Source: an uncultured Nitrososphaeraceae archaeon
Lineage (GTDB): Archaea > Thermoproteota > Nitrososphaeria > Nitrososphaerales > Nitrososphaeraceae
DNA: 44,119 nt
Assembly: GCA_963837175.1 (NCBI GenBank)
Contig: CAWIMJ010000037.1
Span: 1-44,119 of the forward strand
Direction: 5' to 3'
Under the pieces are notes generated by a model that searched no databases, was not told where the DNA came from, and saw only the letters and a program-made list of their open reading frames with translations. Position numbers and translations under genes: made by a program. Positions within the stretch are counted from its first letter, which is position 1. Each line of letters begins with the position of its first letter. Shown here in pieces: positions 1-44,119 of this stretch.

Positions 1-481
1 TCCCCTTATCATATAGACGAAACCACAACTCAGATAGGTAACAATGATGCATGGCTATTGGTAGCAATAGAACCCTAGTCATCATCAAATTCTCTGTGTT
101 TATATGTCAAGGCTAGGCAATATGTTAGTTGCAGAGATATTCTTGATATCATTGATTAAACTTTATGGAAAACATGTTGTCTATTCTGATGATGCAGGAC
201 CATGGTACCATGAAGCTTATAATTCTGTTGGGATTAAATATAAACTACATATGTCATTTGAAAAGTGCATTATTGAAAGGGCTATGGAGTATGTCAAGAA
301 TAGAACCGAAGACTTTGACTATTGTCCATAAGTGTAAAGAAAGCAATAGATTGTAACCAAATACATGCCTACCATTGGATGATAGTGTTTACATGTCTAC
401 ATAACCTATCAGATCATATTCTGACTCTGGCCTTCTTAAATACTTGGCAGGTGGTAAAAACAAACCTTAACTTAACAGAAC
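1..481 (+). mobile_element. Degenerate IS6-family element (transposase pseudogene, right end; runs off window)
   Basis: Reads IDETTTQIGNNDAWLLVAIEP* then SRLGNMLVAEIFL..YGKHVVYSDD..WY..IIERAMEYVKNRTEDFD, the archaeal IS6 DDE pattern broken by a stop and frameshifts. Ends in IR-like CCTTAACTTAACAGAAC (465-481). Confidence 0.85.
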
Positions 482-530
482 TGGCATCCTGAAGGAAAAG
501 AAGAAATATATCTAGCATTGATGGATAATT

Positions 531-1046
531 ATGGTATCAGTAGTTAATAATTCAATCAGGAGAATAATAATATTATTTCCCATTGTTGCTATTATCTCAA
601 CTCTACCTTTATTACATGGGACATTTGCTTATCATGGACAAGAAATTTCATTGGTATTAAATTCGGCGGACTTCACATCACTTTCTACAAACAAAACTGG
701 TAACCAAGTCAGAGTGTTTGTAAATTATACTGTTAATGACCCTTCAATAGATAGTCAAACTATTAATTCTGTTATGAAAGTCTATAGTCCTAATGGAACA
801 TTGCTTAAAACATCTTCATCACCAAATGGATTTACTATCAATAACACTGGAGTCCAACGCCATTCAACTACCTTAACTAATAGTATTATACAAAATATTT
901 CAGCAGTTGTGCAATTTACTGATGTATCAAAGATAATACCTCTATCAAATTCAGTAGTTGTCAAACTTAACTTGGCAAATTCTTCTACAGCAATAAAACC
1001 AGAGGATAAAAAGCCTGCAATTGCTTCATTACCACCGCCGTCATAA
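531..1046 (+). CDS. Hypothetical secreted protein
   Basis: 171-aa ORF with N-terminal hydrophobic signal ending TFA and an S/T/N-rich beta-type body. Confidence 0.75.
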   Translation: MVSVVNNSIRRIIILFPIVAIISTLPLLHGTFAYHGQEISLVLNSADFTSLSTNKTGNQVRVFVNYTVNDPSIDSQTINSVMKVYSPNGTLLKTSSSPNGFTINNTGVQRHSTTLTNSIIQNISAVVQFTDVSKIIPLSNSVVVKLNLANSSTAIKPEDKKPAIASLPPPS

Positions 1047-1458
1047 TACTACTATTGGAAAGCACTGTATTTGGGAATCTGCACGCACAATATCAATTTT
1101 TTTTCTTAATAGATTAGGCAAAAAATAGGCAGATTAAACTATTATAATTAAGTGTTTATCATAAATCATGCTATATGATCATGTTATAAATAGGAGTTGA
1201 TAATAGTATCACATTATTCGTTGAAAGAATATAAAAACATTAGATCGCCATAACTAATTCTTGTTGGCACTCTTTTCTATTTTCCACCATTATATGTTTA
1301 CTTTTATATTTTTCTGTATCTTCATTATTGTCTTGCATCATTGTGGATCTTCATAATTGTTTACTTTCTAATATTTGTCCGTGATTAAATACTAAAAGTA
1401 CTACTGCTGTATTACGCTTATTAAAAATGTGTTTATTACATATGCAACTACAGGGTAA

Positions 1459-1574
1459 TATACTGCCTAACATAATTTCGTATATCTTTTAAAACCAAGT
1501 AAAAGGATTTTTTAAGCATAGTAAACCTTACATATTAAGAAAAATCTGTAAACGAACTTTTGTTAGTTAGTATA
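1459..1574. mobile_element. MITE copy 1 (112-bp core plus flanking TA; IS630/Tc1-like ends)
   Basis: Matches 25863-25978 with 2 mismatches. Imperfect terminal IRs TATACTGCCTAACATAATTTCG / TATACTAACTAACAAAAGTTCG. Confidence 0.9.
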
Positions 1575-1749
1575 GCTAAACCCCATTATTAAATTTAAAA
1601 AGCAAAGTTATATTATTATTATCATTATTGAAAGATGATTTTTTTGTTTGCAATATCTTGTTATCTAAAACCAATGCATTTTTATACATAAATTTTTGTG
1701 TTCATATTTTATCAGTAAAGATTTTAAATCTAAATGTTGTTGAGGTGTT

Positions 1750-1890
1750 ATGATGATAGGTGCAACATTCTCTTGTAATTGTTGTAAAATAAAATTTCAA
1801 GTAATTGGAATATCCACCAAAAACGAACCTAAGTATTGTCCATACTGTGGTGTGAATTCCATAGAAACCTATAACATTATTCTCTGTTAG
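1750..1890 (+). CDS. Small CPxCG-type zinc-ribbon micro-protein (46 aa, not in ORF track)
   Basis: MMIGATFSCNCCKIKFQVIGISTKNEPKYCPYCGVNSIETYNIILC*, preceded by SD-like GAGGTG (1742-1747). Confidence 0.75.
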   Translation: MMIGATFSCNCCKIKFQVIGISTKNEPKYCPYCGVNSIETYNIILC

Positions 1891-2005
1891 TCGTTATTCG
1901 CCAGTCTTGGAAAATTATGCATTAAAATATTCAGTATAATTTAATGAAGGGAATTTTGCATTATAAAAATGAAAGTGGTTACTACTACTTACCTACTATT
2001 TAGTA

Positions 2006-2650
2006 CTACTTTACAATAATTCTTCCAGTCATCCATGGATGGAAAATACATATGTAATCATAATTTCCTGCTTTTTTAAATGCTGCACTAAATGTAGTTA
2101 TAGGTGGGATTCCTGGTAGTATTTGTCCTGCTGGAAGTATCACACCTGAATTAACATACTTTTCAGTTCCATCTATTTCATATAAAGCATTTGGATTCAG
2201 GTATGTGACATTATCAGTTGAATCAATTACAACTGGATAAAATCCTCTTGCATCTAAAGCCGCTATAACATTTGTTCTATTTGTACCATTACCATTAGGT
2301 ATTACTACTGCTTCACTATTAGCCCCTGGAGGCAAGGGTATGAATTGTGTTGAGTCGGAAACAGCAAAGGGTGCAATTATATCTGTCATATATTTATTAT
2401 CCCTTACAAAGGTAACTGTATGCGGCTCTGACACCTCTGTAGGATTATACCAAGTTACACTTTCACCTACATTGATTTGTACGTCCTTCGGTAAAAACCG
2501 ACTAAATGAAATAGTAGCATTTCCTCCTCCAGCTTGTACTACTTTATTTGCAGTCTCTTCTCTTGTTGCGTTTGTGGTATTAATATGCGTCATCATTACA
2601 AATACTATTGTAACAATGACAATGAATGCCAATATTCTCTTGTAATGCAT
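2006..2650 (-). CDS. Secreted or membrane-anchored cupredoxin (plastocyanin-like blue copper protein)
   Basis: Signal anchor; VGESVTWYN..EPHTVTF and YDYICIFHPWMTG supply type-1 Cu ligands H, C, H, M. Confidence 0.92.
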   Translation of the reverse strand: MHYKRILAFIVIVTIVFVMMTHINTTNATREETANKVVQAGGGNATISFSRFLPKDVQINVGESVTWYNPTEVSEPHTVTFVRDNKYMTDIIAPFAVSDSTQFIPLPPGANSEAVVIPNGNGTNRTNVIAALDARGFYPVVIDSTDNVTYLNPNALYEIDGTEKYVNSGVILPAGQILPGIPPITTFSAAFKKAGNYDYICIFHPWMTGRIIVK

Positions 2651-2714
2651 ACTATATCGGTGATTGGGATTATATATTATAAGAATTATTCATGTATGAA
2701 AATTATAATATAAT

Positions 2715-2951
2715 CTACCTCAGCAAATGTATATATTTTCTCTACAGATTACGTTAGCATTGTACATGGTGGATGTGATATCATCATGTATTGGAGGGAT
2801 AATTTTATTTATATATGGAATTGTTCCTACTCTTCTACCAATGCATTTTATAATAAGGCTGCACTTTCACCAATAAACCAAGCAAGCCTTGCCAACTCCA
2901 CTTGGCGTTGACTAGATAATTGGTAGATATATGGTATGTATGTGACATGCA
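2715..2951 (-). pseudogene. Probable eroded gene remnant (His-rich thaumarchaeal protein)
   Basis: Minus-strand fragments resemble HIH..., PIHDD, IHHVQ and YTFAE but are broken by stops and frameshifts. Boundaries approximate. Confidence 0.3.
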
Positions 2952-3186
2952 TGAGATATAACCAAACAAAGTTACAAAAGACATCAAAAAAAGCAAACCA
3001 GAAAAGCAATTTACTTAATGGTTTTTAAATGGGGGAAAAAATGGCACGCTGACTCTTTCTTTAATGTTGTGAGCGTTATTATATTTAGAATGAATCCTTA
3101 GACATTTTTGCAAATGCCTCCCCAGTTTTTCTAAGCTCCTCAGGAGACAGAATCTTACTAATGGGTTTTCACCAGTAAATCCTGAA

Positions 3187-3808
3187 TTGAGCAAAAGACA
3201 GGCAATAAATAGTTCAGAAAATATAGTAGGAGGCGGCGCTACCAATAATCTTTCTCCACAAAGTCTAATTCAATCAGGCTCTCCGTTAATAGGAAAACCA
3301 GCTGCACCGATTACAATAGTGGAATTTGGAGACTTTCAGTGCAAATTCTGTGATAGATTTGCTAAAGAAACAGAACCGAAAATTAACGCAACTTACTTTC
3401 AGACTGGCAAGGTTAATATGATAGTCAAGAATTTTGTAATATATGGCCCTGATTCACCACAGCTGCCATGGCAGCTCAGTGTGCAAATGACCAAGGCAAG
3501 TTTTGGAATTTTATAATATATTATACAAAAATCAAGGAGAAAACTCTGGTTGGGCTAATGCAGACAATCTGAAAAAATTCGCGTCACAAATACTTGGATT
3601 GAACATACAAGAGTTTAGTTTCTGTCCTGATAGTGCAAAATACAAATCCTTCGTAGATAAAGATAACGCGTTTGCAATTACATCAGGCTTTCAACGAACA
3701 CCCACATTCATAATAGAAAAGAGTGATGGTTCTAAACCAGAAACTTTACTTGGAGCACATCCTTTTCCTTCCTTTCTGCAATAATTGATAAGAAATTGAG
3801 TGAATAAG
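3187..3808 (+). pseudogene. DsbA/Thioredoxin_4-family oxidoreductase, frameshifted
   Basis: GKPAAPITIVEFGDFQCKFC; AAMAAQCANDQGKFW continues in another frame from 3456; EFYNILY...TPTF in a third frame from about 3506; tail IIDKKLSE* shifted again near 3780. Confidence 0.85.
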
Positions 3809-3821
3809 TGAATATATCAAT

Positions 3822-4430
3822 TTGATTCCATTTAAAAGAAAAAAGAAAGAAAATAGAACAATAAGATCACCAGCTTCATCTTCATTGAGAACAGCATTAT
3901 TCTTGCGACCTTCCATTATTTTACTTGCAATTAGAATGGTCTTCTTTCCGAACTGGCCATACATTGCTTTGGCAGCGGTAGTATCATCAATATTCTGGAT
4001 TATATTTAATGTCTTTGACCAATTGCTCTTTTTCTCACCAGTCTTTGTATTTTACCTACCTGATGATGCAGTATTAGGATTTATTGTTTCAACTATAACT
4101 GCAGTTCTTTTGGGTATAGTTGTAAGTATGAATGTGTATGTATTAAAACATTCAAGAGGTTCGAAGATAAATGTTGGTTCATTTTTTTCAGGGTCAACTT
4201 TAAGTGTGATTTCAAGTACGTGTGCTAGCTGTTCCTCACTTGGTTTTCTTCTTGTTTCTACATTTGGTGGAGTGGGGATAACAGCATCAACCTTTCTCTC
4301 CAATTATCAGATACCTCTACGTATTATCTCTATAGCTCTTTTAATGTGGGCATTATATTCAATAAGTAACAAATTGACTAAAAGTTGTGTATTAAATTAT
4401 GATGTAGATAATGGAGCAAGTAAAATCTAA
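3822..4430 (+). CDS. Multi-pass membrane protein with CASC motif
   Basis: About 4 hydrophobic segments, STCASCSS, and a further Cys near the C-terminus (KSC). Starts about 13 nt after the DsbA-like gene; true start uncertain. Confidence 0.8.
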   Translation: MIPFKRKKKENRTIRSPASSSLRTALFLRPSIILLAIRMVFFPNWPYIALAAVVSSIFWIIFNVFDQLLFFSPVFVFYLPDDAVLGFIVSTITAVLLGIVVSMNVYVLKHSRGSKINVGSFFSGSTLSVISSTCASCSSLGFLLVSTFGGVGITASTFLSNYQIPLRIISIALLMWALYSISNKLTKSCVLNYDVDNGASKI

Positions 4431-4704
4431 ATCTTATATGCATGTATAGACGATATAGAATAGCTGGCGACGCTCATCTGACGATTATACGATAGGCAAG
4501 TGACCAAGATGACGACAAAGTATGATAACTATGATAATATTATTTGAAAACCAACCATTTGATAATTCATTGAGCTTAGCGTAGATGACTATGTCATCAT
4601 CTACCAGAACTGATGACCTTCTTTCTCTAATCAATGAAGTTTTGGACAAGTTGCAATTTCTTTGAAATTATTTATTTGCAGTTGAATCATAGGCATAGTT
4701 ATTA

Positions 4705-5517
4705 TTAATTAACTGGTTGGTAGTTACGTTGAATATAGTATTGATTCTCAACGAAAATCCTTCGCTGCTCTCCTAGTTTATTCTGGAATAACCTCGTAAC
4801 ATGCTGAAATATCCTATATGAAACAGCCATTGCTTCAACCTTTTCCTTATCTGAAACCGCATTGGTTTCTATTATAATATAATCTGATACTATTTTCAAG
4901 CTTACTTGAAAAGAATCGTCTTCGTTGACCCATTGTAATGCATAACCTGTTCCACCTTCGATTAAACTAACCCAGCGAAAGTTATTAAACCATCTTCCGA
5001 TTAAACTATCTGCTATCTCGTTAGCTTTTACATTGATAGGAATGTATGTTAAAATCAATTGTGAATAAATATTTCCTTTTCCCTCTAGATCTCGAGGACC
5101 ATTTTTTAATAACACTGATTCGCCTTTTTGAGTTAATTTGTATCCTGAATGAACGGTCGACTTTTCAATCATACCTAAATCTTGTAGCCGATTCAAAGCT
5201 CTTGAAAGACTTTGCTGATGAATATGTAATTTCCTCATCAAACCCTTAAATGAATAATAGTTCGATCCATCCTCTTGATTTAACAATGAAAGAATTTTGT
5301 TATCATTTGTACGAAAATCGGTAACAGATAAGGAATAATCATCCTCATCTTTATCATCTCTCTGAATTAGAATTTGGGAGGTCTTACTACTATCAGGAAT
5401 AGATGAGACTATTTCTTTTTGATTTTCAATCACATTCTTATCAAGATCATCTTTCTCTGAAGCAATATCTTCGCTTTGGGAAATTCCTGCTTCTAGAGAT
5501 ATATTTTCTTTATTCAA
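4705..5517 (-). CDS. MarR-like winged-HTH regulator with C-terminal domain
   Basis: SFKGLMRKLHIHQQSLSRALNRLQDLGMIEK...GYKLTQKG is a wHTH signature. Confidence 0.85.
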   Translation of the reverse strand: MNKENISLEAGISQSEDIASEKDDLDKNVIENQKEIVSSIPDSSKTSQILIQRDDKDEDDYSLSVTDFRTNDNKILSLLNQEDGSNYYSFKGLMRKLHIHQQSLSRALNRLQDLGMIEKSTVHSGYKLTQKGESVLLKNGPRDLEGKGNIYSQLILTYIPINVKANEIADSLIGRWFNNFRWVSLIEGGTGYALQWVNEDDSFQVSLKIVSDYIIIETNAVSDKEKVEAMAVSYRIFQHVTRLFQNKLGEQRRIFVENQYYIQRNYQPVN

Positions 5518-5744
5518 TAGTCATAAATAATTACTCTCTGCATAATATAAATTGTAAAGTAACCATTTGGCAACTTGGTAAGTCAAAAACAACTAAATTC
5601 TTAAAACCGAATGCTATATTGATGCTGCAGCAGCAGTGGTCTTATAGTTCATTGTTTTTTCACAGAAACAAAGTCAACTAGTTATTCTAAATGAATTCGA
5701 CATTATTGTTACCTATGCTATTTGGGCTTCATACTATTCTATTA

Positions 5745-6119
5745 TTAATCATTTTTCTTTACTAATCTGGCTGCTATCTCAATATCATATACACTATTAT
5801 ATTGAATGTCTTCCCTAAGGTTATTTTGAACAGCTTCCATAACATCATTAATTCTGTTTCCCATACTTGGAGATTTCCGATTTATATGATCCTTGATCTC
5901 TTCTTTTGTGGTTGGAAATATTAAACCTTCAAGTAGATTCGCCATTTTTGATGCTATATTTCTGTTGACAGTTTCATTAGTTGGCGGCTCCCCTCTAATA
6001 TCGCCAACTCGTTCGGCTGGTGCATCTATCCCTGACTGGGTGTTATCAGTATAGTTACGATCATCTGATACATAAGACATTGGTTTTATCTTCTTCCTCT
6101 CTCTATAACAAGTGGTCAT
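5745..6119 (-). CDS. DUF2795-like small protein
   Basis: LLEGLIFPTTKEEI ... YNSVYDI resembles the DUF2795 pattern. Start may be the ATG at 6080. Confidence 0.6.
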   Translation of the reverse strand: MTTCYRERKKIKPMSYVSDDRNYTDNTQSGIDAPAERVGDIRGEPPTNETVNRNIASKMANLLEGLIFPTTKEEIKDHINRKSPSMGNRINDVMEAVQNNLREDIQYNSVYDIEIAARLVKKND

Positions 6120-6636
6120 GATGTCTCATAAATATTTTAGTTAATCATTCTATTCGACGACCATCAGATTGAACTGTCAGGCAAATAGATGATATCACAA
6201 AATTTATAATGATATTAACGAAAATAAAACACATCACGAATTAAAAATAATATATTGCTTTCTAAAGAGTAGGAAGATGAGTATTTCTTATGGACTGCTT
6301 TGAAATATCCTTAGTTTATTGATGATTATAGTAATTGTAACATCTGATTAGAAATTATAATAGAATATTTATTTGTCTTTTTAGTCGATAATTTTACTAT
6401 CCGTGTTTTATCACTTCTCACATTTTGTTGTGTTTTTCTCTCAGTCTTACCACTCCTCTAATCAATAAATCGATCGTAAGAATTTTTTAATACTTATAGT
6501 TAAATATCTATATGTGATAAGATAGACCATATATCTTTGGCTTCTTTTATTTAATTTTTCATAATAATCATATAAATATCCCATAAGTGAGATGATGTCA
6601 AGATTAATTAAGACTGTAAATATGGAGTAAAAAGAT

Positions 6637-7665
6637 ATGATTGAGAATGTTGCTAATGATGATGAGGGTGATGGTGATGGTGGGGATAGTAGTAGTAATA
6701 GTTACCAACGTCAGACCGTATTAAATTTGTATAATTCTGGTATCTCGGCTGACATAATATCTTTACAGCTCGATATGAGTAAAGAGGAAGTAGACAAAAT
6801 TATTGAGGCCGCAAATATAGAAGAAGAGAGAAAGAAGGTGTTTATCAGACAGGCGTCAGATACTCCGTCATTAGGTTCGTTTTATCTAGATGCAGTAGTT
6901 GACCTAGATGCGGCAATTAAGATGGCACAATCAAGAGTCTGGAAGGCATTAAAAGTAGCACCAGAATTTAATATCTCATTTAAAGAAACACATAATGTAT
7001 TAGAAAAGTTTGCTAAATCTAAAGTAACGCTGGTAATTTTGCATATTGATCTTGTAGGTTCAACCAGACTCTCAATGACTCTTCCTGTTGACAGACTTGC
7101 AACAATAATTCAAGCATTTACTCAAGAAATGTCTCTTATGATTTCAGCATATGGTGGATATGTATTAAAGTATGTCGGAGATGCAATTCTAGCATTTTTT
7201 GTTGTGGATAATAACTATGATTTGTATCTACCGTGCATTAATGCAGTATATTGTGCAAGATCTATGATTAAAGTAATTCGGCAGGGTATAAATCCAATTC
7301 TAAATCAGTATGACTACCCTGAAATGAGTGTACGAGTTGGAATAGATGTCGGTGAGAATGTAATAGTACAGTTTGGATGGGATTCACTCACTTATACATC
7401 TGACAGTAAAGAAGATAAAAATAACGGGAATCGAATATTAATAAAAAAACCTCATCTAGACATTTTGGGGTATACTATAAGCATTACGGCAAAAATGACT
7501 GCACTTGCGCGACCCGACCAGATTGTTATAGGTCAATCAGTATATAATTCACTGGACAACTCTCAAAAGTCGAATTTCAATGTGTTACTCATTAGTCCTG
7601 AAGTCTGGAATTATGTAAGCGAAAACACTGGAAATATTTATCGTCTCTATGGGAGTATTTGGTAA
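6637..7665 (+). CDS. Class III adenylate/guanylate cyclase with N-terminal HTH-like region
   Basis: HIDLVGST, LKYVGDAILAFF, VRVGIDVG, DILG and QIVIGQ cyclase motifs. Confidence 0.92.
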   Translation: MIENVANDDEGDGDGGDSSSNSYQRQTVLNLYNSGISADIISLQLDMSKEEVDKIIEAANIEEERKKVFIRQASDTPSLGSFYLDAVVDLDAAIKMAQSRVWKALKVAPEFNISFKETHNVLEKFAKSKVTLVILHIDLVGSTRLSMTLPVDRLATIIQAFTQEMSLMISAYGGYVLKYVGDAILAFFVVDNNYDLYLPCINAVYCARSMIKVIRQGINPILNQYDYPEMSVRVGIDVGENVIVQFGWDSLTYTSDSKEDKNNGNRILIKKPHLDILGYTISITAKMTALARPDQIVIGQSVYNSLDNSQKSNFNVLLISPEVWNYVSENTGNIYRLYGSIW

Positions 7666-7805
7666 TAGAGAAAGCGTTGATAATAAATGTGTGTACATCT
7701 CTTTCACCTCTCCTAGGATAACCCTTTTAATTTAGCTCTCTTCTACATTTACGTACTTATCACAAACTTATTATTTCTTATTCTAAATTTGAAATTTAAA
7801 CTTGA

Positions 7806-7880
7806 GCGAAGTTAGCCCAGCCCGGTTAAGGTACAAGCTTCCCAAGCTCGGGATCGCGGGTTCAAATCCCGCACTTCGCA
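7806..7880 (+). tRNA. tRNA-Gly(CCC)
   Basis: Acceptor GCGAAGT/ACTTCGC, anticodon loop TTCCCAA, T-arm GCGGG-TTCAAAT-CCCGC. One A-C mismatch in the anticodon stem. Confidence 0.93.
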
Positions 7881-8264
7881 TTTAATACAGCCACTAATTC
7901 AAATGATTGTAGATTTGCAATGCTTTTGTCAAATGTTTAACTTCTAGTGATGCTAAAAATATTACATTAATAATTGCATAATTTTTTGATATTGATTACT
8001 ATATTTTATAGATAAAGGATTCAAATTTCAACAGATATCTCATTTAGATTCTGTAAACATTCAGAATACTATTAACCGAAGTGATTTGAGCAGAAGATAG
8101 CCCATGATCAGATCTTAAAAATAAAGAATCTACTTAAATCCCATACAATTATTCTCCTATAGGATCCATTCAGAAAAACTAAGTATGAGTGAAATAACTC
8201 CTTAGAAAGGAATATAGTGGTTCTGGGTATTAAGGCCTAATAGAGATATTGTAAATAATTGTTA

Positions 8265-8339
8265 AGCCCTAGGTGAGATTTGAACCCACGACCTAAGGTT
8301 TACGAAACCTTCGCTCTAACCAGGCTGAGCTACTAGGGC
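8265..8339 (-). tRNA. tRNA-Thr(CGT)
   Basis: Reverse complement GCCCTAG...AAGGT-TTCGTAA-ACCTT...GTGGG-TTCAAAT-CTCAC-CTAGGGC-T forms a full cloverleaf with no intron. Confidence 0.96.
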
Positions 8340-8467
8340 ATAATAGATATAGGAAATTTCAATGCTCATTATTTAATTCTTCATATACTTTAAGATAGAA
8401 ACTACTCTAAATTCAGTCATTAATTAGCGCAGAGTAAATATTACGGCTATCTAGTAGGTTACCATTT

Positions 8468-9805
8468 ATGAAGATATCAATATCTGGTGTTAGAGGAATT
8501 TATGGTGTTGATCTTAGTTTACATGAAATTATCAGATTCACGAGATTGTTTGCTTCTATAATTAAGTCGGAAGGAAGAAAATGTGTTTTAGCACAAGATA
8601 CTCGACCTTCAAGTAAAATAATTAGTCAGATCGTTTCGGCAAGTTTGATGGAACAGGATATTGACGTATACAATTTTGATGTGGCACCAACACCCCTGAT
8701 ATTCAAAGAGTCAAGAAAATATGGTTCGGGCTTTGTTGTTACTGCCTCACATAATCCTCTTGAATGGAATGGATTAAAATTCATAATAAAAGGTAGAGGA
8801 ATTTTTGAAAATGAGCTGCATAGCATGCTAAAGAAAACGGCATTATTATCAGAATCAACATCAACATCTATTGCTGGCAAATTTGGCAGATCCTTTGAGT
8901 GTATTTCAGAATATGTAGACGAGACTGTCAATTTCGTGGAGAAATCAACAGATCATAGGACATTAAAGATCGGGCTTGATCCTGGTGGAGGAGCCACATG
9001 CGGTTATGCTAATCACTTATTCAAAAAACTTGGCAGCAAATTTTATAGTATAAATGATGTTCGTGGAGTAAGTTCAAGAGGACCTGATCCTACAACAGAT
9101 TATCTTAATGAACTGTGCATGCTAGTCATATCAAATGAGCTTGACCTTGGGTTTGCATTCGATTTAGATGGAGATAGACTTGTAGTAGTTAATGGAAAGG
9201 GTGAAAAATTAAGCTCTGATGCTACACTTTTGATTTGTATTGCCAGTGCAATTAATTTAGGAATGAAAAAATTTGTTACAAGTATAGATACCAGTATAGC
9301 CGTGGAGAAATTTATAAAGGATCACGGCGGAAGGTTTGATTTTTCCAAGGTTGGTGAAGCAAATGTCGTTAGCAAAATGTTAGAAGTTGGTGCTGAGGCA
9401 GGTGGAGAAGGAAGTAGTGCCGGCTTTATTATGCCGAAATTCAATATGTGTAGAGATGGATTTTTGGCAAGTGCCATCATCTCTTCTTTAGACAAGAAAG
9501 AAATAGAGGAATATCTTAGATTCTCTTCTCAATATGTTCAAATTAGATCAAAAATACCTGCAGACTCTTCTTTGCACAGAAAAGTTATCGAGAAATTAAA
9601 TGATTCATTCAAGGCGGAATCATCAGTAGTGTTGACGATCGATGGTATTAAAGCCATAGTAGATGATGATTCTTGGATACTTATAAGACCATCAAATACA
9701 GAACATGCTATCAGAATATCAGTAGAATCCAAAAAGCAAAATATACAATCTTTGTACAAGAAGACAAGAGAACAAGTTCAATTTACATATGACCAAATTA
9801 AATGA
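8468..9805 (+). CDS. Phosphomannomutase/phosphoglucomutase
   Basis: TASHNP phosphoserine motif, FDLDGDR metal loop, GGEGSS and IRPSNTE. Confidence 0.95.
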   Translation: MKISISGVRGIYGVDLSLHEIIRFTRLFASIIKSEGRKCVLAQDTRPSSKIISQIVSASLMEQDIDVYNFDVAPTPLIFKESRKYGSGFVVTASHNPLEWNGLKFIIKGRGIFENELHSMLKKTALLSESTSTSIAGKFGRSFECISEYVDETVNFVEKSTDHRTLKIGLDPGGGATCGYANHLFKKLGSKFYSINDVRGVSSRGPDPTTDYLNELCMLVISNELDLGFAFDLDGDRLVVVNGKGEKLSSDATLLICIASAINLGMKKFVTSIDTSIAVEKFIKDHGGRFDFSKVGEANVVSKMLEVGAEAGGEGSSAGFIMPKFNMCRDGFLASAIISSLDKKEIEEYLRFSSQYVQIRSKIPADSSLHRKVIEKLNDSFKAESSVVLTIDGIKAIVDDDSWILIRPSNTEHAIRISVESKKQNIQSLYKKTREQVQFTYDQIK

Positions 9806-10835
9806 AAAAGAGATCATTGATCTTTTTGTATCTAAACTTAAATCAGATAATACAATAACTGAATTTGGAAAAGACGATGTTGCAATACTTTCTCTAAAAG
9901 ATGCAAAAACAAAGACTAGTAAGAACAACATTTTTTGTCCTGTAAGTATTATAATGAAATGTGATATGCTTGTTGGGAATACTGATGTCCCGGCAGGAAT
10001 GAAGCCTTGGCAAATTGCGAGAAAAAGCATTGTCTCTTGCGTCAGCGACTTATCAGCAAAGGGTATTAAACCACCATATTTATCCTTAATTTCCCTCGGA
10101 ATTCCAGGAAGATACTCTAAAAATGAAATTAAAGGTCTCATAACCGGCTTTCAAATAGCATCTAAAGAATTTGGAATCAAAATTGTGGGCGGGGATACCA
10201 ATGAATCTAATGAATTAATAATTGATTGTAACATGCTTGGATTTTCAAAGATTAATGATGCAGCCAACATTCCAAGAAGAAGTGGTGCAAAACCTGGAGA
10301 TCTAGTAATTGTTTCTGGAGAATTTGGCTATCCATCTTCTGGCTTGAAAATCCTTATGAATAATGTAAAATCTCACGGAATATTTAAAAAAAATGCCATC
10401 CTTTCTGTAGTAAAACCAAAACCTCGACAAAAATTTGGAATCTCTCTTGCAAAATACTTTTCTTCTTCTATAGATTCAAGTGATGGCCTTGCCATATCTC
10501 TATATGAATTAGCACGTCAGAGTAAAGTTAATCTTCTAATAGAGAACATACCATCGGCTAAAGGAGTTGACTATTTTGCTCAAAATAATCGTTTAGATGT
10601 AAAAGAACTTGTATTTCATGGAGGAGAGGAATATGAAATAGTTGCAACCATCCCAAAATCAAAATTGAATAGAATTAAATCTGTCGCCAGAAAATCAAAA
10701 TTGAAATTGCTTGTTATAGGTAGAGTAGAAAAAGGAGATGGCAAGGTATTTCTGATGGATGATAATAAGACTAGGAAAGAAGCATCACTTCTTGATGACC
10801 GTGGTTATATTCATTTAGTTGGAAGAAGTCATTAA
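9789..10835 (+). CDS. thiL: Thiamine-monophosphate kinase
   Basis: GKDDVA, CVSDLSAKG, VGGDTN, IDSSDGL and GGEEYEIV motifs. Overlaps the upstream gene. Confidence 0.95.
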   Translation: MTKLNEKEIIDLFVSKLKSDNTITEFGKDDVAILSLKDAKTKTSKNNIFCPVSIIMKCDMLVGNTDVPAGMKPWQIARKSIVSCVSDLSAKGIKPPYLSLISLGIPGRYSKNEIKGLITGFQIASKEFGIKIVGGDTNESNELIIDCNMLGFSKINDAANIPRRSGAKPGDLVIVSGEFGYPSSGLKILMNNVKSHGIFKKNAILSVVKPKPRQKFGISLAKYFSSSIDSSDGLAISLYELARQSKVNLLIENIPSAKGVDYFAQNNRLDVKELVFHGGEEYEIVATIPKSKLNRIKSVARKSKLKLLVIGRVEKGDGKVFLMDDNKTRKEASLLDDRGYIHLVGRSH

Positions 10836-11824
10836 GGCTTCACCTTTTGAATAATACTCTACTTTACAGTGGACGTAATAGATGACAAGCATATATTATA
10901 TAGTCATAAACAACAAGACGAGATTGTATAAAAAAAAGTATATCATTCTAGAGATTTTAAGTTCGAAAACCAGCATAGGAATTGAATATTATTATGATTA
11001 TAATATTAATAGAATTATGTCTTTAATTAGTAACAATCAAGAACCTATCAGAAAAATTACATAGACATAAGGGCTGTCAGAAGAATATGAAAAATGTCTT
11101 GTAGGATGAGTTATTGGATGTAAACAATGTCTTCATTCTTTTGCAATAATTGATGCAATGAGTTATTGATCTTAATTATCTCTATTGCCTATCTATAAAA
11201 CAAGATAATAACACATTCTCATCAATAAACAATTTCTACAATTCTTTTATTAGAAACTATATGAATATACCCTTGCACAACAATCTCCGATATTCTTATG
11301 TAGAATTGATATAACTTCAATTGAAATAATTATATATGTAGATTTTCAACTTCTAAAAATTAGTTTTGATTTATTCTTTAATTCTTTTGAGTCAATAATA
11401 ACACAACTAAATTCTGTCAATAGACGTTGCGGCAGTTTGGTTGCTTATGATCAATAGCTGATATCGCATACATCATTATCTTTCACAGGGAAAGATTACG
11501 GTTTTGCATTCTAATATGCAGTGTTCGCCATGACACAAAACAATCATCACTTTTCATTTTCATACAGCCTCTTTGTAATCTAGATTGGCTTTATAGTACT
11601 CTGCTAATCTAAGTGATTGACATCTAATGAAATATCTTCGCTATATACTGCTCAATTTTGTCAAAAGATCATTTGAAAAAAAATATTGTTGACGTTGAGT
11701 ATAAATCTCACAGGCATAGGATTTAGACATCCGACCTTTCTTTTTCTTGAATTATTTAGTATATACGTAATAGTTTCCATCTTTACCAATATACCTCTAT
11801 CTTCAATAATCCATCCCGTCTCTT

Positions 11825-12595
11825 CTAAGGTGTCAAGTTAAGGTCTGACAATATATCTCCAGTTTCTCCAAGCTCTGGTGTCTTTTCTGTAATGGTTGTC
11901 TTGTTGTTATTGCTACCAGCCGTCATATTTGTGATACCAGTAATATTACTACCATTACTCATTTGTTTGCCTGTTATATTAGTAGCAGTACTATCCTCGC
12001 AGTCGTTTAATCGAATATCACCTTCAGTAGCATTAAAATCTAAAACTTTATCATTTCCTTGATTACAGACAAAGGTATCTTGGCCTGCTCCACCAGTAAG
12101 AGTATCAGAGTTTGGACCACCAATTAGAGTATCGTTTCCAACTCCACCAGTAAGATTATTGGGGCCTGGACCACCAAATAGATAGTCATCTCCTGCAGAA
12201 CCATCAATAATGTCATTTCCTGTATTGCCTTCAATTACATCGTTTCCGGGTCCACCTTTAAGAATATCATTACCTTGTCCTCCAATTAGATAGTCATCTC
12301 CTGCAGAACCATCAATAATGTCATTTCCCCTTTTTCCATCTATCATATCATTTCCACCTAGACCTGCTAGGACATCATTCTCAGCTGAACCTTGTACATC
12401 CTCATCCTTTGGAGGTGCAGCGGGTGTATTTTTGGGTTTGTCCTTAGTTTTATCTCCAGGCTTACTGACATCTCCTCCAAATAGCTTTTCATGGAAAAAG
12501 GCTGATGCTGTTTGTTTATATATAATAGTAGGTAATAGCAATGAAACTAATAGTACCATTAATGCTGATAAAATTAGTTTCTTCTCTTTCTGCAT
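11825..12595 (-). CDS. Secreted RTX/hemolysin-type calcium-binding repeat protein
   Basis: Signal peptide followed by many GGxGxDxL nonapeptides and DKVLDFNATEGD. Confidence 0.92.
   Translation of the reverse strand: MQKEKKLILSALMVLLVSLLLPTIIYKQTASAFFHEKLFGGDVSKPGDKTKDKPKNTPAAPPKDEDVQGSAENDVLAGLGGNDMIDGKRGNDIIDGSAGDDYLIGGQGNDILKGGPGNDVIEGNTGNDIIDGSAGDDYLFGGPGPNNLTGGVGNDTLIGGPNSDTLTGGAGQDTFVCNQGNDKVLDFNATEGDIRLNDCEDSTATNITGKQMSNGSNITGITNMTAGSNNNKTTITEKTPELGETGDILSDLNLTP
12179..12328. repeat. 42-bp exact direct repeat within the RTX gene (108-bp period)
   Basis: TAGATAGTCATCTCCTGCAGAACCATCAATAATGTCATTTCC at 12179-12220 and 12287-12328. Confidence 0.9.
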
Positions 12596-12610
12596 TATGA
12601 TAGTTTAATC

Positions 12611-12644
12611 ATGGAAGATTAAGGCTTTTTAAATCTTCTTCCAT
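12611..12644. promoter_or_regulatory. Inverted repeat flanking the putative TATA box of the RTX gene
   Basis: ATGGAAGA...TCTTCCAT surrounds TTTAAAAA (minus strand), about 30 nt upstream of the start. Confidence 0.4.
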
Positions 12645-12651
12645 TTACGTT

Positions 12652-13397
12652 GGCTCTACATCTAACACTAAACCGATAGCTGAATATGTCTTCTATTTCT
12701 CATACGCAACTCAAAAGAATAGGAAACAGAACATCTTTCAAAATAAGTCTACTATGAACACCACAGTTATACTTTTCAGGTCTATTCCTAAAAAAGACAT
12801 CAAGACATTTATCTTTGTTTGTTAGAAGAAATCATACTTTCATTGGAATTGAATTCAAAGATATAATGAATTAGAGAAGTAGATATATTTAGTAAAGTAA
12901 AGAAAAGTGTAGCAGAATTTATAATTGATTGATGACACTTACTACTTAAACTAAGTAATGAATATATGTGTGTGTTAGTTATGGGTTGCAATTGAGCCAA
13001 CAGATGAGATGATCCTTAGTATTCTTGTATTTCTATTGAAAGAAGTATAGCTTGTAACTGAACAGTTTATACCAAAAAAAGTTGGCTACAAAATATGTCA
13101 AACATTCTCCTCCTCTGTATATCTAGTGATGGGGATGATACTTGTATTCACAAGCCTCTAAATTCTTAGAGTTTGAATATCATCATTTACATTCCTCTTT
13201 TGGGAAAAGCGTTATTATCAAAAGGACTAAAGCCAAAGTATATTAAAGGTAGTAGAACTGTGCTTTGATAAGGACTATTTTTTTCCTATAGAAAAGATAA
13301 GTGTAAGCTAGAACATGTAATTATGCATTAGCTTAATTTGTTTGTCAATATGCATAATGGGATGATTCTTGAAAGAGGATGGCTAAATAACAGAGCC
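12652..13397 (+). mobile_element. Heavily eroded full-length IS6-family element
   Basis: Ends GGCTCT.../...TAACAGAGCC. Fragments LYFSGLFLKKTSRHLSLFVRRNH, WN*IQRY, LWVAIEP and HLHSSFGKSVI appear across frames with many stops. Confidence 0.8.
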
Positions 13398-14119
13398 GTT
13401 ACATCTGTATATTCATATAGAATATACACAAAACTAAAAGAAAAAATAAGGAATAGGATGACTTAGTTTTTGTTTCATATGCTCTGATAATAAGTAAATA
13501 TTATAGAGAATAGTTAGAAGGTATAGGGGCTGCCAGAATACTAATTGGTTTAGAAGAAATTTATCACCTTATCACCTAAGATCAAACTAAATTAGTTTTT
13601 AGTTTTCTATGTCATAATTCACGGAAATGCAACTTTTGATCCTCTTATCATTACATATCTATAATGTTCAACCATAACCTTCTATTTGAGTATACTATTT
13701 AGTTTATACTATTTAGTTTAATGTATTTAGATAATGATCATCGTCAATAGAAGATTATGAATATGTAAGACAATACAAAGTATGTCTATTCAATATAATA
13801 CTCAGGGTGCTATTTTCTAAACAGGAACTTTAATATATATCCAGAAAAATGGTTGGTGAGGTTAGGTTTTGCCAAAGCAATCCGACAGCATTAAACAACT
13901 AAGAATTTTGATATAAAAATAAATTACATTTTAATTTTCAAGATTAAATGTATTCATATAAGCTAAATGATCTTTGTGTTACTTACCGCAATCATAATAC
14001 ATATAATTTTGTAACAACTATTTCTTTTGCAATGTATAATTTAATGTATGAGATGAATATGTGAAATCTTAATATTTCTTGTGTAGTCTAACATTAATAT
14101 AACACCAATAACAAATGTA

Positions 14120-14539
14120 ATGCTCTTAATGTCCTCAGGAACAGAAGATATTACTCAATATAAATGGGGAGTAGCTCACATCTTCAGCAGTTACAATAAT
14201 ACTCTTGTTCACATTACAGATATTAGTGGTGCAGAAACTATTGCATTCAGCTCTGGTGGAAGGCACGTTACAGCGGACAGATATGAATCATCTCCATATG
14301 CTGCAATGAAATCCGCAGTAGCATCAGCTGATGCTGCTAAGGGTAAGGGAATCAATGCTTTACATATACGGGTAAGAGCCGTTGGTGGAGTAGGTCCTAG
14401 AATTCCAGGTCCAGGAGCTCAAGCAGCGATTAGAGCCCTAGCAAGAGCCGGTTTTAGAATTGGCAGAATTGACGATGTTACTCCAGTTCCTCACGATACG
14501 ACTAGAAAACCAGGTGGAAGGAGAGGAAGAAGAGTATAA
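14120..14539 (+). CDS. rps11: 30S ribosomal protein uS11
   Basis: [39 protein letters not shown] and [10 protein letters not shown]. Confidence 0.98.
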
Positions 14540-14936
14540 TATCCCCCTATCGTACAAGTTAAATTTGACCTTTACACATTTCAAGAAACATTCACTTTCT
14601 ACCACCGTTAAGAATCAGTGAAATAGTACTGTTAGCTGTTATAGTCTTCCTTTGCCATTCCAGTGCATTGTAATATTGGAATTTATGGATTCCTTGATTT
14701 ATATTAGTTCGGCTTTACTCATCCTTTATTGAACTGTTCTATATCCGATTGATAATTTAAACTCAATTTGTTGTATTTGGCAAAATAAACAAAGAAATTA
14801 TCATATGCTCTTGTTATCTTATCTATAAATTCTGCTGACTCCTGCCGGGTTTTATTGTCATCTTAAAAATCAGTTTCAAAATTAGTGGTTGAAAATTAAA
14901 GAGGATAACAGTAATAATAACTGCTGCAATCATTAA

Positions 14937-15338
14937 CTACTCTTCATTCTGCTGTTTCAATTTATCTGATAACGAAACTAACTTTCCATGATCTTCAATT
15001 TTGATACTAGTATTGACTCTAATTTTCAATCCAATAGCTCGGAATAAAGCAAGTAATTCTCCACCTGAAATTCTTTGATTTATCTCTCCTGCTTTAATCA
15101 ATTCTATAATTCTTGCAAGTATTGCTTTTGTCTGAAATGGATACTGGGATTCTGCAAGTTTTAAAACCTCTTCTCCTCTATCATATAGATAGGTCGATAT
15201 TATTTCTCTATCAGTCTCTTTTGGAGGTATTAGTTGTTGTTCCTTCTTTTTTACCTTTTCAAGTGCAGCAGCTTTATCCCGCAATTCTTTCATCTTTCTA
15301 GCGTTGATAATCGCTATGTCTGGATCTTCTTGTGACAT
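14937..15338 (-). CDS. PDCD5-like double-stranded DNA-binding domain protein
   Basis: Helical N-terminus (INARKMKELR) and ISGGELLALFR..GLKIRVNTSIKI. Translationally coupled to rtcB. Confidence 0.65.
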   Translation of the reverse strand: MSQEDPDIAIINARKMKELRDKAAALEKVKKKEQQLIPPKETDREIISTYLYDRGEEVLKLAESQYPFQTKAILARIIELIKAGEINQRISGGELLALFRAIGLKIRVNTSIKIEDHGKLVSLSDKLKQQNEE

Positions 15339-16813
15339 TAACCTTTTATCACTCCAACTGGGATTAATCTTACTACTTTAGTTGCTATTCCAAGAGAATG
15401 TGAAACTTCTACAACTGCATCTACATCCTTATAGGCAGCAGGTGTCTCTTCCACTATCCCTTCCTTTGTAAGTGCCTTTACAAAGATACCTTTTGATTGC
15501 AGCCCGCTCCTTACATCTTCTACAGTATAACTTCTCTTTGCTGCAGATCTTGACATTGTCCTACCAGCACCATGTGCTGTTGATCCAAAACTTAAATCAA
15601 GAGAGTTTCTATTTCCTAAAAGAATCCAGCTTGCAGTTCCCATAGAGCCGGGTATAATTACTGGCTGACCGATATTACGATATCTATCTGGGATCTGATC
15701 CATTCCTGCTGGAAATGCTCTAGTAGCTCCTTTTCTATGAACAACTAAATCTTGCATGCCTTCTCCTTCCACCTTATGGCGTTCTAGCTTGGCGATATTA
15801 TGAGATACATCATAAACGAGTTTCATATCAAGCTGTTGCTCACTCATACCAAATACTTTTTCAAAAATTTTTCTTGTCCAATGTGTTATCATCTGCCTGT
15901 TGCACCATGCAAAATTTAATGCTGAAAACATTGCCTTACGATAGTCTTCACCTTCCGATGAATTATTTGGAACACATGCAAGTTCTCTATCTGCTAGTTT
16001 TATTCCATATTTTCGCGCAGCGATTTCAGAGATACGTAAATAGTCACTGCAGACTTGATGTCCAAATCCTCTTGAACCACAGTGAATTAGAACATTTAAC
16101 TGGCCTTCTTTGTTAATTCCCATAGATTCTGCAGCTCTTTCATCGAAGATTTTATCTACCTTTTGTATTTCAAGAAAGTGATTACCTGAGCCTAAGCTAC
16201 CTAATTGAGATGCACCACGTTTTCTGGCTGTCTCTGAAATCTTTGTAGGATCGGCACCAATTATTTTTCCATCTTCTTCGCATGCTTCTGCATCTTCTTT
16301 CCAACCATATCCACGATCAATAGCCCAATGCACACCTTCTACAAGCAATTCATCTAGTTCAGATTTTTCTAACTTAATAGTTCCTTCGCTTCCAACACCC
16401 AACGGGATGGAGCCAAAGAGTCCGTTTATGAGGTCTTTTAATTTTGGTCGTAGATCACTTTCGACTAAGCCTGTTCTAATCAATCTTACGCCGCAATTAA
16501 TATCATATCCAACTCCCCCAGGACTTATTATGCCCTGTTCTAGGTCAGTTGCAGCGACTCCTCCTACTGGAAATCCATAACCTTCATGTCCGTCTGGAAG
16601 GACTACAACGTGTTTTCTCACACCAGGTAATGTTGAGACGTTTACTGCTTGATCAATAGTTCGATCGGTAACCATTTTCGAAATAAGACTATCATTAGCA
16701 TAAATCGTAACTGGGACGTTCATTCCCTTTGATTTGTCTTTTTCGATAGTGAATTCAAAATCATTTATTTTTCTGACTCTATGATTACCATTTTTTGTTA
16801 TTAATTCACTCAT
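15338..16813 (-). CDS. rtcB: tRNA-splicing ligase RtcB
   Basis: LPDGHEGYGFPVGG, VGYDINCG, GSGNHFLE, HRKGATRAFP and STAHGAGR. Confidence 0.98.
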   Translation of the reverse strand: MSELITKNGNHRVRKINDFEFTIEKDKSKGMNVPVTIYANDSLISKMVTDRTIDQAVNVSTLPGVRKHVVVLPDGHEGYGFPVGGVAATDLEQGIISPGGVGYDINCGVRLIRTGLVESDLRPKLKDLINGLFGSIPLGVGSEGTIKLEKSELDELLVEGVHWAIDRGYGWKEDAEACEEDGKIIGADPTKISETARKRGASQLGSLGSGNHFLEIQKVDKIFDERAAESMGINKEGQLNVLIHCGSRGFGHQVCSDYLRISEIAARKYGIKLADRELACVPNNSSEGEDYRKAMFSALNFAWCNRQMITHWTRKIFEKVFGMSEQQLDMKLVYDVSHNIAKLERHKVEGEGMQDLVVHRKGATRAFPAGMDQIPDRYRNIGQPVIIPGSMGTASWILLGNRNSLDLSFGSTAHGAGRTMSRSAAKRSYTVEDVRSGLQSKGIFVKALTKEGIVEETPAAYKDVDAVVEVSHSLGIATKVVRLIPVGVIKG

Positions 16814-17067
16814 TATTTGACTTGAATTTGCGCCATATTTATTATAAGCCTTGCTTTCTGGGTATGCGTACTCCCAAAAGTGACCTTTTCTAACAGCAAT
16901 AATTTATTTTTTCTTATTTCTTCTTTTGTTCACAATATTGCATTAAAATCTGTGTAAATAATAATACAATGACTAATCGAAAATTGCATGCATGATATAG
17001 TGTTATTTTATTTTGATAGAGTTATATTTTTTATCTTGGATGAAATGAAGTATCAATAAGAAAAATT

Positions 17068-17676
17068 ATGTTTACAGGCATCATAGAAGGTGTTGGCGAG
17101 GTAAAATCAATTTGTAAAATTAAGGGCATAAACAAGAGAGCTGATACCAAGCTAACAATATTTTTAGGAAAGATAATCAAAGGTATGAAGGTTGGCGATA
17201 GCGTCAGCATTAATGGAGCCTGTCTAACTATTACAAAGATATCCAAAGGAACAGCTGATTTTGAGATCGTAGATGAAACTATCAAACGTACTTGTCTTGG
17301 TTTAATTAAAGCTGGAGACACAGTAAACATTGAGAGAAGTCTACGTCTATGTGATAGGTTGGAAGGGCATATTGTTCTCGGCCATGTAGATTGTACAGGA
17401 ATGATTGACGAAATTATTAAAACTCGGACAGGGACACATATGTGGATAAGAATTGAAGATAGAGAACTTTCAGGTTCATTCGTATCGAAAGGATCGTTAG
17501 CAATAGATGGCATAAGTCTCACTATAGTAAATGCAAAAGATGATAGAATATCTGTTGCTTTAATACCACACACACTAACTACCACTACATTAGGATCTAA
17601 ATCTAAAGGCAACAAAGTTAATATTGAAATAGATATAATTAGTAGGTATGTAAGTAGTATACTACTAAAAAAGTAG
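17068..17676 (+). CDS. ribC: Riboflavin synthase (bacterial-type, two lumazine-binding domains)
   Basis: N-terminal MFTGII, GDSVSINGACLT, GHIVLGHVD and GSLAIDGISLT. Confidence 0.96.
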   Translation: MFTGIIEGVGEVKSICKIKGINKRADTKLTIFLGKIIKGMKVGDSVSINGACLTITKISKGTADFEIVDETIKRTCLGLIKAGDTVNIERSLRLCDRLEGHIVLGHVDCTGMIDEIIKTRTGTHMWIRIEDRELSGSFVSKGSLAIDGISLTIVNAKDDRISVALIPHTLTTTTLGSKSKGNKVNIEIDIISRYVSSILLKK

Positions 17677-17730
17677 TAATAACTTGATTTTTAGTAAACT
17701 ATATAATGAATTCTTGTGAAAATTACTTAA

Positions 17731-18414
17731 TTGTCTGTAATTGAAGAAGCAATAGATACATTAAGTGATGGCAAATTCGTGCTAGTTCATGATGATAAAG
17801 GACGCGAGAACGAAATTGACATGATAATAGCAGCTGAATATATTACACCGAAGAATATTGCAACTATGAGAAATGACGCTGGAGGATTACTTTGTTTAGC
17901 TATTTCAAATGAAATTACGACCAAATTGGGACTAACTTATATGCACGATATAATCCAAAGCCTATCAAGCATTAATCCTGTATTTTCAAAATTAACCTAT
18001 GGAAAAGCGCCATACGGCGATAAACCATCTTTTTCAATAACTGTTAATCACCGTGATACATACACTGGAATTACAGATATCGATAGAGCATTGACAATCT
18101 CTAAGATGGCAGAAATTTGCAAAAAAATAGATTCAGGTGGAGTGGAGGAATTTGCAAAAAACTTCCGTACTCCAGGTCATGTCCCAATTTTGATTGCTTC
18201 AAAAGGTTTGCTTGAAGAAAGGCGTGGACACACTGAGCTTTGCGTTTATTTAGCACAGATGTCAAAACTAGTGCCAGCAGTAGTAATTTGCGAGATGTTA
18301 GATTCCACTACCCATAGAGCATTATCAATAAACAAAGCAAAAGAATATGCCGATATTAAGGGAATTACATTATTGGAAGCTGGTCAGTTAAAGACTCATG
18401 CCAAGGCGGCTTAA
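17731..18414 (+). CDS. ribB: 3,4-dihydroxy-2-butanone-4-phosphate synthase
   Basis: DDKGRENEID, TGITDIDRALT, FRTPGHV, RRGHTE and VICEM. Confidence 0.97.
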   Translation: MSVIEEAIDTLSDGKFVLVHDDKGRENEIDMIIAAEYITPKNIATMRNDAGGLLCLAISNEITTKLGLTYMHDIIQSLSSINPVFSKLTYGKAPYGDKPSFSITVNHRDTYTGITDIDRALTISKMAEICKKIDSGGVEEFAKNFRTPGHVPILIASKGLLEERRGHTELCVYLAQMSKLVPAVVICEMLDSTTHRALSINKAKEYADIKGITLLEAGQLKTHAKAA

Positions 18415-18420
18415 TAATAA

Positions 18421-18885
18421 TTGAATAAAGTTAGAATAGCAATAATAGTTTCAGAATTTAATTGTGATATTACTTTTCAAATGCTGAACAAAGCAAAAGA
18501 TCAGGCGCAAAAAATCAAAGCAGATGTACGTTACATTTGTTTTGCCCCAGGTTCGTTTGATATGCCATTGTTAATTGAAGAGATTTTAAAAAAGAAGGAT
18601 GTAGATGCTGCTGTTACGTTAGGTGCTGTAATAAAGGGCGAAACATCTCATGACGATATTATTGCAGAAAATGCAGCCAGGCTGATCGCAGACTTGTCTT
18701 TAAAATATGGCAAGCCGATTGGGCTTGGAATTACTGGCCCAGATATGACCCTTGAACAAGCAAAAGACAGGATCGATATAGTACCACTGCGTGCAGTAAA
18801 TGCAGCAGTAAACATGGCAATGAGAATTAAAAAATTAAAAGAAGTAGGATCGCAATCAGAAAGAACAGAGATGATAATAGATTGA
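18421..18885 (+). CDS. ribH: 6,7-dimethyl-8-ribityllumazine synthase
   Basis: IIVSEFN, PGSFDMP, LGAVIKGETSHD and KPIGLGITGP. Confidence 0.97.
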   Translation: MNKVRIAIIVSEFNCDITFQMLNKAKDQAQKIKADVRYICFAPGSFDMPLLIEEILKKKDVDAAVTLGAVIKGETSHDDIIAENAARLIADLSLKYGKPIGLGITGPDMTLEQAKDRIDIVPLRAVNAAVNMAMRIKKLKEVGSQSERTEMIID

Positions 18886-19673
18886 CAATCCAGATTACAA
18901 TTATCAGAATTGACGGATATGGAGTATGGACTGTTACCCTGGGAACAGATAGAGAGGCTCAGCTTCAAATGCTGCAGGCAAGAATTTATTATGATCTACA
19001 GCGATTGTTTTCACAAAAAGAGTGTCTTGTATATTTAAATAGATTTGATGAGTATTTTGCAATAACTAATGGTCTTTCATTAGAGGACCATAAGGATATT
19101 CAGGAAGAGATAGCAACTCTATATAAAAACCTTAAGATATCAATGACTATCGGAAGAGGCGATACACCCTTTGATGCAAATGTAAATGCTTACGAAGCAA
19201 GGAAGATAGATAATTTTCTGGATAGAGAAACAAGAATTTTTGGACAAACTATATCTTCATCTTCAAAATCATCATCTACTACAAATCCTAATTACTGTGA
19301 ATCTGCATACATAATGCATATTGATATTGATGGTTCTGAAAAAGTTAGCTCTAAAATGTCGCCATATGAAGTTACAGCGTTAGTAATGAAGCTCTATGCT
19401 AAGTTATCAGAGGCATTTCTTAAAAAAGGAGCAATGACATTTTTTCTCGGAGGAGACAATTTCATGGTTATATCAAATAATATGAGAAAAGCAGATACCG
19501 AGATAATTATTAACTCTATTACTAATGATATAGGTATAAAATTGAATTGTGGAATAGGTGTAGGAAGGAACGGAAGAAAAGCTGCTGAGGCTGCCACCAG
19601 AGCATTAGATACCATTAGAGATTTAAGAGATAAAGGAAAAATTCAGCAAATATATGAAATACAATGTCTCTAA
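18882..19673 (+). CDS. gch3: GTP cyclohydrolase III (ArfA)
   Basis: IDGYGVWT..LGTDREAQLQMLQ, RFDE, HIDID and FFLGGDNFM. Confidence 0.95.
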   Translation: MTIQITIIRIDGYGVWTVTLGTDREAQLQMLQARIYYDLQRLFSQKECLVYLNRFDEYFAITNGLSLEDHKDIQEEIATLYKNLKISMTIGRGDTPFDANVNAYEARKIDNFLDRETRIFGQTISSSSKSSSTTNPNYCESAYIMHIDIDGSEKVSSKMSPYEVTALVMKLYAKLSEAFLKKGAMTFFLGGDNFMVISNNMRKADTEIIINSITNDIGIKLNCGIGVGRNGRKAAEAATRALDTIRDLRDKGKIQQIYEIQCL

Positions 19674-20938
19674 TACTCGAGAATGCAAGCTTATTGCTTG
19701 GAAAAGATCTAACTTTTGTCAACAATGGTTTTATTGAAATTAAAAAAAATGGAATAATAAAGAAAGCTGGAGAAGGAAACTATCGTGAGATTATCGACAA
19801 AGAAAGAAACGTTATAGATGCAGAGGGATTTTTGATAATTCCCGGATTTATTAATGCTCATACACACATAGGAGATTCAATTGGTAAAGATTTCCTGATT
19901 AGTTCTGGGTTAGACGAAAGAGTTAATCCTATTTTTGGAGCAAAAAGGGACATTTTGCAAAAAAGTAGCCCAGATCACCTCAAGATATTCATGAGAAGCT
20001 CAGCCATATCAATGATGAAAAAGGGAATAGTTGCTTTTGCAGACTTTAGAGAAGGAGGCATAGAGGGCGTAAAACTTCTAAAGGCTGCGATATCTGATCT
20101 TCCAATTAAATGTGTAATACTTGGTAGACTTGAATATTATTTTAATCAAATAAAAAAGGAAATGATACATTCTGAATTAGAAATAGAACAAAATGACAGC
20201 AAACTTTCTTCAAATTTACTGCAAATGACTTCTGATATTTTAAAAATAGCTGATGGACTAGGAATCAGTGGTGCAAACGAAAATACTGATGAATCACTTA
20301 TGCAATATAGAAAATTATTACAAAACAAAAATAATAAAGAAAACAGGAAACTATTGATTGCAATTCATGCTGCAGAGTCTAAATATACAAATGAGGTATC
20401 CAAATCAAAAACAGGCAGGACCGAAATAAATAGAATAATGCAATATTTAAAACCTGACATTATTGTTCATATGACTAATGCTAATGAAGAGGATGTTTCT
20501 ATCGTAGCAAAGAACGGAATTGGAGTAATCGTCTGCCCTAGATCAAATGGAATACTAGGAGTCGGGATTCCAAAAGTCGCAAGAATGTTAAAACTAGGAT
20601 GTACTATTGGTATAGGAACAGATAATGTTATGCTAAATTCTCCTGACATCTTTAGAGAATTGGATTATTTATGGAAGGTATCACGGGCAACGGAACCAGA
20701 ATTCATTAGTCCCAGGGAAATACTTATGATGGCTACAGTAAACAATGCTAAAATCCTCGGGCTGAATTCTGGCTATATAGAAAATGGACGATCAGCAGAT
20801 TTATTATTTATCGACAAGAATCATATTGATCTGTATCCAATTCATAATCCCTACGCATCAATAATTCATAGAGCGAGTCAGGATTCAATCAAAGCTGTGA
20901 TGATAAATGGCAAGTTTATAGATGGAGCAGATATCTAA
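19664..20938 (+). CDS. Metal-dependent amidohydrolase (deaminase subtype) in the riboflavin operon
   Basis: PGFINAHTH, HAAE, VHMT, CPRSN and GTDN. Overlaps both neighbours. Confidence 0.92.
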   Translation: MSLILENASLLLGKDLTFVNNGFIEIKKNGIIKKAGEGNYREIIDKERNVIDAEGFLIIPGFINAHTHIGDSIGKDFLISSGLDERVNPIFGAKRDILQKSSPDHLKIFMRSSAISMMKKGIVAFADFREGGIEGVKLLKAAISDLPIKCVILGRLEYYFNQIKKEMIHSELEIEQNDSKLSSNLLQMTSDILKIADGLGISGANENTDESLMQYRKLLQNKNNKENRKLLIAIHAAESKYTNEVSKSKTGRTEINRIMQYLKPDIIVHMTNANEEDVSIVAKNGIGVIVCPRSNGILGVGIPKVARMLKLGCTIGIGTDNVMLNSPDIFRELDYLWKVSRATEPEFISPREILMMATVNNAKILGLNSGYIENGRSADLLFIDKNHIDLYPIHNPYASIIHRASQDSIKAVMINGKFIDGADI

Positions 20939-21590
20939 TTTGCAAGTATTGATTAATGCCGCTATGACAATTGATGGCAAAATTGCGACAAATCTTGGTG
21001 ATTCTGCAATTTCTTCAAAACAAGATTTAAGAAGACTTCATAGGTTGCGATCTTCTGTTGATGCAATTGTTATCGGAATATCAACAGTTATTGTGGATAA
21101 TCCAAGACTCACTGTAAGACTGGTTAAAAGATATGGAACAACCCCTGTGAGAATAATAATAGACAGCACAGGAAGAATACCTCTTGATTCAAAAATTCTA
21201 AAAAGCGCATCTAAAATCAATACAATAGTAGCAGTAACGAGCAGAACATCTGACAAGAGAATTGATAAAATTAAGAGTGCGGGTGCAATGGTAATTGTTG
21301 CAGGAGCAAGAACTGTTGATTTAAAAGAGCTATTTTGTATTCTTAAAAAGATGGGATTTAACAAGATACTCGTTGAAGGAGGTGGAGAATTAAATTGGTC
21401 AATCCTTCAATTAGGAATCGTGAATGAATTAATGGTAACAGTTGCACCCAGAATAGTAGGTGGGAGAACGGCAACTACCTTAGTAGAGGGAGATGGATAT
21501 ACAAGAATCTCAGAGAGTATAAAAACGGAATTGATAAAGATTTCAAGACAAAACAATGGAGAGATAATGTTGTATTATAAATTAGTATAA
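20922..21590 (+). CDS. arfC: 2,5-diamino-6-(ribosylamino)-4(3H)-pyrimidinone 5'-phosphate reductase (RibD C-terminal domain only)
   Basis: AAMTIDGKIA, LHRLRSSVDAI, DNPRLTVR and LVEGGGELN. No deaminase domain. Confidence 0.93.
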   Translation: MEQISNLQVLINAAMTIDGKIATNLGDSAISSKQDLRRLHRLRSSVDAIVIGISTVIVDNPRLTVRLVKRYGTTPVRIIIDSTGRIPLDSKILKSASKINTIVAVTSRTSDKRIDKIKSAGAMVIVAGARTVDLKELFCILKKMGFNKILVEGGGELNWSILQLGIVNELMVTVAPRIVGGRTATTLVEGDGYTRISESIKTELIKISRQNNGEIMLYYKLV

Positions 21591-21705
21591 CAGTATATAT
21601 ACCCCTGTAGCCATCTATATATCGAACTGTATTCTATTTACTAAAATTGTCTATATAAAACAATTTACTATATGATTTATATATTAGTATGATCACTAAA
21701 AAAAT

Positions 21706-22020
21706 ATGGAGTCAGATATTCAGAGATTAGATTTAGCTACTGGCATCAAGGATTCCTTAATAAACGCAGGATTTACTGTTAGCTTCATACTTAACAGCAC
21801 TACAACAGACATTTCTGAAAGACTTGGAGTAGATCTATATGTAGCTCAAATTATCTTTGAAGAGGCTAAAAGAATAAGAAATGTTGCCACCACCGACGCA
21901 GTATCTACTACTATTGCCGTTAACAAAGACAATGATTACAATAATAAACATACATACATGCATAACGCCTATGCCTATCATATCCTAGTGCATAATCATT
22001 CCCCGCGGATAACATTATAG
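21706..22020 (+). CDS. Hypothetical protein with helix-hairpin-helix-like N-terminus
   Basis: LATGIKDSLINAGF..ILNSTTTDISERLGVDLYVAQIIFEEAK resembles the RadA N-terminal HhH pattern. Confidence 0.65.
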   Translation: MESDIQRLDLATGIKDSLINAGFTVSFILNSTTTDISERLGVDLYVAQIIFEEAKRIRNVATTDAVSTTIAVNKDNDYNNKHTYMHNAYAYHILVHNHSPRITL

Positions 22021-22105
22021 TTAAATAGTTACATTTACAATCAAAAAATTGAACATACATAAATTCCCTCTCATTTAATAAATCACTTTTATTTACTATA
22101 AGTTG

Positions 22106-22633
22106 TTATAATCTATTATTTCTTAAGGATATATCTAATGTTATCTGTTCAATCTTATATCGTAATGCTTCCTTTATCTTACTATTGTCGACCATATTGA
22201 GCGGTCCTTTGCAATTAGGGCACTTGAAAAATGATTCAACAGCAGCATCAAATTTTGTTCTAGGACAATCTTTATTTCCACAATGATAGAACTCAGAGGA
22301 TTCTTCATATTCTAGACGTTTTTCCAATCTATCGAGAATTTTTTTCTTTTGATTATCGATAAAATTATCAATTTGATCACGTTTCGCTCGCCATCTATAT
22401 ACAAACCATCCTTTCTTCTCATCCTTTACTCTTATACCGGTAATTAGCGCTTTACCAAACATATCGTAAAGAACTTTTCTTATAATATTTATTCTTAGAC
22501 CAGTGGCGCTTGCGATTTCTTCATCGGTTGCATCTTCTGTATTTAAAAGTGCACGAGCAACCTTAAGATATTCTTCTCCTCCAATTAGACCTGCAATTTT
22601 AACAAAAGAATCTTCATACTCGACTGAGTGCAT
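22106..22633 (-). CDS. tfe: Transcription factor E (TFE alpha)
   Basis: wHTH ATDEEIASATGLRINIIRKVLY, GWFVYRW, and zinc ribbon CGNKDC...FKCPNC. Confidence 0.96.
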   Translation of the reverse strand: MHSVEYEDSFVKIAGLIGGEEYLKVARALLNTEDATDEEIASATGLRINIIRKVLYDMFGKALITGIRVKDEKKGWFVYRWRAKRDQIDNFIDNQKKKILDRLEKRLEYEESSEFYHCGNKDCPRTKFDAAVESFFKCPNCKGPLNMVDNSKIKEALRYKIEQITLDISLRNNRL

Positions 22634-23248
22634 CTATCAGTACATCTCTTTTTTTAGATATATAGTTACCGGCTTATATCTCATATCCTTTTTCTTCAAT
22701 AGTATTTAAAATAAAATACAAATTTCTGATTACTATTATAACTGGATAATTCTTCTAGCCTGGCTACATAGACCTCGAAATTTTTTTGTATATTATTCTA
22801 GCCATGTATAGAGAAATTATTGTAAGGATTTTAGTAGAAATGATTATTTTTACTTAATCTAGTGTTCATATTTGCCTTTTTTTCGTGTATCAAATGACGT
22901 TAAATACAATTGCCATCTGGACTATTCTTACAAAAAACCATCAATGCCCCAATAGGAGATAAGGTTAAAAATTGACATCATATTCTCTATAGTATTGCAA
23001 GGATTTGAAGCATAAGGTAGTGATAATTTTATGGGTTGTTGTATAGAAAGTTTACTTGAATGCTAGTACAAGGATCAAATAATCAAATATTCCTCTAGTC
23101 TCTTATTATCCAAAAGATTATGATAATGCCAATACTATATTGCCACGCGTTGCATTATATTTGTCATTATTTCTTTTATTTTATCTATTTTCTCTCCCGA
23201 TAATATGTATCGGAGTATGGAAAACATTTTAAATATCATACAAACTTA

Positions 23249-23581
23249 TTATAACTTAAATTTCAATTCATTTATTAGCTCTCTAAACGACTTTGCCAAT
23301 CCTATGGTGACATTGCTTATTTTTCCTAAATTTTGAGCATTCTCACGTAAATTAGTTCTCTTTTTAGAAGTTAGAATTACCATTTTGGACTCGTATAGAA
23401 TACCTGTTTGATCTAATGCAGCTATAGTATTTTTTGTATTTTCAACCGCATTTTTCATAGCTTCTTTCGTTAGGTTGATTTTCTCAAGATTTTTGAGAAT
23501 TACTGGATCATTGAACAAGTTTCTTATACTCATAATAATATTATTAATTTCTTTTATTTTCCTAATTGATTTCACTATCAT
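23249..23581 (-). CDS. Hypothetical helical protein (possibly a fragment)
   Basis: 110-aa ORF with no recognisable motif. Confidence 0.45.
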   Translation of the reverse strand: MIVKSIRKIKEINNIIMSIRNLFNDPVILKNLEKINLTKEAMKNAVENTKNTIAALDQTGILYESKMVILTSKKRTNLRENAQNLGKISNVTIGLAKSFRELINELKFKL

Positions 23582-23872
23582 ATGATCTATACAATAATAA
23601 TTTATGAGCGTATTTATTATGTCTTTAATAAATATTTATTAGATATTAATTCATAATCAATCTGCTAAAAATAGTTTATTCATTTAACAAATAACAGTAG
23701 AACAAACATAACTGATGGTATTATTTTCAACCGATAAATCCAACGGTTACGACTTATTGAATTCTGCAGGCTAATTAATAACATAACACATTATTAGCTT
23801 TACAATTAACATCTCCATAACGAATGAAAAAATTATAATGCGGCTAATGCGTTAATCAGTTGGTGATTAGAA

Positions 23873-24076
23873 GTAGATAAATCTACTCGCGCTGTTAAAG
23901 AATGGTTACCTTTAAGCGCGGTGGCTGCCGCAATCTCATTCGTAATCGCGTTTATAATGCATGTTCCAGCAGAGCAAACTATTGTTGCCTCGGCACTTGG
24001 AAGTATTATGGTTTTTAGTGCATTGTTATTCAGATCTTTTGGCAAAGATGATGATAAGATATCAAAATATAAATGA
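23873..24076 (+). CDS. Putative small two-TM membrane protein without a canonical upstream start
   Basis: Open frame VDKSTRAVKEWLPLSAVAAAISFVIAFIMHVPAEQTIVASALGSIMVFSALLFRSFGKDDDKISKYK*, with SD-like GGTGA 6 nt before the GTA codon. Confidence 0.55.
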   Translation, partial: VDKSTRAVKEWLPLSAVAAAISFVIAFIMHVPAEQTIVASALGSIMVFSALLFRSFGKDDDKISKYK

Positions 24077-24390
24077 TTAACTAAAAAGAAATGATAGTTC
24101 TGTTTTTATAGCCTTTGTTTTGTTTATGAGACTGCCATATTACGTCCACTAGAATACTATTATACGCTTATTGGTACAGATTCTCATCACTACATTTGTT
24201 CCCTTGTTTTTATTCGAGATTGAATCTCGTATCCTGTGTACTTGCTTCCTGTATAGTAGTAGGTACGATAACCAATCTGCTAACAACGTGCTATCGCTTC
24301 TATGATTTCACCCATTAGTAAATGGAGTGTTTTACTGATGGTATATCATTTATTGTATAGTAATAACTATAATGCACAAATACTAATGAT

Positions 24391-25233
24391 CTAAATTCTA
24401 ATAGTGGATTTTTCTAATCTTCTGACTTTCCTAATAGAATATTTTGTGGCTAGCGTTACAATAAATATACCTATAGAAACAAGAACAATAGTTCCGCCGG
24501 GAGCCAAGTTCAGTATATAGGAGATAAGTATCCCTGCTACTACAGAAAATACCGATAGTGAAACAGAAATTAGGGTTGTTTTCCTGAAACCTTTTCCAAA
24601 CATCATAGCAGTAAGAGTAGGAATTACAATTAATGAAGAGATTAGTAGAATTCCTACTAAGCGCATTGATGCAATTACAGTTACACCTGCGAGTACTACG
24701 AAAAGATAGTTCAGTTTTGTAACTTGCAATCCACTGACTTTGGCTTGTTCCTCATCGAAGGTAATGTACATTAATTTTCTGTAAAGGATCAACACTATTG
24801 ACAAGATTGTTACTGCTATGGCTAAAATCATCAATGTATCTTCGACACTTACCAAGAGTATACTTCCAAATAGAAAACTGAACAAATCTATGGAGAAGCC
24901 GTTTGATAAACTTACTAAAACAACGCCAAGAGCAAGACCAGACGATAGCAATACTGCCACAGCCGAATCAGGAGGAATATTTGTTGATTGTCTCAATTTA
25001 GTAATACCTAATGCCGCAAGGATTGAAACAATGAAGGCAGTCCACATAGGATAAATATTTGTATACATACCTATAGCAATCCCTCCAAATGCCATATGTG
25101 AGAGCGCATCTCCAAATAGAGAATGCCTTCTTAAGACCAAAAATAGTCCAATTATTGAGCAAATTACCGCAACGGCAACTCCAGCTGTCAAGGCACGTTG
25201 CATAAAACTAAATTCAAGAATTTCAAGAATCAT
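24391..25233 (-). CDS. Zn/Mn ABC transporter permease (ZnuB/ABC-3 family)
   Basis: FMQRAL, SLFGDALSH, FLFGSIL, FDEEQAKVSG and VGILLISSL. Confidence 0.95.
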   Translation of the reverse strand: MILEILEFSFMQRALTAGVAVAVICSIIGLFLVLRRHSLFGDALSHMAFGGIAIGMYTNIYPMWTAFIVSILAALGITKLRQSTNIPPDSAVAVLLSSGLALGVVLVSLSNGFSIDLFSFLFGSILLVSVEDTLMILAIAVTILSIVLILYRKLMYITFDEEQAKVSGLQVTKLNYLFVVLAGVTVIASMRLVGILLISSLIVIPTLTAMMFGKGFRKTTLISVSLSVFSVVAGILISYILNLAPGGTIVLVSIGIFIVTLATKYSIRKVRRLEKSTIRI

Positions 25234-25632
25234 GGTCTTAGTAGATATTATTATAGATTTCGCATCAGTCTACGATTGAGTAGTGCACTATTCCTGCATC
25301 ATAGTTAGAATCAATTACTGTTGCCGGATCATGTTGTTTCTTTATATTAAATGGAATACGGTTACCCGAATTAGGAACTGCTAACATCATCTATAATATA
25401 TCCCACCACTACTTACTACGTACATCTAAGGCCCACCTTTAGACTCAATATTCTGCTGTATCTTGTCAATGAACCCAATATCAACCAGCAGCTTAATAGT
25501 ATAATTCAATATTCATATATTAAAATTAATAATAATATATACTTTTATTAATAAGATCCTTACACTACTCTATAAGCTACAGAAGAATTCTGAGCCATCA
25601 AATAGGTAGTAATTAAGTTTTAAAGATTAGAT

Positions 25633-26396
25633 GGCCCTGTTAACTTAAGAAAAACATATGGCTTTAGAAGTAGTTACGGATCATATCTATGCTTTTGTTG
25701 TCTTCTTAATGACAAATCTCAAAACATTATCCTGCAGATTTATTAATAGAAGCCATGTATCGATATGGAAATGGATCCAAAAATGTAAACCATAAAGGAC
25801 TTTCCTTAAACAAAGAAGGATTTTTGAATTTATAAACGATGGAACTCAAATTAAGTAGGTAGTATACTGCCTAACATAATTTCGTATATCCTTTAAAACC
25901 AAGTAAAAGGATTTTTTATGCATAGTAAACCTTACATATTAAGAAAAATCTGTAAACGAACTTTTGTTAGTTAGTATAATTATTTTTGGATATGGGTTGT
26001 AATTGAGCCTGTCCACAAAAAATCATTCTTAGCATTCATCTTTCTATAGAAAGAAACATGTTTGTTGCTGAAAGATTTCTATATATTCATTAGCAAACAA
26101 ATACGACGCAAAGCATAGCATTTCAACAGATGGCGATAGTTAGTACCTGCAAGCATGTAAATTTTTGAAGCTAAAACAACACACTATCTTCATCCAACAT
26201 ATGGGAAAAAAAGTAACATTGAAAGAACTATTCAGTACATAAAAGATAGAACTGAATGTTTTGTTGACGACTATTTTCTGTGTGCTGAAAATATTAAGAA
26301 TAACAAATCCAAACTAATACATGCTACCAATTGGTTTAATCTTTTTGTTAATTATTAGGATAATGAGGATGTAAGTTTCTTAAGTTTAAAAGAGCC
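25633..26396 (+). mobile_element. Eroded IS6-family element with intact 8-bp target site duplication, carrying a nested MITE
   Basis: IRs GGCCCTGTTAACTTAAG / CTTAAGTTTAAAAGAGCC. GATTAGAT at 25625-25632 and 26397-26404. Fragments IWKWIQK, WIWVVIEP, IERNMFVAERFL, STDGD and IERTIQYIKDRTECF. Confidence 0.92.
25863..25978. mobile_element. MITE copy 2
   Basis: Near-identical to 1459-1574. Removing the element plus one TA restores the IS6 frame VGSNYFWIWVVIEP. Confidence 0.92.
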
Positions 26397-26587
26397 GATT
26401 AGATTAACTGGCAGATTATTAATAATTCTGAAGATCATATTCCTAAAATAAAAGGATCATATTCACAGACTGTAAATAGCATACAAAAACGATTTACAAC
26501 AAACAATACTTTCTAAACAAGTTAGAGCCATTCTGAGATTTGAGATGAAGGAAAATATGGTAAAAGATATTGGAAGTAATGAAGAGA

Positions 26588-27352
26588 TTATTTTGATAAT
26601 ATTTTATTCCTTACCTCTGGCTCATATTTTTTAACGACATTTGATAGAGGCATTCTTTTTCCTCCCACTACCTTTATAGTAACATCAATTTTACCATCTT
26701 TAATGTCTATAATATTGTATGTATCTTCGAATACTCCCCTGTAACGCCATGAACAAGCGGTTCCGGCATATGCAATTTTCAAAGATCCTAAGTTCCAAAG
26801 CCAAGGTCTATGCTTATGACCACAGAGAACGAGATCTACTTTAGATTCCAAGCATGCTCTTAGTGTGTCTCCTGCATCGAGAATACCTACAACATTGGCA
26901 TATCCCGTATCAGGGATTGCAATTAAATGATGATGCATTGCTACAATCTTTGTTTTGTTAACATATTTGCTTAGAGTCCCTTCTAACCACAGGTTCTGTC
27001 TGTGTCCTACCTCACCTTCATCTCTATCAGGTCTGGCAGTTCCGACAGTGAGCAGAACTACATCATCAAATTCATAAATTTGTTTTGAAGAAGGAAAGAA
27101 TTTCTTGAACAGAAGGTAACCTGTATGACGATAATCATGATTTCCGGGGAAAACTATTAGATTAGAACAATTGAATTTTTTGAGTTCTGTATGAGCTTGC
27201 TCAAACTGAAATATTAGACCTTCATCTGTCAGATCGCCTGATATAATTATTGCATCTGGTTTTAAATTGTTAACCTCTTGAACAATCGTATTGAATGCAT
27301 CTTGTTTGAAGAGACCACCAATGTGCATATCAGATATCTGAACAAACTGCAT
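26588..27352 (-). CDS. Calcineurin-like metallophosphoesterase (CpdA/Icc-like)
   Basis: SDMH, SGDLTD, PGNHD, MHHH and CGHKH motifs. Confidence 0.93.
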   Translation of the reverse strand: MQFVQISDMHIGGLFKQDAFNTIVQEVNNLKPDAIIISGDLTDEGLIFQFEQAHTELKKFNCSNLIVFPGNHDYRHTGYLLFKKFFPSSKQIYEFDDVVLLTVGTARPDRDEGEVGHRQNLWLEGTLSKYVNKTKIVAMHHHLIAIPDTGYANVVGILDAGDTLRACLESKVDLVLCGHKHRPWLWNLGSLKIAYAGTACSWRYRGVFEDTYNIIDIKDGKIDVTIKVVGGKRMPLSNVVKKYEPEVRNKILSK

Positions 27353-28301
27353 TATCTAATTATTTCCTAACAACATGATATATTAATACAATGTTGATAA
27401 ATTGGAAATTAGTATGTTATTGAAACTGCTTGTGTATTATTCTGGTTTGATCAATATTTGGTATATTAAATAATTATGATATGTTATTATGATTTCTTGA
27501 CATGGAGCACTAATTCGTAGAACGGTAATTATGAAATAGGCTTCAGCATATTCTTTTATTACTAGTGCGATAAGGACTATTTTCTGTAGTAATATTTACA
27601 ATGCCTTGCTACTAACAAGAAGTATTGTGTTGATCCAACATAGTGAGATGAATTTGAACAGTAATGCAATCTAGTCAAAATTCACAAGCTTGAAAATATA
27701 ATTTATTGGAAGTTATTCAACGACGTAACTAATCCAACTCAGTAGCGTAAGATAATCTTGTTCAATCTTAGGAAGAAAATATGTATTAGCAAGAGCCTAT
27801 AAGATAATGTTCCTGCTTTACTTTACTCATTTGTGGCATACAGCCAATGATTATAGCAAATTAACAAGATTGGGACTAGCAAAACAAATATAATATTATT
27901 GTGCACTACTTAGTGAACCATCAAGGACATACCTTATTTGTTGATATACAGCTTTATTTAATAGGCGAATTAGAGGTAGTAAATTGAGTTGCTAAGAGTA
28001 ACAAGTTTGTTACAAGCTCAAAGCTCTCTTTCATAGATAGAGAGTGAAAAAATTTGGTAGTACAAGAAAAAGGGTATGCAATCATCTTATTGATATTATC
28101 GATGACAATGACGTTTTCATCTACTGAAGCAAATTCATCTTTATCCATATTTGTTATGACACTAAAAACTTCATTGTGATTATCCGTGATAATTTTGCAA
28201 ATAACTAATTTAAAATCTTTTAGATCTCATTCGACATGATATATTGGATTTAAATTACACATCATCCATACTTAATAATAACAAATAGATCTACACTTTA
28301 T

Positions 28302-28805
28302 TTATAATGTTAAATCATCAGCTTTGTCTGAAAGATCTTTTTTCAAAGATACCATCTGTTCTTCCTTTCTGGATTTCAGAACTGTCATTAATTCTGTTTC
28401 TATAATATGGGGCAATATCCGGATCTTATTTACTACAATATCTCTCATCTGTTCCAAATTTTTAGCACGGACTTTCAAAAGCAAATCAAATCTGCCATGT
28501 ATTTCGTGAATTTCCAAGACTTCTTCAACTTTTGATAGATCATCGGTAATCTCTTCTGCAAATCCTGGTTCTACATTTATTCCCATGAAAGCAAGGTGGT
28601 CATAACCAAGACGATTGTTATCTACGGAAATTGTAAACTTATTAATTATTCCTGCTGCAATTAGGCGCTTAACTCTGATATGCACTGTTGCATCAGAAAT
28701 ACCTATGTGTTTAGCGATTTCGACAAATGGTGTAGATGAATCTCTACCCAAAAAATCTATTATCTGGAGATTTATATTGTCTAGTAAATCTGAGTCTAAT
28801 TGCAC
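28302..28805 (-). CDS. Lrp/AsnC family regulator
   Basis: N-terminal HTH PFVEIAKHIGISDATVHIRVKRL and C-terminal RAM domain HEIHGRFDLLLKV. Confidence 0.95.
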   Translation of the reverse strand: MQLDSDLLDNINLQIIDFLGRDSSTPFVEIAKHIGISDATVHIRVKRLIAAGIINKFTISVDNNRLGYDHLAFMGINVEPGFAEEITDDLSKVEEVLEIHEIHGRFDLLLKVRAKNLEQMRDIVVNKIRILPHIIETELMTVLKSRKEEQMVSLKKDLSDKADDLTL

Positions 28806-28952
28806 ATTTAAACTACGTTTTTGGTGTTTAAATGCTTTTAATATACCAACATTCTCTTATACTATATCTCTACGTTATGAGTATATAGGAATTGTTCAAT
28901 TCATGCCCACTAATATCAAGAAATAATAATACTTGTTGCTTCAGTACATTCA

Positions 28953-29897
28953 TTGTCACAGAGACCTTGCAATAAATGCCATAATGAATTAAGTGTGTTT
29001 TATAGATCTTATTCTGGAGAGTATCTATGCAGAAAATGCTTTCTACGCTCCATAGAAGAAAAGACTGCCAAAACTATGTCCAAGTTTTCTATGCTCGATT
29101 ATAATGACAAAGTAGCAGTTGCTGTTTCTGGAGGCAAAGATAGTTTAGCGTTACTATTTGTTATGAAAAAGATCTTTGAGAAACATGACCATTCAGATCT
29201 TATCGCTATAACAATAGACGAGGGAATAGAAGGTTATCGTAATGAATCGTTGCAGATAGTAAAAGAATTCTGTTCAGAACTAAAAATAGAGAGTAAAATT
29301 CTTAGTTACAAGAATCTATTTGGAATAGATATGGACAAAGCTATGATGACAAGACCTTCTGACAAGATGACTTCTTGCTCTATATGCGGCACTTTTCGTA
29401 GAAGAGCAATAGATTTGGCAGCAGAATCTGTGGGTGCAAATGTCATAGCGACAGCACACAATTTAGACGATCAATTACAAACCTTTGCCATAAATCTTTT
29501 TGCCGGAGATATCGAGAGGATTGCTTGGATTTACCCTGAACCAGTCCAGTATGGTTCAAATGGCTTGAAGAAGATAAAACCTTTTGTAGAGATTTATGAA
29601 CACGAAATAGTATTCTATGCTCTACAGATGAAAATTCCATTTCAATCAGAAGAATGCCCCTATATGCATGAAAGTATCAGAACCGATATCCGAGAATTTC
29701 TAAATAAGCTAGAAAAAGGTCGTCCGGGAATCAAGTATAACGCGTACAACTCGATATTAAAGATTTCTAAAAGTATGAAGTCAGCATCCTTGACACATGG
29801 GTCACAAAAGTGCTCGGTCTGCAGACGAGACTCTATGGGAGACATCTGTTCAGTTTGCAGAATTGTTGGTATTCTGACGGATAATAAATCAGATTAA
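28953..29897 (+). CDS. tRNA 2-thiolation protein (Ncs6/TtuA, TIGR00269-like)
   Basis: N-terminal CxxC pairs, PP-loop SGGKDS, CSICGTFRR, TAHNLDD, ECPY, and C-terminal zinc finger. Confidence 0.93.
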   Translation: MSQRPCNKCHNELSVFYRSYSGEYLCRKCFLRSIEEKTAKTMSKFSMLDYNDKVAVAVSGGKDSLALLFVMKKIFEKHDHSDLIAITIDEGIEGYRNESLQIVKEFCSELKIESKILSYKNLFGIDMDKAMMTRPSDKMTSCSICGTFRRRAIDLAAESVGANVIATAHNLDDQLQTFAINLFAGDIERIAWIYPEPVQYGSNGLKKIKPFVEIYEHEIVFYALQMKIPFQSEECPYMHESIRTDIREFLNKLEKGRPGIKYNAYNSILKISKSMKSASLTHGSQKCSVCRRDSMGDICSVCRIVGILTDNKSD

Positions 29898-30131
29898 GAT
29901 ATTCCTTGCTTGCAGCCTTAGCGTATAATTTATGCTTAATCGTGAGGGGTTTATCAACTATATAGATGATATATCAATATCCAATTAGATATTATGGAGT
30001 TTAAGCAGTCACATCTGATATGGATATTAGACTGATTCAGTGCAAAGTAAATTAACCATTCAATTGCATTATATGTCGAAGGATATTTGGAGAAGTGATA
30101 AGCAAATATAATGAAACTGTGTAATAGAATT

Positions 30132-30449
30132 GCGGAGGCAGGGAGGATCGGGGTGCTAGCCGTACCCCATATCAGAAATCGGCTTCATGCTGGGATCAGT
30201 AACTGCTGGATAAATCCATAGATGGGAGGCACCTGCTTGCCTTGCTGAAATGAAATCACGCCGTGTCGGATGGTTATGAACAGCGTACCGCGCGAAGGCG
30301 CAGTTTCGACTGTGAATCGTTGAAATGGGTGAGGTCCGGGAGGGAGCAACCCTAAGGCGGCATAGTCATGCTGGCACGTCTACGTGGTGGATCTTGCATG
30401 GCTTGAGATAGGGTCTTGTATTTATGGTGGTACCAGTGGGCTGCCCCGC
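30132..30449 (+). ncRNA. ffs: Archaeal signal recognition particle (7S) RNA
   Basis: About 318-nt GC-rich island. Ends pair (GCGGAGGCAG/CTGCCCCGC), helix-8 motif AGGTCC-GGGA-GGGAGCA is present, and a T-run follows. Confidence 0.92.
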
Positions 30450-30664
30450 CTTTTTAAAATACTATATGATTGAACACGTGGATAATCCTATAGAGTATGG
30501 GCATTTAATCTTTTTCTTGTTAGTTCTATAATATGATCAGATCTGGTCTTATTCCTTGATGCCATTGGTAATTCTGATCCTAGGTAAACCCATTTTATAT
30601 AATTGCTCATTTCGAGTTCAATAACAATCCATAGATAGGTATAATGATAACAAACTATTGATAA

Positions 30665-30853
30665 TTAATTTAATTTCTTAATCACACGCTCTTGATTTTG
30701 CATTAAACTCTGCAATGAAGGATGAAAATGGGTAACATCGTCCATTCTCTCACATTTACCACATATCCATGATATATATTCCTTACAGATAGTACAGACT
30801 GAAATAGGAGTCAAATATACTCCACACCCTCTGCACAATCCTTTGTTAAACAT
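30665..30853 (-). CDS. Small Cys/His-rich zinc-finger protein
   Basis: CRGC, CTIC, CGKC and HFH within 62 aa. Confidence 0.75.
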   Translation of the reverse strand: MFNKGLCRGCGVYLTPISVCTICKEYISWICGKCERMDDVTHFHPSLQSLMQNQERVIKKLN

Positions 30854-31770
30854 ATAATAAATTTAAGTATTAGCTAATATAAATTATAATATTAATGTAA
30901 TCAGTGCAATATTTAACATAACCAACTAGACCTTTTAATCAGCTTGCAAGTATTCATATAAAAAACAAGTTTCTCTTACTCGTGTATTAATGCACATACT
31001 TTGAGAATTTGTCCAGTTACGAAACTAGACATATTGTCCATCCATAACTCAGACTATTACAGTGCAGAACTTTATAGCCTGATAAGAAGCAAGAAACAAG
31101 CAAATAACTAACCTTAAGCTATTTTTTAAGCGTATTTAGATTATGAAGCCTAGAATCTGAACACCTTATGGCATGTCTGGATTAGGTACATAATTTCACG
31201 ATAGACGATATTTATCCATCCGATGTCATATCTTTAGAATTACCCTTTGATAATATTATACCATTTCATTAGGCCCTGTATTAATATTATTTTATGTAGT
31301 GTGCATCACCTATTTGTTGCAGTTCCTTTCTTTGAAACGATGTAAATTCAGATTCATATTATAATTAATGATTCGATTCGATTCAATTCAAGTTCTTATT
31401 TCAATCCTAATTCTATGAATAATACTTTCTTTAGTGAAGACATTACATTATAAGATTCTTCATTTGTTGCTTATTAATAATATTCTCTCTTTTCTAATGA
31501 TGCGGTCATAAAATTATGTTATTCTCTGCCATATCCGCCGCCATCTCGGATATAACAGCCTACTAGTCCAGTAAGAATTTGAACCTTGCTGGTGAATATG
31601 TTAGTATTTTTATAGCAAAGTGTTCCGAGCAAATATGAATCAGATAAAAATTTAATATTTGTTAATTATACAAATTAATTAAGTTTAATTCATCTTTATT
31701 GATATCATTAGAAAGCAGACAATTTAGCAAAATGTCATAATATAGCCAAATATGTCAAAATGTCAAAACA

Positions 31771-32661
31771 TCATGGCTGATTATATATTTTCTCTCCAGG
31801 TATGATCTCCCTTACACTGAGGTTTTTGAAATCCCATATAAGATTATCCGATCTGAAGGTAACGATAGTCCCTCCATTTGTTACAATGTAATCTTTAGCT
31901 TTACCACAATTAGCACTATAAAATATATTATCAGGACTATTAGCAAACCATCCGCCATCATCTATAAGATCTGTTACTTTCACCCAGTAGTTAGTATTCT
32001 TATTATCTATATATGACTCCATTTTTACTGCTGTGTCATTGTTAATGTTATACATCACTACTTTCCATCCAATCCATCTTCCTAGAATTGAATCAGTAAG
32101 AACTTTGGCTTTGGCTCGTTCAGCTGTATAGCCACCAACCTGCCATATTTCTTTTTTCCAACCTACAGAACCATCAATGTGTAATCCCCCATGCAGAGCT
32201 GTACCTTCACATGGAATATCATTATTTTGTATACCACCTCTTGCAGACCAGTCAAGATCAGTATTATTAGGAGATGACTTTGATACTACTTTTACATAGC
32301 CTGTGATCTCTACATTCTTCCAGGGTTCAGCACCTGGAAGAGTATCTATATTCATTCTAACCATTGGTGCATCAATACGCCATGAAGCGTCCTTTTGCTT
32401 AGTTATATTATGGTTGGATGTGATAGAAAATATGCCATCACTCTTTGGATTACTCATGTCGATAAACCATTCTCTTCCACCTTGCGTTGTTGGATACATC
32501 TTCTTTATTCCAAATTTATCAGTTGTATTATTATCATCATAGGATTGAAAAGTTTCCTCGTTGTCAATAGCTACATTTTTGGTTTCTTCAGTTGTAGCAC
32601 CACCAAAAAAAATAGTTGCTAATGTCAAAAATATCATAAGTGCTATATATGCAGCAATCAT
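31771..32661 (-). CDS. Secreted Trp-rich beta-sandwich protein (Nitrososphaera-type, possibly carbohydrate-binding)
   Basis: Signal anchor; DKFGIKKMYPTTQGGREWF, WKNVEITGYVK, WIGWKVVMYN and FRSDN. Function inferred only. Confidence 0.8.
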   Translation of the reverse strand: MIAAYIALMIFLTLATIFFGGATTEETKNVAIDNEETFQSYDDNNTTDKFGIKKMYPTTQGGREWFIDMSNPKSDGIFSITSNHNITKQKDASWRIDAPMVRMNIDTLPGAEPWKNVEITGYVKVVSKSSPNNTDLDWSARGGIQNNDIPCEGTALHGGLHIDGSVGWKKEIWQVGGYTAERAKAKVLTDSILGRWIGWKVVMYNINNDTAVKMESYIDNKNTNYWVKVTDLIDDGGWFANSPDNIFYSANCGKAKDYIVTNGGTIVTFRSDNLIWDFKNLSVREIIPGEKIYNQP

Positions 32662-33524
32662 TATCTTTGCAGTAATGGCAGTTTTAAGGCCAGTTTAAGT
32701 TTTATGGTTCATCAATGAATATTCTATAAACATTTATAGATAATTTCTTCTCACAAAGGAATCTTCTATGTATTATGGTAGCTAGATCTAGTTAAGAAGA
32801 AATTGCAGACCATGAATTTATCAATCATTTCTAAGTTGAACCATTGTATTTGAACATCCTAATTCATATAATCGGTCCTCGGGATTTAATCATCTAAATA
32901 TATATAATATGGAACAGTTTCTCAAGGCTCATCCCCTTTGAACCACATCATTAATACAGCTTTAATCTACACTACAATATTATGATGAAGATAATTATAT
33001 ATTGAAGAACAACACCGACTTACTATCGTTTGTTGAACTGGAAGCCCCAACATAATTAAATGAAAATAAGGTTAAAAGATATAATTTTATGGTATAATAT
33101 CGTATGTATTGGGTATGTCTATATTCTAAAATATAAAATAAAATTGTCCTTTTACGCGATAGTTTATTATAAATTGTTTTAATAAATGTGTGTAGTCGCT
33201 GCTTTGTAGGAAGGTGGTAAGGATTTGCTTATGAATGTGCTTAGTAGCCCCTTAACAGAATCTTGTTAATAGATTAGATATTTTAGGGAAACTTGTTGCT
33301 TACAAATTAAGCAAAGAAGCAAAAAAGAGAATCGAAAATAGGATCTCGTGATTCTTACTTGCAACATATGAGATCAAACAATAAGTCTTTGAAGGAAAGA
33401 TATTATAGTCATCACTCATTATAGCATTTTATTGACCAATAGATTTTCATTAGCACTAAGTGTATAATTTTACTCTATTTAATAAATGCATTTTTATATT
33501 CTGTATATTTATCTACTTTACAAT

Positions 33525-34850
33525 TTGCAAGATTTCTACAATATTGTGATTATTGGCGGCGGTATTTTGGGTGCCTCCTTAGCATATTTTTTAACCTCTG
33601 TGTCTAATTCAAAGATAATACTTATTGAACAGGAAAAAGATGTAGCTGTTCATACAAGTTCCAGAAATACAGGTAAAGTACACGCTCCTTTTATTTACGA
33701 TCCTGTGAAAAAGAAAACTTTTGCAAAAGCTGCATCGTTAGGATATGAGATGTGGCAAAACTATTCATACTATAAGAAGATTTTGTTCAAACAGGACGGA
33801 GTATTAGAAGTAGCGAACGATCAAATTGGTATCGACACACTTCATAAATATATGGAATGGGGAGAGGCTAACGGTCTACTTAGAGAACAAGATTTCAAAT
33901 TTCTCGATAGAAACGAAACAAAAGCGATCGAACCAAATGTTCGTTGTTGTTCAGCCATATATTGTTCGAAGGATGCCTCTGTAGATTATGGTTCTTTGAC
34001 AAAGAATCTGATACAAGATTCTAAATCGTTTGGATGTACGGTCCTACTCGGACATAGAGTTAAGGGAATTTCACAATCTACAGTCAATAAAACGTTGACA
34101 TTGATATTAGAACAAGGAATTGAAAAAAAAATTAATACTGAATTTGTAGTTAATGCAGCAGGAGGTAATTCCATAGACATAGCCCATTCTCTAGGTATTG
34201 CAATGGAACTTACCGATCTTCACTTTAAAGGGGAATATTGGATAGCACCACCAGAATATAATGATCTTACAAAGATGAGTATTTATTCAGTGCCAAAATA
34301 TCCAGAATATCCTTTCCTAGATCCCCATTGGATTGTGCGTATTGATGGAAGATGTGAAGTTGGTCCAAATGCAGTTCTAGTCTTTGGTCCTTATGCATAT
34401 AATTTGAGCAAGAATTTAAAGTATCTTATACCCAAGCTATTTGAATCATCAAGAATGTCAGGAGCTCGTAAAATCTTTTTTGACAAAAAATTCTTATTTC
34501 TTGCCAGTAATGAATTAAAAAGTTCGCTCTCTAAAACTGCAATGATAAATAGAGTAAGAGAATTTCTACCCCAGCTAAGAACATCTACATTCACCCAAAG
34601 AGGAACCGCCGGAATTAGATCAACTCTTATAGATAAAGATGGGAAATTTCTTCCAGATACATTAATCATTAAAAAAGATCATTCATTACATTTCCTAAAT
34701 TATAATTCGCCTGGTGCTACAGGAGCTTTACCGATGGCCGCTTTGCTCGTGAATAAATTAATTGAAGATGGATTAGTGATTCCAAATCCATCAGGAGCAC
34801 AGAAATCGCTTTGGGACATTCAATCAATATCTGCAAAAATGCAGCTTTAA
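33525..34850 (+). CDS. FAD-dependent oxidoreductase, L-2-hydroxyglutarate oxidase (LhgO)-like
   Basis: IIGGGILG, HTSSRNTGKVH, FKGEY, GPNAV and NSPGATGA. TTG at 33525 preferred over the ATG at 33486. Confidence 0.9.
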   Translation: MQDFYNIVIIGGGILGASLAYFLTSVSNSKIILIEQEKDVAVHTSSRNTGKVHAPFIYDPVKKKTFAKAASLGYEMWQNYSYYKKILFKQDGVLEVANDQIGIDTLHKYMEWGEANGLLREQDFKFLDRNETKAIEPNVRCCSAIYCSKDASVDYGSLTKNLIQDSKSFGCTVLLGHRVKGISQSTVNKTLTLILEQGIEKKINTEFVVNAAGGNSIDIAHSLGIAMELTDLHFKGEYWIAPPEYNDLTKMSIYSVPKYPEYPFLDPHWIVRIDGRCEVGPNAVLVFGPYAYNLSKNLKYLIPKLFESSRMSGARKIFFDKKFLFLASNELKSSLSKTAMINRVREFLPQLRTSTFTQRGTAGIRSTLIDKDGKFLPDTLIIKKDHSLHFLNYNSPGATGALPMAALLVNKLIEDGLVIPNPSGAQKSLWDIQSISAKMQL

Positions 34851-35149
34851 ATTATAATTGAATATTAAGTCTGAACTAAATTCATGCCTCATTATTAGAA
34901 TAGTATAGAAATTATACTTGCAACAAAAGATATGAACAGTTTGTTCTATTGTTACCAAAATATCTATTATTCTCATATAATATTCGTGAAGAATATTTGA
35001 CAGCGTTGGCTGATGACAGGTTAAATTTTCAAATTCATAAATTAGAATTTGTATAACATTTATACTTAATGTCAAATTTACCGCCGTTTTAGCATTACCA
35101 ATATTTTATAAAACGGAACATAGAAACAATCAGAAATGTAAAATCTTTG

Positions 35150-35223
35150 GGGGCCGTTGTCTAGTTTGGTATGATGCCAGCCTCGGGCGCTGGAGATCGC
35201 TGGTTCAAATCCGGCCGGCCCCA
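35150..35223 (+). tRNA. tRNA-Pro(CGG)
   Basis: GGGGCCG/CGGCCCC acceptor, CCAGC-CTCGGGC-GCTGG anticodon arm and GGTTCAAATCC. Confidence 0.96.
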
Positions 35224-35736
35224 TTGAATCCTTGGTTCAAAATCCTAAAGACAACAAACACACAAATCTTATATCCTCTGTACCAACCAACCACATAATT
35301 AAATTCTCATCATATCCATATTCACAAACATATAAGATCAAAGATTTATCAGGATGCACTATGGACAGAAAATGGTTATTACGTACATGACCAATTGAGA
35401 CATTAATATTAAAAAAGGAATAAAGTCTAACATTATATATGTATGAGTTATCTTTAAAAGTAGTATTGATAGACGCTGACGCCAAGTGATGAAAGATAAA
35501 TACAGTTTTATTCATCTAAAGGCAACATACTTACCCATAACATATCATATTGCTAAGAAATTTTCATGGATTTTTTTATCTCTTTCACACTTCTTTCCAC
35601 CTATCACTGAATGTGAAAAAAATTGGTATACTCAACTCTATCGGTCTATCGAAGGCTTGACTATATCTCTTAATTAGACATGCTAATCAATACAAAAACA
35701 ATAATATATGAAGAATTGAAACATTACTGCTAATTT

Positions 35737-36063
35737 ATGTCTATTAAAAAGAAAACAGTGCCTATTAATAATTGGCTGCAGAATATACGTGGCGGTTGGA
35801 GAGATGTTGAATGTCCATGTGGAAGTAATTTTCATTTTGATGGAAAAATTGATAATCTCTTTTCATGGGAAGGGGTTCATCTAAGACACATGATCTCGGA
35901 TTCTGAAAATCACGATATGCTTTCCTTTTATCCCAAAGATATGGTGATCTTCTATCACTCTAAAAGTGGATATGTTGTGGAAAGAAGAAAACACAGCGCA
36001 GAGGAGATTAGTGACTTACGACATGCTTGTATCTATGGTCAAACAAAGTTAGCAGGTGTGTAG
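35737..36063 (+). CDS. Hypothetical protein with CPCG and HxxH motifs
   Basis: 108-aa ORF containing VECPCGSNF and VHLRH; possible zinc site. Confidence 0.7.
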   Translation: MSIKKKTVPINNWLQNIRGGWRDVECPCGSNFHFDGKIDNLFSWEGVHLRHMISDSENHDMLSFYPKDMVIFYHSKSGYVVERRKHSAEEISDLRHACIYGQTKLAGV

Positions 36064-36460
36064 TTCATTAATATTATAACTATGATTCTTAAAATTCTAC
36101 TAGAGACTCAGTATTATGAGTTATATCTTTCAATATTACCATAACTATCTATATAATAATGGAAAGTAAAAATCCGGTCATTATGAGCATTATCTGATAT
36201 ATTTTGCTTTCTTCATTATCTTCTGTTTTATCTTGGTTAAAAATAAATTCTCCGTCAGACCACCCCCACAAATAATATCATTTAGATATTGTGTTACCAA
36301 ATTCAAAAGTAAGAAATTTGTGAGTCTTCAACATAATACATAACTCCAATTGATAGATGTAACTTATTTACCCTAAAACCTCTTTATCAAGGAGTTTGAA
36401 GTATCAATTTAATGTAAGAAATAAAAAATTGTAAAAGACTATTGCTAATAATCAGCAGAT

Positions 36461-36610
36461 TCATTTAGAATGGACCTTCGTACGCAGATACTCACTTAAT
36501 ATTACTCTGATAGTTTCAGGAATTGTTTCCAGATATCTGTCTTTACGCTCCTTTTCTAATATTTTAACCATATCATATGGTAACGCTACCATGATTTTCC
36601 TCATTGCCAT
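36461..36610 (-). CDS. Ribbon-helix-helix (CopG/Arc-like) micro-protein (49 aa, not in ORF track)
   Basis: MAMRKIMVALPYDMVKILEKERKDRYLETIPETIRVILSEYLRTKVHSK*: alternating beta strand followed by two amphipathic helices. Confidence 0.8.
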   Translation of the reverse strand: MAMRKIMVALPYDMVKILEKERKDRYLETIPETIRVILSEYLRTKVHSK

Positions 36611-37114
36611 GCCGAGATACCATTATATATTGTTAGATGTTCTTATAAATCTGATCCTGCAAATAACAATCCAGTAGTTGTGTGAAATACTTAATATTAG
36701 TAAGAATCATAGATAACAAATTTTAGTAGATAATTTGACGATGATTATGATAAAATGAATTAGTCATTAGAAAAAAAGATTTGAAATACAGGTAGAAGCC
36801 ATAATTTGCTATTACTGACTTATCAATAAGAAAGGCTATCACAAGAACGCGTTGAAAAATTTTTGTATCTATTATATTATTATATCATATTATTAAGGAA
36901 AAAAATTTTTGATTTGACGTCTAATACCGCTCATTATTATGATAATTGAGGATGATTAAATTTTTAAATAGTGTTAACTTTTATATTAAATAATATTTAC
37001 ATTAACATAAAATCATAAAAATTGATATATATATTATAAGCATTTATCTAATAATTAATATGAGAAGTAGATTAAGTTAACACAAAAGGCTAACAAAATT
37101 ATATATTTGATAAT

Positions 37115-38462
37115 CTAGTAATGACGACTTCGTCTTCCGTCTTCATTACTTTGTCCTTGTCCATATTTATTTCGTTCATTTCTATTTCCGCTATAGCCTC
37201 CGTAAGTTCCACTTACACGCCTATACCCAAAGCTCCGCCTACCTCTGCTATCGCCATAGCCTCCGCTTCCACGAGAGCTATTGTTATTAATATAACTTCG
37301 CCTTTGCCGATATCCATGCGATCTGTGCTGAACTACAGGAACTTCGATTCCCATTTCTTCATTTAATTTGCGTATAGGATGTTCAGTCTGTCTCAAAATT
37401 CTCCCAAAATCTTCGGTCCTATCTTGCGAAACCAAGGAAATAGCCTGACCTGCGCCTCCTGCTCTAGCGGTTCTCCCAATTCTATGGAAATAAATCAATG
37501 GGTCTTCTGGTATGTCGTAGTTTATCACATGACCCACTGCTGGAACATCTATTCCCCTTGCTGCAATATCTGTGGCTACTAAGACATCTTCAACTCCCTT
37601 TTTAAAACGATACATGGAATTGTCTCTTTGCTTTTGAGATAGGTCGCCATGAATAGTGATTGCTTTGAAACCTTCTTGTTTCAATTCCCAAGCCAATTTC
37701 TGTGTTCTCTGTTTCGTAGCAGCAAAAACAATTGTCTGCTTTTTGTCCCTGCTTCTGATTAAGGAGCAGAGATGTGTAAACTTTTGTCTTTCCTGTACAA
37801 TTAAATAAGATTGATCTATTGTATCAAGGCTTAATTCTTCCTCATTGAGCATGATCTGTTGAATGTTTTTCATGTATTCTTGAGCCAATCTTAATATCGC
37901 AGGTGGCATAGTCGCAGAGAACAAGCATGTTTGTCTATCTTCATTCACATAAAACAAAATGAACTTTATGTCGTCGATAAAACCCATATCTAGCATTCTG
38001 TCTGCCTCGTCAAGCACGACATACTTTACATTCTCGAGCTGAATAGAACCATGTTTTACATGATCAATTAATCTACCAGGAGTTGCAACTACTATTTGTA
38101 CTCCTCTTCTTAATTGATCATGTTGAAGGTTGATACTTTGTCCTCCATATATGGACACAGTTTTGATGCCAGTATATTTTGCAAACTTGTTGATCTCAGT
38201 TGTTACCTGCATTGCTAGTTCTCTGGTAGGCACAAGTATAAGTGCTTGAATGGGACCGTTACGCTTTAATTTTGTTAATATCGGTAAGGAAAAAGCGAGC
38301 TGTCTTACCAGTTCCTGTATGCGCCTGGCCTACCACATCTACACCCTTTAAAACAAACGGTATAGCTGCTTCTTGAATAGGAAACGGCGCTTCAAATTTA
38401 TTTTCTTTGAGTGCTTTATTTATTTCAGCACCCAGTCCTAACTCTTGAAATGTTTTTGTCAA
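37115..38462 (-). CDS. DEAD-box RNA helicase (CshA/DeaD-like), split by one +1 frameshift near 38297
   Basis: Q motif and TGTGKT in 38259-38462. [33 protein letters not shown] and a G/R/S/Y-rich tail in the other frame. Confidence 0.95.
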
Positions 38463-39177
38463 TTTATGTTTTCACTTAAGTTATGTACAAAAGCTACGGA
38501 AGACGAGAGAAGTAATTCTTATTTTACTTACAGATCCGCCGTAAATCCTTTGTTTGATTATTGTATAAATTACACAGATATAAGGCATGCGGAAATAGGT
38601 AATTATGCATGTCAATAAGTGATTGTGTAATTAAGAAGGATAAAAATTTCAAAAGCTAGTTGTGTATTGTGGACTAAACATGTAATGAGTTAAAAATGCT
38701 ACATATTTCAAATGAGTTTAAATAATATGTATAATCTATAATATCTCAGATGATTTTAATGATTTGTATTAAAATTAGTTACATCACCATTATTTATCAT
38801 ACTGGCGGTTACATTAGAAAAACCAGTACTAATGTTATAACCAATAAGAGTGGTTCCTGCAAATAGTATATAATGAAATTATCCAGTATTCAATTGTTTT
38901 GTATATTGCCATGGGATATTATTCTAATTATATTGATATTTGATAGTTCACGTATACACATTAGTGTCATGTATTATGATAGCGAGATTAATAATCAATA
39001 ACATATAATTATTAATGTAACAAAACTTAAATAAATGAATCTCTTGCTTAGTATATTGTACTCTCCTTATATATCAATTTATCAAAGTGGATCGACTATA
39101 TTTACGTTTTCTGATGACAATTTTGATAGCCATAATAGTAAATGACTATCATATTTAAAAATATGTAGAACGAATCA

Positions 39178-40093
39178 TTATCTGTGAGCCTTTATTAGAA
39201 CATAGTCGATAATTCCTTTTTGATATACCTCCTTCATTTTTAATGCAGATTTGTAGAAGATATTTTCAAATACGTCATATAGAACAGTATGAAAATAAGA
39301 GTGATTCTCTTTTAAAATTGCATACTTTATTATTTTTCTGTTTTGAATATAGTAATCAGTAAGAGGTTCATATACATGCGAACCTATGTGCTGTATATCA
39401 ATTATCTTAAAACCTGCTGCTTTAATCATAGATTTAACATTTGTTAGTTTATAGTGCTCTGATGCCCACGTTAAAGAAAGGATTCCGAGTTCCATAAACT
39501 GATGCGTTAATGGTTTAGTTGTTGTTATAACAGGAATAGCGAGCTACAAATAATCCATCATGTTTTAAAATCCTTTTAGATTCTTGCATAAACTGAATCA
39601 ATGATTTAAAATGTTGTGCAGACTCTAAAGCAACTACTCTATCCGCACATTGGTCTACAAATGGCAATATTGTAGCGGCAGCATTTACAAATGATATTTC
39701 CTTGGTATTACTAAGTGTTTCAGTTTTAGAAGCTGGTGTATTACTAACTAATTTTGTAGCAGCTTTTATTTGTATGAGATTGACATTTATACATGTAATA
39801 TTTAGAAAAGTATAAATGGACTTCCAGTGTATTGCTGGCGCAGAAAATCCACTTCCAATATCTATCACCTTGTTTGCAGAGTCCAGATTAGCAAATTCTC
39901 CGACCAGCGTACAGAGTTCATTTTGTGCCTGTAACGGGTTCTTTGTCTTTTCGCTCCAATAGCCAAAATTTAGCATATTACTTCCCGTTGCACGTCCTAT
40001 ATACGGTGTCATAAAATTGTAATAATTAACTACATCACGTTCATTTCGTCTAAGAATCCACAAAGGAAAGTGAAGTAAATTTACTTCAAACAA
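39178..40093 (-). CDS. Class I SAM-dependent methyltransferase, split by one +1 frameshift near 39541
   Basis: LNFGYW, VIDIGSGF and ALESAQHF. Continues as AIPVITTTKPLTHQFMELGIL in the shifted frame. Confidence 0.88.
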
Positions 40094-40833
40094 ACTTGAT
40101 ATTTTAATTACCTTATGATATAATACAGTTTATTTTCTATGATATTCTATAATTTAATTCAATATATCACTGCTATGCTCTAAAGTAATAAGAAAGGCAA
40201 CTAATTCAAAGGAATTAGATAAACTTTCTGCTAACGTCAGAGTTGATCATTGCAATGTTATGATGATGATTTGCCAATTTAACTCCTGCTTATATATTTT
40301 TATCTTTATGAGTAATTTTTAGATAAATTGAATGGGCTCCTGCTTGCTATATACATAGTTGAAATTTTTATTTACATGAATACTGTACCGTAACTTCTCA
40401 TAAGGACTACCAATTCATGATGATAGTGCCTGTGCTTGTTCTTGTCCTTGAGTTGTTATGATATTAGTGGAAGCTATAGATTTAGATATGCCAACTTCAT
40501 CTGATAGTACTCGAGATTCCAATTCTGTATGGTACCAACTTTTGAATTAAGTACCATACTTTTCATATCGACAAAAATATATTTCCAATCTAGGCAAGAC
40601 CAGGACCATGAATTAACAAATCATGAGCTAGATAACGTTGTCATTAATATAGACAGCATATCCTTCATCAAAGTGAGAATCATTTGCTAATAATCTATCT
40701 TCATCTTTGTAAATCTTCTCATTAATCTTTTTACCATACTCAGACGTCTCTAATGTGTGTAAAACAACACCATCTTATATATTGGAATGCCCACCAATAG
40801 CACTCAGCAATGAATTACCAATCATTCTTCATC

Positions 40834-41055
40834 TTAGTCTATTGCTTTTGTTTTTTCCTTCTTTGAAGTTTGCCACCAGTCAAGATAATCGTCATGCAGT
40901 CGCTTTTTCTTGTACGCAGAGTCCTTTTCAGTTTTATCGCGTAACTCATCGATTTTTTCTCTGGATGCAAACAGTCCACAGCTCCGGCAGATAAAATTCT
41001 TGCTAATAGAATCAAATTTTAATTCTCCACCACATTCTGGACAAAAGCTTGCCAA
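40834..41055 (-). CDS. Small zinc-ribbon protein
   Basis: FCPECGGEL...FICRSCGL followed by a charged tail DYLDWW. Confidence 0.85.
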   Translation of the reverse strand: MASFCPECGGELKFDSISKNFICRSCGLFASREKIDELRDKTEKDSAYKKKRLHDDYLDWWQTSKKEKTKAID

Positions 41056-41237
41056 ACAAAGTTGATCACTTTTACTTAAATAAAAGTATTATGAATATAG
41101 TTATTAAAAGTAACATGTTGTCTCTATTGAATGACAATTAAGGTAAAATTTTTGTTTACACATATACGGGGTATAAATCGCCAATCTCTCAAAATCAGCA
41201 TGAGGTTTTTAAAGATTAGAAGTCAGACACGACATAA

Positions 41238-41483
41238 ATGGACAGCATCATAAAAGAAGATATTTCATTCATTCAATTATTCAAGGAATTTGTTGCTAAC
41301 CAAACGGAAGCCTATAACTACTACAATAGGAAATGGATTATAAAAATTAAATCATGTAGCATCAGGAGCATATATTATAGGCTAGCTTCTGAAATTAGGT
41401 TGAAAAAACGAAGTTTTAATATACCTTTTATAAAGGGGGTTATGCATCTAGAGGACGATCAGATTGATATAATAATATTATAG
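41238..41483 (+). CDS. Hypothetical protein (doubtful)
   Basis: 81-aa ORF with no motif, in a decayed region. Confidence 0.3.
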   Translation: MDSIIKEDISFIQLFKEFVANQTEAYNYYNRKWIIKIKSCSIRSIYYRLASEIRLKKRSFNIPFIKGVMHLEDDQIDIIIL

Positions 41484-41809
41484 ATCAAAGATTGTATTAA
41501 AGAAATAATTGTGTGTATCAGAAATTATCTCGATATTGCGACAAAATCTGTTATATGAATAGTTAAACAGTATCCGAAGAATAGTTCCTTGTTAAGTCAT
41601 CATTCTCCTTGAAGTGTTTCCAAATCTTCCTTTACGACATACTGCATAAGAGATCAGGTATTAGTAGATCTATTGTGGTTAAAATCATTATTACATATCC
41701 TACAGAAAGTTTGTTACGGTGCATGGACTTTTATCGTCATTCCGTTTTGAAACGGTCAGTTCGCCCATCAACTGCCATGCACCGATATGAAAATTCTGGT
41801 TCTCAAAAA

Positions 41810-42223
41810 TTAAACTGTTTGTATTATAATTTTTTTGTTATCTGCATCAACAATGATTTCTAATCCTGTTATTATATCAGAAGATGACACTTTTTCAGAC
41901 GTATCGACAAGGGGAATATTTGAAATTGCACATCCAGAGGCGGTTATTATATCTGCTTTGTTGCTACATATTACTGCTCTAGGAGCAACTCCATTTACTT
42001 TTAAGGAATATATTACATAGGCGCCAACACTACTACCTATAGCATGTGGAAAAACCAAAATAGCATCTTTCATAGATTTACCATACAACTCATGGTTTCG
42101 ATCTTTAAAGATATACTTTTTTGTGTCTATCATTGCAAGAAAGTTGATTGGTTGTTTAGTAACAAGTGCTTTTCCACTGCCACTTCCACCCACAATTCTA
42201 CGGCAATTAATTTGAATATTCAA
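41810..42223 (-). CDS. Aconitase X small (swiveling) subunit, DUF126; putative phosphomevalonate dehydratase subunit
   Basis: GSGKALVTKQPINFL, LVFPHAIGSSVG and APRAVI. Coupled to the large subunit. Confidence 0.92.
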   Translation of the reverse strand: MNIQINCRRIVGGSGSGKALVTKQPINFLAMIDTKKYIFKDRNHELYGKSMKDAILVFPHAIGSSVGAYVIYSLKVNGVAPRAVICSNKADIITASGCAISNIPLVDTSEKVSSSDIITGLEIIVDADNKKIIIQTV

Positions 42224-43380
42224 TTCTGGTTTGTATACTCCTTTACAATTGTCATTAAATCTTTAAGAGCTACTCCTAATCGATTGGAATAATTTAGATA
42301 ATACGCACCTTTGATGCTGTTTGTAATCACAGAATCAACTTCATCTCTAGTAACGAGAGGAGTAAGGCATGTACATGAATCACATATAAACTCACCCCCT
42401 GCTTTTTCTATCCTATCAGTTAAACCAATCTGTGTTGCCTGTTTGTGAATTGCTCGCGCACAGTAAATAAGACAGCGTTTCTTAAACTTCTTTCCTTCTA
42501 ATAATTTATCAAGCAGATTTAGCTCGCTCATTCCAAGTTGGGGGCTTCCAAGAGTAATTAAATCACCATCTTCTGAGGTATTTAGCTCGTCTTTAATTAT
42601 ATTACACTCTTTTTTTCCATATGAAATCACCTCTTCAGTTTTTTCTCCCAGAGTAAACATGCCGCATGAACCAGATGTACCAATAGCTGCTGAAATAGAT
42701 TTCATCTTTATGGTTTTTGGTTTTACTGCAATACTCTCGAATGCAACACAGCTATCTTTTACTACTTTTCCTGCAAAATACCCAAGTAATCCATAATCTA
42801 ATTCTGTTTCGAGCTTAAAATTAGGTTTAATAACAACTTTAGGATGTCTAAATTCTTCAATTCGGAGATCTGAAAGTGGTGCTTTTCCAGTCACTGAACT
42901 AGCGAGCGCGCTTAATGAACTTTCTTTATTAGTCAGCAATCCTAACATTGAGTTTGAAAAAACTGCAGCATTACTTTCAGCAAAACTTACCATACTTCCT
43001 TTTTCTGGAATATCAAATATCTCATATGGAATACAAGTAAATGAAGGTATTGTTCCTATGGCCTCGTATGATTTCACTATACTCATTTGTTTTTTAACAA
43101 AATTCTCGGCTAGGTTATTAGTTTTATTTCTGTCAAAACCCATCGGATTTATAGTAGTTTTTACTGCAACTTTGGCATTACTACTGAATTTTTCAAGAAA
43201 TTGAACACCAGAATCACCAATAGTATTGTAATTTACTCCAGATATGTGTACCCATTTTATAGGAACAAGCTTCTCTGCATCAGTAGCTTCGCCAATAGCT
43301 AACAAAATTCTATACGCAGAGGAGACTGTTTCACCTTGATCGCCATTTAGAGATTTTTCCTCATCGGCTGTAAGTTGCAT
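42220..43380 (-). CDS. Aconitase X large subunit, DUF521; putative phosphomevalonate dehydratase subunit
   Basis: MQLTADEE start (ATG 43380), HISGVNY, TCIPY, AESNA, LGSPQ, DSCTC and TNSIKG. Confidence 0.93.
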   Translation of the reverse strand: MQLTADEEKSLNGDQGETVSSAYRILLAIGEATDAEKLVPIKWVHISGVNYNTIGDSGVQFLEKFSSNAKVAVKTTINPMGFDRNKTNNLAENFVKKQMSIVKSYEAIGTIPSFTCIPYEIFDIPEKGSMVSFAESNAAVFSNSMLGLLTNKESSLSALASSVTGKAPLSDLRIEEFRHPKVVIKPNFKLETELDYGLLGYFAGKVVKDSCVAFESIAVKPKTIKMKSISAAIGTSGSCGMFTLGEKTEEVISYGKKECNIIKDELNTSEDGDLITLGSPQLGMSELNLLDKLLEGKKFKKRCLIYCARAIHKQATQIGLTDRIEKAGGEFICDSCTCLTPLVTRDEVDSVITNSIKGAYYLNYSNRLGVALKDLMTIVKEYTNQN

Positions 43381-44119
43381 AAATAAAAAAACACATAACA
43401 CAGAATATAAGAACTCTTCTCTACCAGGGGATTTTAAAGACTTAAGGCAAAAATCTGAACTTCCGAAAATGGTGTCCATAATATTTTTCCTACTAATAGA
43501 GACAATTAATGTTTTGAAAATAAGCAATAATTACCGTTTAATAAAAATATATCAAAAAACATCTGAAAGGAAAAAGGTTGAAAAGAATAAGGAATAAAAA
43601 CAGGATCCCTTTCATTTTCAAATAGAATTATTTTTGGAGTTGAAAAGTATACATCGTTTAAGTGTGAGGGGATATAGTATTTTTTATAAAAATACAATCC
43701 CAATTGCTAAGTTATTATTTTTATGAAGACTTTTCAATGCTTTCTTGTTAAGGTCAAAAGTTTATTAACTAAGTTAGTAGGTATGCCCTTTAATTCTAAG
43801 TTTAAAAATTTCCTTATATTGAGCCATTAGAAATTCTTGGGCTCGATCCTATTTCTTCTACCTAATGTTTTTTGGAATATGATTCATAATCACTTAAATT
43901 ATATTCAAATTATGATATTCGCGAAAATAGGTGTTTAACACCACCTCCAATCAAACCGTAGTATAAACATGTTAATTTAATAGTAAGATGGAATTGAGAT
44001 TTATATCTACAGATTAAGCATTCGCTGGAAATTTTAGAAAGTAGTCAATAATAATGTTGGACACGATCAATTCGCTTATCTGATTGTGTTAAAACTATTT
44101 CTATTATAATTATATATAA

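Follow-up and report, generated by a model that had tools for sequence, protein, structure and literature searches.

The amidohydrolase gene that lies between arfA and arfC in the uncultured Nitrososphaeraceae archaeon studied here is probably the gene for the pyrimidine deaminase on the shared trunk of archaeal riboflavin and F420 synthesis, with 2,5-diamino-6-ribitylamino-pyrimidinone 5'-phosphate as its predicted substrate. This reading is the best supported one because the gene is linked to the pathway in several gene orders, its product carries a deaminase active-site signature, and the genome is devoid of any RibD-type deaminase domain. A deaminase role is already in print for the family, and the assignment is thus a well-supported rediscovery; what the window (the whole stretch analysed, 44,119 nt of contig CAWIMJ010000037.1) adds to an idea that is not itself new is a clean, translationally coupled case together with comparative evidence across Thermoproteota.

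To our knowledge, the deaminase is the only chemical step in the synthesis of the archaeal riboflavin/F420 precursor for which no enzyme has been assayed, the phosphatase being the other gap. The archaeal riboflavin pathway was worked out in the 2000s, and the deaminase gap dates from that time. Confirmation of the role proposed here would close it, and would reveal a non-orthologous displacement in which an amidohydrolase barrel performs the step carried out elsewhere by a cytidine-deaminase fold. A candidate for the missing enzyme, PyrD, was proposed in 2010 and restated as a candidate in 2017 and 2021. According to Rodionova et al. (2017, PMC5397151), the archaeal PyrD is a proposal based on its clustering and co-occurrence with riboflavin genes, and MJ0699 and HVO_2483 are listed by Pfeiffer and Dyall-Smith (2021). 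A preliminary description of the present sequence had allowed that context-based predictions of this kind may exist, and the three publications bear it out. No biochemical or genetic test of any family member was found in the literature.

An operon with the amidohydrolase between arfA and arfC

The window contains a ribE-ribB-ribH-arfA-amidohydrolase-arfC operon, its host being an ammonia-oxidising archaeon (Table 1). It is a clean, translationally coupled example of an amidohydrolase gene placed between arfA and arfC: the arfA stop codon falls 10 nt inside the amidohydrolase gene (overlap 19664-19673), and arfC starts 17 nt before the amidohydrolase gene ends (overlap 20922-20938). Both overlaps had been noted in the preliminary description, which called arfA gch3, and a letter-by-letter check of the two junctions agrees with it. 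The start codon of the amidohydrolase gene is backed by homologues that align from residues 1-4. The arfC product was likewise correctly described as lacking the RibD deaminase domain; it is a stand-alone RibD_C reductase, and dCMP_cyt_deam_1 (PF00383) is absent from both this protein and the amidohydrolase.

Table 1. Features of the riboflavin cluster in the window
Feature	Position	Strand	Basis
ribE, riboflavin synthase of bacterial type with two lumazine-binding domains; opens the cluster	17068..17676	+	PF00677 E 5e-41; NF006767 205 bits vs cut-off 155
TTAC-N10-GTAA palindrome, at ribB start	17723..17740	.	pattern count vs shuffles and related loci
ribB	17731..18414	+	PF00926 E 8.5e-55; TIGR00506 210.6 bits vs cut-off 177
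ribH, 6,7-dimethyl-8-ribityllumazine synthase	18421..18885	+	PF00885 E 7e-34; TIGR00114 124.9 bits vs cut-off 84.6
arfA, GTP cyclohydrolase III	18882..19673	+	GCH_III PF05165 E 1.2e-57, 195 bits
Amidohydrolase gene	19664..20938	+	ATG start, 424 aa, ORF list; Amidohydro_1 E 8e-46
arfC, 2,5-diamino-6-ribosylamino-pyrimidinone 5'-phosphate reductase, RibD C-terminal domain only	20922..21590	+	PF01872 E 2e-48; TIGR01508 rib_reduct_arch 210.6 bits vs cut-off 186

Of 80 related loci (80 kept of 590 confirmed stretches from a search with a 15-sequence alignment, all 80 from Nitrososphaeria), 68 have all six genes in this order, so the arrangement is not random. Eleven of the remaining 12 end at the edge of the locus or contig, and one (L044) has no arfA. 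Soil and sediment RNA libraries gave only short contigs on the operon (150-436 nt, 90-100% alike). One X2 contig spans the arfA/amidohydrolase junction (19582-19800) and one contig spans the amidohydrolase/arfC junction (20575-20988); these sequences derive from relatives, may include DNA carry-over and cannot prove a single transcript, and we do not count them as evidence of expression.

The palindrome TTAC-N10-GTAA occurs five times in the window against 0.95 matches expected from shuffles. Among 70 related loci, 54 have a match between positions -120 and +30 relative to the ribB start, the background being 0.10 per kb. None of the 70 has it upstream of ribE. The pattern fits the consensus predicted for the Thaumarchaeota RbkR operator by Rodionova et al. 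(2017, PMC5397151), which makes the palindrome a candidate RbkR site. If it is functional, the genes from ribB to arfC, that of the amidohydrolase included, would be under flavin-responsive control.

Family, active site and fold of the amidohydrolase

The protein matches NF005552 (PRK07213, "chlorohydrolase") with 338.2 bits against a cut-off of 294, over model positions 3-378 of 382. It is the genome's sole match to this model above cut-off and the sole deaminase-type amidohydrolase that we found in the genome. We take NF005552/PRK07213 to be the family of the printed PyrD candidate (MJ0699, HVO_2483). M. jannaschii and H. volcanii are among the control genomes in which the model finds a match, and two of the 14 controls score above the cut-off, a count that does not distinguish which two; named family matches come from Asgard, Bathyarchaeia and Nitrososphaeria only. 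The amidohydrolase misses the cut-offs for guanine deaminase (TIGR02967, 75.6 vs 375 bits), 8-oxoguanine deaminase (NF006055, 96.3 vs 532), 5'-deoxyadenosine deaminase (NF005557, 114.8 vs 522), MTA/SAH deaminase (NF012037, 80.8 vs 779), aminofutalosine deaminase (74.4 vs 320) and HutF (66 vs 413), and it has no match to the creatininase domain (PF02633) or the ArfB equivalog (NF033501).

All of the motifs claimed for the protein in the preliminary description (HxH, HxxE, H and D-N) are present, as H66-x-H68, H235-x-x-E238, H269 and D320-N321, and none of these seven residues varies in an alignment of 65 family sequences with identities down to 27%. In the amidohydrolase superfamily, the HxxE signature belongs to the ring deaminases and dechlorinases. 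We presume that the HxH motif follows strand 1, with HxxE after strand 5, the single histidine after strand 6 and the aspartate after strand 8, and have assigned strands and roles to the residues on that basis. An AlphaFold2 model (pLDDT 93.1, pTM 0.93) predicts one domain with one metal site, folded as a (beta/alpha)8 barrel with an N/C-terminal beta-sandwich. The protein exceeds the 382-position family model by about 40 residues, mostly owing to a low-confidence loop around residues 160-180. At least 500 PDB entries match the predicted fold at E <= 0.001, the top ones with TMq 0.75-0.83, and the best solved folds are deaminases or dechlorinases of the mononuclear deaminase subgroup (COG0402-like) of the superfamily; they include Vcz, an isocytosine deaminase (TMq 0.83), and guanine deaminases (0.76-0.79). 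Judged by sequence and predicted structure, the amidohydrolase belongs to this subgroup.

Guanine deaminase, Vcz and 8-oxoguanine deaminase, which deaminate 2-amino-4-oxopyrimidine rings, share this fold (TMq 0.76-0.83) and the HxH/HxxE/H/D set with the amidohydrolase, but at only 14-20% identity, and they act on free bases whereas the substrate proposed here is a phosphorylated ribitylamino-pyrimidine. AtzA gives the best sequence match in the PDB (E 7e-24, about 20% identity) and also ranks among the top fold matches. The protein-atlas clusters for the amidohydrolase carry archaeal 'amidohydrolase' and 'chlorohydrolase' labels only, and databases label the protein 'chlorohydrolase' or 'cytosine deaminase'. 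The former label is inherited from the triazine chlorohydrolases AtzA and TrzN, and nothing in the context suggests triazines. The residue after the HxH motif also differs, being D71 in the amidohydrolase, Q in AtzA and M in a P. aeruginosa deaminase, as aligned.

Five residues, D71, K94, E130, R293 and N321, are present throughout the 19 family rows compared, which represent ten family-level groups of Thermoproteota, whereas two PRK06038-type outgroup proteins have M, L, F, V and G, respectively, in their place; this signature was derived from the same data set and is not a published definition. K94, E130 and R293, together with R403, are found in the amidohydrolase family only, among the sequences compared. 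The basic members of this set suggest a phosphorylated substrate. A quick-search tree of 35 family members and the two PRK06038-type paralogues put the outgroup inside an unresolved fork beside the thaumarchaeal clade, at the end of a long branch (1.88). With 12 of its 34 inner branches open, this tree neither shows nor refutes monophyly, and we therefore used the signature residues in its place to separate the family from its paralogues.

Searches of the genome for cytidine-deaminase-fold and Amidohydro_1 proteins gave no other candidate for the pathway deaminase. The one gene with the cytidine-deaminase fold (PF00383) is ComEB/dCMP-deaminase-like, and the four other Amidohydro_1 matches comprise urease alpha, a dipeptidase-like protein, a dihydropyrimidinase-like protein and a fourth that has no NCBIfam match at E 1e-10. 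The RibD N-terminal domain and fungal Rib2 catalyze the same pathway step as that proposed for the amidohydrolase with an unrelated fold. Reduction precedes deamination in both fungi and archaea according to two studies (PMC12542839, PMC13028884), and the Rib2 substrate is thus the same ribityl compound.

Linkage to pathway genes across Thermoproteota

That the gene should show conserved linkage to rib genes was a check set in the preliminary description, and in nine family-level groups of Thermoproteota we find arfA, arfC or both linked to the family. The sampling covers this phylum; the Euryarchaeota, with the M. jannaschii and H. volcanii genes that anchor the printed prediction, lie outside it. 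The best NF005552 match is within about 100 nt of the GCH_III gene in the genome under study (G000), in all 20 genomes with the same gene order and in six genomes of two other families, and it is within 2 kb in two further families. Pfam annotation of 20 loci gave several gene orders (AH, amidohydrolase gene): ribB-ribC-ribH-arfA-AH in four loci of family f19, arfA-AH in f31, AH divergent from ribB-ribC-ribH-arfA in f4, arfC-arfA-ribB-ribC-ribH-AH in f18, and AH-arfC(-cofG-cofH) in f3, f27 and f34. For all AH proteins of these loci, NF005552 is the best or only NCBIfam match. At E <= 0.001 the model finds a match in 50 of 50 GCH-III-positive genomes, a non-specific count since paralogues match too. 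The best family match lies away from arfA or on a different contig in 21 of these 50 (f11, f13, G093, G114 and G119).

Five genomes carry the amidohydrolase and arfC but have no match to GCH_III, GCH II, ribH or ribB. In these the amidohydrolase gene adjoins arfC, two of the loci also adjoin cofG/cofH, and GCHY-1 (MptA/FolE2-type) is the only GTP-cyclohydrolase-like family found of those sought (5/5). Three of the five belong to a group whose protein is named Bathyarchaeota. The presence of the amidohydrolase gene beside arfC, and beside cofG/cofH, in genomes that lack these riboflavin matches fits an enzyme that makes the precursor shared by riboflavin and F420.

Proposed reaction and competing explanations

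According to the pathway that we envisage, ArfA would open GTP to a 5-formylamino-pyrimidine nucleotide, a formamidase of the creatininase fold, specified by a gene outside the operon, would cleave off the formyl group, and ArfC would convert the ribosyl side chain to ribityl. The amidohydrolase would then hydrolyze the 2-amino group of 2,5-diamino-6-ribitylamino-4(3H)-pyrimidinone 5'-phosphate to give 5-amino-6-ribitylamino-2,4(1H,3H)-pyrimidinedione 5'-phosphate and ammonia, and the dephosphorylated product would enter lumazine synthesis by RibH, which also takes the RibB product, and F420 synthesis by CofG/CofH. The substrate amounts to a ring-opened guanine nucleotide, and the reaction that we propose is accordingly that of guanine deaminase, at the identical edge of the ring, with parallels in the isocytosine and cytosine deaminases. 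One divalent metal on H66, H68, H235 and D320 would activate water for attack at C2 of the 2-amino-4-oxopyrimidine ring, H269 and the HxxE glutamate E238 would shuttle protons, ammonia would leave, and the 5'-phosphate may be held by the conserved basic residues K94, R293 and R403. These assignments of substrate, metal and residue roles are predictions, as is the sequence of steps, and either the ribityl or the ribosyl form may be the one deaminated. Like the printed PyrD candidate, the amidohydrolase clusters and co-occurs with riboflavin genes, and its gene has an RbkR-operator-like site upstream; no functional difference between the two is apparent.

Gene context alone places the amidohydrolase on the trunk of the pathway; it is the active-site class that tells deamination apart from deformylation or dephosphorylation. 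A phosphatase filling the other gap was rejected on the strength of the deaminase active-site signature. The preliminary description, besides naming the deaminase, had suggested that the amidohydrolase replaces ArfB or does both. As an ArfB replacement it would be the formamide hydrolase acting on 2-amino-5-formylamino-6-ribosylamino-pyrimidinone 5'-phosphate, the product of ArfA. In most linked lineages its gene follows arfA directly and the reading frames overlap, the superfamily contains enzymes that act on formimino and formyl groups (the HutF models match weakly), and the two separate creatininase-family genes (PF02633) of this genome encode proteins that score far below the ArfB cut-off (NF033501, 38.1 and 22.1 bits vs 180). 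Yet each of the 50 GCH-III-positive genomes sampled has a gene of this family, whose fold is that of ArfB and BrbF, so no replacement is needed. The creatininase fold performs deformylation in M. jannaschii (as ArfB) and in S. meliloti (as BrbF; PMC9478397), and these AFRPP formamidases differ from the amidohydrolase in fold and reaction while serving the same pathway. In some archaea they even neighbour the same genes: a creatininase gene abuts an f18 rib cluster that also contains the amidohydrolase (L090), and in G119 it adjoins arfA, with the amidohydrolase gene and arfC together on a separate contig. The amidohydrolase is, moreover, kept beside arfC where GCH III was not found, and its invariant HxxE is the mark of ring deaminases and dechlorinases. 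We consider replacement of ArfB very unlikely. A bifunctional enzyme that both deformylates and deaminates would account for the place between arfA and arfC, and the weak ArfB-equivalog scores of the creatininase homologues could be enlisted for it as well, but the protein has a single domain with a single predicted metal site, the ArfC step separates the two reactions, and the evidence against replacement applies equally; this version is hard to credit at all. The deaminase part of the original suggestion thus stands on linkage, signature and the missing RibD domain, and its ArfB part is left unsupported, given the creatininase-family genes in all GCH-III-positive genomes sampled, those beside rib genes in two lineages and the genomes in which no GCH III was found.

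It is also unlikely, in our judgment, that the amidohydrolase deaminates some other substrate (guanine, isocytosine or a pterin, 8-oxoguanine, or a damaged or side-product pyrimidine) in salvage or damage control. The fold neighbours cover many substrates, the gene is unlinked to rib genes in some lineages (f13, f11), and Haber et al. (2021, PMC7848895) take the thaumarchaeal COG0402 gene as the cytosine deaminase of creatinine degradation. Against this, the protein misses every named equivalog cut-off, its linkage to arfA and/or arfC persists through differing gene orders, the genome offers no second candidate for the required deaminase, and the conserved basic residues would suit a phosphorylated substrate. 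In the genomes that have the amidohydrolase and arfC but no known riboflavin-pathway GTP cyclohydrolase, the pair may handle another substrate. A more tentative possibility, drawn from the five genomes without arfA, ribA, ribB or ribH matches, is that the amidohydrolase and ArfC form a self-standing 5-amino-6-ribitylaminouracil phosphate module that has outlasted riboflavin synthesis in some lineages and there, beside cofG/cofH, serves the F420 (Fo) precursor alone. We regard it as doubtful; if true, an unrecognised enzyme or side activity would supply the diaminopyrimidine nucleotide, and the amidohydrolase would bring its superfamily into flavin and deazaflavin biosynthesis for the first time.

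Assignment of the amidohydrolase to the riboflavin/F420 trunk would also touch on an existing reading of thaumarchaeal genomes. At least one comparative study of Thaumarchaeota, the same PMC7848895, counts the amidohydrolase and a creatininase homologue toward creatinine degradation. If both are riboflavin-pathway enzymes, that inference would be wrong.

The riboflavin gene cluster and its predicted regulation

The amidohydrolase (AH) of this window (G+C ∼33%) lies in a cluster of six genes that run head to tail on the + strand from 17068 to 21590. As the preliminary description had it, AH is a real open reading frame between arfA, which encodes GTP cyclohydrolase III (GCH_III), and the reductase gene arfC; the overlaps it reported were also recovered, with the arfA stop lying 10 nt past the AH ATG and the AH stop 17 nt past the ATG of arfC, and ArfC does lack the RibD deaminase domain. 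Judged from the sequence, these overlapping starts and stops present the usual picture of putative translational coupling.

Coordinates of the features discussed
Feature	Sequence	Position	Strand	Remark
ribE	window	17068-17676	+	lumazine-binding riboflavin synthase
ribB	window	17731-18414	+	
ribH	window	18421-18885	+	
arfA, GTP cyclohydrolase III	window	18882-19673	+	PF05165, 195 bits
Amidohydrolase (AH)	window	19664-20938	+	424 aa
arfC	window	20922-21590	+	RibD_C only; TIGR01508 210.6 bits vs cut-off 186
TTAC-N10-GTAA	window	17723-17740		at ribB start
TTAC-N10-GTAA	window	2596-2613, 18614-18631, 22426-22443, 22452-22469		
TFIIE-alpha-like ORF	window	22106-22633	-	
Two creatininase-family genes and a dihydropyrimidinase/allantoinase-like amidohydrolase	same genome, contigs C16 and C56	C16:143343-144017 (L001), C16:146858-148063 (L106), C56:40036-40725 (L002)		
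Creatininase gene, family f18	locus L090	7557-8249	-	abuts end of AH-containing rib cluster
Creatininase gene and adjoining arfA, family f27	genome G119, contig C112	122-844 and 1116-1853		
dCTP-deaminase/dUTPase-fold gene, family f3	locus L093	3480-4028		directly upstream of AH
GCH_III genes, same-order genome	G115, contigs C19 and C9	C19:48658-49353, C9:5396-6088		one in operon, second on another contig

The relevant text of Rodionova et al. 2017 (PMC5397151) gives TTAC-N10-GTAA as the predicted operator consensus of RbkR in Thaumarchaeota. Five exact copies occur in the window against 0.95 expected. Of 70 related loci, 54 carry a copy between −120 and +30 relative to the start of ribB (background 0.10 per kb), and none has one upstream of ribE. 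The operator-like site at ribB, kept in relatives, together with a gene in the same genome for an RbkR-type CTP-dependent riboflavin kinase domain, makes it probable that AH belongs to a flavin-regulated unit with a predicted RbkR operator. Such a unit agrees with Table 1 of the same paper, where PyrD, the candidate archaeal pyrimidine deaminase, is listed in the RbkR regulons of 15 genomes. Two further copies of the motif, at 22426 and 22452, fall within the TFIIE-alpha-like ORF and are separated by 8 nt.

Family, active site and fold of the amidohydrolase

AH matches Pfam Amidohydro_1 over residues 58-418 (E 8e-46) and the NCBIfam model NF005552 (PRK07213, labeled ‘chlorohydrolase’) with 338 bits (cut-off 294), in an alignment spanning positions 3-378 of the 382 in the model. 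Among 1.84 billion cluster representatives searched, 204 proteins matched at E ≤ 1e-30. Those homologues of AH that carry an organism name come from Nitrososphaeraceae and related ammonia-oxidising archaea. In an alignment of 65 of the best representatives, at identities down to 27%, ten residues are invariant (H66, H68, D71, G121, H235, E238, H269, G318, D320 and N321), and these contain all of the HxH, HxxE, H and D-N motifs noted beforehand. By the usual assignments in this superfamily, the metal would be bound by both histidines of HxH, the HxxE histidine and the aspartate of strand 8, with the HxxE glutamate and the histidine of strand 6 as presumed proton shuttles.

The AlphaFold2 model built from this alignment has a pLDDT of 93.1 and a pTM of 0.93, with low confidence confined to a loop at about residues 160-180 and the last residues. 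Its closest solved folds, at 14-21% sequence identity, all belong to the mononuclear deaminase/dechlorinase subgroup and include MTA/adenosine deaminase (4gbd), AtzA, TrzN and TM0936; isocytosine deaminase Vcz aligns with a TMq of 0.83 and guanine deaminases with 0.76-0.79. AH is ∼30-40 residues longer than its Nitrosopumilus orthologues (∼394-398 aa) and the NF005552 model, the extra residues (∼157-185 and 215-230) forming a charged low-confidence loop (pLDDT 50-61).

D71, K94, E130, R293 and N321 are common to NF005552 family members, with E332 and R403 present in most, and the family residues also occur in members from families f11, f13 and f23 that are unlinked to rib genes. Two loci scoring ∼110 bits on NF005552 proved to be PRK06038-type paralogues by NCBIfam and were used as outgroups; they carry M, L, F, V, G, T and S at these seven positions. 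A maximum-likelihood tree of the family and outgroups left relationships unresolved and was not used.

Conservation of gene linkage

A scan of related loci, taking one genome per species and placing the six window proteins by tblastn, yielded 80 loci. Every one belongs to Nitrososphaeria, with Nitrososphaera, Nitrosopumilus, Nitrosopelagicus, Nitrosotalea and Nitrosocaldus among the genera represented. The full order ribE-ribB-ribH-arfA-AH-arfC is found in 68, and another 11 keep it up to the edge of the locus or contig. The sole locus without arfA in the operon is L044, a Nitrosopumilaceae record (∼1-3000) reading ribE-ribB-ribH-AH-arfC, with AH starting 45 nt after ribH. These loci are kin sharing one ancestral operon and carry the weight of one observation, not eighty. 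One same-order genome, G115, has two GCH_III genes.

Linkage was also examined in a phylum-wide sample of 151 genomes, the window's own included, each at least 80% complete. NF005552 is matched above its cut-off 23 times: in 19 of 20 same-order genomes (the twentieth reaches 264 bits), in all three genomes of f3 and in the window's own genome, with matches of 120-212 bits in several further families. GCH_III (PF05165) is present in 50 genomes, and by coordinates the best NF005552 match is near it in 29 of them: within ∼100 nt in the window's genome, all 20 same-order genomes, 5/5 of f19 and the single f31 genome, and within 2 kb in one f4 genome and one f18 genome. In the remaining 21 (13 f11, five f13, G093, G114 and G119) the match lies elsewhere, on another contig or in an unlisted place.

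Gene order was read from 20 loci by scanning 192 ORFs against Pfam. It is ribB-ribC-ribH-arfA-AH in four f19 genomes, arfA-AH in f31, AH divergent from ribB-ribC-ribH-arfA in f4, and arfC-arfA-ribB-ribC-ribH-AH with a convergent creatininase gene in f18; f27 has AH-arfC, f34 arfC-AH, and f3 either AH-arfC-cofG-cofH-flavin reductase or AH-(one gene)-arfC-radical SAM. NF005552 is the best or sole NCBIfam match of AH in the linked loci (95-376 bits). Conserved linkage to rib genes, whose lack the preliminary description had named as counting against its proposal, was thus found, with orders that differ between lineages. A DUF2208 membrane-protein gene stands divergent beside the rib cluster in f19 (L084-L087) and beside AH in f13 (L097, L098), where AH has no rib neighbors; it may be left over from an earlier gene order, or may be a functional partner.

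In five genomes that are 92-100% complete (G002, G116, G028, G087 and G147; loci L091, L092 and L093 of f3, L096 of f27 and L094 of f34), AH adjoins arfC, and none of GCH_III, GCH II, ribH or ribB was matched; GCHY-1 (MptA/FolE2-type) is matched in each of the five. The control genome of M. acetivorans likewise gave no GCH_III or GCH II match. An f3 AH-family protein has an exact match labeled Bathyarchaeota. The genes cofG and cofH follow arfC in L093; in L096, the one of two f27 loci that has them, they are nearby but on the other strand. Where apparent riboflavin auxotrophs keep AH and arfC together next to cofG/cofH, the arrangement suits a predicted enzyme making 5-amino-6-ribitylaminouracil phosphate, the riboflavin/F420 precursor. 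With no known GTP cyclohydrolase of the riboflavin pathway matched in these genomes, the diaminopyrimidine nucleotide needed for F420 would have to be supplied in some other way, and their AH-arfC(-cofG/H) module may be worth following up. The dCTP-deaminase/dUTPase-fold gene of L093, not conserved in L091 and L092, is probably an ordinary dCTP deaminase.

Deaminase or deformylase, and earlier predictions

Within the window's genome (58 contigs, 91% complete) no RibD-like deaminase domain was found; its one cytidine-deaminase-fold gene is best matched by ComEB/dCMP deaminase and has no RibD match. Five Amidohydro_1 matches are present, the others being urease alpha, a Xaa-Pro-dipeptidase-like protein, a dihydropyrimidinase/allantoinase-like protein and one without an NCBIfam match at E 1e-10. 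AH is therefore the only deaminase-type amidohydrolase found there, and that it is the predicted pyrimidine deaminase of the archaeal riboflavin pathway is the best-supported reading and a likely one. The subgroup to which its fold belongs would also suit a deaminase acting on another substrate, which we consider unlikely; AH falls far below every named deaminase equivalog in NCBIfam (guanine, 8-oxoguanine, 5′-deoxyadenosine, MTA/SAH, aminofutalosine and formiminoglutamate).

The preliminary description had further allowed that AH replaces the deformylase ArfB, or does both. Retention of AH-arfC without GCH_III is by itself still compatible with deformylation, but no enzyme known to supply the formylated substrate was matched there. 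The ArfB reaction is ascribed, in the pertinent part of PMC9478397, to proteins of the creatininase fold, both in M. jannaschii and in S. meliloti, where the protein is BrbF. In the phyletic comparison with this fold, PF02633 occurs in every one of the 50 genomes with GCH_III and in 117 of the 151 overall, a count that is not specific, as the family is also common in genomes without GCH_III. The window's genome has two copies, scoring 38 and 22 bits on the narrow ArfB equivalog (cut-off 180). A creatininase gene borders the AH-containing rib cluster of f18, its protein having no ArfB-equivalog match at E 1e-10, and in G119 another adjoins arfA, with AH and arfC on a different contig. These neighborhoods are context support for diverged creatininase homologues having a putative ArfB-like function, and they show both families side by side in rib contexts, with neither replacing the other. 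Deamination thus stands as the favored part of the proposal and replacement of ArfB does not: AH as a deformylase is very unlikely, and as a bifunctional deformylase and deaminase scarcely credible. One creatininase-family gene of the window's genome lies ∼2.8 kb from the dihydropyrimidinase/allantoinase-like gene.

The suspicion that context-based predictions already existed was borne out. The available text of PMC5397151 traces PyrD to Osterman, Overbeek & Rodionov 2010, and that of Pfeiffer & Dyall-Smith 2021 (PMC8305020) lists HVO_2483, 34% identical to MJ0699, as a prediction ‘also predicted for MJ0699’, and counts it with the gaps still left in the riboflavin pathway. NF005552, which has matches in the control genomes of M. 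jannaschii and H. volcanii, fits the description of the printed PyrD/MJ0699 family and may be that family. The relevant passages of two recent riboflavin reviews (PMC12542839, PMC13028884) leave the archaeal deaminase gene unnamed. In keeping with the earlier remark that no biochemical proof was known, no assay of MJ0699, HVO_2483 or their kin was found in a literature coverage that omits most subscription journals. The deaminase idea is already published and in SEED annotation; the present analysis rediscovers it and adds comparative support. The substrate would be a ribityl or ribosyl form, the ribityl form being expected because the archaeal reduce-first order was set for M. jannaschii ArfC, as cited in PMC5397151.

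Thaumarchaeota have also been interpreted as degrading creatinine through a creatininase homologue and a COG0402 gene (PMC7848895, pertinent sections); this pairing of a creatininase homologue with AH may be a mis-annotation, and is perhaps worth following up.
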